This document shows, in pieces, positions 1 through 64,000 of a DNA stretch of 64,000 bases (its first letter is position 1; the number at the start of each line of letters is the position of its first letter). The notes beneath the pieces were generated by a model. That model saw only the letters and a list, made by a program, of their open reading frames with translations. It made no database searches and was not told where the DNA came from. Where the stretch lies: contig CAVPBK010000006.1 in the NCBI GenBank assembly GCA_963701855.1, forward strand, positions 672,001 through 736,000, in the 5' to 3' direction. The DNA is from Nitrospirota bacterium. GTDB lineage: Bacteria > Nitrospirota > Nitrospiria > Nitrospirales > Nitrospiraceae. Position numbers and translations under genes: made by a program.

Positions 1-1047
1 GACCCCGACCTGCCGACGCCGGCACCGATCATCGAAAGCCTCGGTAGGGCTGCCAAAGATCCGAAACACCACCAGTATCCCTCGTATGAGGGCATGCTGT
101 CGTTCAGGAAAGCCATCGCCGACTGGTACAGGCGGCGATTCAACGTGACGCTCGATCCGGCGCATGAAGTCCTGACGCTGATCGGTTCGAAGGAAGGCAT
201 CGGGCATATTCCACTCGCATTCGTCGATCCGGGCGATATCGTGTTGGTCCCGAGCCCCGGTTATCCAGTCTATCCCGTTGGTACCAGCTTCGCCGGAGGC
301 ATTTCACACCTCATGCCGCTCACGAAGCAGAACGGGTTTCTGCCTGATCTGAATGCCATCCCGAAAGACGTGGCGAAAAAAGCGAAGCTGATGTTCCTGA
401 ATTCGCCGAACAACCCGACGTCGGTCATCATGAGCAAGGACTACTTTAAGCGAGTGGTGGAGTTCGCCCAGGAGAACCAGATCATCGTCTGCCATGACGC
501 AGCCTATTCGGAGATTTTCTACGACGGCAACCCCCCTGCGAGCTTCATGGAAGTCGAGGGCGCGAAGGACGTGGGGGTCGAGTTCCACTCGCTGTCGAAG
601 ACGTACAATATGACCGGCTGGCGCATCGGATTTGCCGTCGGGCACAAGCAGGTGTTGGCTGGACTCGGCAAGGTAAAGAGCAATCTCGACTCAGGCTGTT
701 TCCAGGCCATTCAGGAAGCCGGCATTACCGCGCTTAGCCTGGATGATTCTGTGACAGATGGCTTACGCAAGATCTATCAGGAACGGCGCGACACCCTCGT
801 CCCAGGCCTCAAACAGCTCGGGCTTGAAGTCGATCCTCCACCGGCTGCCTTCTACATCTGGGTCACGGTACCGAAGGGGTACACCTCCGCTTCTTTCACG
901 GCTCACTTGCTGGATAAAGCCGGAATCGTGACGACTCCTGGCAACGGCTTCGGCGCGCCGGGCGAAGGGTATATCAGGATGACCGTCTGTACGTCGAAAG
1001 AGCGATTGGCTGAGGCGGTGGAGCGAATTAAGAAGGCAGGGTTTTGA
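1..1047 (+). CDS. dapL: LL-diaminopimelate aminotransferase (5' end outside window)
   Basis: Frame open from base 1 (DPDLPTP...HQYPSYEG); class I PLP motifs NSPNNPT, DAAY, SLSKTYNMTGWRIG; dapA/dapB/lysA elsewhere in window. Confidence 0.85.
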   Translation, partial: DPDLPTPAPIIESLGRAAKDPKHHQYPSYEGMLSFRKAIADWYRRRFNVTLDPAHEVLTLIGSKEGIGHIPLAFVDPGDIVLVPSPGYPVYPVGTSFAGGISHLMPLTKQNGFLPDLNAIPKDVAKKAKLMFLNSPNNPTSVIMSKDYFKRVVEFAQENQIIVCHDAAYSEIFYDGNPPASFMEVEGAKDVGVEFHSLSKTYNMTGWRIGFAVGHKQVLAGLGKVKSNLDSGCFQAIQEAGITALSLDDSVTDGLRKIYQERRDTLVPGLKQLGLEVDPPPAAFYIWVTVPKGYTSASFTAHLLDKAGIVTTPGNGFGAPGEGYIRMTVCTSKERLAEAVERIKKAGF

Positions 1048-1051
1048 GGAG

Positions 1052-1140
1052 ACGTCGTTCGTGAATCGTGAAACGTCAATCGCAAGATAGATATTCGCTC
1101 GTTCTTCATTGTGTGACGATTTACGGATAACGCTTCACGA
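1052..1140. repeat. Intergenic inverted array of degenerate heptamers
   Basis: Left arm TCGTGAA TCGTGAA ACGTCAA TCGCAA; right arm TGACGAT TTACGGA TAACGCT TCACGA is its approximate reverse complement. Confidence 0.65.
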
Positions 1141-1148
1141 GGCACGCC

Positions 1149-1703
1149 ATGCGCGAGACGGTCTTCATCGGATTTGGCTCAAACGTCGGCGATCGAGTCG
1201 ACTTCTGCGATCGTGCGGTGACGTTGCTAAGCCTGCTGCCGCACTCGCAAGTCGTGGGGATATCGCTGCTCTATGAGACCGAGCCCGTGAACGATCATGC
1301 CCAGCCTGGCACTGGCTGGTTCTTGAACGGCGTCGTGCAGCTTGAGACAGATGTCACGCCGAAAAGTCTCTTAGCTATACTCCGTGAGATTGAGCGTTCG
1401 CTCGGGCGTGATGAGGAAAACCGGTCAGGCCCCAGGACCATCGACCTGGACATCTTGTTCTACGGCCAACGAATCATCAACGAACCTGATCTCGTGGTGC
1501 CGCATCCTCGCCTGCACCAACGCCGGTTCGTTCTCATGCCGTTTAGCGAGCTCGATCCGCTGTTCGTGCATCCGATACTCCAGCACACAGTCAGCCACTT
1601 GCTTGCCATGGTTGCGAGGCAGCCTGAGGTCCACCTCCTCTTTCCTCAGCCTTCGACCCGCTACGGGTCTCGCCCTACTTGCAACCCACCCCCAGGCTCA
1701 TGA
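1149..1703 (+). CDS. folK: 2-amino-4-hydroxy-6-hydroxymethyldihydropteridine pyrophosphokinase
   Basis: IGFGSNVGDR, YETEP, GPRTIDLDIL, PHPRLHQRRFVL. Confidence 0.95.
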   Translation: MRETVFIGFGSNVGDRVDFCDRAVTLLSLLPHSQVVGISLLYETEPVNDHAQPGTGWFLNGVVQLETDVTPKSLLAILREIERSLGRDEENRSGPRTIDLDILFYGQRIINEPDLVVPHPRLHQRRFVLMPFSELDPLFVHPILQHTVSHLLAMVARQPEVHLLFPQPSTRYGSRPTCNPPPGS

Positions 1704-2572
1704 AGATTATCCGCACTGCACGATCCATGGCTGCATGGAGCGCACGACTACGCCGGGAAGGCGTAACCATCGGGTTCGTTCCCACGATGGGTGCGCTGCA
1801 TGACGGTCATCGCTCCCTCATTCGAGCCGCACGATTACGATGTGATGCGCTCGTCGTGAGTATCTTCGTAAACCCGGCGCAGTTCAGCCCGACCGAAGAC
1901 TTATCCGCGTATCCACGCCCGATTGCCCATGATCGTGCATTGTGCTGCGAGGAAGGGGTAGATGTCTGTTTTGAACCGACGGCCCGAGTCATGTATCCCG
2001 AGGGATTCCAAACGACCGTGACGGTGCCGGCGCTCGCGCACCGATGGGAAGGAGCGGCCCGGCCTCATCACTTCGCCGGCGTGGCCACAGTGTTGACGAA
2101 ACTTTTCGGAATGGTGCAACCCCATCTCGCCTTGTTCGGCCAGAAAGATTACCAACAGGCAGTGCTGGTTCGGCAACTTGTGAACGATCTCAATCTCGGC
2201 GTGGCTATTCTGGTGCGCCCGACAGCCAGAGAGCAGGATGGACTGGCCATGAGTTCGCGCAACATCTTTCTCAGCGCCGACGAACGTCGGCTGGCCCCCT
2301 TGCTCTCTCAGGCACTCAGCGTCGGTAGACAGATGATCGTGGGTGGAATGAGCGACGTGGCTGCGATCGAGCGGATCATGCGGCAGACCATCGAACAGGA
2401 ACCCACCATCCATGTCGAGTACCTGGCAGCCTGCGACCCGGACAGTCTGGAGCCTCTGTCCGTCATCTCGGCTCGTGCGGTACTCTTGGGCGCAGTCCGG
2501 ATCGGGTCGATTCGCTTGATCGATAATCTGCTGGTGAAAATGCCTGGTGGAAAGAATTTCGCTACGCGTTAA
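1700..2572 (+). CDS. panC: Pantoate-beta-alanine ligase
   Basis: GFVPTMGALHDGH, SIFVNPAQF, FGQKDYQQ, GLAMSSRN, RLIDN; ATGA overlap with folK stop. Confidence 0.95.
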   Translation: MKIIRTARSMAAWSARLRREGVTIGFVPTMGALHDGHRSLIRAARLRCDALVVSIFVNPAQFSPTEDLSAYPRPIAHDRALCCEEGVDVCFEPTARVMYPEGFQTTVTVPALAHRWEGAARPHHFAGVATVLTKLFGMVQPHLALFGQKDYQQAVLVRQLVNDLNLGVAILVRPTAREQDGLAMSSRNIFLSADERRLAPLLSQALSVGRQMIVGGMSDVAAIERIMRQTIEQEPTIHVEYLAACDPDSLEPLSVISARAVLLGAVRIGSIRLIDNLLVKMPGGKNFATR

Positions 2573-3071
2573 GCGTGGGATCAAGCCCATGACCGACTAT
2601 GAGCCCGAGGACGGCCTGAGCCAAACGGCGATAATGTTCCGGTGGGATCTCCAGGAAGCGGATCCCTATCGATGACGACCGAACGGAACAGACCATCGCC
2701 GTTTCAATACGGATCATTTCCTCCTCCACCGTCGGCTTCAAGATCAATTCGATAAAGGCTCCCTTCGGGAACCCTGTTGTCTGCAGGGTGCAGCCATCCA
2801 TCGAGATATCAGTGATTCGGTTGGTCACGGCCGGCTGTTTGTAATCGAGAACCTGGGCCTCGATGGAGGCCGCCAGGCGTGTATACTGACGCCGATCGAA
2901 CGCTTGCGTGTTGTGGCGCACACCGGAATAGAACGCCCGAAAACGATTCGTGCAGAGCTGGCATCGAAACGGAAACACATTGACGAGGCTCAACAGGCGC
3001 TCGACCCTGCCCTCTTGATAGGTCACGCGGATGAACGGAGCTCCGCAATTTGGACAGTGCAATTCTCTCAT
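2562..3071 (-). CDS. PilZ-domain protein with N-terminal Zn-ribbon
   Basis: CPNC...CQLC followed by RRQYTR and DISMDGC PilZ motifs. Confidence 0.8.
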   Translation of the reverse strand: MRELHCPNCGAPFIRVTYQEGRVERLLSLVNVFPFRCQLCTNRFRAFYSGVRHNTQAFDRRQYTRLAASIEAQVLDYKQPAVTNRITDISMDGCTLQTTGFPKGAFIELILKPTVEEEMIRIETAMVCSVRSSSIGIRFLEIPPEHYRRLAQAVLGLIVGHGLDPTLNA

Positions 3072-3091
3072 GAACCAGAATGAACCTTGCG

Positions 3092-3469
3092 CTACGCCGG
3101 CCCTTGCTCAGCCACAATCGGTTCAATGCGTGCCGGCGAGTATGTGGCCGGCTTCACCCATTTTCCATCTTCGCGCTTATAGCCACCGATCTTGCTCATG
3201 TTGGACCGATGGACTTCTCGAAAGACCGGCTCCATGTCAATGCCATAGGACACCGCAGTGCCATAGACGACGTAAAGGAGGTCGGCCATCTCCTTGGCAA
3301 TGGAGGAAAGATCTTCTGCCGCGAGAGCCTCTTTCAACTCATCGAATTCTTCCTGAATGAGTTTGACGCGCAGTTCGCGTGTCCGCTCATGGACGACCGT
3401 CGGGACTGGATTGACGACTATATCGAACGTCCGATGGAAGGCTTCTACCATCGCTTGCTCGTCGGCCAT
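3092..3469 (-). CDS. MazG-like / HisE-like all-alpha NTP pyrophosphohydrolase
   Basis: LIQEEFDE...KEMADLLYVVYG...VHRSNMSK...REDGK; start taken at MADEQ. Confidence 0.8.
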   Translation of the reverse strand: MADEQAMVEAFHRTFDIVVNPVPTVVHERTRELRVKLIQEEFDELKEALAAEDLSSIAKEMADLLYVVYGTAVSYGIDMEPVFREVHRSNMSKIGGYKREDGKWVKPATYSPARIEPIVAEQGPA

Positions 3470-3479
3470 CAGAAGCTCC

Positions 3480-4871
3480 CTATTCGCTGTCAAACGGCAA
3501 CCCTTTGCGAGAAACGAGTTCCACCGGATCCAACATGGGGATCTCTTTCTCCGACGAGACACCGAGCTCCTTAAACCGGCGAGCCGCCGGCAAGATTCTC
3601 GTTTCGAGCGACCCGATCGCTTTATTGTAGGCCAGAACGCTCTTCCCGAGCGCCTGTCCAACGTCGTTCAAATGTTCGGTCAACACTGCCATCCGCTCGT
3701 AGAGGTCCTTCCCTAACCGCCCGGCTTCCTCAGCATGCTCCGTCAATCGCTCCTGGCGCCACCCGTAGGCGACCGCCCGTAAGAGGGCCATGAGCGTCGT
3801 GGGGGTGGCAAGGACCACGCTTCGAAGGAATCCATCCTCAATGAGTCGCGGGTCATGTTCCAACGCGGCGCCAAGAAATTGTTCGCCCGGCAAGAACAGC
3901 ACGACAAACTCCGGCGCCTGTGCAAATTGATTCCAATAGGCTTTCAGGCTCAACTCGTCCATACGAGATCGGACTTGGGCGGCATGACGGCGCATCCCTT
4001 CGAGACGTTGCTCCTCGGTCGAGGCTTCATGCGCATCAAGATAGCCTGCCAGTACAGTCTTCGCATCCACAATGATCTGCCGTCCACCCGGTAACTGGAC
4101 CACCATGTCGGGGCGAAGCCGGCCGCCGTCGACCGTGATGGACTCCTGCTCGAAAAAATCGCAATGCGCCACCATGCCGGCCAACTCGGCCACGCGCTTG
4201 AGCGTGATCTCACCCCATTGGCCACGGATGGCCGGCGCACGTAATGCCTTCACAAGATTGCCGGTCTCCGACTGCAGCCGCTGCTGCGACTCAGTTAAAA
4301 GCTTGAGATGCTGATCGAGGCCTCCATAGGCCGCTTGCCGCGATTGCTCCAGCTGCCGGAGTTGGTCGTCGTATCGATGCAGCGAATCTTGGAGGGGCTT
4401 GACCAGACTATCGATCGCCTGTTGCCGCTGAGCGAGATCGCCCTTTGCCTCGGACTGGAGCGTTTCGAATGAGCTGCGTGCGAGGTTCAGAAAGGCTTCG
4501 TTGTTCTGTTTGAGGGCTTCGCCGGAAAGCGCTTGGAAGGTCTCGGCCAGTTCCTGCCGGGCCTGGCCCAGCAAAGTCTTTTGTTCGTTGAGATGGAGTG
4601 CAACCTCAGCAGCCCTCGTCTCCGCCACCGCACGGGCCTGGGAGGCATCTGAAAGATCCTGTCTGATCCGGTCAAGATCGAGGCGATCCTGCCCCGCCTG
4701 TCGGCGCAATTCGTCTGCCAGCGATTCTGCCCGCTGTGCCCGTTCACCGATAGTCAGCAACTGTGTCTGTACATTCGCGCGTACGCGGGACGCAATCCAA
4801 AAACCAACGATCAGCGCGCCGAGGATGGCTCCGACGAGAACCCCCGCACCGAAGACCGTGCCATCAATCAT
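3480..4871 (-). CDS. rmuC: DNA recombination protein RmuC
   Basis: N-terminal TM, coiled coil, RGQWGEITL, RPDMVV, IVDAK, VLFLPGE, ATPTTL. Confidence 0.92.
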   Translation of the reverse strand: MIDGTVFGAGVLVGAILGALIVGFWIASRVRANVQTQLLTIGERAQRAESLADELRRQAGQDRLDLDRIRQDLSDASQARAVAETRAAEVALHLNEQKTLLGQARQELAETFQALSGEALKQNNEAFLNLARSSFETLQSEAKGDLAQRQQAIDSLVKPLQDSLHRYDDQLRQLEQSRQAAYGGLDQHLKLLTESQQRLQSETGNLVKALRAPAIRGQWGEITLKRVAELAGMVAHCDFFEQESITVDGGRLRPDMVVQLPGGRQIIVDAKTVLAGYLDAHEASTEEQRLEGMRRHAAQVRSRMDELSLKAYWNQFAQAPEFVVLFLPGEQFLGAALEHDPRLIEDGFLRSVVLATPTTLMALLRAVAYGWRQERLTEHAEEAGRLGKDLYERMAVLTEHLNDVGQALGKSVLAYNKAIGSLETRILPAARRFKELGVSSEKEIPMLDPVELVSRKGLPFDSE

Positions 4872-5026
4872 GGGTGACCGCCCACGTCATGCCGCCGTCC
4901 CATTTTCGACCCAGTTGTTGGATATTGCGATAAGGTAAGAATGGGTATGGAGAATACGAAAACTCCCTTGAAAGGTCAAGGACACAACATGCTAGAGACA
5001 TTCAGCCCTATAACATCGCATCATAA

Positions 5027-7687
5027 TTATCTGGATGGTTCCGGCCTCGCAGACAATTCTCCTCCTCGCCCTTGGACAATGATCTCTCCTCGCTCCGCAT
5101 CCAAGCTGACTCGATCTCCTTCCTTGAGTTTGGTGGTAATGCCAGGCACATTTGCCACTGTCGGCAGTCCGTACTCGCGGGCAATAATGGCCCCGTGTGA
5201 GAGTGTCCCGCCCATTTCGGCGACCAGCCCCGCTGCCACGCCAAACAACGGCGCCATACCGGGGTCGATGACCGAGACCACAAGAATGTCGCCACGGCAG
5301 ACTCGGCTCCAATCCTCCATCGATCGGACGAAGCGAACCGGCCCCATGACCTGCCCCCCACTGATGGGAATACCGTGCAGTATCCCCTCCGAAGCCACAA
5401 CGGAAGATGCGTCCGCGCCTCGGACCATATCGTTCCAATCCTGAATCGTATCTGGAACACTGATCGTGGCGTAACGATCTCTCTCGGCCCTGCGAGCCTG
5501 AATGATTCCTTGCCAATGACTCGACCCTGTGGCTAGCAATTCCGGGCGTTCCTCGATCTTGAAGTAGAAAATATCCTCCTGCGACGAGAGTTGCCCCCGT
5601 TCGACCAGCCATTCGCCCAAACGAAGCAGGAGGCTACGTACCGCTGCCGAGTAGTACATCAGATGATGTCGATTCGCCTCCCGCAGGGCGAAGAACCGGC
5701 ATAGCCGTCGATACCACCAAGAAAAAATGGCCCACCGATGGAGTCGCCATCCGAACCTGGCGCGAATCTCTGCAAGCGCCCGTTCCCGCACCATTGTTTG
5801 GCGTTGAAGAATGTCTGCCGGGGCAACGCCGGCAGGAGCCAGAATCTGCGTCCGCAATACCGTCAGCAACACCTCCGGTCGATCTGCGAACCGAGGCGAC
5901 ATGACATCTGACTCACCGACCCCTCGGTGTCCGTAGTCTTCGAGATACCGGTTAAAAGCACTGAGAACTTCAGTCCCGCCAAGCTTGCGACAAACCTCAC
6001 CCGGATTCCATTCCTCTGCGGTGAATAGCGAAGTCACTGACGAGTCTCGCCGAACCATGTCCACTATTTCCGCCAACCGGACAATCTGTTGCGCGCTGAT
6101 CACCGCGGCCTGACCCTGCAGCGCCCCGTTCAGCAGAGCTCTCCAATCTCCGCCTAGCCAGCGAGGCAGTACACCGCCTAGCGCTTGCAAACACTGCGCG
6201 ACCCCTCCCGCAATGCCGAACGTCAGCTCGCGTTCATCGAGCCATTTCGCGATGGTTTCGAGGCGCAGGGCGATGTCTTCACCTGAGAGAGACCGAAGCC
6301 GATCGGCGCGCTGCTCTGCGGCCATTGCTTTCATCTCCGCAAACCAGGCCGGCCCATGGCGCACAGCCTTTCTCATCTCGGCCATCATCACGACGCCGGC
6401 ACGGGTGAGCGAGAGCCACCCGATCGGTCGGGTCTCCGGCGGCCTGGCAAGGATTTCCCCTCCCATCTGCTCTACCAACAAGGACGGATCTCCCCGCAGT
6501 TGTGCGACGAGGGAATAAAACAGTGTCATATTGATGTAGGGGCGTCCCTTGAAGGTGCGAACCGACGAGATCCCTTCTGGAATCTGGCACCCCATACGCC
6601 GATAGGGTGAAAGAATGTAGCACTCCATGAACTGCTCGAGAAACGACAGGCCGAGCGGGCTCGGCAACTCCGGCATCGTCTCTTTGAAATTGGCGCGCGA
6701 CCATTCGCAATCATCATTGGTCAACTGCGTGGATCGAGTCAGAGCCGTGATGGGGCGGGCTTGAAGCAGCCATAGGCCACGATCGTCGTAGAGCCACTCG
6801 ATATCCATTGGATGCCCGAATGTCTTTTCAATCTGCTTGGCCGTACGGGCCAGGTCAAACAGTTGGTTGTCCGACAATGTTGCGCGCCCAACTGCATCAT
6901 CCGACAGCGGCACTTCGCAAAGCCCTTGGCCCGTCATCCGTAATGCCTGGGTCTGCCCAACGATGGTCCGTTCGCTGATCCGGTTGGGCTGACTGTTCTC
7001 AGCTGTCTCAACCACATACTGGTCCGGCGTTGCGCGCCCATCAACAAGGGATGCCGCAAGCCCTGCAACCGCATTGACCATCACCTGGGTTGTTCTACCT
7101 GTGAGAGGATGGACGGAATAGGCAACGCCAGCAGCGCTCGCCTCTAACAGCGGTTGGATCACGACGGCCATCGCGGGAGGCGCTCCGATCAATCCCGACG
7201 CCACATGATAATTCAAGACTCGTTCATCCCAGATCGACAGCCATAGATCCTTCATCGCCAAGCCTATTTCCTCCAGTTGGATGCCGAGGCGCGTGCGGTA
7301 GACTCCGGCAAAACTCGCATGTGCTCCATCTTCGTTTGTTGCCGATGACCTCACTGCCCAGAGCCCAGGCAACGGCAGCTTCAGCCGGCGCACCTGTTCG
7401 ACGATCTGCGAGGTCAGTTCAACGATGTCGTGGTTCTGAATGATGGTGCGAGAGCGGGAAAGTATCTGCCGGCGTTCAGCCCCGGAGGAGTGCAGAGCCG
7501 CCCGCCACTGTTCCTCTTGAGAAAAATCCTGCGCGCGAAGCGCCTGATCGTAGGCCTCCGTCGTCACGCAGAATCCTGGAGGAACGGGGAATCCTGCGGC
7601 GAGCAGACGCGCTAAGCCTACGGCTTTCCCCCCAACAAGAGATGGTTGTGTGCAGGCTTCCAAGGGAAGAAGGAGAGGGAGATCCAT
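5027..7687 (-). CDS. PEP-utilising/PPDK-family phosphotransferase with RPH/PigC-like domain order
   Basis: N-terminal VGGKA, AVRSSATNED, SFAG, DIEW, LLQARPIT; long central domain; C-terminal phospho-His swivel GGTLSHGAIIAREYGLP. Confidence 0.8.
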   Translation of the reverse strand: MDLPLLLPLEACTQPSLVGGKAVGLARLLAAGFPVPPGFCVTTEAYDQALRAQDFSQEEQWRAALHSSGAERRQILSRSRTIIQNHDIVELTSQIVEQVRRLKLPLPGLWAVRSSATNEDGAHASFAGVYRTRLGIQLEEIGLAMKDLWLSIWDERVLNYHVASGLIGAPPAMAVVIQPLLEASAAGVAYSVHPLTGRTTQVMVNAVAGLAASLVDGRATPDQYVVETAENSQPNRISERTIVGQTQALRMTGQGLCEVPLSDDAVGRATLSDNQLFDLARTAKQIEKTFGHPMDIEWLYDDRGLWLLQARPITALTRSTQLTNDDCEWSRANFKETMPELPSPLGLSFLEQFMECYILSPYRRMGCQIPEGISSVRTFKGRPYINMTLFYSLVAQLRGDPSLLVEQMGGEILARPPETRPIGWLSLTRAGVVMMAEMRKAVRHGPAWFAEMKAMAAEQRADRLRSLSGEDIALRLETIAKWLDERELTFGIAGGVAQCLQALGGVLPRWLGGDWRALLNGALQGQAAVISAQQIVRLAEIVDMVRRDSSVTSLFTAEEWNPGEVCRKLGGTEVLSAFNRYLEDYGHRGVGESDVMSPRFADRPEVLLTVLRTQILAPAGVAPADILQRQTMVRERALAEIRARFGWRLHRWAIFSWWYRRLCRFFALREANRHHLMYYSAAVRSLLLRLGEWLVERGQLSSQEDIFYFKIEERPELLATGSSHWQGIIQARRAERDRYATISVPDTIQDWNDMVRGADASSVVASEGILHGIPISGGQVMGPVRFVRSMEDWSRVCRGDILVVSVIDPGMAPLFGVAAGLVAEMGGTLSHGAIIAREYGLPTVANVPGITTKLKEGDRVSLDAERGEIIVQGRGGELSARPEPSR

Positions 7688-7703
7688 TGAAATGGATACT
7701 ACC

Positions 7704-7954
7704 TAGCAGGCTGCGGAAAAACAATTTTTGATCTCTGTTTGTCTCCGCAGATCAATTATCCATAAGGATTTAAGCACGGCCCGCAGGGAGCTCAAAAAGG
7801 CCAGACTTCTCACCCGCCCAACCCTGGCGCACCGAGACGCGCCTTGTCCCAAGTAGGCCGCAGCGAGTGAAGACCGGAGGCGTACCCTCTGGGGTACGTT
7901 GAGGATCTGAACGATGCGAGAACGAAGCTGGCGGGCTTTTTCAGCTTCCTGCTA
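7704..7954. repeat. Palindromic REP/MITE-like element with terminal inverted repeats
   Basis: GCAGGGAGCTCAAAAAGGCC (7783) and TAGCAGGCTGCGGAAAAA (7704) both match the reverse complement of TTTTTCAGCTTCCTGCTA (7937-7954); central hairpin CGTACCC-TCT-GGGGTACG. Confidence 0.7.
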
Positions 7955-9322
7955 CAGCACGAGGAGGAGGTAAAGGTCATTGACGTTCGTACCGGTGGGA
8001 CCGGTGATGATGAGCTGATGGAGCTTCTTCAATGCGGGGTAGGTGTTGTGGCGCGTCAACGCGCCATTGAGATCCACCGAGTGGCGCTGCGCGTGCGCCA
8101 CGGTATTATCATCGACAACGGCGCCAGCCGCATCAGTCGGACCATCGGTGCCATCGGTGCCGATCGCCACCACCCACACCTTGGCCAGGCCGGCGATTTC
8201 CAGAGCGGCGGCGGCGGCGAATTCTTGCGCCCTCCCGCCTGTTCCCTTTCCGGTGACAGTCACGACGGTTTCCCCTCCGGCCACCACACAACAGGGCCTC
8301 TGTAGCGGTGTGCTCTCGCGCACAATATCTCTCGCCAGAGCGCCAAACCACTTCCCCGCCTCTCGGGCATCTCCGCTTACGGCCGGTGTACACACAAGGG
8401 TTCGAAGACCTGCCTCTCTGGCCGCGCGGGCCACAGCCGTGACGGCTGCTGCATTGTTCCCGACGATATGATGATGGACGCGACGAAACAGAGGCGAGCC
8501 CGGTTTCGGAGTCTCACTCACGAGTCCCTGGCATCCACGGTCAAGATGCCGACGCACTCGTTGAGGAACTGCCTGCCAGATGCGATACCGTTTCAGAATC
8601 GCGACCGCGTCTTGATAGGTTGTCGGGTCTGGGGCTGTCGGCCCTGAGGCAATGGCGCTGAGGTCGTCACCCAACACATCGGACAGAATCACGGTCACAA
8701 CGGTGGCCTCGGTCAACTCGGCGAGGCGTCCGCCTTTGATTCGCGAGAGATGTTTCCGAACGGTATTGATGTCACCAATACTCGCCCCGCATCGCAAGAG
8801 TTCCTGTGTGGTCCGCTGCTTGTCGGCCAGCGTAACCCCTGCGACAGGAGCAGGCAGTAAACTGGACGCACCACCCGACAGGAGCACGATCAAGAGATCG
8901 CGTCGACCAAGTCCTGCCGCCATGGCACAGAGCCTGGCCGCCGCCCGCTGACCGGACCGATCGGGAACTGGATGACCGGCCTCCGCTACGACGATCCGTT
9001 TCGTCGGTACAACATGGCCGTGCTTGACCACGACGAATCCGCCCTGCAGCCAAAGTCCCAACCGCCGTTCTACCGCCTGGGCCATGAAGGCCGTGGCCTT
9101 CCCTGCCCCGAGCACAACCACCCGCTCATAGCGACGCAAGTCATACCGACGCCGGCCGATGATCAGCCTTTCGCCACTTCTAGAGATGGCGCGACTGACC
9201 GCCTTTCGGGCGTCGACCGCGTCCAGTCCTCGAACGATTAATTTCTTCAGAAGTGGCCGGATAGGAGAGAGAGGCAGGCTGAGGTCGAGGTTAAGGTTGA
9301 GCGAAGACCTGACGTTCTTCAT
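7952..9322 (-). CDS. Glycerate 2-kinase (MOFRL family)
   Basis: LGAGKA, AGHPVPD, LSGGASSL, RKHLSRIKGG, SDVLGD, GGETVV, GTDGTDG, TGPTGTNVND; start uncertain (9322 or 9409). Confidence 0.88.
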   Translation of the reverse strand: MKNVRSSLNLNLDLSLPLSPIRPLLKKLIVRGLDAVDARKAVSRAISRSGERLIIGRRRYDLRRYERVVVLGAGKATAFMAQAVERRLGLWLQGGFVVVKHGHVVPTKRIVVAEAGHPVPDRSGQRAAARLCAMAAGLGRRDLLIVLLSGGASSLLPAPVAGVTLADKQRTTQELLRCGASIGDINTVRKHLSRIKGGRLAELTEATVVTVILSDVLGDDLSAIASGPTAPDPTTYQDAVAILKRYRIWQAVPQRVRRHLDRGCQGLVSETPKPGSPLFRRVHHHIVGNNAAAVTAVARAAREAGLRTLVCTPAVSGDAREAGKWFGALARDIVRESTPLQRPCCVVAGGETVVTVTGKGTGGRAQEFAAAAALEIAGLAKVWVVAIGTDGTDGPTDAAGAVVDDNTVAHAQRHSVDLNGALTRHNTYPALKKLHQLIITGPTGTNVNDLYLLLVL

Positions 9323-9346
9323 CTCAGCCTTGGCCTCAGCCTTACC
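9276..9346. repeat. Inverted hexamer array (GCTGAG/CTCAGC type)
   Basis: GCTGAG GTCGAG GTTAAG GTTGAG ... CTCAGC CTTGGC CTCAGC CTTACC. Confidence 0.7.
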
Positions 9347-9369
9347 CTTCCGATAACACCGGCGATGGG

Positions 9370-10473
9370 CTAGGGATTCTTGTCCTGCTTGAAGCAACGA
9401 GTCGGGCAAGTCTGCCGAGGGACTTTCATCTGATAGGTCCCGCGTGGAAGCACATCCTTCTTGAATTCAGGGTTCAGCATCTTGAGTTCCAAGAAGTAGG
9501 TCCCAAATTCTTCGGCAATCGAGGTGAGGGCTCGTTGGGAATCTTTCACGTTGACGGTGACCGTCTCAGTTTCTATCGGCATATACAAATCTTTCTTGCT
9601 CAGACCTAAATACTTCTCCGGCTGCGAGTAGATTTCCTTGGCGGCAATGATTCTCGGGACATAGCGCATCGTTTCCCGTGGCCCATGCATCTTCCAATAG
9701 TCGGTAATATTCTGGTCCTTCAATAACCGGCGAACTCGTTCCTCACCGGCATTGTACGAGGCCATGGCCATGAACCAATCGTTTTCCTTGAAATCTTTCA
9801 GATAACGCAAATACTTGACGGCCGCCTCCGTCGACATTTCTAAATTGCGGCGATCGTCGCGGACCGCGTCGCTCTTGAGACGATAGCGTCGCCCGGTGGA
9901 AGGGATAAACTGCCACGGCCCGGACGCTTTCGCCTTTGAATAGGCGGCGGCCACGCACTTGCTCTCCACCAGCAGCATATACTTGAGGTCGTCCGGCAAT
10001 CCGGAATCGGCCAGCTGTTTTTCGGCAGGAGGGAAACAGCGTCCGGTTCGCTTGGCGAGGATGATACTTTCGCCCTGGTCTTCTAAGAATTGATAGAACT
10101 CATACTCGATACGTTCACGTACCTGCCAATTATCGAGCGGAACCGGTTGGCCTGCAAAGGTCAGTTTGTCGGGCAACTTGAACGAACTGAGGAAGTAGCG
10201 CTCTCCCTCTCGCTTGATTTCCGGAAGAATGACGAGGCGATCTTCCGGCTCGTTGGGATCCTCAAGGGGATCGAGCAAGGTCGAATCTCGCTCTGGTTCT
10301 CCATTGGCTCCAGATCGAGGCGGGCTCTGCTTCGCCTCGGAATGTTCAGGTTGCGGCTGTGCCCCTGCCGCAATGGGAAGCACGACCACCATCCACAACC
10401 CACTGAGCATCAGTGTTCGTCTAACCCATGCCATCATGCCAATCCTGTCTCCTCCATGCGGTGAACGATCCAA
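9370..10473 (-). CDS. Lytic transglycosylase (SLT/MltD-like)
   Basis: Signal peptide; LVES, ASGPWQF, AVKYL, ASYNAGE, ETMRYVPRI. Confidence 0.88.
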   Translation of the reverse strand: MDRSPHGGDRIGMMAWVRRTLMLSGLWMVVVLPIAAGAQPQPEHSEAKQSPPRSGANGEPERDSTLLDPLEDPNEPEDRLVILPEIKREGERYFLSSFKLPDKLTFAGQPVPLDNWQVRERIEYEFYQFLEDQGESIILAKRTGRCFPPAEKQLADSGLPDDLKYMLLVESKCVAAAYSKAKASGPWQFIPSTGRRYRLKSDAVRDDRRNLEMSTEAAVKYLRYLKDFKENDWFMAMASYNAGEERVRRLLKDQNITDYWKMHGPRETMRYVPRIIAAKEIYSQPEKYLGLSKKDLYMPIETETVTVNVKDSQRALTSIAEEFGTYFLELKMLNPEFKKDVLPRGTYQMKVPRQTCPTRCFKQDKNP

Positions 10474-10553
10474 CGTCTGGGACGTATGCTAACAGCCTGA
10501 CGAAGGACCGGCAAGCATGATCGACTTTCAGATTCGTGCTAGACTGCGCGACC

Positions 10554-11262
10554 ATGCGTACGCTGTCTCTCCTCAACGATCGCATCACACACTGCACTGC
10601 CTGTTCACGGCTTGTCACCTATCGGGAATCGATCGCCGCAGAGAAACGAAAGCAGTTTGAAGACTGGACCTATTGGGGACGTCCGGTCCCTGGATTCGGG
10701 GACTCGCATGCGCGCCTCTATGTACTCGGGCTGGCGCCGGCCGCCCACGGCGGCAACCGAACCGGACGGGTATTTACAGGCGATCGTAGCGGAGACTGGC
10801 TGTATGACGCCTTACATCGATTCGGCTTCGCCAACCAACCCAATTCTCATCACCGGGATGACGGGCTGAAACTGTCGGATTGTTACATTGGCGCCACGGT
10901 TCGTTGCGCGCCGCCCGACAACAAACCGGCCCCTGAAGAATTCAAGGCCTGCCGCCCCTATCTGCGTGAAGAAATCCGGTCATTACGAAAAATTCGAGTG
11001 GTGGTGGCGCTGGGTAAGATTGCATTCGATCACTTACTTGAAAGCCTGCCGCGATGAGGAACGGCAACTTCCCTCACCGCTCCCGAAGTTTTCCCATGGA
11101 ATCGTCCAGGTTCTTCCCTGGGGCATTACACTAATCGGCTCATACCATCCAAGCCAACAAAATACATTCACTGGACTATTGACCAGGCCGATGTTTCACC
11201 ACATCTTCGCAACTGCTCGACAGCGACTTGCCGCACCGCCAGGCACAGGAGCCGGCCCATAG
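10554..11262 (+). pseudogene. Uracil-DNA glycosylase family 5 (UdgB-like), one +1 frameshift near 11034
   Basis: CTAC, GLAPAAHGGNRTGRVFTGDRSG, CAPPDNKP in first frame; SYHPSQQNTFTG in second; removing one T in CACTTAC gives AFDHYLKACR. Confidence 0.85.
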
Positions 11263-11265
11263 ACC

Positions 11266-11913
11266 TTACTTCTTGGTCTGAGCCTCCCAATCCGCCAGGA
11301 ACTTCTTGAGCCCACTATCTGTCAGCGGATGTTTCACCATCTGCTGAAAAATCGAAAAGGGCATCGTGCAAATATGCCCACCGGCTAGCGCAGCCTCAAC
11401 GACGTGCTGAGGGTGGCGCACGCTGGCCACCAGCACCTGCGTTTTATAGTCGTAATTACGGTAGATGGTCAGGATTTGGCGAATGAGTTCCATTCCGTTC
11501 GAACTGATGTCGTCAAGCCGGCCGATGAAGGGTGAGACGCACCACGCGCCGGCTTTTGCTGCAAGGAGCGCCTGGGTTGGAGAAAAGCACAATGTCACAT
11601 TCACCCTGATACCGTCGGCAGCCAATCTTTTGGTGGCCTTCAATCCCTCCGCAATCAAAGGCACCTTTACGACAATGTTCTTATGGATCTTCGCAAGTCC
11701 CTTTCCTTCCTTCACCATGGCATCGGCTTCGAGGCTGACGACTTCTGCGCTGATCGGCCCATCCACGATGTTGCAAATTTCAACGAGCACTTCCTTAAAA
11801 CTGCGCCCTTCTTTGGCGACAAGCGACGGATTTGTGGTCACTCCGTCAAGAAGTCCGAGGCTGGCCGCCTCCTGGATTTCCTTGACGTTGGCGGTATCAA
11901 GAAAGAATTTCAT
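11266..11913 (-). CDS. tal: Transaldolase (short FSA/Tal type)
   Basis: [36 protein letters not shown]. Confidence 0.92.
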
Positions 11914-12075
11914 GGCCTTGTCCTTTCATGTCGAGATGAGAAACCCTTGTGATCAGTTCACGATCGGTTATTTTATGAAGAAATCAATCTGACTGCAATC
12001 ATCTGCCGACATGCGCCAGTTTGACAGGCCTCAGGCTGCCGGTTAGAATTCGAGTATTGTGACTGAGGAGAGTGC

Positions 12076-12390
12076 ATGATGCAACGATCGGCTTGGGTGC
12101 TCCTATTCAGTCTGGCACTGACCGGCTGCGGCGGTAGTAATCCCTATCTTGAACAGTCGCTCAAACCGGCTGAGCTTCAAGGCAAGGACAAGGCCTGGTT
12201 TGAAAAGAACTGGGGAGCACCGAGCGCCAAATCCACGAGGTTTTTTGGCGGAGAAAACTGGACTTACTATCGCATCGCCGGCGGCAAATCAGGCCTGCCC
12301 CTCTTTAACTTCTCCCCTAATCAGTGCCAGATCACGCTCAAGTTCGATAAAGAAGAAAAGCTTTCCGACTCCAGCTACTCGGGTTGTTAG
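12076..12390 (+). CDS. Small lipoprotein
   Basis: GAGGAG RBS, lipobox LTGC. Confidence 0.75.
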   Translation: MMQRSAWVLLFSLALTGCGGSNPYLEQSLKPAELQGKDKAWFEKNWGAPSAKSTRFFGGENWTYYRIAGGKSGLPLFNFSPNQCQITLKFDKEEKLSDSSYSGC

Positions 12391-12638
12391 CCCGCGAGTT
12401 TTTCTTGAAACTTGTGCGCGCAAGATCGGCTGCAGAAGTAATAGGTCTGCCCCCCAATATCTTCCGTCACCGCTACTCCCCTTGGAACAAACACCAGGCA
12501 GACAGGATCCTGGACCATCTGATCATTTCCAGGAGCAAGACGCTCTGGCTGCCCCTGGCTTTTGAACCCCCGAAGAGCCTTCCGAAGTAGGAAGTACAGC
12601 ACTACAAGTAGCCCAAGAATGAGGATAACTCTATACAT
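12387..12638 (-). CDS. YHS/TRASH-domain membrane-anchored protein
   Basis: N-terminal TM; DPVC...YYFCS..C. Confidence 0.8.
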   Translation of the reverse strand: MYRVILILGLLVVLYFLLRKALRGFKSQGQPERLAPGNDQMVQDPVCLVFVPRGVAVTEDIGGQTYYFCSRSCAHKFQEKLAG

Positions 12639-12849
12639 AGTGGGTGCTCTTCCTTATGCCACAATCCTATGGGACAGGATCACCGCTGTCAAGAACTCCA
12701 GCCTTTGTTCTTACCAGTAAGTTGCCGAATTCTCATTCGTACCCTCAACTCAAATGGCCTAGTTGTATGTGAACGGAAGACCCATTTTCATACAGCACCC
12801 AGTACTTCAGATGGATATGCTTCTATATTCCAGCATGGTAAAGTGCACC

Positions 12850-13002
12850 ATGACAATTTGCGATAAATGCCGTGGGGCAATGTTACCGGAACGGGCAGTG
12901 GATCTGAACGCAGGGCTTGCGATCACAGTATTTGCGTGCTTGAACTGTGGACGCCGGAAATCAGCGGACCAAGAACCTCGGCCTATTACCGCGAGACATT
13001 AA
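12850..13002 (+). CDS. Small Zn-ribbon protein
   Basis: CDKCRGAM...CLNCG; start uncertain. Confidence 0.55.
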   Translation: MTICDKCRGAMLPERAVDLNAGLAITVFACLNCGRRKSADQEPRPITARH

Positions 13003-13425
13003 CCCGCGTAATGACAGAGCCGAAGCCGCTTTCCGTGGGTATCCGCCCAATACTGATTGGACGAACTCCGCCAGGAGCTGTACGCTCGTCTATCTGTAGC
13101 GATCTCCAAACAAAGAACCACTGCTCTCGATCCCACTAGCAAGCGGGATTGAAGAGGTCAATCGGTAACTGGTGGTGTAATCCTCCCCCGCCTGCACTAG
13201 TCCCAGAGATCGTCCTGTTCGGCTCTTCATTCAAGCCCGCATCTCTGCACTGCTTGATTGTTGTGGACCGGAAGGACCCTTCGGTTGAAACTCCCTTGCG
13301 GTAGCAGATTGATGCTGGTCAGGCTCACGATATGGGATCTGGAACAGGAATGAGGACCTATCGGAGACTCAGGACATCCATCATGTCATGGTGATGTGAA
13401 CATTAGGAAATAAGTCCGCTATCAG

Positions 13426-14126
13426 TTAGAAGTGGTAGCCGACGCCAGCGGCAAAGATGTTCACATTATAATTATACGACAGGTCAAACCCATTAACCCC
13501 CAGGAAATTATTGTGGTCGATATTCGCGTAATTGTATTTCCACTCTCCGAACAGTGAGAGATTCGGATTGACACGATACCTCAGCCCAAGTTGCGTGTTC
13601 AGTCCCACATCCGTACTTGAACTGGAATCAGTACCATCCGAAATACGGGAAAAGAACACCCCGAGCCCCACTCCAGCGTAGGGCTCGAACGCCCCTGCTT
13701 GATACCTGACTAATACGACCAATGGAGTCCAGGTCAAAACCCGATTAGTCAACCCTTGTAGCGTCCCTGTTGTGCCTACTGTATTAGCAATAAGGGCGGG
13801 GGAACGAGGATCTAGCGTAACCTCTTGCTGCTTAATATGAGGCGTTGAATTGAATACTTCGGTTTCGACGCCTAGATTGAAGTTCTGCCATTTCAGCGAA
13901 TCAAAATAGTATCCTGCCTTGGCTCCATACATCAGGGAGTTCTGTAACACGAGGTCACTCAATCCTAAGGTCCCTCTCCCTGCACTTAATTCCAGGTTGC
14001 TAGCGTCTTGGGGAATGTTCGCACCCACTTGACCCGCGACATACATCTCCGCCTGTAGGGGGAGTCCAGACAGAACATACCCATAGCAACAGAACACACT
14101 CCGAGCGTATAGCGTAAGTGTCTCAT
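13426..14126 (-). CDS. Outer-membrane beta-barrel protein; apparent 1-base frameshift in signal peptide
   Basis: YGAKAGYYF, EPYAGVGLG, FGEWKYN, C-terminal GVGYHF; AGGAGG RBS and ATG at 14126 join the barrel frame only with one extra C in the tract at 14058-14062. Confidence 0.8.
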
Positions 14127-14386
14127 CTCTCTCCTCCTAATGATCTCTCTCGAAAGAAAGCTGAAGCATCTTAAGAGAGAGAGTTAAGCAATTTATGTGC
14201 GTGGTTGGAACCAAGGCAGTTTCATTGAGAATGTCAATGGTGCGGCGTACCGATCGATGAAACAAACGAGAAGAATATGGTTCAGTGGAATCTAAAAGGG
14301 TACGTAGCAGGATCTATACTGATACAGACTGACCGTGGGGAAGGCTGTCAGATTGCGATGAAGAAAAATTGTGTTTGGGCGAGAGT

Positions 14387-14529
14387 TCAAATGATACTTG
14401 GAGCTGCTTCTCGGCACTTTGTGGGGGTCATGAGCTGGTCACTGCGGGCTATTGCGCGAAGTGTTGGAGGTGTCTACTGCGAGTGTGGCGCGGGGGTTAC
14501 GGTGAAGGTGGGACTTCGGCGGACTCGAC
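14387..14529 (-). repeat. Sel1-array 3' intergenic element R, copy 1
   Basis: Aligns by eye with 18056-18199, 17396-17499 and 19311-19415. Confidence 0.8.
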
Positions 14530-16305
14530 TCAGCAGCCTTTGAACTGCTGTGCCTGACACTGTTGCGCGAGTCGTTGGGCTTTTGCAACCTGTGCGGGAG
14601 TTAGTTGCTGGACGATAGCATCCCGACGTTGTGCGTACGTTATGTTCTTCCTGCCCTGTCTTAGAGATTGCTCAACCGCGAGGTTGTACCACATGTAAGC
14701 ACGCACCTTGTCCTGCTGCACACCGCGTCCATCGCGATACATATCGCCGAGTGAATCTTGCCCTCCCGCGTCTCCCTGCTCGGCAGATTTTCGTATCCAT
14801 TCCATCCCTTTTTTTTCGTCCTTCTGAACGCCCTTCCCATCAACGTAAAGATAGCCGAGGTTGTTCTGCGCATCCGAGGAGTTCTGGGCTGCGGCTTTTT
14901 CGTACCACTGCCGCGCCATCGCGTAATCCTGAGGCACGCCTTCTCCATTGTCATACAATACGCCGAGGTTGTACTGAGCGGCAGCATCCCCATGAACAGC
15001 GGCTTTCTCATACTTCTGCCATGCTATTGCGTAGTCCTGCGGCACGCCCTCTCCCAAGGCATACATCGTCCATAGAAGGACCTTCGCCTTCATGACCCCC
15101 TGGGCGGCGGCTTTCTCATACCATTGCCGTGCCATCGCGTAATCCTGCGGTACGCCCTGTCCCTTGACATACAGCGATCCGAGAAGGACCTGCGCGGTTG
15201 CATGTCCCTGGCTAGCGGCATCCTCCCACCACTGCCCTGCTGTCACGTAGTCCTGAGGAACACCTTGTCCCTTGCTATACAGCACCCCAAGGTTGAACTG
15301 CGCCTCCGCATAGCCTTGGGCTGCCGCTTGCTTGTACCATTGCCTGGCTATCATGTAGTCCTGTGGTACGCCCTTCCCGGAATAATACATCGTCCCCAGA
15401 TCGTACTGCGCCTTCGAGATGCCCTGGGCTGCCGCTTTCTCCCACCACTGTCGCGCCGTCTCGTAATCCTGCGGGACACCTTTCCCAAGGGCATAGAGCG
15501 ACCCAAGGTTGTACTGCGCCATTGCATCCTCCTGGGCTGCCGCTTTCTCAAACCATCCTCGCGCTTTCGCATAGTCTTGCGTGACACCCTGTCCAAAGGC
15601 ATACAGGGTCCCGAGGTGGTCCTGTGCCTCCGCGTCTCCCAGGGCTGCTCCCTTCTCCAACCATTGTCGCGCCGTCGGATAGTCTTGTTTGACACCCAAT
15701 CCGAAGTAATACAACCCCCCGAGGCGGAACAGTGCGCCCTCGTCCCCCTGGGCAGCAGCTTTTTCAAACCACTGCCGCGCTGTCGTATAGTCTTGTGGCA
15801 CACCCTGTCCGTCGCGATACAGCACCCCGAGATTGGACTGTGCCAACGCATTCCCCTGGGCTGCCGCTTTCTGGATCCACTTCGCCGCTTGGGCATAGTC
15901 CTGCGGCACACCCTTCCCCTTGGCATACAAAAACCCAAGGTGGTCCTGCGCCTCTGCATCCTCCTGGGCTGCCGCTTTTTCCCACCACTGCCGCGCTTTG
16001 ACATAGTCCTGCGGCACACCCTCTCCTTCGGCGAACAACAACCCAAGGGTAAACTGCGCCTTCGCGTAGCCCTGGGTTGCAGTTTTTTCAAACCATCCTC
16101 GCGCTTTCGCATAGTCTTGCGGCACACCCCGTCCAAGGTAATACAGTGCCCCGAGGGCGTGCTGCGCCAGCGCGTAGCCCTGGGCTGCCTGTGTTTTCAT
16201 CCTTTGAAGGTCTTCTGGTGAAACGTCGCTCGGTGGGGAACCTGACGCATGCCCAGAGGGGAGAACGAGTGCACTGAGAAGGACTATGACGAATAGGGCG
16301 CACAT
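14530..16305 (-). CDS. Exported Sel1-like repeat protein A (~14 repeats)
   Basis: Signal peptide; repeated AQxxLGxxYxxGxGVPQDYxxARxWxEKAAAQG; C-terminal QQCQAQQFKGC. Confidence 0.93.
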   Translation of the reverse strand: MCALFVIVLLSALVLPSGHASGSPPSDVSPEDLQRMKTQAAQGYALAQHALGALYYLGRGVPQDYAKARGWFEKTATQGYAKAQFTLGLLFAEGEGVPQDYVKARQWWEKAAAQEDAEAQDHLGFLYAKGKGVPQDYAQAAKWIQKAAAQGNALAQSNLGVLYRDGQGVPQDYTTARQWFEKAAAQGDEGALFRLGGLYYFGLGVKQDYPTARQWLEKGAALGDAEAQDHLGTLYAFGQGVTQDYAKARGWFEKAAAQEDAMAQYNLGSLYALGKGVPQDYETARQWWEKAAAQGISKAQYDLGTMYYSGKGVPQDYMIARQWYKQAAAQGYAEAQFNLGVLYSKGQGVPQDYVTAGQWWEDAASQGHATAQVLLGSLYVKGQGVPQDYAMARQWYEKAAAQGVMKAKVLLWTMYALGEGVPQDYAIAWQKYEKAAVHGDAAAQYNLGVLYDNGEGVPQDYAMARQWYEKAAAQNSSDAQNNLGYLYVDGKGVQKDEKKGMEWIRKSAEQGDAGGQDSLGDMYRDGRGVQQDKVRAYMWYNLAVEQSLRQGRKNITYAQRRDAIVQQLTPAQVAKAQRLAQQCQAQQFKGC

Positions 16306-16372
16306 AAAACACTATCGCCCTAGTATCTTAGACCGTCAAGGATTAGCGGATTGTTCGCTTTGCTGAATAGAT
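16306..16372 (-). promoter_or_regulatory. Upstream module U1 with leaderless-type sigma70 promoter
   Basis: TTGACG-17-GATAGT-5-ATG; close copy at 20433-20499. Confidence 0.6.
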
Positions 16373-16441
16373 CATCAACAAGGAGGCTTGTGAGGTGTGG
16401 CTGCAACGGAGGAAGAGCGAAAGCAGCAGCATTAAAGTACC

Positions 16442-17347
16442 TCAGCAGCCCTTGAACTGCCTTGCTTGACACTGTTGCGAGAGTCGCTGGGCTTCTGCAA
16501 TCTGTGCGGGTGTCATGCGGCGTGCGACCACGTCTCGATTGTTTGGTGCAGGATTCTGCTCATCGTCCATCGAGTGTGCAGCTGCGAGGTTGTACCACAT
16601 GTATGCACGCACATAGTCCTGCGGCACGCCATGTCCGTTGTCATACATCCACCCGAGGTTGTTTTGCGCTTTCACGTAGCCCTGCGCGGCGGCTTTCTCC
16701 CACCACTGCCGCGCTGTCGCGTAATCCTGTGGCACACCCTGCCCGAAGTTATACAGCACCCCGAGGCTGTTCTGCGCCCTCGTGTGCCCCTGTGCAGCGG
16801 CTTTCTCGAACCACTGCCGCGCTGCCGCGTAGTCTTGCGACGTGCCCCGCCCGAAGTCATACAGCACCCCGAGACCGAATTGCGCATCTGCGTCCCCCTG
16901 GGCAGCCGCTTTTTCATACCATTCATGCGCTTTCGCATAGTCCTGTGGCACGCCTCGCCCCCTGTCATACTGCACTCCGAGTGAGACCTGCGCCGTCGCA
17001 TACCCCTGAGCAGCCGCTTTCTCGTACCACTGCCGTGCCGTCGTGTAATCTTTCGGCACGCCTTGTCCCTTGGCATAAAGCACACCAAGATTATTCTGTG
17101 CTTCCGCGTAACCTTGTACTGCGGCTTTCTCCCACCACTGCCGTGCTGCCGCATAGTCCTGTGGCACACCCTGTCCATTGTAATACAGCAACCCGAGGGT
17201 GGTCTGCGCTTCCGCGACACCCTGGACTGCCTGTGTTTGCAGCGTTTGTATGTCTTCTAATGAAGTGTCGATCGGTGGGGAAACAGTTGCACATCCAGAG
17301 GAGAGAATGAGTGCGATGAGGAGAATTATGACGGAAAGAGAACGCAT
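16442..17347 (-). CDS. Sel1-like repeat lipoprotein B (6 repeats)
   Basis: Start MRSLSV; lipobox SSGC; Sel1 repeats; QQCQARQFKGC. Confidence 0.92.
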   Translation of the reverse strand: MRSLSVIILLIALILSSGCATVSPPIDTSLEDIQTLQTQAVQGVAEAQTTLGLLYYNGQGVPQDYAAARQWWEKAAVQGYAEAQNNLGVLYAKGQGVPKDYTTARQWYEKAAAQGYATAQVSLGVQYDRGRGVPQDYAKAHEWYEKAAAQGDADAQFGLGVLYDFGRGTSQDYAAARQWFEKAAAQGHTRAQNSLGVLYNFGQGVPQDYATARQWWEKAAAQGYVKAQNNLGWMYDNGHGVPQDYVRAYMWYNLAAAHSMDDEQNPAPNNRDVVARRMTPAQIAEAQRLSQQCQARQFKGC

Positions 17348-17499
17348 GGGAGCGCAGTATGGGCGCGGACCTCTGAGAGCGTCAATGGACACAATGGGGG
17401 GCATGGTCTGGTCGCTATGGATGATTGCTAAGAGTGTCGGCGTGTCTACTGCGAGTGTGGCGCAGGGGTTGCGGTAAAGAGAGAGCGGTAACCCCCAAC
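17348..17499 (-). repeat. Element R copy 2 plus promoter module U2
   Basis: Colinear with 19262-19415; TTGACG-18-CATACT-8-ATG. Confidence 0.8.
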
Positions 17500-17994
17500 T
17501 CAGCAGCCCTTGAACTTCCTTGACCGACACTGTTGTGCAAGTTGATTGGCTTCTGCAATCTGCGAGGGAGTCATGCGGCGTGCGACATCATCTCGATTTT
17601 CTACCGCTTGCTTCTGCTCGTCACCCGTCATGTCTGCGGCTGCAAGGTTCACCCACATATACGCCCGCACATCGTCCTGTGGTACGCCCAGTCCCGCGTA
17701 ATACATTTCCGCGAGGTTGTTCTGCGCGAGCGCGTGACCCTGAGCAGCGGCTTTCTCGTACCACTGACGCGCTTGCGAATAATCCTGCGGCACGCCTTGT
17801 CCATTGGCATACAGCATCCCGAGGTTGGTCTGCGCCTCCGCATTCCCTTGGGCTGCAAGCGATTGAAATGTTTTCAACGCAGTCGCGTAGTCACCGCGTT
17901 TATTTGCAGCCGTAGCATCTTCCAGTGGACCTGCCCACACCGTACCAGCAGTCAGCAAGAGTGCAGTACCTATAGAAGGTAAGAGTCGTGTCAT
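17500..17994 (-). CDS. Exported Sel1-like repeat protein C (2 repeats plus N-cap)
   Basis: Signal peptide, GPLEDA...GDYATAL cap, two repeats, QQCRSRKFKGC. Confidence 0.9.
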   Translation of the reverse strand: MTRLLPSIGTALLLTAGTVWAGPLEDATAANKRGDYATALKTFQSLAAQGNAEAQTNLGMLYANGQGVPQDYSQARQWYEKAAAQGHALAQNNLAEMYYAGLGVPQDDVRAYMWVNLAAADMTGDEQKQAVENRDDVARRMTPSQIAEANQLAQQCRSRKFKGC

Positions 17995-18055
17995 TGTAAT
18001 GCCTTTGTAAGAGATCGTAGGAACTGAGGCAGTGTGCTCCGTTTGAAGGGGGCGG

Positions 18056-18199
18056 TCAAATGAAACTTGGAGCGGCTTCGCGGCACTTTGTGGAGGGGCA
18101 AGAGTTGGTCGCTACGGATGATTGCAAAGAGTGTTGGCGTGTTTATTGCGCGGGGTGGTGCGGGTACTGGGGTAAAGATGAGGCTTCGATGGAGCCTAC
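18056..18199 (-). repeat. Element R copy 3
   Basis: Shares extension TCAAATGA.ACTTGGAGC.GCTTC.CGGCACTTTGTGG with copy 1. Confidence 0.8.
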
Positions 18200-19261
18200 T
18201 CAGCATCCCGTGAGCCCCTGCGCCTGGCACTGTTGCGCGAGTCGCTGGGCTTCTGCAATCTGTGCGGGTGTCATGCGGCGTGTGAGTGCCCCATCTCGAT
18301 TGGTTGCTATGGACTTCTGCTTGTTACCCGTCGAGTGGGCGACTGCAAGTGTGTACCATATATATGCCCTCACATCGTCCTTCGGCACGCCGTCTCCAGT
18401 GGCATACATGAGCCCGAGGCTGAACTGTGCATCCGCGTCCCGCTTCGCTGCCGCTTTCTCGTACCACTTCGTCGCTTCCTCATAGTTCTGTGGCACGCCG
18501 AGCGCAAAGTGATACAGCTGCCCGAGCTTGAACTGCGCCCCAGCATAGCCCTGGGCTGCGGCTTTCTCGTACCACTGTCGCGCCTTCGCATAGTCCTGCG
18601 GCACGCTATATCCCTGGGCATATCGCAATGCGAGGCTGAACTGCGCATCCGCGTTCCCCTGAGCTGCCGCTTTCTCGTACCACTTCGTCGCTTCCGTGTA
18701 ATTCCGTGGGACGCCGTCTCCCTTTTCATACAGCGAACCGAGGTAGAACTGCGCATTCGTGTTCCCTTGCGCCGCCGCTTTCTCGTACCATCCCCGCGCA
18801 TCCGCGCTGCCCTGGGCTGCCGCTTTCTCATACCACTGTCGCGCCTTCGGGAAATCTTGCGGGACGCCCTGTCCATGGGCATACATTTCACCAAGGATGT
18901 ACGACGCATTCGCTCTTCCCTGCGCGGCGGCTTTTTCGTACCACTCTCGTGCCATTATGTAATCCTGAGGCACCCCATGTCCATTGGCATAGAGCAGACC
19001 GAGGTTAAACTGTGCTGCCGCGTGATTCTGTGCGGCGGCTTGTTCGTACCACTGCCGCGCGACCACATAATCCTGGGGCACCCCATCCCCGAGGTCATAC
19101 AGTAGCCCGAGGTTGTTCTGCGCCAATGCGTTGCCTTGGGCTGCCCGTGTGCGCAGCATTTGCAGTTCATCTGCTGAAATGTTGATCGGTGGGGAAGCTG
19201 ACGCATATCCAGAGGAGAAAAGAAATGCAGCCAAAATCGTTATGGCGGAGAGGACGCGCAT
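18200..19261 (-). CDS. Exported Sel1-like repeat protein D (7 repeats plus a half repeat)
   Basis: Start MRVLSA; Sel1 repeats; QQCQAQGLTGC. Confidence 0.92.
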   Translation of the reverse strand: MRVLSAITILAAFLFSSGYASASPPINISADELQMLRTRAAQGNALAQNNLGLLYDLGDGVPQDYVVARQWYEQAAAQNHAAAQFNLGLLYANGHGVPQDYIMAREWYEKAAAQGRANASYILGEMYAHGQGVPQDFPKARQWYEKAAAQGSADARGWYEKAAAQGNTNAQFYLGSLYEKGDGVPRNYTEATKWYEKAAAQGNADAQFSLALRYAQGYSVPQDYAKARQWYEKAAAQGYAGAQFKLGQLYHFALGVPQNYEEATKWYEKAAAKRDADAQFSLGLMYATGDGVPKDDVRAYIWYTLAVAHSTGNKQKSIATNRDGALTRRMTPAQIAEAQRLAQQCQAQGLTGC

Positions 19262-19415
19262 GGGAACGCAGTATGGGGGCGGAACCCAGAGACCGTCAAT
19301 GACACAATCAGGGGGCATGGGATGGTCGTTATGGGCGCTTGCGAAGAGTGTCGGCGTGTCTACTGGGAGTGCGGCGCAGGCGGTGCGGTAAAAATGAGAT
19401 TTCGGCGGACCTTTC
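19262..19415 (-). repeat. Element R copy 4 plus promoter module U2
   Basis: Colinear with 17348-17499; TTGACG-18-CATACT-8-ATG. Confidence 0.8.
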
Positions 19416-20432
19416 TCAGCAACCTTTGAACTGCCGTGCCTCACACTGTTGCACGAGTCGCTGGGCTTCTGCTATCTCCCCTGGAGTCAGCCTGCGGGCG
19501 ACAATATCTAGATTTTCTGCTGCTAATTTCTGGTCCTCACCCATCGAGTGAGCTACTGAAAGACTCCACCACATGTATGCCCGCACATAGTTCCGCTGCA
19601 CGCCCCGCCCTAAGCCGTACAGCGTCCCGAGGTTGTTCTGCGCCTTCGCATCCCCCTGCGCGGCGGCTTTCTCAAACCACTGCCTCGCCTCGACGTAATT
19701 CTGTGGCACCCCGTGTCCATCGAGATACAGATTCCCGAGCATTCGCTGCCCCTCTGCGCCCCCCTGGGCTGCCGCTTTCTCATACCATCCTCGTGCTTTC
19801 GCATAGTCCTGCGGCACGCCATTCCCGCCAGATGAATAGATCTCCCCGAGGTTGACCTGCGCTGACGCGATGCCCTGGGCTGCCGACTTCTCGTACCACT
19901 TCGTCGCTTGGGCAAAGTCCTGTGGGACGCCGTGTCCCTGGACATATAGACCCCCGAGGTTGTGCTGTGCCATCGGATGTCCCTGGGCTGCCGCTTTTTC
20001 TAACCATAGCTTCGATTGTCCGTAATCCCGCTGAACGCCATATCCCTTGTAGTGCAGGACTGCGAGGAAGAATTGCGCCTCTGCGTCCCCCTGAGCTGCC
20101 GCTTTCTCATACCATCCTCGTGCTTTCGTATAGTCCTTCGGCACGCCTTCTCCAAAGACATAGAGCGTAGCAAGTTTGAACTGTGCCTTTGGATTGCCTC
20201 GGGCTGCTGCTTTCCCAAACCACACCCGTGCCTTGGCATAGTCCTGCGGGACACCACCTCCTTCGTAATACAGCGACCCGAGCTTGACCTGTGCCTCCGC
20301 ATTCCCTCGGACTGCCTGTGTTTGTAGTGCTCGTAAGCCTTTTGCTGAAATGTCGCTCGGCGGGGAGCCTAACGCATACCCAGAGGGGAGAACGAATGCA
20401 GCGAGGAGAATCATGACGAATACGGCACGCAT
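19416..20432 (-). CDS. Exported Sel1-like repeat protein E (7 repeats)
   Basis: Signal peptide similar to gene A; Sel1 repeats; QQCEARQFKGC. Confidence 0.92.
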   Translation of the reverse strand: MRAVFVMILLAAFVLPSGYALGSPPSDISAKGLRALQTQAVRGNAEAQVKLGSLYYEGGGVPQDYAKARVWFGKAAARGNPKAQFKLATLYVFGEGVPKDYTKARGWYEKAAAQGDAEAQFFLAVLHYKGYGVQRDYGQSKLWLEKAAAQGHPMAQHNLGGLYVQGHGVPQDFAQATKWYEKSAAQGIASAQVNLGEIYSSGGNGVPQDYAKARGWYEKAAAQGGAEGQRMLGNLYLDGHGVPQNYVEARQWFEKAAAQGDAKAQNNLGTLYGLGRGVQRNYVRAYMWWSLSVAHSMGEDQKLAAENLDIVARRLTPGEIAEAQRLVQQCEARQFKGC

Positions 20433-20499
20433 AAACCACTTTCGCCCTAGTGCCTTGGACCGTCAAGGAATAACGGATTGTTCGCATTGCTGAGTAGAT
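20433..20499 (-). promoter_or_regulatory. Upstream module U1, second copy
   Basis: TTGACG-17-GAAAGT-5-ATG; matches 16306-16372. Confidence 0.6.
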
Positions 20500-20805
20500 A
20501 CTCAAGCAGAAAACTATGACGTTGCTGTGGGTTCGAGTCGTGTCCTTCCCCACCAGAATAGTGCCCTGTTCGCAGCAGCAAGCTGTCTAAATCATCTACT
20601 GAAGTCTGTCAGAGATAGACCTCGCGTTGGCGATTGGAGCGGCGCGTAGAGGCTCTGCGAAGGGGCTTGAGGATACTGTGCGGTGTGGCAAATGCTAAAG
20701 TATTAGTCAGGACGGGAACGGTGAGAATAATGAATGAGAGTGACACACTCGTTACACACTTACTTTTTATAAATACAAGTCATTGAAATGTAACTTACAA
20801 TATGC

Positions 20806-21612
20806 CTATGCTTTTAGTCCTAACACATCCATCATGTCATACAGGCCTGGTGGCTGCCGAACCACCCATCGAGCGGCACGCAGGGCGCCTCCCGCGAAGG
20901 TATCTCGGCTACTCGCTCGATGCGTCACTTCGATACGTTCACCCATTCCACCGAAGAGGATCGTGTGGTCGCCGACAATGTCTCCGGCACGGATCGTTTG
21001 AATCCCGATCTCACCCTTCTTTCGTTCCCCGATAAGACCTTTTCTGGCATAGACGCCGACCTGATCCAGATCGCGACTCACGGCTTTCGCCAAGACCTCC
21101 GCAATCTTGAGCGCCGTCCCGCTCGGGGCATCTTTTTTTAGGCGATGATGGGCTTCAATCACTTCAATGTCGTAGTCGTCCCCCAGCGTTTTCGCCATCT
21201 CACTAATGACCTTATAGATCAGATTGATACCCACGCTCATGTTGGGGGACAACACGCAGGGAACTTGGCAGGCCAGCGATTTCAGCTCTTCGAGCTGAGG
21301 AGTGGAAAACCCCGTCGTGCCGATTACCATGGCTCGCCGATATTGCGCCGCCGTGCGTAAATGATCCAGGGTCGCTTCAGGAGCGGAGAAGTCGACAACC
21401 ACTTCGCCTCTGTCGAGGAGCGCCGCGAAATCATCGGTGATCGAAATGCCTGCGCGGCCACAGCCCGCTGTTTCCCCGGCATCGTCACCCACGGCGTGAT
21501 GACCCTTCCCTTCAATGGCACCGGTCAACATCAGGGTGGTCGAGTCTTTGATAAGCGCAACCAGACGACAGCCCATGCGACCGGCTGCCCCTGCGACAAT
21601 GACGTTGATCAT
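20806..21612 (-). CDS. dapB: 4-hydroxy-tetrahydrodipicolinate reductase
   Basis: GAAGRMG, IGTTG, EAHHRLKKDAPSGTA, GDIVGDH. Confidence 0.97.
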   Translation of the reverse strand: MINVIVAGAAGRMGCRLVALIKDSTTLMLTGAIEGKGHHAVGDDAGETAGCGRAGISITDDFAALLDRGEVVVDFSAPEATLDHLRTAAQYRRAMVIGTTGFSTPQLEELKSLACQVPCVLSPNMSVGINLIYKVISEMAKTLGDDYDIEVIEAHHRLKKDAPSGTALKIAEVLAKAVSRDLDQVGVYARKGLIGERKKGEIGIQTIRAGDIVGDHTILFGGMGERIEVTHRASSRDTFAGGALRAARWVVRQPPGLYDMMDVLGLKA

Positions 21613-21645
21613 AGAATGAGTACCTGAGCTACGACCGCCTAGGTT

Positions 21646-22518
21646 CTAGACGAGGCCTGCGTCCTTTAAGGCCTTTGCAAGTTGGTTCTTTGTCTCGGTC
21701 GCCATGGCGCAGAGCGGCAGCCGTAACTCCGGATCGATTTTTCCCATCATGCCTAACGCGGTTTTTACCGGAATCGGATTGGTCTCGTAAAAGAGCGCGG
21801 TGAAAAGCGGCGACAATGCGAAGTGAATCCGGCGCGCCTCTTCAATGCGTCCACTCAAGAAGGCCTTGACCAATTGAGCCATCTCGGATGGGACGATATT
21901 TGACGTGACGCTGATGACCCCTTTTCCTCCGACTGCCATCATGGGCAATGTCAGAGCGTCATCGCCGGCAAGGACTGTCATCCGGTCACCACAAGTACTC
22001 GCAATCTCAGAAGCCTGCTGGACTGATCCGCTACCCTCTTTGATTCCGACAATGTTCTGTAATCCACAAAGCCTTGCGACAGTGGACGGCAGCATATTCA
22101 CGCCAGTCCGCCCCGGAATGTTATACAGAATCTGCGGAAGATCCACGGACTCCGCGATTGTTTTGTAATGCCGGTACAATCCCTCTTGTGTCGGCTTGTT
22201 ATAGTACGGCGTAATGAGCAGCGCTCCATCGGCCCCCGCCTGCTTGGCATGTTGCGTGAGTGACACCGCTTCTGCCGTGCTGTTGGAGCCAGCCCCGGCA
22301 ATCACAGGGATGCGCCGATTGACCACCTCGACAGTCAACTCAACCACGCGGTGGTGTTCCTGGTGCGAGAGAGTAGCGGATTCGCCGGTCGTGCCGCAGG
22401 GCACAATCCCGCTCGTCCCGCTGGCAATTTGCCACTCTATAAGGTCGCCGAAGGCCTGCTCGTCGACTTTGCCGTTCCGGAACGGAGTCACAATGGCAAT
22501 CAATGCGCCTGTAAACAT
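21646..22518 (-). CDS. dapA: 4-hydroxy-tetrahydrodipicolinate synthase
   Basis: GTTGESATL, PYYNKP, YNIPGRT, GIKE, NPIPVK. Confidence 0.97.
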   Translation of the reverse strand: MFTGALIAIVTPFRNGKVDEQAFGDLIEWQIASGTSGIVPCGTTGESATLSHQEHHRVVELTVEVVNRRIPVIAGAGSNSTAEAVSLTQHAKQAGADGALLITPYYNKPTQEGLYRHYKTIAESVDLPQILYNIPGRTGVNMLPSTVARLCGLQNIVGIKEGSGSVQQASEIASTCGDRMTVLAGDDALTLPMMAVGGKGVISVTSNIVPSEMAQLVKAFLSGRIEEARRIHFALSPLFTALFYETNPIPVKTALGMMGKIDPELRLPLCAMATETKNQLAKALKDAGLV

Positions 22519-22559
22519 ACTGTCTCCCTCACAGAAAACGCTTCCACTACGCTCGCTTC

Positions 22560-23822
22560 TTACTCAAGAAATGCCGGGATCGTTTCGCCCTTCACCAAGT
22601 CGTCGTATGTCTCTCTAGTCTTGATGACGTGGATCTCCCCGTCCTTGATCAGGACTTCCGGCACCCGCGGTCTTGAATTATAATTGGAAGCCATCACAAA
22701 TCCATAGGCCCCCGCACTCATCACCGCCAGCATGTCACCCGGGTTGACCTCCGGCAGTGACCGGTCCTTCGCCAGAAAATCGCCGGACTCACAGACCGGA
22801 CCCACAACATCCACCTGATGCTTGGGCCGCTGCAGCACCGCCTGTGATAAGGGACGAATCTCGTGATAGGCCCCGTAGAGGCTTGGCCTGATCAGGTCGT
22901 TCATCGCCGCATCGACGATAATAAACCGTTTGGCTTCGCCGTCCTTCCGATACAACACTTTCGTCACAAGAATGCCGGCGTTGCCTACGATGACGCGTCC
23001 CGGTTCCATGATGAGGGTGACATTCAAATCTTTCAGCAACGGCGACACGGCATCCGCCAAATCTTGTGGTAACGGCGGCGTTTCATCCGAGTAGGTAATG
23101 CCGAGGCCGCCACCGATATTCACGTACCGGATGTTGAGGCCCTGATCCTTCAAGGCTCCGACCAGCTTCACCACCTTCTTCACGGCCTCGACGAACGGCG
23201 CGACTTCCGTCAACTGCGACCCAATATGCTTATGAACCCCGACGACATCGATGTTGGCGAGCGAGGAAGCCAGCGTGAATTCTTCGAGAGCCCGATCGGC
23301 AGCGATCCCAAACTTGCTCTTCTTGAGACCTGTCGAAATGTAGGGGTGCGTTTTCGGATCGATGTCGGGATTGATGCGGAGCGCGACTCTCGCCTTGGTC
23401 CCGACGGAGGCGGCCACCTCATTAAGCGCCTGCAGCTCGGCCGAGGACTCGACGTTGAACATGAGTACGTCGGCCTTCAAGGCCTCGCGAATCTCCTCCG
23501 CGCTCTTGCCGACGCCCGCGAAGACGATCTTTGAAGGAGGAACGCCCGCCTTGAGCGCCCGAAAGAGCTCCCCGCCAGACACAATATCCACCCCGCTCCC
23601 CTCCTTGGCCATGAGGCGGAGGATCGCGATATTGGAATTTGCCTTCATAGCGAAGGCAATCACATGGGGGATACTCTTGAAGGCCCCATCATAGACCCGG
23701 TAATGACGAACGAGGGTTGCGTAGCTGTAAACATAACACGGCGTGCCGACCTCCTTCGCGATCCGGCTGACCGGCACCTGCTCGCAATAAAGTTCACCGT
23801 GTCGATACTCAAAGTTATGCAT
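22560..23822 (-). CDS. lysA: Diaminopimelate decarboxylase
   Basis: FAMKAN, HIGSQL, GGGLG, EPGR, GPVCESGD, SNYNSRP; start MHNFEY. Confidence 0.97.
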   Translation of the reverse strand: MHNFEYRHGELYCEQVPVSRIAKEVGTPCYVYSYATLVRHYRVYDGAFKSIPHVIAFAMKANSNIAILRLMAKEGSGVDIVSGGELFRALKAGVPPSKIVFAGVGKSAEEIREALKADVLMFNVESSAELQALNEVAASVGTKARVALRINPDIDPKTHPYISTGLKKSKFGIAADRALEEFTLASSLANIDVVGVHKHIGSQLTEVAPFVEAVKKVVKLVGALKDQGLNIRYVNIGGGLGITYSDETPPLPQDLADAVSPLLKDLNVTLIMEPGRVIVGNAGILVTKVLYRKDGEAKRFIIVDAAMNDLIRPSLYGAYHEIRPLSQAVLQRPKHQVDVVGPVCESGDFLAKDRSLPEVNPGDMLAVMSAGAYGFVMASNYNSRPRVPEVLIKDGEIHVIKTRETYDDLVKGETIPAFLE

Positions 23823-25743
23823 CCTGCAAATCTTCGTTGAGATGCTCGATGCCTGCAAGCGGGAAACCCTGCAATGAGGCCTCGAATGCATCCTTGAATT
23901 TACGATAGCGGACCTTCACATTCGGAATTGCTACCTTCATTGCGTCTGAATCCACCAACGCTTTGAGGGCGTCTGGCGTTGCCAGCTTGAGGTGTTCGAA
24001 GTTGACGATGATGTCCATGCGTGCCTGATTGGCCGCTTCCTTGATCCGCTTAATCAATTCCAAGGCATTCAGACGATCGAGGGTACCGTCAAGATCCACG
24101 AACAACGCGGCAAACTTGTCATGCCGCTTGGCCTTGATCTGGAATATCAATTGTTGTGCCGAGAGCGCGTTCGGATCTAACGCCTGCTTCAGTGCATGCA
24201 GCGCGCTAGGAATCAATTGCTCCTTGTCCAACACCGGAAGCTTCGCTTGGAGATTCTTCAACACCCCCGCGAGCGGCGACAGGGACGCTTTAGGGCAGGT
24301 TCGCTTGACCAACTTCCGAAACTCCCGATTCATCTCCAATCGCGGAATGAGCCGTTGGCTCGTGCCCGACAGCCGCTTCCAGATTGAAGAGATCGAATAG
24401 AACTCATGATTGGCCCAGTGGAAGCCGTCTTGTAGTTGCTCGATCGTCATCCGGCTCGGCTGGAACACCACGTGCTTGCCGTCGTACTTTGCCCAGTCCT
24501 TATCGAAGATACGACCGGCCTTTTCTAAGCGGTCGAACAACTGCGTTCCAGGCAGAGGTGTCAACACGTTAAAGTACGCCAATTCCACCTGGTTCTTTGT
24601 CAAGAAATCGACGGCCCGTTCAAACACGGTCACATCGTCGCTGTCGAATCCGAACACGATCCCGGGATTCACCATGATCCCGTAATCATGGAACATCTTG
24701 ATCTCCTTGGCGAACTTCAGAACCCTGTTAAATGGCTTGTTCGTTTCATCCAATGCATCTTCATCAAGCGATTCCATCCCGACGAAGACCGACACGCAGC
24801 CGCTCTCGGCCGCAAGCTTGACCATCTCCTCGTCGTCGGCGAGGAACATCGTGGATTGGCAGCCCCATTTAATCTTGAGCGGTTTCAGCGCGGCCCAGAG
24901 CTCACGACAATAGGCCCGGTTGCTGTTGTGCAAGTCATCGACAAACGCGACAATGCTGCCGTCCTCGATCCCCACCCGAATACGAAGCGCGGTGACAAAG
25001 GCGTTCCACATCGGCTCGTCGCGCAAACGCTCGACCAACTCACTGCGAATCCATCGTTGAACATTCCGAAGCTCCGTGACCACTTCCTTCACTGGCCTGC
25101 GCCGCGTGGTCTTTCCGTTAAACGGGGACACGCTACAGAACTCGCAGTCGAAATGGCATCCGCGGGTCGTGAAACTACACTGTCTCGTCATGTACGAGTC
25201 GGGGCTTAGCAGCTCGACACGAGGACTTTTGTAATTCTCCAGAGAGGGGAACGATGTCATCTTATACATGCGCTGCATCTTCCCAGCCTCATAGTCCGCA
25301 ACCAACTGCGGCCAGAGATCCTCGGCTTCTCCACAGACAATCGCGTCGGCATATCGAAGCGCCTCGTCAGGGCAGTAGGTGGGATGGACGCCCCCCATGA
25401 CGATTGTCTTGCCTCGCTTGCGAAATTCCGTTGCGATCTCGTAAGCGCGCGGAGCATAGGTGGTCATGATGGAGAGGCCGACCATGTCACAGGGATAGTC
25501 GAAGTCGATATCTTGAACCGCTTCATCAACCAGACTTACCTCCCAGTTCGCCGGCGTGTATGCGGCGATCACCGGCAAGCTCAGCTTGGGAAACCATACC
25601 GCGCGACGCTCCGAAGCAGTCAACCGATAGGGGTTATTGCGCGGGTAGGGATCGACCAGCAACAGCCGTTTGCCTGATGCGTGCTTGATCGTTGTCGCCG
25701 GCCCAATGATCTGAGTCTGCCGAACTGGCTGAATAAGCTCCAT
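23815..25743 (-). CDS. Cobalamin-binding radical SAM protein with C-terminal STAS-like domain
   Basis: B12-binding region (MGGVHPT, GEAE), RGCHFDCEFC, TPLPGT; tail VDLDGTLDRLNA...IIVNFEHL; GAGGAGGG RBS. Confidence 0.85.
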   Translation of the reverse strand: MELIQPVRQTQIIGPATTIKHASGKRLLLVDPYPRNNPYRLTASERRAVWFPKLSLPVIAAYTPANWEVSLVDEAVQDIDFDYPCDMVGLSIMTTYAPRAYEIATEFRKRGKTIVMGGVHPTYCPDEALRYADAIVCGEAEDLWPQLVADYEAGKMQRMYKMTSFPSLENYKSPRVELLSPDSYMTRQCSFTTRGCHFDCEFCSVSPFNGKTTRRRPVKEVVTELRNVQRWIRSELVERLRDEPMWNAFVTALRIRVGIEDGSIVAFVDDLHNSNRAYCRELWAALKPLKIKWGCQSTMFLADDEEMVKLAAESGCVSVFVGMESLDEDALDETNKPFNRVLKFAKEIKMFHDYGIMVNPGIVFGFDSDDVTVFERAVDFLTKNQVELAYFNVLTPLPGTQLFDRLEKAGRIFDKDWAKYDGKHVVFQPSRMTIEQLQDGFHWANHEFYSISSIWKRLSGTSQRLIPRLEMNREFRKLVKRTCPKASLSPLAGVLKNLQAKLPVLDKEQLIPSALHALKQALDPNALSAQQLIFQIKAKRHDKFAALFVDLDGTLDRLNALELIKRIKEAANQARMDIIVNFEHLKLATPDALKALVDSDAMKVAIPNVKVRYRKFKDAFEASLQGFPLAGIEHLNEDLQDA

Positions 25744-25805
25744 GAATTGACCCTCCTCACCTCAATCCAGCTGAGATTGTCAATACATTCGTTGAAATGT
25801 TCTAC

Positions 25806-25937
25806 GGTGTGCTGGTGATCGTCTCACGCCGTCCCTTCGACCGCGCTCAGGACGTGAATTTTCGTCGGAGCGAGCTCGCGACTCCGCGTACTCGGCCTCA
25901 ATAGGGGCAAGACCCCTACGCCCTTCCGGCACAACCA
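25806..25937. ncRNA. Candidate structured RNA in the 5' leader of the radical SAM gene
   Basis: Closing stem GGTGTGCTGG/CCGGCACAACC enclosing hairpins CGTCC/GGACG, CGGAG/CTCCG and TAGGGG/CCCCTA. Confidence 0.4.
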
Positions 25938-26001
25938 TTCAAACAGCTTGATAGTATAGCTTTATCAGGCCACATAGGTCCAGCAAATGACGGCCTCAAC
26001 A

Positions 26002-26268
26002 TTACCGGGTTCCCACCGGTTGCAACGAGGGGAGATCCACATCTTGCTCCTGCAACATTACGTCCGGTTGTGGTTCGGTTGATTCGTCTGCCGCGGCGGC
26101 CGCTTGCTTCTTCTTTTCGAGCGCCTCCAATTTCTTTTGCCGCTCAATGGTCGGAGTCACACCGACCATTTCAGGAGGAATCGGCGACCCCACGACCCCG
26201 CAGGCCACCAACGTACCCATCGTCACACCCGCCACGACAGACATCGCCTTCGGCCTCCGCACCGTCAT
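26002..26268 (-). CDS. Small putative lipoprotein
   Basis: LVACGVVGSPIPP lipobox; overlaps argH stop. Confidence 0.65.
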   Translation of the reverse strand: MTVRRPKAMSVVAGVTMGTLVACGVVGSPIPPEMVGVTPTIERQKKLEALEKKKQAAAAADESTEPQPDVMLQEQDVDLPSLQPVGTR

Positions 26269-27677
26269 GAGAACATCCGCTCAAGTTCTTTAATGCGCTG
26301 TTCCACTCTCGCTCGGGCAGTTCCGCCGATCTGAGACTTCCGATCGATGGCGGCAGTGACCGTCAACCGAGCGAACAGGCTCTTCTCAATTCGCTCGGAA
26401 AATGTCCGCAGCTCCTCGAGCGAGAAGCCCGTGAGTTCACGGTCTTGATCCAATGCGGCCCGCACCAATCGACCCGTGATCGCGTGCGCTTCGCGAAACG
26501 GTACCCCTCGGGTCACAAGATAGTCCGCCACCTCTGTGGCCAATATTCCGCCGCCCTGAACTGCCTGTTTGAGAACATCCCGGTTCACGGTGAGTCGACG
26601 CATCAGTTCCGTCAAGATTTCTACCGATGCGGTGACCGTATCGAGGGCATCGAAAAGCGCCGGCTTATCTTCCTGAAGATCTCGATTATAACTCAAGGGG
26701 AGAGCCTTGAGCATCGTCAACAGATTGATCAAATGGCCATAGACCCGCCCTGTCTTACCTCGCACCAATTCCGGCACATCGGGATTTTTCTTCTGCGGCA
26801 TCATGCTGCTACCGGTACAGAAGGCATCGGGAAGCTCGACGAATTGGAACTCCTGGGACGACCAGAGAATTAATTCTTCGCTAAGCCGAGACAGGTGCAT
26901 CATCGTAATCGACAGCGCCGAGGCCACCTCGATCATGAAATCTCTATCGGACACAGCATCGAGACTGTTTTGCGTCACGGAAGGGAAACCCAGCAGCCCG
27001 GCGGTGAACCGGCGATCGACTGGGTAGTTCGTCCCCGCGAGCGCGCCGGACCCCAACGGCATGACATTCAAACGCACCGATGCATCGCGAAATCGCCCCT
27101 TGTCCCGCTCGATCATTTCCACATAGGCCAAAAGATGATGCGCCAACAGCACCGGCTGGGCGCGCTGGAGATGTGTATAGCCCGGCATGGCGACCGTTCG
27201 ATTCGCCTTCCCCTTCGCCACCAAGACTCGCTGAAATTTTACCAAATGCGCCACGAGCTGACTGAGGTGATCCCGCAAATAGAGCCGGACATCCAGCGCG
27301 ACCTGGTCGTTCCGACTCCGGCCCGTGTGCACCTTGCCGCCGAGCGGACCGATCAGTTCGGTCAGCCGACGCTCAATCGACATGTGAATGTCTTCATCCT
27401 GAGGGGTGAAACGAAAGCGGCCACGATCCAGTTCCGTCTTCACCGATTCCAGGCCCCGCACGATCGTCCTGGTTTCAGAGGCGGTCAACACACGCGCCTT
27501 CCCCAACGTCTTGCAATGGGCGATGCTGCCCTGAATGTCATAGGCATAGAGCCGGCGATCGACCGCCACCGATACGGTGAACGATTCCACCAACCGGTTC
27601 GTCTTGTGTCTGAACCGCCCGCCCCACGCTTTTCCGCCTTCCGACGCGGCAGCGCTGCGGCCAGTAGCTCGTGCCAT
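26265..27677 (-). CDS. argH: Argininosuccinate lyase
   Basis: WGGRF, HTGRSRNDQV, GYTHLQRAQP, GSSMMPQKKNPD. Confidence 0.97.
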   Translation of the reverse strand: MARATGRSAAASEGGKAWGGRFRHKTNRLVESFTVSVAVDRRLYAYDIQGSIAHCKTLGKARVLTASETRTIVRGLESVKTELDRGRFRFTPQDEDIHMSIERRLTELIGPLGGKVHTGRSRNDQVALDVRLYLRDHLSQLVAHLVKFQRVLVAKGKANRTVAMPGYTHLQRAQPVLLAHHLLAYVEMIERDKGRFRDASVRLNVMPLGSGALAGTNYPVDRRFTAGLLGFPSVTQNSLDAVSDRDFMIEVASALSITMMHLSRLSEELILWSSQEFQFVELPDAFCTGSSMMPQKKNPDVPELVRGKTGRVYGHLINLLTMLKALPLSYNRDLQEDKPALFDALDTVTASVEILTELMRRLTVNRDVLKQAVQGGGILATEVADYLVTRGVPFREAHAITGRLVRAALDQDRELTGFSLEELRTFSERIEKSLFARLTVTAAIDRKSQIGGTARARVEQRIKELERMFS

Positions 27678-28888
27678 TAGGAGGAGGCCTTCTTTCTTTG
27701 GGCTCTGATTTTCAGCCGCAACGCGTTCAACCGAATGAAACCCTCGGCATCTTTCTGGTTATAGACTTCGTCCTCTTCAAACGTGGCGATATCGAGACGA
27801 TAGAGCGAATTCTTCGACTTGCGCCCGGCCAACGTGCAACTCCCCTTATAGAGCTTCACCCGAGCCGTGCCGGTCACATCCTTCTGTGCCGCATCGATCG
27901 AGGCCTGGATCACCTCTCGCTCTGGGCTGAACCAATAACCGTTGTATATCAGCTCGGCGAAACGTGGGATCAAACTGTCCCTGAAGTGCAGCACCTCGCG
28001 ATCCATCGTCAACGATTCGAGTCCGCGATGCGCCACATGGAGGATCGTCCCGCCCGGAGTTTCATAGACCCCGCGAGATTTCATCCCAACGTAACGATTC
28101 TCCACCAGATCGACACGTCCGATTCCATGCGCGCCACCCAGCTTGTTGAGGTGCGCCAACAGCGTCGCCGGGCTCATCTTCTTGCCGTCGACGGCCACCG
28201 GATTACCCGCCTCGTAGCCAATCTCGACTTCGAGCGGCTTGTTCGGCGCCTGCTCCGGCGACACCGTCATTTGAAATATTTCATCCGGCGGCGACTCCCA
28301 AGGATCTTCGAGAATACCGCCCTCATAACTCACATGGAACAAATTCAGATCCATGCTATAGGGCTTGGCTTTCGTCGCCGTCACGGGAATGCCGTGCCGA
28401 TCGGCATACTCAATCAATTCGCGCCGCGACCGCATCGTCCATTCACGCCAAGGCGCGATGATCTTGAGATTCGGCGCCAGTGCCGTATAGGTCAACTCAA
28501 ACCGCACTTGATCGTTGCCCTTTCCGGTTGAACCATGCGACACCGCCTCGGCGCCTTCTTTGAGCGCGATCTCAGCCTGACGCCGCGCGATGAGGGGCCG
28601 CGCAATCGAGGTTCCGAGCAGATAACAGCCTTCGTATACGGCGTTGCCTCGCAACATCGGAAAGACATAGTCCTTCACAAAGGTCTCGCGCAGATCCTCG
28701 ACATAGACCTTTTTCACGCCGAGCTTTTGCGCCTTTGCCTTGATTGCTTGCAGATCTTCGCCTTGTCCAAGATCGGCGCAGAATGCGATAACCTCACAGT
28801 CATAGGTTTCCTGTAACCACTTCAAAATCACGGACGTATCGAGTCCGCCTGAATAGGCAAGCACCACTTTCTTGATGACACGACTCAT
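27677..28888 (-). CDS. argG: Argininosuccinate synthase
   Basis: [31 protein letters not shown]. Confidence 0.97.
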
Positions 28889-29870
28889 TGTCTCGTTCGG
28901 CTCCTTTTTCCTAATAAGTTCGTTAAGATGGCCTTCTGCATATGGAGGCGGTTCTCCGCCTGGTCGATGACGACCGACTGCGGACCATCCAGCACATCGG
29001 CGCTGATTTCTTCACCCCGGTGGGCTGGCAAACAGTGCATGACGATCGCATCAGGCTTAGCGCGATGTAACAGGCGGCTGTTCACTTGATACGGAGACAA
29101 GACCTTTAATCGTCGCGCATGCTCCCGCTCGCGGCCCATACTGATCCAGACGTCGGTATAGATAACATCCGCTTCCTTCGCCGCGACATGGGGATCCTGA
29201 CCGATCTCGATTACCGCGCCGGTTTTTGCGGCCTCGACCCTGGCCCTGTCCACAACATGTTGCTCCGGTTGATATCCCACCGGACAACCGAGGGTGATGG
29301 TCATCCCCATCTTCGCCGCCGCCTCGATCAGGGAATTCGCCACATTGTTGCCGTCGCCGATATAGGCGATCTTGATTCCCTTCAACCGACCCTTCTTCTC
29401 GCGAATGGTCAAGAGGTCTGAGAGGGCCTGGCAGGGATGACTCAGGTCGGTCAGCCCATTGATCACCGGCATCGTCGCTTCCCTCGCCCATTCCTCTACA
29501 ATCGCGTGGTCATAGGTGCGGATGACGATCGCGTCGAGATAGCGCGACAACACACGCGCCGTATCGGCGACACTTTCTCCACGTGAGAGCTGAATGTCGG
29601 CCATGGGCAGGACCAGAGCGTGGCCGCCCAACTGGTTCATCCCCGCCTCGAAGGACACTCTCGTGCGCGTCGATGGTTTCTGGAACAGAAGCCCCAGCGT
29701 CTTCCCAGGAAGCAGTGAATGAAGAACCCCGCGCCGCTGCTTATCTTTCAACAAAGCCGCCGACGCCAGTAAACGCTCCACCTCTGCCTTGCTGATGGCC
29801 GCCACATCCAGAAAATCTTTTTTCCGGCTCGCATTCCTGTCGCTCGTGTGGTCATTCCGGTTGTGTCCAT
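28885..29870 (-). CDS. argF: Ornithine carbamoyltransferase; start region frameshifted at A6 tract 29818-29823
   Basis: [32 protein letters not shown]; conserved KDFLD lies upstream of the called GTG and connects to upstream ATGs only with a seventh A. Confidence 0.92.
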
Positions 29871-29886
29871 TCGGCGTACATACGCC

Positions 29887-31085
<1,199 letters not shown>

Positions 31086-31232
31086 GACAGACGTATCCCT
31101 TCGTAAAGCAAGGGAAAGTAGCATAGGCTTGTCGGTGGAATCAACTTGAAGGAGCGGCGGGGGGTGTGAGGCCCGGTCATGACGCTTCTTTACCCAGGCG
31201 GCGCTTCTTTCTATTGTGATACTCTCGGACAG

Positions 31233-31877
31233 ATGAAACTCTGCGCACAGTGCCAACAGCAAAATAAGGAGGATGCAAAATTCTGCCACCAATGCGGACA
31301 GCTGCTGACCGTCGAACCAGAACCACCAATCGCCACCGCCACCACCCACTCTGAAATCCACCCTGATGAACATCTCTGGCGCCAATTCATCGGCCCCTAC
31401 GCCGATCAATATCTGAAACATTTTAAAAAGTTTGGATTGGGGAAAGAACCGAAGTTCGCCCTAACGTGGAATTGGCCGGCCTTTCTCTATATTTCCTTCC
31501 TCTGGTTTCTCTACCGAAAAATGTATGTGTACGCGGCGGTCTACGCCCTCGGTCCGATGATCTCGACCTACTTGACCGGCGATATGACCGTGGGTCTCGT
31601 CTGGAGCATCATGGCCGGAGCGACCGCGAATTATGTGTATTACTGGCACTGCCGTGAACGTATCGGTGAGATCAAGAAGAGCGCAGGGATCGATCCGGCG
31701 AAGCAGGATGAGGTACTAAAAGAAAGTGGAGGCGTCCAGCCTTATGTGGTCTGGATCGGAGTCGCCTTGTACGTGCTGTTTGCAATAGCCATGTTCAAAA
31801 TGCTTCAGGACGGGTTGCCAGATGGTGAACGGCCGCTAGAGAAGCCGGCAAAACCGACTGCGGCAAGCAGCGTATAA
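31233..31877 (+). CDS. Zn-ribbon / DUF2628-like membrane protein
   Basis: CAQC...AKFCHQCG; WNWPAF...WFLYRKMY; TM segments. Confidence 0.8.
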   Translation: MKLCAQCQQQNKEDAKFCHQCGQLLTVEPEPPIATATTHSEIHPDEHLWRQFIGPYADQYLKHFKKFGLGKEPKFALTWNWPAFLYISFLWFLYRKMYVYAAVYALGPMISTYLTGDMTVGLVWSIMAGATANYVYYWHCRERIGEIKKSAGIDPAKQDEVLKESGGVQPYVVWIGVALYVLFAIAMFKMLQDGLPDGERPLEKPAKPTAASSV

Positions 31878-31985
31878 ACCAGCCGGTACTCCCGGTGTCT
31901 GTCAAAAGTGACCGCTTGACTTGAGCGCCTGTTCCAGTATGCTCTGGCCTGTGAATAATCCCTTCAGGCTTGAGAGGAACACACA

Positions 31986-32591
31986 ATGGCTCGATTGATC
32001 TTGCTGCGTCATGGCGAATCGCAATGGAACTTGGAGAATCGTTTCACGGGTTGGGTGGATGTGCCCCTGTCTCCGCGCGGCATTCAGGAGGCGAAGGACG
32101 CGGGCGAAAAATTGCGCGATTATACGTTTGACCGGGCCTTTACCTCCGTGTTGGCCCGTGCGAATGAGACGTTGCGGCTGGTGCTCGACACCATCGGCCA
32201 GACCGGTATCCCGATCGAGAAAGACAAGGCCCTCAATGAACGGATGTACGGCGAGCTCCAAGGATTGAACAAGGACGAGACCGTGAAAAAATACGGTGAG
32301 GCACAGGTGAAGATCTGGCGGCGGAGTTACGATGTACGTCCGCCGGGAGGGGAAAGCCTGAAAGACACGGCGGAGCGTGTATTACCCTACTATGAACAGA
32401 CCATCAAGCCCTATGTTTTGAAAGGGGACACGATCCTCGTCGCAGCGCATGGAAACAGCTTACGAGCCTTGATCATGGAGTTGGAGCAACTCTCTCGAGA
32501 GCAAGTGCTGGAGTTAAATGTCCCAACCGGTGCGCCGCTGCTCTATGAATTGGACAAGACCGGGAAGGTCGTCGATCACCGCTACCTCTGA
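31986..32591 (+). CDS. gpmA: 2,3-bisphosphoglycerate-dependent phosphoglycerate mutase
   Basis: [28 protein letters not shown]. Confidence 0.96.
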
Positions 32592-32613
32592 CAGGTCTCG
32601 GTAGGTTAGGAAA

Positions 32614-33108
32614 TTATCCGATATTTTCCAATAACTGCCCGTAGGTGTTGACCGGCACGAAATCGATCAGCAGGGTCAATAGATTGCCCCGTTCTGCTTC
32701 TCTGATTAATTGGTTCTCCTCCATCAACGTAGCGGCTTCCGCACTCACCGCAAGCGGACTTACCCCTTCTTCAATCAAGCGATTATACCGGCGGCGGCGG
32801 TCCTCCCAGTCGTTGAGGTAGGCGGCCCAGGAAGCTGAGCCGACTGGAACAGTTGTACCCCATCCTGCTTTCATCGTATCCAAGATGAATTCCAACAACG
32901 CGGACTGATATTTCTGAGGGATGTGCGCCTCGATGGCTGCGAAGATCCAAAACAGGTTCAGCGAGAGCACTTCTTGCGTGATCGCCTGAGCCTGCTCGGT
33001 CGTTGCCTCGATCCCATATTCCTCCAGCTGCTGAACGGATAGGCCGAGCGGCATCGCTGCAACCAGGGCCACTGCTGCTTGCTTCGGTGTCATCGAGTTG
33101 GCTGACAT
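32614..33108 (-). CDS. Hypothetical protein
   Basis: GGAGGAG RBS, 164 aa plausible composition. Confidence 0.7.
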   Translation of the reverse strand: MSANSMTPKQAAVALVAAMPLGLSVQQLEEYGIEATTEQAQAITQEVLSLNLFWIFAAIEAHIPQKYQSALLEFILDTMKAGWGTTVPVGSASWAAYLNDWEDRRRRYNRLIEEGVSPLAVSAEAATLMEENQLIREAERGNLLTLLIDFVPVNTYGQLLENIG

Positions 33109-33211
33109 ACCTCATCTCCTCCCTCGTCCACAATGGCAGAGAGTACTCTACTGCTGCCATTGCGCTCAAGCAGCATGTCCCAGCCTGCCTCCTGTGCTAG
33201 AGTCCGCCGCC

Positions 33212-33445
33212 ATGATTGGGCAGATTGCCACCACATTTTCACGATGGACCTGTGCCGCTAGTCTGTTGGCTCTCTTGGCCACAGGCACGGTCATGGATGC
33301 ACCTCACACCCAAGCAGGCGAACCGCGCTGGGGATTCGGGAGCGGCCTGGGATTCACATCTGGAACGGTCAATGCCACGGTGTTCACCCTGGCATTCATA
33401 GGCGCAGGCACTTCGGCGGAGCCTTGCGAGAGTCCAGCTCTCTGA
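33212..33445 (+). pseudogene. Truncated exported beta-barrel-like protein
   Basis: Signal peptide then WGFGSGLGFTSGTVNATVFTLAF, then abrupt end. Confidence 0.4.
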
Positions 33446-33486
33446 TACGCGAATGAAGTATCTGAGGATGTGGTGAGAAGTGGCAG

Positions 33487-34509
33487 TTAGGCCGCTTTGG
33501 CCGGCCGCCAGCGAAGTCCGATGTTCAGCAGTTCTTGCAACAGATCTTTATAGGTATATCCAGCTTTCTCTGCCGAATCAGAAAAGTCTTCATCGTGCGC
33601 GATTTGTGGATTCGGATTGGCTTCCAGCACGTACACGTTTCCCTCCGCGTCCATTCTTACGTCGATGCGCGCATAGCCACTCAAGCCGAGTGTACGATAG
33701 ACTCGCTTCGCGAGATGTTGAATCTCCTCGGCTTTCCCTTCAGGAAGATTCCTGGCTTCCCCTGAACGAATCCCATACTTGATTTGATACGTGCGACTCC
33801 ATTTGACTCGTTCTGTCGCAATCCGGCGGGCGTCATCCGGAAGCTTATCCATAATCAACTCCCATACCGGCAAGACGTGGACATGCCCATTGCCCATCAC
33901 TCCGACATAGAATTCACGTCCTTCGATATACCGCTCGATGAGGGCGCCGGTCCCCACGTTCGTATGGATGAATTCGACTCGCTCCTTGAGTTTGTCGTCA
34001 TCCTGGACAATGGACGCCTGAGAGATCCCGAGCGATGCCTCTTCGGTCACCGATTTGACAATTAAAGGAAATGACAGCCACTTGGGCCGTTTGACCGTCC
34101 GCCCCTGCTGCACCACCATGAAATCCGGGAATGGGATTCGATGGAATGAGAACAGCTTCTTGGAGAGGACTTTGTCGCGTGCCAGCATCAACCCACGTGG
34201 GTTACAGCCGGTATAGGGCATGTGAAGCAGTTCAAGATAGGACACGACGTTCTGGTCGTACACCGCCACCCCATCAAACTCTTCGAGCAGATTGAAGGCA
34301 ATGTGCGGCTTCCAGTCTTCTATGGCGGATCGAAGCACACCGAGATCGCTCTTGACCCCCAGCGGCTTGACGTCATGTCCCAGCTTACGGAGCGTGGAGA
34401 CTACATCGTATTCCGTCTTCCACTCGGCTCCTGTCACCTCCTGCCCGTTGAGAGGGTCCGGAGGAACCAGATCTTCGTGCATCAACACGAGAATTCGGAG
34501 ACGTTTCAT
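33487..34509 (-). CDS. D-Ala-D-Ala ligase-like ATP-grasp protein
   Basis: AFNLLE, PYTG, RDK, FPLIVK, ASLGIS, ERYIEGREF, GYARIDVR, LEANPNP. Confidence 0.85.
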   Translation of the reverse strand: MKRLRILVLMHEDLVPPDPLNGQEVTGAEWKTEYDVVSTLRKLGHDVKPLGVKSDLGVLRSAIEDWKPHIAFNLLEEFDGVAVYDQNVVSYLELLHMPYTGCNPRGLMLARDKVLSKKLFSFHRIPFPDFMVVQQGRTVKRPKWLSFPLIVKSVTEEASLGISQASIVQDDDKLKERVEFIHTNVGTGALIERYIEGREFYVGVMGNGHVHVLPVWELIMDKLPDDARRIATERVKWSRTYQIKYGIRSGEARNLPEGKAEEIQHLAKRVYRTLGLSGYARIDVRMDAEGNVYVLEANPNPQIAHDEDFSDSAEKAGYTYKDLLQELLNIGLRWRPAKAA

Positions 34510-35591
34510 ACCGCTACCCTATGCCGCCCGCTGCGCAGGTAGTTCATCGTGTGGACGGTCAGCAAAATGGTGAAATCCAATTTCGCCTGCTCTTCCGCGA
34601 ACGGCAGGCGCAGATGGAGCTGACGGCAGCGCTGAATCATGTCCTCCAGAACCTGATCAATTGTATACTGATATTCGCCGGTCCAGGCTGCGACTTTGCG
34701 GCGCACTTCTTTTCTAAAGCGGTTCAAGAAGGTGGCGGCGCTCATTTTATCGGCATAGGCAGGGGCATCGGAAAAAAGTCGCTTTAAGTCCGGATCGTAC
34801 AATGACGGTCGTTCAACCCCATAGTGCCTACGCTTTCGCTCATAGTGCTCGCGAAGGGTCTTCTTCAGTTCGGACAGCGGATCGATCTCCTCACTCGTGA
34901 CCACCTTGGGTGGAACAGCCGCCAGCCCTTCCATCAGCCCGTTGACATACTGCAGCTTCTTGAGTACCGGCCATCCCTTGTAGCGGTCGGTCCATATCGA
35001 ATCTGGGGTAAGCCAGACCGCGAAGGTTTCTGCAAAGTCTTCGTCCGGATGACTTTGCGCATACCACACATCGAGGTGCCGCACGAAGCTCCGACTATAG
35101 GGTCTGGGGCTGTAATATTTTGGGTAGGGATCGGACGAGCGACCAAAGACCTGTTGCCGGCGGCGGAGACGGCGGAGCCGATAGGCATTTTCCACGGCGT
35201 GGCCGGCCTCATGCCGCAAAATACGCATGCACCATTCCGAGGTCCCGCCCTCGACCTCGAGCATCTGTTCCATTTCAAGTTTCGCGAGGCGTGGATGGGC
35301 CAGATAAAACGGCACGGCAATCCCTGGCACCCCATCCGGAGTAAACCATTCGTTGGACAACCAAAAGTGAGGACGGAATACGAGCTGTCTGGCTTCGAGT
35401 TCGGCATAGAGTTGCTGGATCTGTCCTGATAGGAATGCCCCGCTGAGCGTGACTCCGAGTTGGCTCATGGGGAGGCTCAAAAGCTTCTCGTTGGACCACG
35501 AGACCCATTCCGGCTCGTGATCATGGTTGTCAGACGCTGTCACATCCTGTGCCCGTAATCGTTGCATCGATACCATGCTCCTCACGATCAA
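34506..35591 (-). CDS. Putative zinc metallopeptidase (zincin, DUF2248-like)
   Basis: LRHEAGH (HExxH) and YAQSHPDEDFAETF; ATGA overlap with the ATP-grasp gene. Confidence 0.8.
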   Translation of the reverse strand: MIVRSMVSMQRLRAQDVTASDNHDHEPEWVSWSNEKLLSLPMSQLGVTLSGAFLSGQIQQLYAELEARQLVFRPHFWLSNEWFTPDGVPGIAVPFYLAHPRLAKLEMEQMLEVEGGTSEWCMRILRHEAGHAVENAYRLRRLRRRQQVFGRSSDPYPKYYSPRPYSRSFVRHLDVWYAQSHPDEDFAETFAVWLTPDSIWTDRYKGWPVLKKLQYVNGLMEGLAAVPPKVVTSEEIDPLSELKKTLREHYERKRRHYGVERPSLYDPDLKRLFSDAPAYADKMSAATFLNRFRKEVRRKVAAWTGEYQYTIDQVLEDMIQRCRQLHLRLPFAEEQAKLDFTILLTVHTMNYLRSGRHRVAV

Positions 35592-35745
35592 CCTGTAAGA
35601 AGTACTATGGAAAATATAGCATGTGCGTTGACGTAGCCTCGATTTAGGAGGCCATTCCGTTGATTATCCCTAATTAAGTGGAGAAAAAATGTCCGATCGA
35701 GTCCAAGAATGAACCGGCAGAGGCAATAGATGCCGGAAAGCCTGG

Positions 35746-36240
35746 CTAACGGAGGCGCGAAAGAAGGGCTGGTGCTGTGACCCAGATGCTATCGATTACC
35801 GAACATACATAGGCGCGGGCCCGCTCAGGGTTAGTTTCCCAATCCGGTATCGCTTCATGCAAATCCAAAATCGGCTGGTCGTGGCCGAGACAGATCTGAT
35901 TAAACAGGGAAACGTCTCGTCTAAATTTTTCCCGAATGAAGGCTTGGTGGTTTCGCCCCATCGCAATGACGAGGTCGGCACCCTCGACCAACTCCCTGGT
36001 GAGTTGTCGTTGAACGTGTCTGGTTATATCAGCTCCTTTCTCCCGCAATCGGATCTGGACCCAGTCATGCACCGATTGAGGCTTGGCGTCGATCCCGGCC
36101 GAGCTGACGACGCAGGATGTACTGAGGCCAAGTCCCGCCTTGAGTGCGTATTCTGCCGTCATACTCCTAAAGATGTTCCCCGTACACACGAACAGGACTG
36201 ACTGAAGTTTCCCGCCGGAGCAATTCTCATCCTTCTCCAT
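35746..36240 (-). CDS. Low-molecular-weight phosphatase family protein
   Basis: [11 protein letters not shown] (Cx5R), [11 protein letters not shown]. Confidence 0.85.
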
Positions 36241-36296
36241 GGTGCCCCCAGTTGAAGATCGACAGCCGCGTGGCTGACCACGTAGAATGCCAACCT

Positions 36297-37169
36297 ATGG
36301 CACATTCGGCAAGCCCGTCACATCCTCCCGTAAAACTGAATGAAGCCACGGAACAGCTGCAAACCAGGCTACTTCGCCTTGCTGGGGAGACCATTGGCGA
36401 ATATGGTCTCATCAAAGATGGCGACAAGATCATGGTCTGCCTATCGGGCGGGAAGGACAGCTATGCACTGCTCGACTTATTGCTGGTCTTACAACGTCGT
36501 GCTCCAATTCACTTCGACCTTGTCGCGGTAAACTTGGATCAAAAACAGCCCGGGTTTCCAGCCCATGTACTTCCCGACTATCTCTCACAGATCGGGGTAC
36601 CATTCCATATCGAAGAACGAGACACCTACTCAATTGTCAAGCGACTCATCCCCGAAGGACAGACCACCTGTTCCCTCTGCTCCCGACTCCGTCGTGGCAT
36701 CCTCTATCGCGTCGCCACGGAATTGGGCGCGACCAAGATTGCATTGGGGCATCACCGCGATGACATTGTTGAAACCCTGTTTCTGAACTTGTTCTATACC
36801 GGCAAGCTTAAGACGATGCCGCCAAAACTACGCTCGAAAGATGGCCGACATGTGGTCATCCGCCCGCTGTCCGCCGTGCGGGAGAGTGATCTGGCCAGGT
36901 ATGCGGAGTTGCGCGCATTTCCCATTATTCCCTGCGATCTCTGCGGCTCACAAGAAGATCTCAAGCGAAAACAAGTGAAGGAGTTTTTACGCGAATGGGA
37001 GCAGCGGTCTCCTGGCTGTACAGACAGCATGTTCGCCGCCCTATCGAACGTGGCGCCGCCCCTGCTCCTGGACCGACGGCTGTTTGACTTCGTGGGTCTT
37101 CACGCATCCGATCAACTGGAGGGACAGGAAGACGCCTGGCTGGATCAAGTCCCTGCCTCACTCTCATGA
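36297..37169 (+). CDS. ttcA: tRNA-cytidine(32) 2-sulfurtransferase
   Basis: [40 protein letters not shown]. Confidence 0.95.
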
Positions 37170-37329
37170 GCCTTACAACTTCGAACCGAATGAAATGAGA
37201 TCGGCAACATCTGGCGAGCGCCCGGATATTGGCCACAAAATCGCGCAACTCCTGGCGAGTCCGCCATTGCGTTGAACGCCCGTAATTCGCTATACAGGAC
37301 TTCCAATTTTCGTCGGCAGGGTAAGGTTC

Positions 37330-37983
37330 ATGACACACTATCCTGATTTCAAGATGGTCGCTGAGCAACTGGTCCAAACAGCCCGCTGGGCATCTCATAT
37401 GGGCTGGGCTCCTGCTACGAGTACAAATTATAGCGTGAGGTTACCGGAAGACCACGCCCCCGCATATTGCGCGATTACAAGTTCAGGAGTGGACAAGAGC
37501 ACGATTGAAATCGAGCACATCCTCGCCGTCGACCAACAGGGCAGGCCTATTGACGCAGGCGGACTGAAACCTTCAGCCGAAACCCCTCTCCATTTGCTCC
37601 TCTATCACACGATGGGGGCCGGAGCCGTGCTTCATACGCACTCGCTCCCAGCAGCGTTGCTCTCGCAGTTGGCTCGCGACGAAGGACAGGTACTGCTCTC
37701 TGGATGGGAATTGCTGAAAGGGTTGAGCGGCATCGATACCCACGAAGTAGAAATTTCCTTGCCGATCTATCCGAACTCACAGGATATGCAGGAATTGTCG
37801 GCGCGAGTGGAACAATCCCTTTCGACGGAGCGGGCATGCTACGGATTCTTGCTGGCAGGACATGGCCTCTATGTCTGGGGCAAGGATCTGCTTGAAGCCA
37901 AACGGCATCTTGAAGTCTTGGAATATCTTCTCCAGTGCCAACGGGAGGTGACACGGCATGGCCACTCTGCGAATACCAAATAA
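37330..37983 (+). CDS. mtnB: Methylthioribulose-1-phosphate dehydratase
   Basis: PATSTNYS, SGVDK, KPSAET.LH, LHTHS, GHGLYVWG. Confidence 0.92.
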   Translation: MTHYPDFKMVAEQLVQTARWASHMGWAPATSTNYSVRLPEDHAPAYCAITSSGVDKSTIEIEHILAVDQQGRPIDAGGLKPSAETPLHLLLYHTMGAGAVLHTHSLPAALLSQLARDEGQVLLSGWELLKGLSGIDTHEVEISLPIYPNSQDMQELSARVEQSLSTERACYGFLLAGHGLYVWGKDLLEAKRHLEVLEYLLQCQREVTRHGHSANTK

Positions 37984-38485
37984 GAACGTAACCCTGCGGG
38001 ATCCATCGACTGTGCGGCAATTTCTGAACGCGCGAGGCATCGTCTATGATCGATGGTCTATAGACAAAAACTTACTCTCCGGAACCACGAACGAGCAGGT
38101 TCTCGCCGCCTACGACTCCCTGCTCAAGCCTCTCATGGTAAAGGGGGGGTACCAGACGGCGGATATCGTCAATGTAGACGGGGATACGCCGAATCTGGCC
38201 GGAATCAGAGAGAAATTCCTCAGAGAACACACTCACACCGAGGATGAAGTGCGTGTCTTTGTTGAAGGCCAAGGATTTTTTTGGTTTCACAAGGAAGAAC
38301 CAGACGAGGAAGTCTTCGCCCTGTTGTGCGAGCAAGACGATCTCATTTCGGTCCCAGCCAACACAAAGCACTGGTTCGACTTAGGCGACCCTCCGAGGGT
38401 ACGTGCGATTCGCATCTTCACCGATCAAGCCGGCTGGGTACCGCACTATACGAATTCTGGAATCGATCAACGGTATCGCTGGTAG
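37958..38485 (+). CDS. mtnD: Acireductone dioxygenase
   Basis: KFLREHTHTEDEVR, ISVPANTKHWFD. Confidence 0.93.
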   Translation: MATLRIPNKNVTLRDPSTVRQFLNARGIVYDRWSIDKNLLSGTTNEQVLAAYDSLLKPLMVKGGYQTADIVNVDGDTPNLAGIREKFLREHTHTEDEVRVFVEGQGFFWFHKEEPDEEVFALLCEQDDLISVPANTKHWFDLGDPPRVRAIRIFTDQAGWVPHYTNSGIDQRYRW

Positions 38486-38492
38486 CCGCCCC

Positions 38493-39182
38493 ATGGTCCG
38501 ATACGTTCTCATGGATATCGAAGGCACTCTTATTTCGGTGGCTTTTGTCCGTGATATTCTCTTCCCGTTTGCAAAGCAACGTCTCACAAGCTTTCTCCAT
38601 GAACGTCGGCATGATCCCGATGTACTCCGATTGGCCACAGAATGCCAGAATGCCATTGAGCACGAAACAGGTACACGTCCTAGGTACGAGGAGTTGCCAG
38701 TCATGCTCGCAGGCTGGATCGATCAGGATCGAAAATTGGCCTGCCTCAAGGCGTTGCAAGGAGTGATCTGGGATGAGGGTTATCGACAGCGGGCATTTGC
38801 ACCGGAACTGTATGGTGATGTCCTGCCGGTATTAACACAATGGCGGACGAGCGGCATCCGACTCGGAATATACTCATCCGGCTCGAAACAGGCACAGCAG
38901 CTCCTCTTCACACACACCAACGCAGGAGATGTGACATCGTTGTTTGAACACTTTTTCGATACCAGTGTCGGCGAGAAGAAGACAGCATCCAGCTACCGCA
39001 CGATCAGCGAACAGATCGGTCTGCCACCCCATCACATTCTCTTTCTGTCGGACACGGAACACGAACTAGATGCCGCAGCACTGACTGGATTCAGGACCGC
39101 CCACATCGTGCGGCCTGGAACTGATGCGAGCACGCGCCATCCTATACATTCCGATCTCACGTCCATCCTCGTTGAAGGATAG
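38493..39182 (+). CDS. mtnC: Enolase-phosphatase E1
   Basis: DIEGT, LFPFA, DRK..LKALQG.IW, YSSGS..AQ, FDT.VGEK, LFLSD. Confidence 0.93.
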   Translation: MVRYVLMDIEGTLISVAFVRDILFPFAKQRLTSFLHERRHDPDVLRLATECQNAIEHETGTRPRYEELPVMLAGWIDQDRKLACLKALQGVIWDEGYRQRAFAPELYGDVLPVLTQWRTSGIRLGIYSSGSKQAQQLLFTHTNAGDVTSLFEHFFDTSVGEKKTASSYRTISEQIGLPPHHILFLSDTEHELDAAALTGFRTAHIVRPGTDASTRHPIHSDLTSILVEG

Positions 39183-39231
39183 ACTTTCCTATCGACACAA
39201 TGTTCGGGACAGCTCGAAAGACACAAGAGGG

Positions 39232-39795
39232 TTAGGCCTTCAACTTCGAAATGAACTGTTTGCGGAACTTGACTACTTTCGGTCCGACGACGGCTGTACA
39301 GTAACCCTGAAAGGGATTCCGCACAAAATATTCCTGGTGATAAGACTCGGCTTCGTGCCAGATCCCGGCAGGAGTGATCTCCGTCACGATCGGATTGGCA
39401 TAGAGCTTCGCATTTGTCACGGCTGCGATCACCTCCTCAGCAATCTGCTTCTGCTCAGGCCCATGATAAAAAATTGCCGACCGGTATTGAGTCCCGGCAT
39501 CATGTCCCTGCCGATTGAGTGTCGTAGGATCGTGGATGACAAACAATACTTCTAGCAATTCGCGATAGCTGACGACGTTGGGGTCGAACGTGATACGTAC
39601 CGCTTCCGCGTGACCAGTCTTGCCGCTACAGACAGCTTCATACGTCGGATGATCGACCTGACCACCTATATAGCCGGATTCGACCGCTATCACACCTTTC
39701 ATCTGGTCATAGACCGCTTCAAGGCACCAAAAGCAACCGCCGGCTACGGTTGCAATGCGATATCCAGTCTGCGCTGGAGATACGGTGTGTCCCAT
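39232..39795 (-). CDS. msrA: Peptide methionine sulfoxide reductase A
   Basis: GGCFWC, TGHAE, GTQYRS, AESYHQEY. Confidence 0.96.
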   Translation of the reverse strand: MGHTVSPAQTGYRIATVAGGCFWCLEAVYDQMKGVIAVESGYIGGQVDHPTYEAVCSGKTGHAEAVRITFDPNVVSYRELLEVLFVIHDPTTLNRQGHDAGTQYRSAIFYHGPEQKQIAEEVIAAVTNAKLYANPIVTEITPAGIWHEAESYHQEYFVRNPFQGYCTAVVGPKVVKFRKQFISKLKA

Positions 39796-40010
39796 CGTGT
39801 AAATCTCTGATTATATGGCTTGAAGAAGAGTCGCGAATGGTTCCACGTTCTTTCATGCCTACTGTTATCTTATACCATAGGCACCGTGAAGCCGTGAAAC
39901 AGTTCCGCGAGCAAGAAGCACAGGTTCTTCCTGCCTAAGGATTGTAGGCAAGGTGGCCAAACCGTCTGGATCTATCTGGGTTCTAAAGGAGTAACGGTGG
40001 GTGAGAAAGA

Positions 40011-40427
40011 CTACGTCTTAATTTCTTCGTTTAGACTGGCGATAACCTGCTTGAGATTTTCCTCATCATCGGGTTTAATCTTGATGAACTGGATCCCAAA
40101 TGTATTGGCTTTGACCCACCGCACTTGGGCTTCGTCGATCCGCAAAGGCCAGTCAAGCCCAGGGACATAGATACGGAACTCAAACGAAGCTCCCACGGCG
40201 ACCGGAAAATCCGCCTCTATCATACAGCCGCCAACAGAGAGATCCAGCGTCCGACCTTGGCCTTCACGTTGCCCGCCTGAAATTGTGCTCCTGAACTGTG
40301 AAGTAAAACGTGGTTGCTGGCGTTTCTCTATAGGAAACTCTTCTTTGATAGTATGAGACTGAGGATGCTTCTTACTTAAATCCTGCTTATTCTTCATAAA
40401 AATCATGCTTGCATCAGTTCCAATCAA
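40011..40427 (-). CDS. Single-domain PilZ protein
   Basis: KRQQPR, DLSVGGC, VRWV..FGIQF; start uncertain. Confidence 0.85.
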   Translation of the reverse strand: MIGTDASMIFMKNKQDLSKKHPQSHTIKEEFPIEKRQQPRFTSQFRSTISGGQREGQGRTLDLSVGGCMIEADFPVAVGASFEFRIYVPGLDWPLRIDEAQVRWVKANTFGIQFIKIKPDDEENLKQVIASLNEEIKT

Positions 40428-40488
40428 ACAATGAACCCCAAGCCTGTTTTAGAGGCGCAAGGGTTCTTTGGTGTCGCCGATCGTTTGA

Positions 40489-41103
40489 TTATTTCTTCAT
40501 ATTCAACAATACGTGTCCGCGGCGATTCTGCTGGTAGCAGGACTCAGTAGGATCCTCGCAGAAAGGACGCGCCTTGCCGTACGACACGATCGCTACCTGC
40601 TTGGGGGCTACGCCCGATTCGATCAGATAGCTGCGCGCAGCCTTGGCTCGCTTATCCCCCAGCACGATGTTGTAGTCGGACGTGCCCCGTTCATCGCAAT
40701 GACCCTCGACCTTCATCACTGCTCCAGGATGATCCTTCAGCCACTGTGCATCGAGGTTCAATGCCTCCATTCCGGCGTCTGAAAGAATCCACTGATCATA
40801 TCCAAAAAACACGTCCTTTAGGCCAGCCTCGATGGCCGCTTTTTCCTCTTTGGTTATTTCAGCACGCTGACGGGCGCTCATCCCAGAGGGAGAAAGTGAT
40901 ACGATATCGCCGCCCTTCCCCAGACGCTCTTCCGAGGGATTCTTAGAGAAACCACTTAGCCCTTTCCCTGAACTACCGTTTTGCGCAGACCCTGCTCCCG
41001 TCTCTCCATCGGACTGCAACCATTTCATGCTACAGCCCTGACCAACCAACAGGACAAGCCCTATCGCTGCCACAACACCTATTTTCATTGAACTTCCGAT
41101 CAT
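40489..41103 (-). CDS. pal: Peptidoglycan-associated lipoprotein (OmpA family)
   Basis: Lipobox GQGC; VFFGYD, EGHCDERGT..YN..LG..RA, SYGK, NRR. Confidence 0.88.
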   Translation of the reverse strand: MIGSSMKIGVVAAIGLVLLVGQGCSMKWLQSDGETGAGSAQNGSSGKGLSGFSKNPSEERLGKGGDIVSLSPSGMSARQRAEITKEEKAAIEAGLKDVFFGYDQWILSDAGMEALNLDAQWLKDHPGAVMKVEGHCDERGTSDYNIVLGDKRAKAARSYLIESGVAPKQVAIVSYGKARPFCEDPTESCYQQNRRGHVLLNMKK

Positions 41104-41795
41104 GATTATTCTCCCATTTTTTGAATAACAATTCGCACGTGTACATGAAATATAGCACCTGAATGAAAAGATGAGACTCTCCTGCGGCTCGTAGCCATTT
41201 CGCTTTAATTGTCAGTCTGTTGGATGTGGATCTTGAGGGTGACCGCATCAGACAAGCAAGCAGTTACGCCGCTAGATCAATCACGAAGGAGGGGACCAGT
41301 GAGAAAACAAGTTAGAATTGGGCCTCCTTTCGATCAGCCCAGCGAGCCGGACGCATCACGGTACTTAATGCCGCTACAGCACAAATGAAGGACAACATGG
41401 CCAAGCCCACCATTAGAAAGAAACCAGCTCGGACGTCGTGGAGGACTACATGATTCATGGTAAGCCCCTCCTCTTGGTGACTATGCTTTTATCCGCTCAG
41501 CCATCCACAAGAACAGACCCAGGGTGCCGTGGGATCCTGCTTCGTCAACCAGCGTCCACAACAGGGACAATGCCTCGTCCAGGCATACCGCTGACGACGC
41601 CTGAGAAACCTTTCGCTAGAAAGTCTCACGCGATCTTGCCTATAGCATAGCACCATTCAGACACCCCCTTGACCATGCTCTTTGTTGTAAGAGTACTGCG
41701 GGGGATACGAGGAATCTATGCACCTTTGGGGGGAACGACCCTCTCGAAAGGGCCAAACAGGCCAGCTGTAAGCTACTAGTACTCCAATGATTCTA

Positions 41796-41817
41796 TCCAT
41801 CGGCTTCAGCCGATGGA
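41796..41817 (-). terminator. Perfect hairpin immediately downstream of the tRNA 3' duplicate
   Basis: TCCATCGGCT-TC-AGCCGATGGA; no clear U-tract. Confidence 0.5.
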
Positions 41818-41818
41818 G

Positions 41819-41866
41819 TGGTGCGCCCGGAGGGACTTGAACCCCCAACCCTCGGACCAGAAGTCC
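41819..41866 (-). repeat. att-site duplicate of the tRNA-Arg 3' half
   Basis: 46/48 identical to 52364-52411. Confidence 0.92.
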
Positions 41867-41978
41867 TACCGGCTACTCCTGAGACAGAAAGTGAACAGGA
41901 ATGACAGACAGCGACGTTACCACTATGGATACTGATGATTAGGCCATTTGGCTCGACCATCAGTAGTGATAGAGGTAC

Positions 41979-42212
41979 ATTGGCAACCACGACCGGCAAC
42001 CCCGACGCGACGAGCGCCCCGATGAGTAGCAGCTCGAGACCACCGGTCGCCTCCAAGACGATCAACGCAACCGGGAAGGTCCGCAGGCGTTCGACCACGT
42101 GGGTATGCCCGGTCTCATCATTGGGTACGACGAACTGTCCTTCGGGCCGCAGGGCAATATCCAACTGCGCCTTTGAGACATCAATACCGACAAACCATGG
42201 GGCAGGTGTCAT
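41979..42212 (-). pseudogene. IS110-family recombinase, N-terminal 78 aa only
   Basis: VGIDVSKAQLD, IVLEATGGLE, LPVVVAN then similarity is lost; GGGAGG RBS. Confidence 0.88.
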
Positions 42213-42229
42213 GATCGCCTCCCTTGGTG

Positions 42230-42385
42230 GCCCATCCTTGCATGATGCGGGCTTGTAGCCCCGTGCAACTGTTCGGGCTCATTCAGGATAAAGGCGTGAC
42301 GACCCTGGCTACTCCTCGGTCTCAGACGACCTCGGCTGGATCGGTCTATCACGCCCTGGGTGAAATGTGTTACGCGATTACACGG
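42230..42385 (-). ncRNA. Candidate IS110 bridge RNA (left non-coding end)
   Basis: 5' hairpin, then GGCGUGA...UCACGCC enclosing a large internal loop, then GCCC-GAACAGUUGCAC-GGGGCU/AGCCC-GCAUCAUGCAAGGAU-GGGC directly upstream of the IS110 ORF. Confidence 0.7.
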
Positions 42386-42918
42386 AATCAGAGAGTAAAG
42401 ATATAAGGTGGAGTTGAGTACACAATGAGCACAATTGGCTCACCAATTTCCACCCATTGCGAACCTGTGAACTCTGTTGGAAGGGAAGCGATCATGTAGG
42501 TTCGAACGATGAGTCAATGAGCATCCAACTATCGTTTTTAAAGAACGGGGAAAAGTCTTCTGGTTGAGCCAAAACTAAAAAGAGGGCAAAAAGTACGAAT
42601 TGACCTGTCTATGCAGAACAGCTAAACGCATCCCCTGCGCTCGGCATTGCTCCGAAGCCAACGGTTTGTTAGGCTTGCCACACCGCTCGGACCATTCTTC
42701 GAACGGATGAGAGTCTTGATCAGACGTGTGCAAGTGAACGTCACTGCGCTGGGCGCCCGCAAGGTGACCGAGACGTGGGTCGGTGAGTGAGGAGGCAATC
42801 GAAGGTACCGTTCCCGGAACGAATCAGTATCAGCATCAGCAGATAATCGCCATAATGAGATCGATCTTCCCTTAACAGGTAACAAGGTACCGGGTTCAGT
42901 CTGAGGCATGGGGGAACG

Positions 42919-43644
42919 ATGAGTTGGGAAACGTCCATGACCAATGAGTTTCCTGAGGCTATTCCACAGGACCGGTTCGTCGCCGGATCATTTGAGAAAC
43001 TGCACAGACAAGGATTTCTGGTGGAGAATACAATCGCCTTCGCGTGTGTCTGCCGCGACGAGGCCACCTTGCCCCTGGTGAAAGATATTGAGAAAACCTG
43101 GGGAGAAGTGTTCATGTTTTCCAGTCTCGGTGGAATGATCATTTTAGGCAAGACCGGATTCTTGGCCGCCCAACAGCATGCCCCTATTGATGAAGGTGGC
43201 ATAGAGCGATCTGTGTATTATGCCCTGCCGCATATTGCCATTGGGCCTCACGGGGAATTCGGCGTCTATTTTCGTCCAGGTCGCCAGAAGGCCTCCCATG
43301 CCTGCGGCGCCTTGATGGCGTTTCAACATGAACTCGAGAGTCGGTCTCTCCAATTGGCGCCCGATCCTGATGATATAGAGCAAAGTTTTCTCAAGCGACA
43401 TCTGTTGGGCAAGCTCCGGTATGGCGATGTCCCGGATTTACCGTCTTTGACCAGGATCGCTCATGCGGTCATCCTCGAAGAACTCGAACGGATGATCCGG
43501 CTGACTGTCGATCCCACGCGAAGCGATTACGGCCTGTTCACCGGGATTCAGATCCACACCCCGAACGGCGGTCACTTCGTGTGGCCTGGGGCCGCCTATG
43601 CCATGAAGAACGGGAAAACGGTGAGCCTGTCCGACGTGAAGTGA
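42919..43644 (+). CDS. LCIB/LCIC-family (theta-type) carbonic anhydrase homologue
   Basis: NTIAFACVCRDE, LGG...G.TG, H.P, PHIAI...G..RPGR..S.ACGAL, VDP...DY..TGIQIH; Cys-His-Cys Zn triad intact. Confidence 0.85.
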   Translation: MSWETSMTNEFPEAIPQDRFVAGSFEKLHRQGFLVENTIAFACVCRDEATLPLVKDIEKTWGEVFMFSSLGGMIILGKTGFLAAQQHAPIDEGGIERSVYYALPHIAIGPHGEFGVYFRPGRQKASHACGALMAFQHELESRSLQLAPDPDDIEQSFLKRHLLGKLRYGDVPDLPSLTRIAHAVILEELERMIRLTVDPTRSDYGLFTGIQIHTPNGGHFVWPGAAYAMKNGKTVSLSDVK

Positions 43645-44257
43645 TAAAGATCACAACATGAAAGGGAAGAGCGACGCGGAACACCTTGCAGACGGTCTTG
43701 GCCGCGAGCTGGCAGTAGTTGACCATGAAATTGTCTGAGGTAGACCAAGCAATTGCTTGAGACCGATCGGATTTCTAAAGCCGTGGATTCCAGATTCTCA
43801 ACCTCTGTCTAAGTGGAGTCCTCCTGCCCTACGGCCACACACACGTCTCCCTCCCACCAAGAAAGGAAGGGGGAGTCTTCTCAATTTCAAATCCTGCCCA
43901 AAAAGGAAACCCCTGAGTCACACAACCAAACAACCAGAGTGGGCCATGCCATGATCCCATTGCGCTATGATTTCCCGAAGCGAATCGGCCCGACGCAGAT
44001 CTGCACCCCGTCTGCTATCGCGCCTACTCGCGAGCTTAGCGCACGACGGTTCGCGTCTATCAACTGGTGCGCCGGGATTGGTTGGGAAAATTCGGAACTC
44101 TTTGGCGAAAACTTCCAGATATGAAATCCTCACTATCCTACCCCCAAGCGCACCGACTTATCAGGGTTGTAAGCGCGAGTTGAACGCCATCACTCGATGT
44201 GCCAAGCAACGGTCTGCCCGTCATCGTATCCCTGAAAGTCGGTGCCCACTGGTCTCC

Positions 44258-44662
44258 TCAGTGTTTAGCCAACCTGCTATCCTGCGTTTCCGTTTCTTTA
44301 TTGTTGATATCGTGAATGGCCAGCACGCTTGTCACACCACCGTTCGCTTTACCGAGTTTCGCCTCAATCCAATCTCCTGGCTCGAATACGTGGCCGTTTC
44401 TCAGGGCTGCGGTGACTGGCAACTGCACTTCCTGCCCATTAAATCGCTCAACGACAAGCGTATCGCCGTCCACGCGCAGGACCTCGCCCTTGATGGTTTG
44501 AATGCCCTGCCGTTCTTCTTGACTACACTGCAGGAGATTCGGGAGACCACCTTTTCGACTGGCACAAGGGTCAAGGCGAAATGCCTGCGATGCATCGGCC
44601 AGACTCAGGCACAGCACAACACCGCATGAGAGGACACCGATGATTTTTGGAAGGGATACCAT
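44258..44662 (-). CDS. Exported hypothetical protein (OB-fold-like)
   Basis: AAGGAGG RBS, signal peptide, TIKGEVLRVDGD. Confidence 0.7.
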   Translation of the reverse strand: MVSLPKIIGVLSCGVVLCLSLADASQAFRLDPCASRKGGLPNLLQCSQEERQGIQTIKGEVLRVDGDTLVVERFNGQEVQLPVTAALRNGHVFEPGDWIEAKLGKANGGVTSVLAIHDINNKETETQDSRLAKH

Positions 44663-44848
44663 GACAACCTCCTTGTTAATGATTGGTAGTTCGAAACCCG
44701 TGTCTTCCAACCCCCTGAGTTCGCCAGGGAGTCATATGACCTTTCATCTATACGTTTACACAACGGGTACATGAATGAGTATCAGGGGATTTCTGAGAGT
44801 TCCTGGAAAAATACCTGAGCAGGCCTGTGGGAGAAGTGGATGCTCACG

Positions 44849-44959
44849 ATAGGCAAACGGTACAAACACCGTAAAGGACAGCGCTGAAGCTCCGACAACT
44901 AGCGCGGCGAGATGCCGCACCCCTGGAATAAAGTATGCCACCAGCAGGGAATATTTGCC
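44849..44959 (-). repeat. 111-bp dedA fragment, inverted relative to 49891-50001
   Basis: 107/111 identical. Confidence 0.92.
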
Positions 44960-45108
44960 GAGGCAGCATGCTTGGCCTTCTGTCCGTAGGCCTGGCCTTT
45001 CTCTGGACAGTCAATCCCGCTGAGTCGGATACGTTCAGGGTGTTGGGTGTGTAGGACTTCGATGGTGTCGCCGTCGAGGACGGAAACGACGGGGCCAGTG
45101 GGTCTCAC
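44960..45108 (-). pseudogene. Thermonuclease (SNase-like) N-terminal fragment
   Basis: VVSVLDGDTIEV...RIRLSGIDCPEKGQAYG. Confidence 0.85.
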
Positions 45109-45309
45109 GCGCTAAAACGACATGGATGCCCGCTTCGGGATTGAAACAGATCCAGTATCGCTTCGCTCCGCCTCATTCTTTGCTGTCGCATGTGTCGGCA
45201 AATTGCTTGCGCACCAGCCTGAGGTGTAGTCTATTGACCGATGCCCCCGTGTATCGACGGGGATGTGATCGAAGTACATGCCGTGTGTCCACATTACGGA
45301 AGAACCGCG

Positions 45310-45831
45310 ATGTTTCGATATGGGGCGCTGACACTGGTTGTCTTGATCTCCCTGTCCTATGGCTGTAGTCCACCAATTACACAGGAGATCGCCGTTCGGG
45401 AACTTGAGGCAATGGCGCGCAATCCCAGTATTCAGTTTAATGATGCAAGATTTTCTCATGTGAACCAAAAATCGCTGGTTTCTATCCACTATAGGAATTC
45501 TGGTGCGAGTCACGCCTATCGTGTGGTTACCGACCTTAAAGTGTTTCTGGACGCACACAAAGTGCCGATAGAGCAAGATTCTCCCGAGTTCGAGTCCACG
45601 CTGGCTCCGAATGCACCTCGAGAGTTGCGTGGTATCCTTCCAGACAAATTCATTGAGGAAGTGATGAATGGCAAGGGGAAATTAACCATGGAATTTGCAG
45701 CTTCATATCAGAATCAGCAGGGCAAACAGTTTGTGGCTTTTTCAAGCTGGCAATTCAGTCGGATTACGATGGAGCCATTTCTCCTAGAGAATCAGCTCAC
45801 TTCAACTGGTCCTCCGCCCCCCGCGCCATGA
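45310..45831 (+). CDS. Putative lipoprotein
   Basis: Signal peptide with SYGC lipobox. Confidence 0.7.
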   Translation: MFRYGALTLVVLISLSYGCSPPITQEIAVRELEAMARNPSIQFNDARFSHVNQKSLVSIHYRNSGASHAYRVVTDLKVFLDAHKVPIEQDSPEFESTLAPNAPRELRGILPDKFIEEVMNGKGKLTMEFAASYQNQQGKQFVAFSSWQFSRITMEPFLLENQLTSTGPPPPAP

Positions 45832-46003
45832 TGGAGGATGAGGAACCTCACTAGGACTTGCGGGCATGACCATCCAGATTGCATCGCTGACGGTCATCCT
45901 TAGAGGAAAGGCTATTTCTACTTCGCCACAATCTTGTAGTTGATCTGCTCGTATATCGCCTCCTTGTCAGTGCATCGTCCCCTTCAGCATCCGCTGCCCC
46001 ATC

Positions 46004-46435
46004 TCAATGATTCTGTCCAGCCGCTGCAGCAGGTTCATCGACTGGCGCGAGACCTTGTCGGTTGCAGGATACGATGATGCCCCAGGTTTGACGCTGAATG
46101 CTGTAGCCGTCAAGACCTTGACGGTATTCGACGGTGGTTCGGTCGGATTGCGTCTGTTCAAACGTGACATCAAAGAGCATAGTGCGTGAATAGATTGCGT
46201 AGACGCGAATCAACGGACCTCCTTCTCGCTTCCAGCGTATGCTGGGTTCTCCTCCGAAGAGCCACAACTCCCTTTCAAGGCGTTGCTTCACACAGGTGGC
46301 CAGTATGTCATAGGGTGCCTGAAAGGTGGTGGTTCGAAGGGGTTTGGCAGCACGGGCTTCGTCTAAGTTTTCGGATGCACAGCCTACTAACGCGGCTAGT
46401 ACCAGAAGAAGGATAGAAAAGAGCGTGGCCGGCAT
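46004..46435 (-). CDS. Putative lipoprotein, paralogue of 46961-47392
   Basis: LVGC lipobox; LATCV...FDVTF...VEYR.G.DG...QTW....C. Confidence 0.7.
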   Translation of the reverse strand: MPATLFSILLLVLAALVGCASENLDEARAAKPLRTTTFQAPYDILATCVKQRLERELWLFGGEPSIRWKREGGPLIRVYAIYSRTMLFDVTFEQTQSDRTTVEYRQGLDGYSIQRQTWGIIVSCNRQGLAPVDEPAAAAGQNH

Positions 46436-46654
46436 CTTTCCAAATGGACCTTCGTTGTCGGTACCGGAACATTGCACAGGGAAACGACGGTAGGGACCAA
46501 TCCAGAAGGACATGGAGGCCTCGCAGGGAGGCGTATTCTAGGAGGGATGCCTAGGGTGCGCAAGAGGCGAACAGGCCGCCGATGGGAGCGGATGCCGAAG
46601 ACGTGGGAGGCGTGAGGCGAATACGCGAAACGTCGACGAAGGCAGAGGGGGGGG

Positions 46655-46861
46655 TTAGGCGGGCGCCAATATTTTGTAGTACACAACCCGGCCCTGCTTT
46701 CTGCAAGTGAAGCAGATCCCTTCTTCTCCTAAGACCAGTTCATTCCTGTGTGAAGGACGGCTAGCATCAATAAATTTCTTGGATTCGGGTAAGCCGTCTT
46801 TCACGGAGACCTTACAGAGGCATCGAATGCAGAAAGACTCTGTCTGATCCATGAGATACAA
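46655..46861 (-). CDS. Small Cys-rich hypothetical protein
   Basis: FCIRCL...EGICFTCRK. Confidence 0.45.
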   Translation of the reverse strand: MYLMDQTESFCIRCLCKVSVKDGLPESKKFIDASRPSHRNELVLGEEGICFTCRKQGRVVYYKILAPA

Positions 46862-46960
46862 TGCCAGATCTAGAACATGCGGGGACTAGGAATCTCCCTA
46901 GTCGTGCTGCCGACGTGCGTCGGCGTGGGTACGTCCCGGACTTTTCGCGGCGGTGCGGGC

Positions 46961-47392
46961 TTATTTTGGCGAAACGCCTGGTGGGAACGGTGCTGTGGTG
47001 GCGGGCGGCGCTTGAAGCTGCTGGGCGCAGCGGGCAAGGAGGGCCCAGGTTTGCTGGGCAAGCGCATGACCGTCGCGATGGCCTTTTCGCAGTTCTACTT
47101 TGGTGAGCTCAGTCTGCGCAACAAAATGCAACTCAAACCCCACGATCCGTTGAGCTAGAAGCGATTGTCGTGTGACGGTGAGAAAAAACTCCCGCTGCTC
47201 AGGCCCCCCGCTGAGGTGTGCCTCATAGGCAGAGTCGATGGCTTCGATCCCACGCAAGACACAGTAGGAGAGGGCAGACGCCGGGGCCGAAAAATTACCT
47301 ACCTGGTCCGGAGGCGCCTGCCGAACCTCGGCCAGACTCGCGACGCAGCCTGAGAGCAGCAGGGCCAGACCGAAGAGTGAGAGACGACGCAT
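46961..47392 (-). CDS. Putative lipoprotein
   Basis: LSGC lipobox; LSYCV...FELHF...VELR.G.RDG...QTW....C. Confidence 0.7.
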   Translation of the reverse strand: MRRLSLFGLALLLSGCVASLAEVRQAPPDQVGNFSAPASALSYCVLRGIEAIDSAYEAHLSGGPEQREFFLTVTRQSLLAQRIVGFELHFVAQTELTKVELRKGHRDGHALAQQTWALLARCAQQLQAPPATTAPFPPGVSPK

Positions 47393-47546
47393 GCACGGAA
47401 TCCTAGCACAGCTCATGGCCGGGAACCATCGTACTTATCGAAACATCACCCCGAGCATGGTGTTGCCGACGATGGAGAGGAGAGAGATGGCTCCGCTTGA
47501 TTGGACAGGTTCTGCCGGTTCATAAGTGGCGCCCGGCGGTTAGGGC

Positions 47547-48377
47547 CTACGCAGCGGAAGGCTGTGCGGGCCGGTTCTCCCAGTACACGCGATCGGGCGT
47601 GCGTCCGTCAAGCGCGCGATGCGGCCTGACTTGATTATAGAATTGGACGTAACGGTCGAGCCCCTGCTGCGCGTCACGAACCGTCTCGTACGCGTGGAGA
47701 TAGACCTCCTCATACTTGAGGCTCCGCCAGAGGCGTTCCACATATACGTTATCCCGCCAACAGCCGCGGGCATCCATACTGATCTGGATGCCCTGGTCAT
47801 TCAGCAAACCCGTGAACTCCAGACTGGTAAACTGACAGCCTTGATCGGTGTTGAAGATCTCCGGATGGCCATACTGCGTGATCGCCTCCCGCACCGCGTC
47901 GAGGCAGAAGTCCGTGGTCAACGTATTGGAGAGCCGCCACGCCAACACTCGGCGACTCGCCCAGTCCAGGACGGCGAAGAGAGACACGAAGCCCCGACGC
48001 ATGGGAATGTAGGTGAGGTCCGCCGCCCAGACGTGGTTCGGGCGAACGATCTCCAGACCGCGCAGACGATAGGGGTAGATCCGATGGGCAGGATGCCGCT
48101 GAGTGGTGCAGGGCTTGCGATACACGGCGGTGATCCCCATGCGCCGCATGAGGCTGGCCACACGCCGCCGCCCAATGGCCTGGCCGTCCTGTCGGAGGAG
48201 AGCGCGCAGCATCCGAGCCCCGGCAAAGGGATACTGGAGATGCAACTCGTCAATCCGGCGCATCAGGGCCAGTTCGCTATCGGCCACGGGCGTCGGTTGA
48301 TAGTAGGCCGTCGAGCGTGCCACGCCGAGCAGCTGGCATTGCCGAACGACAGGCAGGGGATGAGTTCGGTCGATCAT
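47547..48377 (-). CDS. IS3 OrfB DDE transposase
   Basis: WAADLTY, LDWASR, FNTDQGCQFT, DNVYVERLWRSLKYE, YNQVRPH. Confidence 0.92.
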   Translation of the reverse strand: MIDRTHPLPVVRQCQLLGVARSTAYYQPTPVADSELALMRRIDELHLQYPFAGARMLRALLRQDGQAIGRRRVASLMRRMGITAVYRKPCTTQRHPAHRIYPYRLRGLEIVRPNHVWAADLTYIPMRRGFVSLFAVLDWASRRVLAWRLSNTLTTDFCLDAVREAITQYGHPEIFNTDQGCQFTSLEFTGLLNDQGIQISMDARGCWRDNVYVERLWRSLKYEEVYLHAYETVRDAQQGLDRYVQFYNQVRPHRALDGRTPDRVYWENRPAQPSAA

Positions 48378-48672
48378 CGCGTTGCGCTCAGCACGCCGGC
48401 CTTGATGAGCGCCCCTTCTAAAAATCGTTCTCCAGCGCCAGTTGCCCGATCTTCGCGTGACGCGTCTTGAGATCCGGCGTCTCTGATGGAGCCCTCGTCC
48501 CGCCAAACACGTCCGCGGCTCGCGCCAGCAACTGTTGTTTCCATTCGGTGATCTGGGTGGGGTGGACGCTGAATTGCTCGGCCAATTCGGCTCGCGTCTT
48601 GTCGCCTTTGACGGCCGTCAAGGCCACCTGCGCCTTGACGCTCGCTCCGTGATTCCGTCTCGTTCGTTTCAT
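48374..48672 (-). CDS. IS3 OrfA (HTH); frameshift in T5 tract near 48420
   Basis: KAQVAL...ELAEQFSVHPTQITEWK...KIGQLALENDF, continuing FLEGAL in the adjacent frame. Confidence 0.85.
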
Positions 48673-49101
48673 CGCCTCGCTCCTGTGGTTCGCCACCCCT
48701 CGGTGGCGTTGGTGAAGCCAGGCTACCACTTACCATACTGTCCGAATTTCCGGGCCCCCCTCTCTGTCCCTGCGAAATTGCGAGCGCACGCTGACCCGCA
48801 TGCGCGGCATGCCGAGAAGGACCCGTGAGAATGGCGGGCTTACTCACTAAGATGCTAGCAGACGCTGAAGCCGGGCCCGAGAACAGCTGACGGCGCTGCG
48901 TCAAATACGCAGAATCGTGTCGTGCTTCTAGGACAAACCCTCGGCCTGAGTTCAGCTCCTCGTCCCTGCCCTCACCTTGCGGTTTCCTTAGCTCCCTCCT
49001 AGAATGGGCCACCCTGCGAGGCCGCTATGCCCTCTCAAGCGACAAGTACCACAAGGACGGAATCAGATCGGGTGTTCACTTTTAATTGGAGGAGGACTGC
49101 C

Positions 49102-49407
49102 ATGCGTCCATCATTCATCGTTGCGGTTGTGATCGCCACTGCGGTCGGTATCAGTATGACCCCGATTCTTCATTCGCCCGCGTGGGCGCAAGGGATGCCC
49201 CCAGGTGGCCAAGGGGCTACGCCCGGTGCACAGCCGTCCATCAAAGAGGCCGCGGGACAACTCAAAACGGACACCGGCAAGGCCAAGGATGACCTCAAGG
49301 CCATGGACGTGAACAAGGGCAAACAGGACGCGGGTCAGGTGAATAAAGATGTTCAGGGCCTCAAGGAAAGCGTCAAGGAGATGCCGGCGAATCCGTTCGG
49401 CAAATAA
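49102..49407 (+). CDS. Small exported low-complexity protein
   Basis: GGAGGAGG RBS, signal peptide ending AWA, K/D/Q-rich. Confidence 0.7.
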   Translation: MRPSFIVAVVIATAVGISMTPILHSPAWAQGMPPGGQGATPGAQPSIKEAAGQLKTDTGKAKDDLKAMDVNKGKQDAGQVNKDVQGLKESVKEMPANPFGK

Positions 49408-49581
49408 TTCTGCGGGGTGGGTCAACTCGCCGTGAAGTGATTTGAACGGGTAGTCTTGCGGCGCAGCGGCAAGCGCAGAAGTTGAACTCCCAAAAGGAAT
49501 GAGCTACCAACGCCCCAAACGCGATAGCATGTCCCTCGAAGCGACCGTCTCCAACATATTCTTGATGGGGATCATGTCAAG

Positions 49582-50175
49582 ATGGAAACTGGCATCGATT
49601 GGATTGCGCAATATGGCTATGGGATGCTCTTTGTCTTACTGGTGCTGGGCATTGTGGGACTCCCAGTACCCGACGAAACGCTACTGACGTTTGTCGGCTA
49701 TCTGTGTTTCAAAGAAAAACTGCACATCGTGCCCGCGCTAGCCACAGCCTTCCTGGGGAGTGCCAGCGGGATTACGTTGAGCTATGTCATCGGACGTGTT
49801 GTTGGGGTACAAGTTGTCTCGAAGTGGGGACCCTACCTTCATCTTCGCCCTGATCACCTCGCCCAGGCACAGCGCTGGGTTCTCCATTGGGGCAAGTATT
49901 CCCTGCTGGTGGCATACTTTATTCCAGGGGTGCGGCATCTCGCCGCGCTGGTTGTCGGAGCTTCGGCGCTGTCCTTCACGGTGTTTGTACCGTTTGCCTA
50001 TACCGGCGCGTTACTCTGGTCTGCCACGTTTATTGGGCTTGGCTATGTGGCGGGCGAAGAATGGAGTCAGCTCTCCTCCGTCCTGCATCCCTCCTTGATC
50101 ATTGGGGCAATCGTGGTAATGCTGGTGCTCGCAGGTGTGTTGCTGGTCTTGCGGCGACGGGGCAGGCTGAGCTAG
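49582..50175 (+). CDS. dedA: DedA-family membrane protein
   Basis: GLPVPDETLL, G...SY.IGR, FIPGVRH, ALLW...LGY. Confidence 0.9.
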   Translation: METGIDWIAQYGYGMLFVLLVLGIVGLPVPDETLLTFVGYLCFKEKLHIVPALATAFLGSASGITLSYVIGRVVGVQVVSKWGPYLHLRPDHLAQAQRWVLHWGKYSLLVAYFIPGVRHLAALVVGASALSFTVFVPFAYTGALLWSATFIGLGYVAGEEWSQLSSVLHPSLIIGAIVVMLVLAGVLLVLRRRGRLS

Positions 50176-50363
50176 CAGACAGAACTTCTTACAGGGTTAT
50201 GATCCCATCCGCAGTCGGTGTCGCCGTGGGAGTGGAGGAAGCAAATGTAATCGGCGGATCGCGGTGGGAAGTGGACCGCTCAATCGTTGCCTTGACAGCG
50301 AACGTGTCCAGCTCAACGCCAGAAACCGCCCGAAATAACGTGTTGTGAATCTCGTTGTGTTGT

Positions 50364-50852
50364 TCACATGATAGTGTCCAGTTCCATGCCAGCTGCTCTG
50401 AGTGCTTTCGCCAGATTGTTTTGCCAGCGCCCGGTGCTGTCCATGGTCGTACAGGGAACGTCAGCGATCTCGGGTGGGATCTCGGCGCGATCTTTCAGGA
50501 GCGCATACACTCTGGTGTGTCCCAATTTCCCAAGGAAGTAATATAGATCAAGCACGACATTCCGACGCGTGCGAGGTGGGGGTTGCGGTCGGGTGTTTTT
50601 CGAAGAGCCCACATCGTCGGGTGTCAGGATCACGACCGCGAATCCCACGTCGGCGTTGCGTTCAACCTTCTCAATGAGCGTTTTGCCTGTGTCCGCTTGC
50701 TCGTGCAGGATGATGGCACGCAGCCCAAGCCGCTCGATGACGAGCCTGACCTCCTCCTCCGTCCCGGTATCATGACCATGAACGATGAAAATATCTCGCA
50801 TCGGTGCACAGTCTGCCATAGCTAGCTGACCTTTCGGCGGGACCGCCTCCAT
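50364..50852 (-). CDS. TIR-like nucleotide-binding domain protein (CAP12/Pycsar-type TIR), divergent active-site motif
   Basis: IFIVHGHD, ILHEQ...TLIEK.E, FAVVILTPDD, RTRRNVVLDLYYFLGKLG. Confidence 0.82.
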   Translation of the reverse strand: MEAVPPKGQLAMADCAPMRDIFIVHGHDTGTEEEVRLVIERLGLRAIILHEQADTGKTLIEKVERNADVGFAVVILTPDDVGSSKNTRPQPPPRTRRNVVLDLYYFLGKLGHTRVYALLKDRAEIPPEIADVPCTTMDSTGRWQNNLAKALRAAGMELDTIM

Positions 50853-50989
50853 TTGGCTTTCAGGGAAGACTTCCCAGAAACTGGTGACAAACTCTTGAGG
50901 AAAAAGGTGTTGTGAAAAGCGTTGTGAAATGAATGGGGAAACGGGAGGAATTCTGAGGAAACTTGGGGAATGACTGAAACGCTGTTCCC

Positions 50990-51406
50990 TCAGTGTTCAT
51001 GGGGTGTTCCTCGTGTTGTCGAGATGTTGGGAGCGAAGCTTTGAAGGGTTAACATGTCCAGTGCGGCCGTGAAAACTACGAGGGCTGTCACCGTTTCTTC
51101 TTTTGCGATTATATGGACCTTGGCGAGAGAGGGAGCTTTGTCGAGATACCCCTCGATGAGCTTTTCGTGAGGAGTTTCTGGGTTGGCGAATCGATTGACA
51201 GCGAGCAGCCCTGCCTGCACCGCCTCAGCAGCCTCAAGGTAGATGTCCTTTCGTAATGACATCTCACGTTCACGGTCCTTCATCTCCCGCTCGTGGGCGA
51301 GCTGCGCCTGCAATCTCTTATTCTGGAAATAATTTTCGACGAAGACACCGCTGAGCGTCGCTAAGAGCGTGACGCCGCCGGTGATAAGGTAGCTGCCAAT
51401 GTCCAT
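50990..51406 (-). CDS. Membrane-anchored hypothetical protein, possibly 3'-truncated
   Basis: GGAG RBS, N-terminal TM, charged helical region. Confidence 0.6.
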   Translation of the reverse strand: MDIGSYLITGGVTLLATLSGVFVENYFQNKRLQAQLAHEREMKDREREMSLRKDIYLEAAEAVQAGLLAVNRFANPETPHEKLIEGYLDKAPSLAKVHIIAKEETVTALVVFTAALDMLTLQSFAPNISTTRGTPHEH

Positions 51407-51462
51407 CTCAACTCCAAAACGGGAAACTCTGGGGTGGGGAAACCCCGCCTCCTACTCAGTCC

Positions 51463-52265
51463 TTATGGCCGGGATTCAATAGCTGCTTGCTTCGTCAGTG
51501 CAATCAATTCACTCACACGCTTCGCCATCTCTGCCTTGGTGCTGTCGATATTCACGCCTGCCCGCGCGTGAGCCAGTTCGTGTCGGAGTCGCGTGTAAAC
51601 CGTTTCCCCCATACTGCGTTCGGATTGCGCGGGTCTGGTGTAACTGGGACGGCAGGATCTTTGCTGAGGATAAAAGTATCGACCTGAAGGAAACTGTTTT
51701 CACAGAGCATCAGGAGCATGTTGTAGACGTGTACGAACTCCTCCACCTGGCTCATGGATTGCCGAGCCGAGCGAAGGAGGCCATAGTACTGCTCTCCAGG
51801 CGATGATTTCTTCTCAAGCTCCGCCTTGATGCCTTCGCCGGAAATACCGTCAACGAGCCCGACTGGCTGTCCGATGGTGGCGCAGCACCCAGCCTCGGCA
51901 TATATAGCACCGGGAGTATCGTTGAGCGGGGAGAATTGCATGCCGCTGATTTTTTCATTCTCGATGGCCTTGCTGAACAAAAATGAAATCCGGTTCAAGA
52001 CCGCTGTGCTTACCTTCATCGCTAAAGCTGTTCCAGCTTCACGGGTTGCCACGGAAGGCAGATGTACAGTGCACTCGATTACATTTATGCTCTCGGCTCC
52101 GTTCTCTGGTTTGATCTCTGCTTTAATCTCGACCTTGTCAACGCCTGGCTCGCTGGGGTTGAACTCAACCAAAGGGAACGTGAGGCCGTTGCCTCTAATC
52201 CGTGCCTGACAGATGACAGTTCCCTTAAAAATCCGTAATCTCCTCTCGGTCGATCTTCCCAGCAC
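51463..52265 (-). CDS. HEPN-type protein (ApeA/MauJ-like); 1-base frameshift at tract 51606-51610
   Basis: Adding one G joins the 237-aa ORF to ETVYTRLRHELAH...IESRP*, which carries RxxxxH; start uncertain. Confidence 0.7.
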
Positions 52266-52363
52266 AGCGGCCAGGGCTGGCCTTTCTTCTTGTGCCGATT
52301 TTCTACACTTCCTCTACATTCATATTTTTCTTACAAGACATAACTCATAGACTATTGATTTAT

Positions 52364-52439
52364 TGGTGCGCCCGGAGGGACTTGAACCCCCAACCCTCGG
52401 ATCCGAAGTCCGGTACTCTATCCATTGAGCTACGGGCGC
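52364..52439 (-). tRNA. tRNA-Arg(TCG)
   Basis: GCGCCCG TA GCTC AATGGATA GAGT A CCGGA CTTCGGA TCCGA GGGTT GGGGG TTCAAGT CCCTC CGGGCGC ACCA cloverleaf. Confidence 0.95.
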
Positions 52440-52527
52440 TCTCAGCTATTTCAAACACCTCGAAGAAGGCTTTGTCAAATATGGGACAGGCTCATCCTAA
52501 CGTGACAGGGGCAATGATCGAGCATGC

Positions 52528-53028
52528 TCACACCAACGTGAGTATGGCCTCAACCAATTGAATAATTGATCGACTGTCGGTCGTGATGATATGATTTGCG
52601 GCCGCTTGATATTTCGGCGTTCGCTCCTGCAATACATCCTCGATTTCATCGATGAACGACTTGCTCCCCATCAGCGAGGGGCGCTGATTATCCCCACCGA
52701 TTCGTTTCTTGATGGTCCCGACGGAAGCCTCCAGCCAAAACAATGTGCCATTCTTGTTCAATGCTTCGACATTCTGCGCACGAAGTATAGCCCCGCCGCC
52801 AGTATCGATCACGAGCTGATCACGGCTGGCAAGTTCCCTGCAGATATCGGACTCTAGGTTGCGAAAATATTCCCATCCCTCTTGGGCGACAATCTCCGGA
52901 ATCGTACGATGAGCACGCTTGACGATTTCTGCATCGGTTGACACGAGCTCTCGCCCCAATCGCGCCGCAAGCAGCCTGCCTACCGAACTCTTGCCAGTCC
53001 CCCGATAGCCAATCAGCACGATGTTCAT
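52528..53028 (-). CDS. aroK: Shikimate kinase
   Basis: IVLIGYRGTGKSSVG, FRNLE, TGGG, RP.L, ER...Y. Confidence 0.93.
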   Translation of the reverse strand: MNIVLIGYRGTGKSSVGRLLAARLGRELVSTDAEIVKRAHRTIPEIVAQEGWEYFRNLESDICRELASRDQLVIDTGGGAILRAQNVEALNKNGTLFWLEASVGTIKKRIGGDNQRPSLMGSKSFIDEIEDVLQERTPKYQAAANHIITTDSRSIIQLVEAILTLV

Positions 53029-53879
53029 GAGAGGCGGGACTCCAGGACGGCGCGCATGACGTCGGTTGGAGCAGCCTGATTGGTCCAAAGCTCGAACTGT
53101 GCTGAGGCTTGATGAAGAAACATCTCGATCCCTGGAATGACACGACAACCTGCCACCTTGGCATCCTTCAGCAACCGGGTATCCCGAGGGTTGTAGACGA
53201 TGTCCATGACCGTCAGTCCCGTATGGAGCAGCGTCGCAGGTACAGAGGTCTCGTGTACTTTTGGCGACATACCTATCGGTGTGCAATGGATCAACACATG
53301 AGCATCCGGAAGAACCTTTTGCAACATACCATCATCAAGAGGCGATTCCTCTACGGTCATCCCTGTCTTTGACCGAAGATCCTGGGCTAAGGCTGCGCGT
53401 TCCTGCTCATCGATTCCTAGTATAGTCAAGTGCTCGACCTCAGGCTCTGTCCCTAGCGCAAAAGCAATTGCGCGGGCGGCGCCTCCGGATCCGAGCATGA
53501 CCACTCGTTGTCCTTTCAAGGCCACGCCACCCTCACGAAACGCTCGTAAAGCACCGATCGCGTCGGTGTTATACCCTATGAGGGTCCCACCCACAGCCAC
53601 AATAGTGTTGATCGCGCCGATATGACGTGCGGTCGGTTCGATAGAGTCAAGAAACGGAACAGCCGCCACCTTGTGGGGAATGGTCACACTAGCACCACGA
53701 AAGTTTCCAAGGACGCGAAAACCCTTGATCGCATCGCCAATCACTTCCACGCGGAACGCCAGATACACGAAGTTCAGCCCGAGTTTCTGAAACGCGGCAT
53801 TGTGAATCGCGGGTGAGAGCGAGTGCTCGACAGGATTGCCGATGACGCCGCAGAACTGAGTATGTGCATTGATGTCCAT
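53025..53879 (-). CDS. aroE: Shikimate dehydrogenase
   Basis: HSLSPAIHN, VTIPHK, GAINT, NTD, GSGGAARA, DIVYNP. Confidence 0.95.
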   Translation of the reverse strand: MDINAHTQFCGVIGNPVEHSLSPAIHNAAFQKLGLNFVYLAFRVEVIGDAIKGFRVLGNFRGASVTIPHKVAAVPFLDSIEPTARHIGAINTIVAVGGTLIGYNTDAIGALRAFREGGVALKGQRVVMLGSGGAARAIAFALGTEPEVEHLTILGIDEQERAALAQDLRSKTGMTVEESPLDDGMLQKVLPDAHVLIHCTPIGMSPKVHETSVPATLLHTGLTVMDIVYNPRDTRLLKDAKVAGCRVIPGIEMFLHQASAQFELWTNQAAPTDVMRAVLESRLS

Positions 53880-53976
53880 AGATTCGTGAAATCGTGATTG
53901 CTGTTGGCCTTCGGACCAACTGACAGGCACCCATCACCGCAACGGTGCCCCCCCACCATTCGCAGGGAACACCCGC

Positions 53977-54732
53977 TCACGAGATGGTCATCCCTCCATC
54001 GATAGGAAAAGTCCCGCCCGTGACCCAGGCCGCTTCATCGGAGGCTAGATAGAGAACCATATTGGCCACTTCTTCTGGTTTCCCGGCTCGGCGGATAGGA
54101 TAGTGCGAGAGAATAGGGTCCAGTTGTTCGGGGTTGCTCATCAGCGGAGCCGCCATTGGCGTATCAATGAGTCCAGGATTCACTACGTTGCAGCGAATGC
54201 CTTCTTTGGCGTAGTCGATCGCGAGGGCTCTGGTCAAGGCATCGAGTGCCCCCTTGGAGGCTGCATAGGCAGGCAATGTGGGAAGCCCGACCAGGCTCGC
54301 GATGGAAGAGATATTGACGATCGCTCCCTTCCCCTGCTTTAACATCTGCGGCAAGACGGCTCGCGTCATGCGGAACACCCCGGTCAAGTTGACATCAAAG
54401 ATCTGCGCCCAAGTTGCATCATCGATCTCATGCAGGCGCTTCCCAAAGTCCCCTACTCCGGCATTATTGACGAGGATATCGAGTTGTCCGAACTGCTGTA
54501 TAGCCCGACGCACCGTCTCCTGGACATGGGGTTCATCTGTGACAGATCCGGCGACTGCAAAGGCCTTGCCCTGCGCCTTCACGATATCATTCACGACTCG
54601 GTCCAGTTCCCCTTGCCGTCTTCCCGTAATCACGACCGATGCCCCTTCGCGCACAAAGGCTTTCGCAATCGCTTCACCAATACCCGCGTTGCCTCCTGTG
54701 ATGACCGCGACCTTCCCACTCAACCGATTCAT
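53977..54732 (-). CDS. SDR-family oxidoreductase
   Basis: TGGNAGIG, NNAG, YAASK, PG.IDT. Confidence 0.92.
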   Translation of the reverse strand: MNRLSGKVAVITGGNAGIGEAIAKAFVREGASVVITGRRQGELDRVVNDIVKAQGKAFAVAGSVTDEPHVQETVRRAIQQFGQLDILVNNAGVGDFGKRLHEIDDATWAQIFDVNLTGVFRMTRAVLPQMLKQGKGAIVNISSIASLVGLPTLPAYAASKGALDALTRALAIDYAKEGIRCNVVNPGLIDTPMAAPLMSNPEQLDPILSHYPIRRAGKPEEVANMVLYLASDEAAWVTGGTFPIDGGMTIS

Positions 54733-55598
54733 CGCGCGTGATCCTCTCGTTCTTCGTGAACATCAGCGGCCTCACCGACAGACTCAGCAGCGTGAGATGC
54801 GGGCCACAAGCCAGATTCAATTTTCCTGGCCACCGTAATGAAACCTGAATGGGCAATCATTCGATGATCCGGCCGTACGCTCCGGCCCCGAATCGACCAG
54901 GTCCTCAACAACGTTTCAAATGTTTCGACCATACCAAAAACCATCGCTCGCTCAAGGGCCTCAACCGTCTGCACCACTTGGGGGACGGTCGGAACAAAGC
55001 TCAAATAGATGCCGCCAGAACGAAGCACCTGTGCGGCATGCGGCACTACCTGCCAGGGCTCAGGAAGATCGAGGACGAGACGATCGAAGGGCAAACCATC
55101 TTCAAGCAGGCTGACACCCTCGTACGCGTTCCGACGAAGCGGGATGAGATTTGGCACCGGACCCATATACCGTTCAATGTTCGTCATTGCCGTTCGCGAG
55201 AAATCCTCACGAGCTTCGTATGTCACCACCAACCCTCGCGGGCCCACGGCACGCAAAAGGGCCATCGTCAATGCTCCAGAGCCAGTCCCCGCTTCGAACA
55301 CGCGCGCGCCAGGGTAGACATCCGCCCACATGGGAATGAGCGCAAGATCCTTCGGATACAACACCTGCGCACCACGCGGCATCTTCAACACATAGTCGCC
55401 GAACGTGGGTCGAAGCGCCAACATCGTTTTGTTTCCGGAAAGCATGGCTAACGATCCATCAGGCTTTCCGATGAGGTCGTCGTGGGCAATTTTATGACCG
55501 CTCAATTGGTAAAAATCTCCTGCTTTCAAGGTCAGGGCATACTGCCGCCATTTTTTGTCGACGAGATGGATACGCTCGCCTGATTGAAAGTATGACAT
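54729..55598 (-). CDS. trmI: tRNA (adenine-N1)-methyltransferase
   Basis: MPRGAQVLYPKD, EAGTGSGAL, LDLPEPW, RPDHRMIAHSGF. Confidence 0.92.
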   Translation of the reverse strand: MSYFQSGERIHLVDKKWRQYALTLKAGDFYQLSGHKIAHDDLIGKPDGSLAMLSGNKTMLALRPTFGDYVLKMPRGAQVLYPKDLALIPMWADVYPGARVFEAGTGSGALTMALLRAVGPRGLVVTYEAREDFSRTAMTNIERYMGPVPNLIPLRRNAYEGVSLLEDGLPFDRLVLDLPEPWQVVPHAAQVLRSGGIYLSFVPTVPQVVQTVEALERAMVFGMVETFETLLRTWSIRGRSVRPDHRMIAHSGFITVARKIESGLWPASHAAESVGEAADVHEEREDHAR

Positions 55599-55606
55599 CG
55601 GAATCC

Positions 55607-55635
55607 ATTCTAGAAGTGCCGTGCCAAGTTTTCAA
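55607..55635 (-). promoter_or_regulatory. Putative sigma70 promoter, near-leaderless, for trmI-SDR-aroE-aroK
   Basis: TTGAAA-17-TAGAAT-8-ATG. Confidence 0.5.
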
Positions 55636-56062
55636 CAAGACAACAACCGCGAGACGGATTTCTTGACTTCTCCCACAGATCTTCTTGGAGAGCCGATTCC
55701 TTCGATACGATCATCCATTGTAAAAAACTAGCCTAGAGAATAGATGTGGCAATTAAGTCTATTGCTCTAGGCCCCCCCTGCACACCTGCAGCAAGGTTGC
55801 CTCACACTCTCTCAACCCCCTTCATTAGATCACGCTAATAGTGCTGTCTTTTCGCAGTGATCACGATCCGCCGTTCTCATAAACGATCCAGCACAGGATT
55901 TGCTGCGTAGAGAGATAGTGGAACAACTTGGCAGTACAGAGCCCAGCATGAATCGTTTAGCAAATAGCTGTCTCTCACAGACTAGAGCAAAAAAACTTAA
56001 GTGTGTTGAGAGCACGACCATGAGAAGTACAACATCTGGTACGCAGAAGGAGGGGCGACAAC

Positions 56063-57319
56063 ATGAAAAAGAGCCTATTCCCAACCCCTGAACCGGAAGA
56101 GCTTGTCACAATTACAAAGGACGTTGATGAGGACGATTCCGAGGCGAGCGGCCTCTTAGATGTGATCGGCCGAGATACATCCGAAGAGGAACAACCTGAG
56201 GAGCCGACAAAGTCGGTGACTCGTACCGCCGTGAGCGGCGGCCCATTCATGTTGGAATCACTCTACTTTCGCTCCTTCGGCGAACGCGCCCTATTGACCA
56301 GGGAAGAAGAAGTCAATTTGGCGAAGAAGATCGATGACGGAACAAGCACCATTCGGAAGGCCTTACGCGACGCCATACGAGTCTTCCCTCGGCTCAAGCG
56401 TACGGACTCGGTGCTCGAGGCACAACACACACTCCAGGTGGTCAGAGGTTTGAGTGGACTCTCAGCCACTGCGATCGATAAGGCCGAGCAGAGTCTCACC
56501 GAGATAATCGAGCAGGGAACGGGGCAGCAGAAGCTTCCGATTGCCATTGCTAAGCAGCTCAAGGAAGGGTTGACCACCCTCCGTTCCGCTCGGATCGTGC
56601 TTGAACGGGCAAAGGACGAATTGGTTCGCTGTAACTTGCGGCTTGTTGTGGATGTCGCAAAACATTACACGGGCCGTGGCCTAACTTTGCTGGATCTCGT
56701 GCAAGAAGGAAATATCGGGTTGATGAAAGCAGCCGAGCGCTATCAATACCGCAAAGGATTCAAGTTCAGCACCTATGCAACCTGGTGGATTCGTCAAGGC
56801 ATCACGCGAGCGCTGGCGGATCAATCAAGGACCATTCGCATTCCAGTTCACCAAACTGAAGCTTCGCACCGCATCCTCCGCGTGACCAAACGGCTCGGGC
56901 AACAGCTGGGCCGTCCGGCTCGACTCGAAGAAGTGGCTCAGGTGCTACGAATGAGATCGGAGCGACTCCACGAAACCGTGCAGGCCTTTCAAGAGCCGGT
57001 CGCCTTGGAGAAGCCAGTGGGTGATGGAAGCACAGAACTCGGGGAGCTGCTCCCCGATCTGCAAGCCGTCCCACCCGATGCCCATGTGCACCGGATGGAA
57101 ATGTCGCACCAACTGGAACGCATTCTCTGCACACTCACGCCCCGAGAGCAAACCGTTATCCGACTGCGCTTCGGTATCGGCCACGATCAGGCCTGCACGC
57201 TGGAACAGGTAGGACAGAGCCTCTCGGTGACAAGGGAACGGATTCGCCAGATCGAAGCAAAAGCGCTCAAGAAGTTGAAGACCCCCCAGATTAAGGAAAT
57301 GTTTGCCGCTATCCAGTAA
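56063..57319 (+). CDS. RpoD/SigA-family sigma70 factor (no region 1.1)
   Basis: NLRLVV, DLVQEGNIGLMKA, KFSTYATWWIRQ, SRTIRIPVH, VTRERIRQIE. Confidence 0.93.
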   Translation: MKKSLFPTPEPEELVTITKDVDEDDSEASGLLDVIGRDTSEEEQPEEPTKSVTRTAVSGGPFMLESLYFRSFGERALLTREEEVNLAKKIDDGTSTIRKALRDAIRVFPRLKRTDSVLEAQHTLQVVRGLSGLSATAIDKAEQSLTEIIEQGTGQQKLPIAIAKQLKEGLTTLRSARIVLERAKDELVRCNLRLVVDVAKHYTGRGLTLLDLVQEGNIGLMKAAERYQYRKGFKFSTYATWWIRQGITRALADQSRTIRIPVHQTEASHRILRVTKRLGQQLGRPARLEEVAQVLRMRSERLHETVQAFQEPVALEKPVGDGSTELGELLPDLQAVPPDAHVHRMEMSHQLERILCTLTPREQTVIRLRFGIGHDQACTLEQVGQSLSVTRERIRQIEAKALKKLKTPQIKEMFAAIQ

Positions 57320-57436
57320 GTCATAGACTCGTGGAACAGAAAAGGTCGAGGCCGAACCTTGCATCTTTTCTTTCTACGGCTTTTACCCTGAGAGCACTTG
57401 TGCGACAATGAGGCCAAATCGAGTAGACGAGGCCCC

Positions 57437-57853
57437 ATGACGAGTGTGCGTACAACACAGAAGAGCTCTCTCAGCTTTCGCTTCTTCACTATTCCATTCC
57501 TTCTCATCATCACCCTGGCACTGAATACTACGACGATCGCCCATGCTGAATCGACGTTTGGATCGGCCCCCTCTGACGAAAAATCTCTGCCGGCATACTC
57601 GGTGGTCACCATTCTCATGCGCGACATGACGACAACTCCTGCGCAAGCCCCATCGAGGTCAGTGGCCGGTGTCGGAGGCGCCTTGCAGCAGTATCACCCC
57701 GTCGGCCAATGTCAGATTGACGATCCTGGAGACCGTTGGCACTCCCTCTTCCCTTCCGGAAACCAGCTAACACTGCAACTGACCATTCAGAGAAAGAACG
57801 CCCAGTCCACGATCTCGCTTCAAAATCCGCTGCTGCTAAAGGCTGTCCTGTGA
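57437..57853 (+). CDS. Exported hypothetical protein
   Basis: Signal peptide ending AHA; stop overlaps a GTG of lipB. Confidence 0.5.
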   Translation: MTSVRTTQKSSLSFRFFTIPFLLIITLALNTTTIAHAESTFGSAPSDEKSLPAYSVVTILMRDMTTTPAQAPSRSVAGVGGALQQYHPVGQCQIDDPGDRWHSLFPSGNQLTLQLTIQRKNAQSTISLQNPLLLKAVL

Positions 57854-58656
57854 ATTACGACGATGGGTCACACCTAGACCATGATTTCCTCGGGCAGGGA
57901 AGTGGACCTCTCCCGACGCTTACCTCGCATGCTGGTACGCTCGTCCGGTTTTCGCAACCTGTTCCCTATGTCGAAGCCTGGGCGCTTCAGAAACAGCTAC
58001 AGGAAGAACGAATTGCAGGGAGGCAAGGGGATACGTTGTTGCTCCTTGAGCACTCGCCAGTCTATACCCTGGGCCGTACCACCCAACCATCACATTGGGG
58101 CTGCGGGGAAGAGGTTCTCCGCCGAACAGGCGCCAGCCTCCAATCCGTAGATCGTGGCGGCTCGATTACCTACCATGGACCTGGACAAGTCGTGGGTTAT
58201 CCCATCCTCAAGCTGTCACAGTATTGCTCAGGACCGAAACAGTATGTACGGAAATTAGAGGAGGTTTTGATCCTTACACTCTTGCGATGGGGAATTGAAG
58301 GCTATCGCATTGAGAGGAAACCTGGCGTCTGGGTACACTGGAGTAATGTTGATGCGAAGATTGCTGCGATCGGAGTCCGGATCGATCATGGGGTCACGAT
58401 TCATGGATTTGCGCTCAACGTCGATATGGATCTCTTCCCTTTTTCCCACATCCTGCCCTGTGGCCTGATCCAGTGCCAAATTACATCCATGGCGGAGATC
58501 CTGCAGTCAGCCCTGTCGCCCTCAGTGGTCGCGCAACAGGTAGCGAAGGAGTTCGAACGAACGTTTAATATTCAATGGATGAGCTTCCCTCCCGACAACA
58601 TTGGGCAGAGACACCATGATCATCCCCTCACATCGACATCTCCGCTTCACACCTGA
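57850..58656 (+). CDS. lipB: Octanoyltransferase
   Basis: LLEHSPVYTLG, RGGSITYHGPGQ, KIAAIG, HGFALN, PCGL. Confidence 0.93.
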   Translation: MNYDDGSHLDHDFLGQGSGPLPTLTSHAGTLVRFSQPVPYVEAWALQKQLQEERIAGRQGDTLLLLEHSPVYTLGRTTQPSHWGCGEEVLRRTGASLQSVDRGGSITYHGPGQVVGYPILKLSQYCSGPKQYVRKLEEVLILTLLRWGIEGYRIERKPGVWVHWSNVDAKIAAIGVRIDHGVTIHGFALNVDMDLFPFSHILPCGLIQCQITSMAEILQSALSPSVVAQQVAKEFERTFNIQWMSFPPDNIGQRHHDHPLTSTSPLHT

Positions 58657-58671
58657 CCAAGGGAACACACA

Positions 58672-59928
58672 ATGCACGAACTCGACACACCGACTTTTCG
58701 ACTAGCCGTTGCACAGTTTGATCAAGCGGCTGAAGCCATGGAGCTTGATCATAATTTACGCGAGCGGCTCAAACTTCCACAGCGGTCGCTGATAGTCAGC
58801 CTGCCTGTCAGGATGGATGACGGTCGGGTCGAAGTTTATACCGGCTATCGTGTGCAACACGATTCTTCCCGCGGCCCCACGAAAGGCGGCATTCGCTATC
58901 ATCCGGACGTGAATCTTGGGGAGGTTGCAGCCCTGGCCATGTGGATGACCTGGAAATGCGCCTTAGCCGACCTACCCTACGGCGGAGCCAAGGGCGGAGT
59001 GGCAATCGCCCCCAAACAGTTTTCGCAGCCGGAGTTACAACGATTGACCAGGCGCTATGCAGCGGAAATATTCCCGCTAATCGGGCCAGACAAAGACGTG
59101 CCGGCCCCAGACGTCGGTACCGACGCCCAAGTGATGGCCTGGATTATGGATACATACAGTCAACAGATGGGATATTCGGTACCTGGCGTCGTCACAGGCA
59201 AGCCCTTATCGATTGGAGGAAGTCTCGGGCGTGAGGAAGCTACAGGCCGCGGAGTGGTCTATGTCACCATAGAAGCGTTTCGCCACCTCAAGCTCGACAT
59301 TCGAAACGCAACCGTGGCCATACAGGGGTTCGGTAACGTCGGGGCCCATACCGCCCGCATCATGCGAGAATGTGGCGCACGCGTTATCGCAGTGAGCGAC
59401 GTGCAGGGGGGCATTCACAATTCGAACGGTTTGGACATTCCTGAACTCCTTACTCGCTATAAGACCACGGGCCAATCCCTCCGCGACACCAAGCTAGGAG
59501 ACTGGCTCTCCAACGACGAATTACTGCAACTCGACTGCACCGTCCTGGTCCCCGCTGCGCTATCCGAACAGATCACCGAACGCAATGCTGCCAAACTGCG
59601 CTGCCGGATTCTCGCCGAAGGCGCGAACGGTCCGACAACCCTGGAGGCCGACCGTATCCTGCAGGACCAAGGAGTCTTTATTATTCCAGACATCCTGGCC
59701 AACTCCGGTGGCGTCATCGTGTCCTACTTCGAGTGGGTGCAGGATGTACAACGATTTTTTTGGAAAGCCACTGACATTCAAGAGCGATTACAAGATATTC
59801 TGATCTCCGCTTTCAATCGAACATTAGAGTTTTCCGTTTCCAAAAAGACTTCTATGCGGATGGCCGCCTTGATGAGCGGGATCGATAAAGTGGCTCAAGC
59901 ACATCTCCATCGCGGGCTCTACCCGTGA
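58672..59928 (+). CDS. gdhA: Glu/Leu/Phe/Val dehydrogenase (glutamate dehydrogenase)
   Basis: GPTKGGIRY, GGAKGG, DVPAPD, ATGRG, QGFGNVG, EGANGP, SYFEWVQ. Confidence 0.92.
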   Translation: MHELDTPTFRLAVAQFDQAAEAMELDHNLRERLKLPQRSLIVSLPVRMDDGRVEVYTGYRVQHDSSRGPTKGGIRYHPDVNLGEVAALAMWMTWKCALADLPYGGAKGGVAIAPKQFSQPELQRLTRRYAAEIFPLIGPDKDVPAPDVGTDAQVMAWIMDTYSQQMGYSVPGVVTGKPLSIGGSLGREEATGRGVVYVTIEAFRHLKLDIRNATVAIQGFGNVGAHTARIMRECGARVIAVSDVQGGIHNSNGLDIPELLTRYKTTGQSLRDTKLGDWLSNDELLQLDCTVLVPAALSEQITERNAAKLRCRILAEGANGPTTLEADRILQDQGVFIIPDILANSGGVIVSYFEWVQDVQRFFWKATDIQERLQDILISAFNRTLEFSVSKKTSMRMAALMSGIDKVAQAHLHRGLYP

Positions 59929-60393
59929 GTTCCTAATGTCATGATGACGGGGGCGTACTCTCGAACTTTCTTGTTGAAGAACTATACGGTAGCCGTACTC
60001 ATAGGGGTTTGGCTGACAGACTCCATACCCATCCTCCAGGCCCCCTGCTACTTCATCGCGCAGGTTCGCAGGTTGATCACCGCAATCCCCTGCAGGAATT
60101 GCGGTGAGAACTTCTCGCAATCATCGAAGGCGTCTTCGTGCTCCTCGATTTCTACGAACTACCCGACCAATGACTCAGGAAAAAGGCTGCGGGCGGCATG
60201 AGCGCAACGGGGACTTTTTGTTAATCGAATTGCACACATGGCATGGGTCGATCATTGATTGGTATGTCGGATGAAAAGACATCGACTACAGACTCTGGTG
60301 GCTTAATCTTCGCGCCCTTGCGGTTCTGTTGCTCCATGCGCTAGGGTGGATTGACTGGAGCTGAATCAGTCTGGATCGTTGGAGATCTGCGAT

Positions 60394-60687
60394 ATGGAGC
60401 GGGATGCCGTGCTGTCTCTCTGGGGAACCCACAAGGAGGAGCAATGGCCTCAAGTAGGAAACCACCACGAGGGGCCGTTGATGACACTGGATACGGTAAT
60501 CAGCGGATGCGTCGTGTATTTCCTTGATAGTCCTGAGGGGCTCGATGCCCAGCGGGTCAGGATCGTCGAAGATTGTGTTGCTGACCTGGATAACCTGACC
60601 AACGAGCTTGACGAAGACTGCCGGCCTTATTTTCAACGGCTCCGACACCTCGGAGCCCTCCTCATCGCCACCCATCACACTACCTAA
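60394..60687 (+). CDS. Hypothetical protein
   Basis: Acidic helical ORF, plausible composition. Confidence 0.55.
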   Translation: MERDAVLSLWGTHKEEQWPQVGNHHEGPLMTLDTVISGCVVYFLDSPEGLDAQRVRIVEDCVADLDNLTNELDEDCRPYFQRLRHLGALLIATHHTT

Positions 60688-60867
60688 CCTATTCCATGTA
60701 AAAGCTGCTGATAATGGATTGGTCCGCCCCCATCACACGCATTCAACCGTTCTTGCAAGTTCTCAGGCCGTTCGATAAAATGTACCTGCACTGCATGAGC
60801 CCCACCAATTTCGCCAATAAATTTCACTGTCATACATCGTTCGGAACCCATGGGTAAGGAAGAGTCG

Positions 60868-61401
60868 ATGAAGTATGTACTGCGAGTCTTCACGCTAGCC
60901 TGCATGGTGACGGCCAGTGCCGCCGTATGGGTATCCTCTGGCTATAGCGAGCCCTACGAATTGAGCAGGAACGACGTGATGGACCCCAAAGCCTTGAAGA
61001 GTGTTGAGATTTCATTGTTTGGAGTCAAATTGGGAGACCCCGAAGCCAAAGCCCTGGACTCTCTTGTAAATGAGAAGATTCCTGGAGTAAAAGTGGAACA
61101 AGAAGCCTCGTTTATCTTCTTGCTTGACCAACGCAAGCCGACCGGTCCTATGGCTGGCGTCCGAATTCAGGACGGCAAGATCGACCTGATCTTTATCAAT
61201 AATCGATTCTCCTATAAAACGCGCGGCATCTTTCGCAACGTGTTGAATAGCGAAAGCCCCGATGACGTGCGAAAAATATTGGGGCAGGAAGAGTACGGGG
61301 ACGAAAACGTGATGGGCGCCATACTCGCGTACGACAAGCAGGGATTCGTCATCAACTATCTGGGGAAAGATGTCAATGTGGAATTTTCCCCAGCTCGGTA
61401 G
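60868..61401 (+). CDS. Exported hypothetical protein
   Basis: Signal peptide, AAGGA RBS. Confidence 0.7.
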   Translation: MKYVLRVFTLACMVTASAAVWVSSGYSEPYELSRNDVMDPKALKSVEISLFGVKLGDPEAKALDSLVNEKIPGVKVEQEASFIFLLDQRKPTGPMAGVRIQDGKIDLIFINNRFSYKTRGIFRNVLNSESPDDVRKILGQEEYGDENVMGAILAYDKQGFVINYLGKDVNVEFSPAR

Positions 61402-61664
61402 CGATACAAGTCTGATGTTCGCCCTCCACGCGTACTTGCCGGCCTCGATACTTCCCATTCTTCTTCCCGATTGCCGATGCAAATTCTTTCCCCTCCGTAT
61501 CTCCTCCTCTGTTTCCACATACCCTTACAAGGTCTATAGGTCTTCGCCATAGCTCACGAGAGGACCCGAACGGGCAGATCGCGGGTAGAGCCCTCAGGCT
61601 GAGACGCCCTTCTCGCCTCTGATTACATGCGTATCGACTTGATGAAAGCAGGGGAGAGTTAAAT

Positions 61665-62609
61665 TCAATGCGATGTTTCGGCTGCCTGTAGCCCGTAGGC
61701 AATAAGATTCGTCGCGGTGTTCCAGCGGCGCTTAGAGTTAAGGATTACGAGGAGAAGGTCGCTCCCGTTTTGGGAGACTTTGGCAATGAGACACCGGCCG
61801 GCCTTGGAGGTAAATCCAGTCTTGATTCCTTCAACGCCAGGGATACGCCCCAACAATCTGTTCGTATTGTGCAACACATACGCACGATGACCGTTGATAG
61901 GCGCAATGATCGCGCGCTCCTCACGGACCAATTGCCGAAAGATCGGCTGATCGAGGGCTATAACACTCAACGCGGCGAGATCTTCGGCCGTCGAGTAATG
62001 GTCCGGGTTGTCGAACCCGCAGCCATTACTGAAATGCGTATCAGACAAGCCGAGCGCCTCAGCCTTGGCATTCATGAGAGTCACGAACTGTGCTTCATCG
62101 CCACCCACATGCTCTACCGCTGCAAGACAGGCATCGTTCGCGGACACGATTAGCATGGCCTTCAGCAGATCTTCCAGTCTAAAAACCTGCCCTGCCTTCA
62201 CGCGCAAGTGCGTCTTGTGCGCCCGTGCGGCATTGGGACTGATCGTGACAAAGTCATCCAACTGACCCCTTTCAAGAATGACTAAGGCCGACATGATTTT
62301 TGTGAGACTAGCAGGGGACATTCGCTTCCCTGCATCGTGTTCATACAGCACCCGCCCACTATTGAGTTCCTTGAGAAGAATGCCATGGGCTGGAGAGACT
62401 CGCCACGGAGGGAACTGGCGTGAAGCAATCGCGGTCCGAACAGGAACAGATTGAACCGCGACCCCTTTCGCAAGGACCTTGGATGGCGTGAGGGACTCGG
62501 CGGCGATCAACAAGAGACCAATGAACACCCCGGCTGCGCAAGCAAGAAATGACGGACGACCTAATCTCCCGCCACCTCTTGTCATCATGAGGGCATCGCT
62601 CCTACTCAT
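61665..62609 (-). CDS. D-alanyl-D-alanine carboxypeptidase (S11)
   Basis: ASLTK (SxxK), SAN (SxN), KTG. Confidence 0.92.
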   Translation of the reverse strand: MSRSDALMMTRGGGRLGRPSFLACAAGVFIGLLLIAAESLTPSKVLAKGVAVQSVPVRTAIASRQFPPWRVSPAHGILLKELNSGRVLYEHDAGKRMSPASLTKIMSALVILERGQLDDFVTISPNAARAHKTHLRVKAGQVFRLEDLLKAMLIVSANDACLAAVEHVGGDEAQFVTLMNAKAEALGLSDTHFSNGCGFDNPDHYSTAEDLAALSVIALDQPIFRQLVREERAIIAPINGHRAYVLHNTNRLLGRIPGVEGIKTGFTSKAGRCLIAKVSQNGSDLLLVILNSKRRWNTATNLIAYGLQAAETSH

Positions 62610-62794
62610 AGTGTATACGATTCCCGCACCTTCCCTCCACGAAACCCGCTGTCAATCACTTTGTGGAAAAAACGGAGCAGATCGGCAAGATCGATCCAAA
62701 ACCCGCAATTCAAACAGCGGGCATAGAGCCGCCGATTCACCAGCGTATAGTGACGTTCAACCATCATGAAACCGTTACATCTCAAACAGTGCAT
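62606..62794 (-). CDS. Small Zn-ribbon protein
   Basis: MHCLRCNGFM...RCLNCG; ATGA overlap with the next gene. Confidence 0.65.
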   Translation of the reverse strand: MHCLRCNGFMMVERHYTLVNRRLYARCLNCGFWIDLADLLRFFHKVIDSGFRGGKVRESYTL

Positions 62795-62827
62795 TGACGC
62801 GTCTATCTTCAGTTTCTGTGTCTGTGC

Positions 62828-63130
62828 CTATCGAAGTCGATTCATCACCAATGCCAAGCAACCTGCCAACAATCCTCCGCCGAAAATTGTGGTGCCAAAT
62901 GAGAGGTATGCGCCGGCCCCACTGCCGGGGGAGGCTCCGTCGAGCAGGTCTCGCACACCCCCCTGTACCATCAGCACGGAGAGAGTGAGCAATGCTCCAA
63001 TAGCAAACCACCATCTAAAGGATCTCACTGGTGTCCCCGAAACAGAATGCCTAGAGGCCTGGAAACCGCACTTGTCGGTCACTGTAGCCGAGGGTCGGTA
63101 GGTAGTCAAGAAGACTGCCCTTTGATTCAC
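62828..63130 (-). CDS. Small membrane protein
   Basis: Two hydrophobic segments, GAGGCGGA RBS-like site. Confidence 0.5.
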   Translation of the reverse strand: MNQRAVFLTTYRPSATVTDKCGFQASRHSVSGTPVRSFRWWFAIGALLTLSVLMVQGGVRDLLDGASPGSGAGAYLSFGTTIFGGGLLAGCLALVMNRLR

Positions 63131-63158
63131 TCCGCCTCTCGACTGACGCCGACGGACC

Positions 63159-64000
63159 TCACGGGGAAGGCGCAGCGGGGATGGACACCGCTTTCAATCC
63201 TCGATGAAGAAAAACTGAAACGCTTCCATTGCCGTTGTCCGCCGTCACGAGTCCTGGCTCTTCAACCTCCTTCGTGGTGACGCGAAACGTCGCGAGGGCG
63301 AAGGGGCCTGATTTTGTCCGATAGTTTCTCGGCGGATATTCGAAGGTTCCATCGCCACGGCCGTAGAGAATGGAGAGATCGCTCGACTGAAGATTGACGA
63401 TAGCGACGTCTATGCGACTGTCGCCGTTGAAGTCTCGCGCAAGCCCGAAATTCGGCCCTGCATCAGCGCCGGAATCGTGCCCTGCCATGAAAGTCCCATT
63501 GCCTTTTCCAAGAAAAGTAGTGAAGCTATCCTGCACCCCGTTGATCACAAGTAGGTCGCGGATCCGGTCACGATTGAAGTCGGTAAAACTCACCCCAAGT
63601 GGACGCTTCCCAGTCCGATAGTCGGTGGGAGGGCGAAATGTGCCGTCGCCATTCCCCATCCAGATGGAAACAGCGTTCGACATCGGCCCCCCGTTCGTCA
63701 CAGCCATATCGATCTTCCCGTCGCCATCCAAGTCGGCCAACGCCACCGACGTGGGCGTATCGCCATATTCGTACTGCACCCCATGGGTGAATTCACCGGT
63801 GCCGGATCCCAGGAAGACTTTAATCTTGTCGTTCCGCAATGCGACAACGAGGTCAGGCACCTGGTCGCCGTTCAGATCGTCACTGGCGATGGCAATGGGA
63901 GTCCGATGGACGGGATAGCGCGGCCCCTCTTCAAATTTTCCGTCGGCCCGGCCGAAGAATACAGCTACTTCGTCGCCCCCGGAACAGGCCAAGACCACAT
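63159..64000 (-). CDS. FG-GAP/VCBS repeat protein (5' end outside window)
   Basis: Repeated DLNGD/DLDGDG/DFNRD/DFNGD...G.GDGTF. Confidence 0.9.
   Translation of the reverse strand, partial: VVLACSGGDEVAVFFGRADGKFEEGPRYPVHRTPIAIASDDLNGDQVPDLVVALRNDKIKVFLGSGTGEFTHGVQYEYGDTPTSVALADLDGDGKIDMAVTNGGPMSNAVSIWMGNGDGTFRPPTDYRTGKRPLGVSFTDFNRDRIRDLLVINGVQDSFTTFLGKGNGTFMAGHDSGADAGPNFGLARDFNGDSRIDVAIVNLQSSDLSILYGRGDGTFEYPPRNYRTKSGPFALATFRVTTKEVEEPGLVTADNGNGSVSVFLHRGLKAVSIPAAPSP

Follow-up and report, generated by a model that had tools for sequence, protein, structure and literature searches.

A Sel1-repeat gene island at the dapB 3' end of a Nitrospiraceae bacterium, probably the remnant of an integrative element

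Results

The Sel1 array and its modules

The window, that is the whole stretch of 64,000 nucleotides analysed, stems from a Nitrospiraceae genome (contig CAVPBK010000006.1, positions 672,001 to 736,000) of 4.3 Mb and 97% completeness, which carries a gene of the AMO family and whose host is likely a complete ammonia oxidiser. Five minus-strand open reading frames, in the order E, D, C, B and A, encode proteins with a hydrophobic N-terminus and varying numbers of Sel1 stretches as assigned by Pfam (Table 1). Tandem helical repeats of 36 residues, the criterion of Sel1-like repeat proteins, are present, protein B matches solved Sel1 proteins and the array proteins are predicted to be exported helical binding scaffolds. 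Apart from a single leader cysteine in each of A and B, all cysteines are located in the tail. With respect to the common tail postulated in an earlier note on this DNA, a Cx7C motif ends all five proteins, whereas the quoted 11-residue tail QQCQAQQFKGC is exact in A only.

The genes are embedded in shared modules, upstream modules U1, U2 and U3 and a recurring non-coding element R, in the mixed order that the same note had described, and the matches lie far above those of shuffled sequence. The U1 copies, upstream of E and A, are 85% identical over 73 nt (shuffle z-score 38) and the U2 copies, upstream of D and B, 85% identical over 48 nt (z-score 26), with z-scores of at most 4.6 for the remaining eight upstream pairs of the array. 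R is located 3' of E, D, C and A at 72-87% identity (z-scores 10-45), while B is devoid of R (z-score around 0). The extension of R, Rx, indeed follows both D and A as claimed; the C-type gene supposed on this ground to have once followed A is, however, not needed, as the same extension enters the DNA upstream of the barrel gene in G093, G071 and L106. A promoter scan over the region yielded 10 sites compared to 3.9 in shuffled sequences, and no terminator was detected in R upon scanning the region for promoters and terminators. Of the promoter-like sites proposed for every gene, those of D, B and A (3/5) are recovered by the scan, while those of E and C are recognized by eye only, with a match of 8 out of 12.

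Table 1. Features of the island and of its target gene, in the direction of transcription (positions of the window)
Feature	Position	Strand	Remarks
dapB, target gene	20806..21612	-	last codons and stop supplied by the island
Left att copy	20825..20840	-	exact 16-bp repeat within the dapB 3' end
Left arm of element	20691..20824	-	AT-rich; 10-bp direct repeat 20740-20760; common to the intact G075 element
Left-end modules Lend, U0	20510..20679	-	also in elements at other sites
U1 promoter-like module 5' of E	20433..20510	-	
Gene E	19416..20432	-	338 aa; 7 Sel1 stretches between a hydrophobic N-terminus and a Cx7C tail
R copy after E	19311..19415	-	
U2 promoter-like module 5' of D	19262..19308	-	TTGACG-18-CATACT
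Gene D	18200..19261	-	353 aa; 7 Sel1 stretches; closely similar genes at several sites in G071, G093, G075 and G015
R copy after D with extension Rx	18056..18199	-	
U3 module 5' of C	17995..18056	-	elsewhere 5' of Adhesin_E and Mrr genes
Gene C	17500..17994	-	164 aa; 2 Sel1 stretches; other genomes contain 18 relatives of equal length, the majority at a different site
R copy after C	17397..17499	-	
U2 promoter-like module 5' of B	17348..17395	-	
Gene B	16442..17347	-	301 aa; 6 Sel1 stretches; fold prediction (pLDDT 90) an all-helical solenoid
Unique spacer between B and A	16381..16441	-	without homologue in the loci compared
U1 promoter-like module 5' of A	16306..16380	-	TTGACG-17-GATAGT
Gene A	14530..16305	-	591 aa; 13 Sel1 stretches (Pfam)
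R copy after A with extension Rx	14387..14529	-	
Upstream region of barrel gene	14098..14386	-	common to G093, G075 and L106
Outer-membrane beta-barrel gene	13426..14097	-	PF13505; belongs to the island
Right att copy	13374..13389	-	original dapB end next to it; without arm repeats or integrase beside it

The insert at the dapB 3' end

The array of the earlier note is real, but its span is wider, 13374-20840, as the two att repeats and the barrel gene belong to it. Compared to the empty site of G015, the insert comprises 7,451 bp with the five Sel1 genes and the outer-membrane beta-barrel gene, located between two exact 16-bp copies of the 3' end of dapB (dapB, and aat and ybgC below, are putative names given to these genes from their sequences). 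No tRNA was found at the insertion site, an Rfam scan of 11-22 kb gave one match, at chance level, and there are no inverted repeat pairs of at least 25 nt, with all array genes on one strand. At the right end, the flank of the barrel gene is joined directly to att, which indicates that the integrase end of the island has likely been lost by deletion. Without a right arm, the ends of the island in the window are predicted to be poor substrates for excision. In agreement with the statement that no recombinase is visible in the window, none of the 22 Phage_integrase matches of the genome falls inside it.

The dapB 3' end is a fixed chromosomal hot spot, empty in some relatives and occupied by other cargo in others. 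Among 20 loci from 24 same-genus genomes, 19 were scorable, as one contig ends early, and in 19/19 of these relatives, the first examined, the gap between dapB and the YHS gene measures 0.66-0.86 kb without a Sel1 match. A contig of metagenome run X8, which joins 13372 to 20824, corresponds to such an empty site and was not counted as excision.

A whole element of 6.1 kb occupies the dapB site in G075, with an identical copy in L103. It opens with the left arm and cargo, continues with genes for an RHH protein, a serine resolvase and a tyrosine integrase of 415 aa, and closes with arm repeats and the second att. The integrase matches phrog_1 (E 6e-14) with a PF00589 score below cut-off, while one open reading frame, which we take to be Rep-like, has no match in Pfam or PHROG. 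Integrases of this type are present in 2/85 genomes of the genus and absent from the genome of the window (G000); a wider search, which with this single query reaches close kin only, recovered one locus among genome contigs, the query itself, and none among viral contigs. The left arm, the repeats of which would be the arm sites of the integrase, adjoins dapB in G090, G075, G093 and G041. At dapB it recurs in 13/18 metagenome loci, and R is present in 7/18, counts that are biased as the loci were retrieved by junction pattern and chosen for matching the modules; their cargo is varied and presumably includes restriction as well as Cas-like genes.

Recurrence of the units in different orders and at further sites

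At the dapB site of G093, the left arm is followed by a partial R, the barrel gene, R, U2, D and att, so that the barrel gene precedes D in reverse of the window, and the dapB site of L100 opens with R-U3-C. At other sites, G015 carries D followed by a broken C and G071 the succession R-U2-D-R at 88% identity. A second site, 3' of aat, which resembles the 5' end of tRNA-Lys(TTT), collects the same modules, with repeated target ends, that is tandem additions, in G055, G091 and G048. Modules adjoin also ybgC, and the genome of the window possesses module copies at both the aat and the ybgC site. The cargo adjoining R encompasses restriction, Adhesin_E, PilZ and DUF2628 genes.

In phylogenetic trees with 40 of 53 sequences retained (those lacking a full start or with less than 150 aa were left out), D and C cluster with genes from outside this genome (support 100/98-100). 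The 5' ends of E and A form a sister pair (96/79), their 3' ends do not. Between the window and both G093 and G075, dS of D is 0.28-0.29 versus 0.60-0.61 for dapB, the one core gene used for this contrast, while in the comparison with G015 the values are alike (0.19 for D, 0.17 for dapB). The G075 copy of D has a foreign 5' end and the G015 copy a foreign tail. Cassettes are hence common to several species apart from the core phylogeny, as judged by the trees and, for dS, by one core gene, and units move and mix across the genus. As to the diversifying repertoire that the earlier note had put forward as a hypothesis, mean dN/dS is 0.19-0.35 for D orthologues and 0.26 for those of C (dapB 0.04-0.07), which corresponds to purifying selection on average.

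These phylogenies bear on the possibility that the island brought in a single Sel1 gene, which then multiplied on the spot, with deletions and gene conversion scrambling the order. The sister relationship of the E and A 5' ends would fit such a history, as would the longest exact repeat of the island, a 44-bp patch common to the tails of B and D, and the R copies of the array, which are more alike (0.73) than the 4-fold sites of their genes (0.53). D and C are, however, closer to kin in other genomes and sites than to the other array genes, and D followed by C as well as the barrel gene followed by D recur in G015 at another site and in G093, respectively; the trees have thus already weakened in-place duplication, which appears quite improbable.

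The R element

R is nearly confined to the genus, being found in 37/84 other genomes of the genus versus 2/286 others of the family, with only two candidates scored per genome. Of 79 distinct copies in 86 sequences, 37 follow a Sel1 tail and 39 other DNA of 23 upstream classes, with three copies at contig ends dropped. A consensus structure has 0 pairs, folds show a mean z-score of +0.35 to +0.71 with 0/40 below -2 on either strand, and no inverted repeat but only a short repeat of 21-bp period is present in R, the alignment of which contains many indels. A structured RNA or single-stranded DNA was consequently rejected in view of the missing consensus and stable fold. A decayed coding sequence was equally rejected, since the indels are of any length and the conservation profile, inspected by eye, lacks a codon period. 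Neutral DNA was dropped as a candidate, as it had rested on gapped identity, which is inflated (shuffle 0.61).

With gaps counted, the identity of the R core is 0.69 within C pairs compared to 0.79 at 4-fold sites, and 0.66 between C and X types compared to 0.47 at 4-fold sites (shuffle 0.39). R identity holds between types while the 4-fold sites diverge, which indicates that R and the gene before it are not coupled, the pattern expected from exchange. Break estimates span positions 2 to 45 of R; 12/36 form a heap at 37-43, where either a hot spot or simply the edge of conservation may lie, and the other 24 are spread over 2-35 and 44-45. Linkage to the upstream DNA declines gradually across R without a sharp switch, in an analysis in which pairs are not independent.

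Can R be the site at which a cassette system not yet described recombines, with an enzyme acting in trans to insert or excise units of promoter plus gene? The diversity of the upstream DNA and of the adjoining cargo, the heap of breaks, the near confinement to the genus and the observation that only 4/39 Rx copies are without R upstream speak for such a site. On the other hand, neither consensus pairs nor stable folds exist, indels are many, two thirds of the breaks are scattered, the heap might mark where conservation starts, and none of 19 matches to the integron integrase IntI (TIGR02249) is above cut-off. A recombination site proper is therefore unlikely. An equally doubtful variant is that the R core serves as a dedicated handle for integron-like exchange without hairpin, near R position 40, and is spread by small integrative elements targeting dapB and tRNA-Lys-like sites; that foreign genes are thereby plugged between portable promoter modules by a system of this Nitrospira genus has likewise little probability. 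If R were nevertheless a genuine recombination site, it would define a new cassette system. More likely, R is a common stretch used by homology-driven exchange.

The array in metagenome populations

Close matches to the island occur in soil metagenomes, and no RNA data set was among the samples listed with such matches. In eight runs, contigs of around 99% identity bridge gene junctions of the window, although none spans the whole island; the junctions barrel-A, A-B, B-C, C-U3-R, D-E and E-dapB are covered by runs of different studies. The suspicion that the scrambled order is an assembly artefact, raised in the earlier note as repeat misassembly and nourished by the richness of the region in repeats, is hardly credible given these six bridged junctions and repeats that are only 60-85% alike.

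No well-supported joint indicates a changed gene order among the contigs of the eight runs, whereby joints with fewer than 30 letters on a side were set aside and runs with small shares not used; as contigs drop rare variants, low-level shuffling could escape them. Two contigs suggest changes in repeat number. In run X6, 15547 is joined to 16088 with five A repeats skipped, and in run X11, 19767 to 20095 with three E repeats skipped, both in frame and at an exact 34-bp repeat. These losses may be real or else misjoins, which arise at repeats just longer than the assembly word size, presumably 31. The joints would fit an array that varies in living populations, with recombination at the Sel1 repeats altering repeat number or gene order between cells. 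Each joint is, however, one low-depth contig at a repeat barely above the word size, other runs show the full form, and repeat recombination would alter repeat number without accounting for the module order; such variation in living populations is very unlikely. In run X9, a contig joins the R core of C type to a tail of A type through other letters and is likely the locus of a relative.

Discussion

The earlier note had suggested that self-contained units are reshuffled by recombination at R or at the repeats. The modular units, their other orders at dapB and at other sites and the uncoupling of R from its gene sustain the part of the proposal that concerns exchange; a shuffling system acting in place is not supported, given an R without fold or fixed crossover, exact repeats of at most 44 bp in the island and 22 bp between R copies, and the same junctions in contigs of several studies. 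Cumulatively, the island is probably the stranded remnant of an integrative element, with its mixed order drawn from a genus-wide pool of units by homology-driven exchange over evolutionary time. A tyrosine integrase would have made the first insertion at the dapB 3' end, subsequent elements would have added or replaced cargo through crossovers at scattered places within the shared tail, R and U stretches, and deletions would have taken away the integrase end. Each unit likely carries its own promoter and could thus be expressed in any position. The module order likely reflects slow exchange among relatives and not shuffling going on today.

Several observations weigh against a stranded remnant with homology-driven exchange. 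An intact element that combines Sel1 genes and R with the dapB integrase was not seen, the cargo of G075 being different, and no inner att copy exists within the island, so that tandem addition at dapB itself is without direct trace. The heap of R breaks at 37-43 could also be given by a site-specific step, and the longest exact stretch shared between R copies, 22 bp, is thin for homologous recombination. The dS contrast relates to one core gene, and the G015 values are alike. With respect to natural transformation, ComEC has no match in the genome, which is not proof of absence.

An odd gene array has thus turned into a mapped gene-exchange hot spot in a soil bacterium that likely oxidises ammonia completely. 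The G075 integrase and the dapB 3' end constitute a candidate integrase-target pair, and portable modules, promoters as well as spacers, recur throughout the genus around exported and defence genes.

Comparison with known systems

In the literature searched, coverage of which is partial, neither dapB as an integration target nor a recurring R element or module pool was found, and nothing relevant appeared on Sel1 in comammox clade B or on a Sel1 genomic island of Nitrospira. Integrons are characterized by IntI, attC-type hairpins and mostly promoterless cassettes. The island resembles them in that its short genes, which code for exported or defence proteins, form an array with a non-coding element recurring between them, but R lacks a hairpin or inverted repeat and the units carry predicted promoter-like sites. 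In contrast to a shufflon or invertase switch, inverted sites and an adjacent invertase gene are absent from the island.

Lineage-specific expansion of secreted Sel1-repeat proteins is shared with the Helicobacter slr/Hcp family, in which each repeat is disulfide-bridged (PMC1941758). The array proteins differ by one terminal Cx7C only, the clustering of their genes in islands and an average dN/dS well below 1. As with the dusA-associated integrases, which are reported to insert site-specifically into a core protein gene, a core protein gene is hit and subsequently restored by the island, whereby the gene and the end differ (PMC4482086).

The tycheposons of Prochlorococcus are outlined as small elements with a tyrosine recombinase, a small serine recombinase, a regulator and cargo, which occur rarely and transiently but leave remnants that last as islands (bioRxiv 10.1101/2020.12.28.424599). 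The G075 element has this layout, apart from a non-tRNA target and no replication family match, and the island of the window, itself without mobility genes, fits the model of transient integrative elements that leave lasting islands.

The closest counterpart among the systems compared are the additive flexible genomic islands of Alteromonas, described as site-directed hot spots at which the end of the target is repeated and the cassettes, common to several species, differ between relatives in number, nature and order (PMC4898812). The dapB island shares the hot spot, the repeated target end beyond the insert and the cross-species cassettes, but targets the 3' end of a protein gene instead of a tRNA and contains cassettes that are paralogues with common promoter and spacer modules. 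It is thus in most respects an additive flexible genomic island, a mostly known kind of island, for which the literature searched gave no precedent of dapB as target or of R as recurring element.

Sites other than dapB

The non-coding modules of the Sel1-repeat island recur in a second cluster of the window's own genome (G000), beside a gene that is presumably ybgC. This cluster comprises a left-end module as at the dapB-side end of the element, a PilZ-like gene, a partial R, a DUF2628-like gene, a Sel1 tail remnant, the series R-Rx-U3 and Adhesin_E-like genes, and the dapB site of the relative G090 holds almost the same cargo.

G000 also carries a solo Sel1 gene preceded by an att-like copy of the 5' end of tRNA-Lys(TTT). 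The gene before this site, a hot spot that shows tandem additions in relatives, is presumably aat. In the relative G075, the L075 element is an insertion at the 5' end of a tRNA, and its left-end modules are the same as in the window's island.

A relative of the 415-aa tyrosine integrase of the intact dapB element of G075, 67% identical, is encoded at L125 (G085 C4); the dapB core, looked for beside it, is absent, and its target thus differs from dapB.

Features inside and outside the window
Feature	Location	Context
Barrel gene	window 13426-14126	island
tRNA-Arg(TCG)	window 52364-52439	
Second module cluster	G000 C6:1230751-1232124	adjoins ybgC
Solo Sel1 gene	G000 C6:1271701-1272682	after aat
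Element at tRNA-Lys 5' end	L075:1935-4403 (G075 C28)	Arm-DNA-bind_3 tyrosine integrase
Adhesin_E-like/Sel1 fusion	L095:7764-9017	
Unnamed domain/Sel1 fusion	L088:6496-7836	

Other features of the window

The barrel gene of the island appears frameshifted close to its 5' end. Compared with the window, metagenome run contigs have one extra base at position 14066 (X1, X2, X3, X8) and one base fewer at position 13470 (X1, X4, X6, X11), differences that reflect either decay or assembly error. Numerous short ORFs surround the tRNA-Arg(TCG) gene, and this region (32-63 kb) is possibly another island.

Cargo in relatives

Two loci (L099, L092) carry, immediately after the dapB left arm, a gene set presumed, from its sequences rather than by family call, to be type I-E CRISPR-Cas. 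In two others, an Adhesin_E-like N-terminal part (L095) or an unnamed N-terminal domain (L088) is fused to Sel1 repeats, with the tail in both as in the other Sel1 genes.

Follow-up and report, generated by a model that had tools for sequence, protein, structure and literature searches.

The LCIB-type theta carbonic anhydrase (theta-CA) gene found in the stretch of Nitrospirota DNA analyzed here (64,000 nt, hereafter the window) is better supported as a gene under selection that was displaced from a calcium-transport cluster than as the foreign island cargo described in the first-pass annotation. Judged from homologous loci, the gene belongs to a Nitrospirales clade whose normal place is in a cluster of cax, DUF5132, HMA_2, and P1B-ATPase genes. 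This genome (G000, 97% complete; C5, C6, C9, C11, and C12 are its contigs) holds the cluster on one contig and the theta-CA gene in a tRNA-associated island on another (table 1).

Table 1. Features of the theta-CA island and its boundaries, in window coordinates
Feature	Position	Strand	Basis
IS110 fragment lying upstream of the porin relic; the genome has four more copies at 74%	41793..42363	-	PF01548 positions 1-77 of 155
Left edge of the island, a second copy of the tRNA-Arg 3' end (55 nt, 91%)	41812..41866	.	Direct repeat
Porin relic, comprising the first codons of the alginate-export-family porin gene of the cluster and the DNA upstream of them	42625..42756	+	Sequence match
Conserved theta-CA leader	42761..42918	+	Homology with the DNA immediately preceding theta-CA in relatives that have the cluster (L034 from 9547)
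LCIB-type theta carbonic anhydrase gene, 241 aa	42919..43644	+	Motifs, PF18599, PDB matches, AlphaFold model
DedA/VTT gene, judged outside the system	49582..50175	+	Copy of C12 module; not in relatives' theta-CA loci
tRNA-Arg(TCG), 52364-52439, with right boundary repeat, 52357-52411	52357..52439	-	Repeat and Rfam

The host is, from its gene content, a comammox Nitrospira, in agreement with the nitrifier proposed in the first-pass annotation: amoA is found on C5 within an amoCAB-ccm region (read from translations), a hao-type multiheme gene (PF13447) lies about 16 kb away, and the named relatives of the genome are Nitrospira or Nitrospirota. Public runs holding the window's DNA are labeled soil. 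Other inorganic carbon genes in the genome include an intact beta-CA, DabAB, SulP, and a split beta-CA, and no match to alpha-CA or SbtA was found in the 97% complete assembly. The split beta-CA gene is interrupted by frame breaks (C6:1124144-1124568; L019, L020) and adjoins dabAB (C6:1117-1123 kb). A comparison of L039:364-4247 with C11:8376-11009 indicates one variable slot that houses two different CAs, as the theta-CA gene in L039 is flanked by the same hypothetical protein and response regulator genes that border a beta-CA and bestrophin pair in this genome.

The theta-CA reading frame is free of stops, with a possible alternative start at Met7, and contains the five motifs noticed in the first-pass annotation in the same order (CRDE 45-48, PHIAI 104-108, RPGR 119-122, ACGAL 128-132, and TGIQIH 208-213). 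It is the sole match genome-wide to the Pfam family LCIB_C_CA (PF18599), scoring 156.8 bits against a cut-off of 25 and covering model positions 1-221 of 223. All eight matches among PDB sequences are LCIB-family proteins, the best being Chlamydomonas LCIC (143 bits) and LCIB (142 bits), followed by PtLCIB4 and similar chains (52-61 bits). The AlphaFold model, based on a 73-sequence alignment, has a pLDDT of 93.7, and its top eight Foldseek matches are again LCIB-family chains (TMq 0.71-0.86, E 1e-16 to 1e-20), the next being beta-CAs at a TMq of 0.46 or less; the LCIB fold is matched at TM 0.76-0.86. Membership of the LCIB/theta-CA family is virtually certain. The fusion partners of distant homologs (ankyrin, EF-hand, and others, in a set of 56 long proteins) show no common theme; six of these proteins have EF-hands.

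The theta-CA class is defined by the zinc ligands C61, H117, and C141 in 5B5Y numbering, as tabulated in PMC13147460 (Table 2). Alignment to PtLCIB4 equates these with C45, H105, and C129 of the window protein, the predicted Cys-His-Cys site anticipated from the motifs, and places H87 opposite H88, the residue of the PtLCIB4 H88A mutant. The second-shell residues H87 and R119 are present, as is the Asp after the first Cys ligand (D47 here), which we take to be part of an Asp-Arg dyad. Among 105 locus-derived homologs, R46, D47, E48, H87, R119, and C129 are invariant, and C45 and H105 are each kept in 104. The site is complete yet of the Arg (LCIB/LCIC) type, because the ligands and H87 match PtLCIB4 while R46 aligns with the site of the PtLCIB4 S47R mutant; the constitutively active diatom subtype represented by PtLCIB4 has a small residue (Ser or Cys) after the first Cys ligand where the window protein has Arg46.

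The closest characterized relatives by sequence, Chlamydomonas reinhardtii LCIB and LCIC (PDB 5K5W, 5B5X), share the fold, the CRDE motif with its Arg, and the Cys-His-Cys set, and the residues given for them in PMC5876011 as His162/161 and Arg194/193 are 32 residues apart, as are H87 and R119 here. Unlike these algal proteins, the window protein is a bare 241-aa domain lacking a transit peptide or extensions, it has no LCIB-LCIC pairing because the genome has a single clade member, and its gene is linked to a calcium-transport cluster rather than to a Rubisco or pyrenoid context. The diatom theta-CAs PtLCIB4 (5B5Y) and Pt43233 have the same zinc ligands and H88 equivalent and give the highest TM-scores (0.82-0.86), but are only 22-25% identical and have Ser or Cys in place of the Arg. 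Purified LCIB-type proteins, including Chlamydomonas LCIB/LCIC, are described as lacking activity in the review PMC5876011, and complementation evidence for LCIB activity is cited in PMC13275658. We consider the window protein quite probably active on the strength of its predicted site, and likely to be a cytoplasmic zinc carbonic anhydrase; no signal peptide is evident by eye.

In related genomes and metagenomes, the genes accompanying theta-CA (named using Pfam for 40 chosen proteins and NCBIfam for 15) encode a Cax Ca2+/H+ exchanger that exceeds the TIGR00378 cut-off, between one and four DUF5132 proteins, proteins with HMA_2 alone or joined to DUF454, and an HMA_2-bearing P1B-ATPase, together with ParA, TolC-like, alginate-export porin, TMEM175, and bestrophin-like proteins and a small unnamed Gly-rich protein. 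The window's family has the order porin, theta-CA, and then the rest of the cluster convergently. In a second Nitrospirales family (L011-L014), theta-CA starts 12 nt past the cax stop on the same strand, and L011, L013, and L014 share the one-strand order cax, theta-CA, DUF5132, DUF5132, HMA_2, ATPase. Genome G098 has two near-identical theta-CA loci (L008 / L035:10010-10734), the one next to the ATPase cluster being frameshifted (or containing a sequence error) and the other intact.

Among the best 80 of 189 metagenome loci, which include some near-duplicates, 30 of the 36 with at least 58% identity to the window protein have one or more of the genes for Cax, DUF5132, HMA_2, the ATPase, and the small Gly-rich protein. 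None of the 44 loci below 58% has cluster genes (22 of these are 5 kb or longer), and 22 have a DASS-type transporter instead. The six loci of at least 58% identity without cluster genes are L052 (1.5 kb, porin only) and L037, L038, L039, L040, and L072, the last five being the closest of all to the window protein (93-97%), with only L038 and L039 exceeding 5 kb. As no cluster gene is found at these five loci, detached copies evidently persist; L015 (58%) likewise lies outside the cluster.

The association extends to whole genomes. In an even sample of the class (401 genomes), 39 match PF18599, of which 17 belong to the window's clade according to fetched loci (four weak matches aside). All 17 carry a close ATPase (60% identity or more), and conversely the clade is present in 17 of the 20 genomes with a close ATPase. 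A close ATPase is also found in G031, G254, and G422, which have no theta-CA match. Only one of the other 22 PF18599 genomes (G251) has a close ATPase, and some genomes lacking the window's theta-CA clade have ATPases of a more distant group (50-58%). In the genus sample, theta-CA is present in 6 of 85 genomes, the ATPase in 7, and both in 5 (hypergeometric 4e-6). This value and the co-occurrence counts in general are overstated because the genomes are kin and not independent. G093 has theta-CA and no ATPase match in an assembly of 910 contigs. Theta-CA also codiverges with two cluster proteins (Spearman 0.84 and 0.67), which we do not count as independent evidence. We consider a functional tie between theta-CA and the cluster reasonably likely.

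A quick tree of 105 rows, built with no algal outgroup, places the window gene among cluster-linked rows of Nitrospiraceae type, in a group of 37 rows (SH-aLRT 100) nested within one of 51 (97); an algal or other distant donor is rejected on this placement. No relatives of theta-CA were found on PLSDB plasmids. Members of other theta-CA clades (L153-L158, L160, L161; L077, L082, L085, L090, L099, L103, L106, L113) neighbor SbtA, SulP, NhaB, CitMHS/ArsB-type, DASS, and Mrp genes, a recurring setting of anion transport and Na+/H+ exchange. In L146:8552-10368 (G196) and L118 (G329), the gene directly after a bestrophin gene encodes a theta-CA of yet another, divergent type, the third, which has the motif CADD and is 24-27% identical to the window protein.

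In this genome the cax/DUF5132/HMA_2/DYGTG P1B-ATPase/ParA/TolC cluster is present on C9 (303858-317714; L029, L030) without theta-CA. Between its porin and Gly-rich genes lies the theta-CA leader, ending ~20 nt short of the start codon (C9:307381-307557), followed at C9:307579-307640 by the last ~25 theta-CA codons, 74% identical to G030. This short segment together with the preceding leader reads as a theta-CA deletion scar. At the DNA level, the island theta-CA is 91-94% identical to L041/L042/L054 and 86% to G030, and the C9 cluster is 87-90% identical to G030/L047/G031 and 69-82% to L041/L042/L054, with the small Gly-rich protein giving a mixed signal on the nearest kin of the C9 cluster. 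A different Nitrospira lineage is the likely origin of the island copy. We infer that a cluster fragment arrived from another Nitrospira and that the native gene was deleted, with no order of events implied, and the island copy is likely the replacement of the deleted gene. Horizontal acquisition, as first suggested, is therefore a likely event, with another Nitrospira as the source, but the function it brought was not new to the lineage, as the C9 scar points to an earlier native copy.

The island location recognized in the first-pass annotation holds: the island is integrated at a tRNA gene and is enclosed by 55-nt direct repeats that are 91% identical. None of the genome's 22 PF00589 (integrase) matches falls inside it, its composition is not atypical (GC 55.5% vs. 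55.6% for the genome), the GC3 of theta-CA (0.62) is inside the genome interquartile range (0.61-0.68), and many of its pieces are repeated elsewhere in the genome. By these features the island appears to be an old, immobile patchwork. The porin relic is 81% identical to L034:6688-6802 and 75% to the genome's own porin (C9:305737-305856), and is joined to the theta-CA leader by a deletion, 2.7 kb being missing relative to L034. The relic/leader junction is common to L040, and contigs from three public DNA runs read through it with 0-1 differences, which rules out an assembly artifact (run X1 in this check may be the source sample). A separate breakpoint common to L038:3280-3315, L072, and L041 corresponds to window position 42791, where a tRNA-like 3' end is joined to the theta-CA leader, apparently marking an independent insertion site upstream of the gene.

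Several other elements of the island were considered. The decay of neighboring genes noted at first reading is seen in part: the IS110 element, the porin gene, and one DedA gene (a 3' piece) are present as remnants, whereas open frames remain for IS3 and for the DedA gene at 49582. The idea that DedA forms part of the same adaptation was discarded, as DedA occurs in no theta-CA loci of the relatives fetched, only in the window's own two, and the DedA region is a 97-99.8% copy of C12 DNA. Window 43988-44959 is a 99.8% copy of C12:32313-33284, and window 49551-50001 matches C12:33174-33624 at 97% in inverted orientation. Within DedA, an inverted repeat of 111 nt (44849-44959) flanks a segment of 4.9 kb, which points to a DedA gene having been the site of an inversion or insertion; the window DedA looks whole and the C12 copy diverges past residue 140. 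Window 50364-50852 (minus strand) encodes a stand-alone CAP12/Pycsar-type TIR domain (PF10137, 88 bits), the usual sensor domain and cyclase not being nearby. A shared regulatory RNA upstream of theta-CA was rejected, Rfam returning the tRNA and two sub-threshold matches only. A repeat at 42403-42466 has seven matches in the genome, one of them upstream of the intact beta-CA (C11:9419-9479), and also occurs at the start of L039; given its seven copies, the match at 42406-42466 is not CA specific, and the repeat is possibly a mobile-element end.

That the gene has been kept intact, as first noted, is borne out by pairwise dN/dS values of 0.14-0.44 (34 pairs) across theta-CA genes. On the window's own branch there are five clear replacements and six silent changes (binomial p ~0.03 against neutrality), and the island theta-CA is under purifying selection. 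It is improbable, in our estimation, that the protein is instead noncatalytic or decaying, either inactive alone like purified LCIB/LCIC or an island allele drifting to loss. The Arg46-type site would fit such a copy, as would the five private replacements (Y25F, Y98S, V157F, D216N, K234T), the frameshifted second copy in a genus relative (L008/L035), and upstream DNA of porin origin in which promoter and terminator scans of the theta-CA region stayed at chance level, with no sigma-70-like site above chance. The window allele also has the lowest Pfam score in the genus (157 bits vs. 169-182 for full-length copies). Against decay stand the departure from neutrality and the retention of every site residue; position 98 is Tyr in 93 of 105 rows and mostly aromatic, but is Leu in PtLCIB4. 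RNA libraries of four studies also contain near-identical pieces of the gene or leader, one without difference over 188 nt. These runs held 6-10% of the sampled words, DNA carry-over is possible, and the pieces have no bearing on habitat, level, or strand, so they provide only a weak hint of expression.

The protein might instead be an active CA serving as a general inorganic-carbon or pH enzyme, as first proposed, equilibrating CO2 and bicarbonate for reductive TCA carboxylases or pH control, its link to the cluster being only historical, and we regard this as possible though unlikely. The detached copies, with dN/dS of 0.19-0.38 between the window gene and L037, L039, and L040, are under purifying selection in unrelated neighborhoods, a beta-CA gene adjoining dabAB is disrupted here, and Nitrospirota are rich in dissolved inorganic carbon (DIC)-toolkit genes (PMC13147460 section 13). 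The sister theta-CA clade (40-52%) adjoins SbtA, SulP, NhaB, and CitMHS-type/Na+/H+ antiporter genes, which supports a bicarbonate role for the family. However, the gene is rare in the genus and tracks the cluster ATPase in all 17 clade genomes of the class sample, a pattern that a general housekeeping CA does not need. An intact beta-CA and DabAB are already present, and a free cytoplasmic CA tends to short-circuit a DAB-built bicarbonate pool, as described in PMC10880623.

The cluster ATPase passes the NCBIfam models TIGR01525 and TIGR01512, and its surroundings resemble the ferrosome fez clusters, for which 10.1101/2020.01.10.902569 describes R-rich N-termini, small GxxxG membrane proteins, and a P1B-ATPase. 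The corresponding features here are R-rich N-terminal domains (RVRLR-type in HMA_2), GxxxG small proteins (DUF5132), and the P1B-ATPase core. This layout raises the prospect of a ferrosome-like or metal-efflux platform for Fe, Mn, or Zn in which the CA gives bicarbonate or protons or simply receives zinc, a reading that we judge improbable. The ATPase fails the ferrosome test because DYGTG (119 of 120 homologs) replaces the D[Y/F]SCA motif of the P1B-6 ATPase FezB and SNGSA (109 of 117 read) replaces its HNxxT. No feo or fur genes were recognized among the cluster proteins scanned, and unlike in fez clusters a CA and a Ca2+/H+ exchanger are present; cax is constant, with a second Na/Ca exchanger in some loci. 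As the membrane motifs of the ATPase contain the oxygen-donor residues Asp, Thr, Ser, and Asn and no Cys or His, a hard cation (Ca2+, Mg2+, or Mn2+, for example) is its likely cargo.

A second resemblance is to the calcyanin (ccyA) neighborhood of cyanobacteria that produce amorphous calcium carbonate inside their cells (iACC); calcyanin itself is marked by two or three long GlyZip repeats split by Gly-Pro. In Microcystis, according to 10.1101/2024.07.07.602159, ccyA is accompanied by cax, two DUF5132, CoBaHMA-DUF454, and CoBaHMA genes that are partly coexpressed with it, and in Fischerella NIES-4106 it lies near cax, two cation ATPases, and a CA (PMC8890360). The Nitrospirales cluster shares cax, two or more DUF5132, HMA_2(CoBaHMA)-DUF454, and HMA_2-only proteins with the former, and cation ATPases and a CA with the latter, but adds theta-CA, ParA, TolC-like, porin, TMEM175, and bestrophin-like genes. 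It also differs in that neither this genome nor 22 cluster loci yielded a (GlyZip)3 calcyanin: a search with our own GlyZip pattern, rather than a true calcyanin sequence, gave no matches in 26,921 frames of the genome and one low-complexity match in the cluster loci, while recovering the single GlyZip present in a Gloeothece control. A related module, with a DFGTG rather than a DYGTG ATPase, is found in a cyanobacterium on a Gloeothece verrucosa plasmid (L162:8911-18939), which encodes the P1B-ATPase, DUF5132, a degenerate HMA_2-ATPase-like protein, a single-GlyZip His-rich protein, and DUF1269. Intracellular carbonates are reported for magnetotactic Nitrospirota of another class in PMC12710302, and Ca-carbonate inclusions in Nitrospira are not announced in the literature searched, by title or abstract opening.

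The residence of theta-CA in the cluster of relatives, its deletion, and its probable reacquisition together suggest a likely role in bicarbonate supply to a calcium-handling membrane system. We propose a membrane compartment or microdomain to which DUF5132 and other small, glycine-rich membrane proteins would give its shape and into which cations would be moved by the DYGTG ATPase and Cax, and that the CA beside it would turn CO2 into bicarbonate and a proton, the former serving as counter-anion and the latter being exchanged by Cax. For a self-acidifying ammonia oxidizer, such a system could act as a Ca/carbonate/pH buffer. That the LCIB-type theta-CA is active and serves this exchanger and pump module in trans after loss of the cluster copy is, in our view, the most likely of the readings considered, though an evenly poised proposition. 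A mineral Ca-carbonate product of the cluster is possible but rather unlikely. The same low expectation attaches to the further idea of a calcyanin-free intracellular calcium-carbonate compartment in some nitrifying Nitrospira, in which the DYGTG ATPase and Cax would load Ca2+, DUF5132 and HMA_2 proteins would shape the membrane, ParA would space the bodies, and theta-CA would supply carbonate. The store might then buffer acid from ammonia oxidation and release CO2 for fixation, and the enzyme might be important enough that its native loss was matched by a copy from another Nitrospira.

Theta-CA in Nitrospira is already on record, as Supplementary Table S3 of PMC13147460 contains one row for a Nitrospira japonica NJ11 protein (Ga0226279_112176, 241 aa). 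It is alike in Pfam family, length, and genus name, but the table row gives no neighborhood, activity, or history. A family member is also named for Nitrospira sp. MA-1. The view that bacterial members are little studied agrees with the literature searched, this one tabulated protein aside: a search combining Nitrospira and LCIB surfaced only an unrelated-looking paper, none of the literature on DUF5132, DYGTG, DFGTG, CoBaHMA, or PF19991 concerns Nitrospira by title, and no paper on a Nitrospirales cax/DUF5132/HMA_2/P1B-ATPase cluster was found by title or abstract opening. The protein belongs to a known family, and its genomic setting is what is new in the literature searched.

This setting offers a specific hypothesis for what LCIB-type proteins of bacteria do outside photosynthesis, and points to a putative calcium/carbonate module in globally important nitrifiers. 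The history of scar and replacement provides a natural hint of selected function. A single-subunit bacterial protein of the Arg type also bears on the observation that algal LCIB is inactive when purified yet rescues CA mutants. Should Ca-carbonate bodies be a product of the cluster, intracellular calcification would extend to nitrifiers lacking the usual marker gene, and such bodies would help define the minimal machinery required and give comammox bacteria an acid-buffering mechanism.
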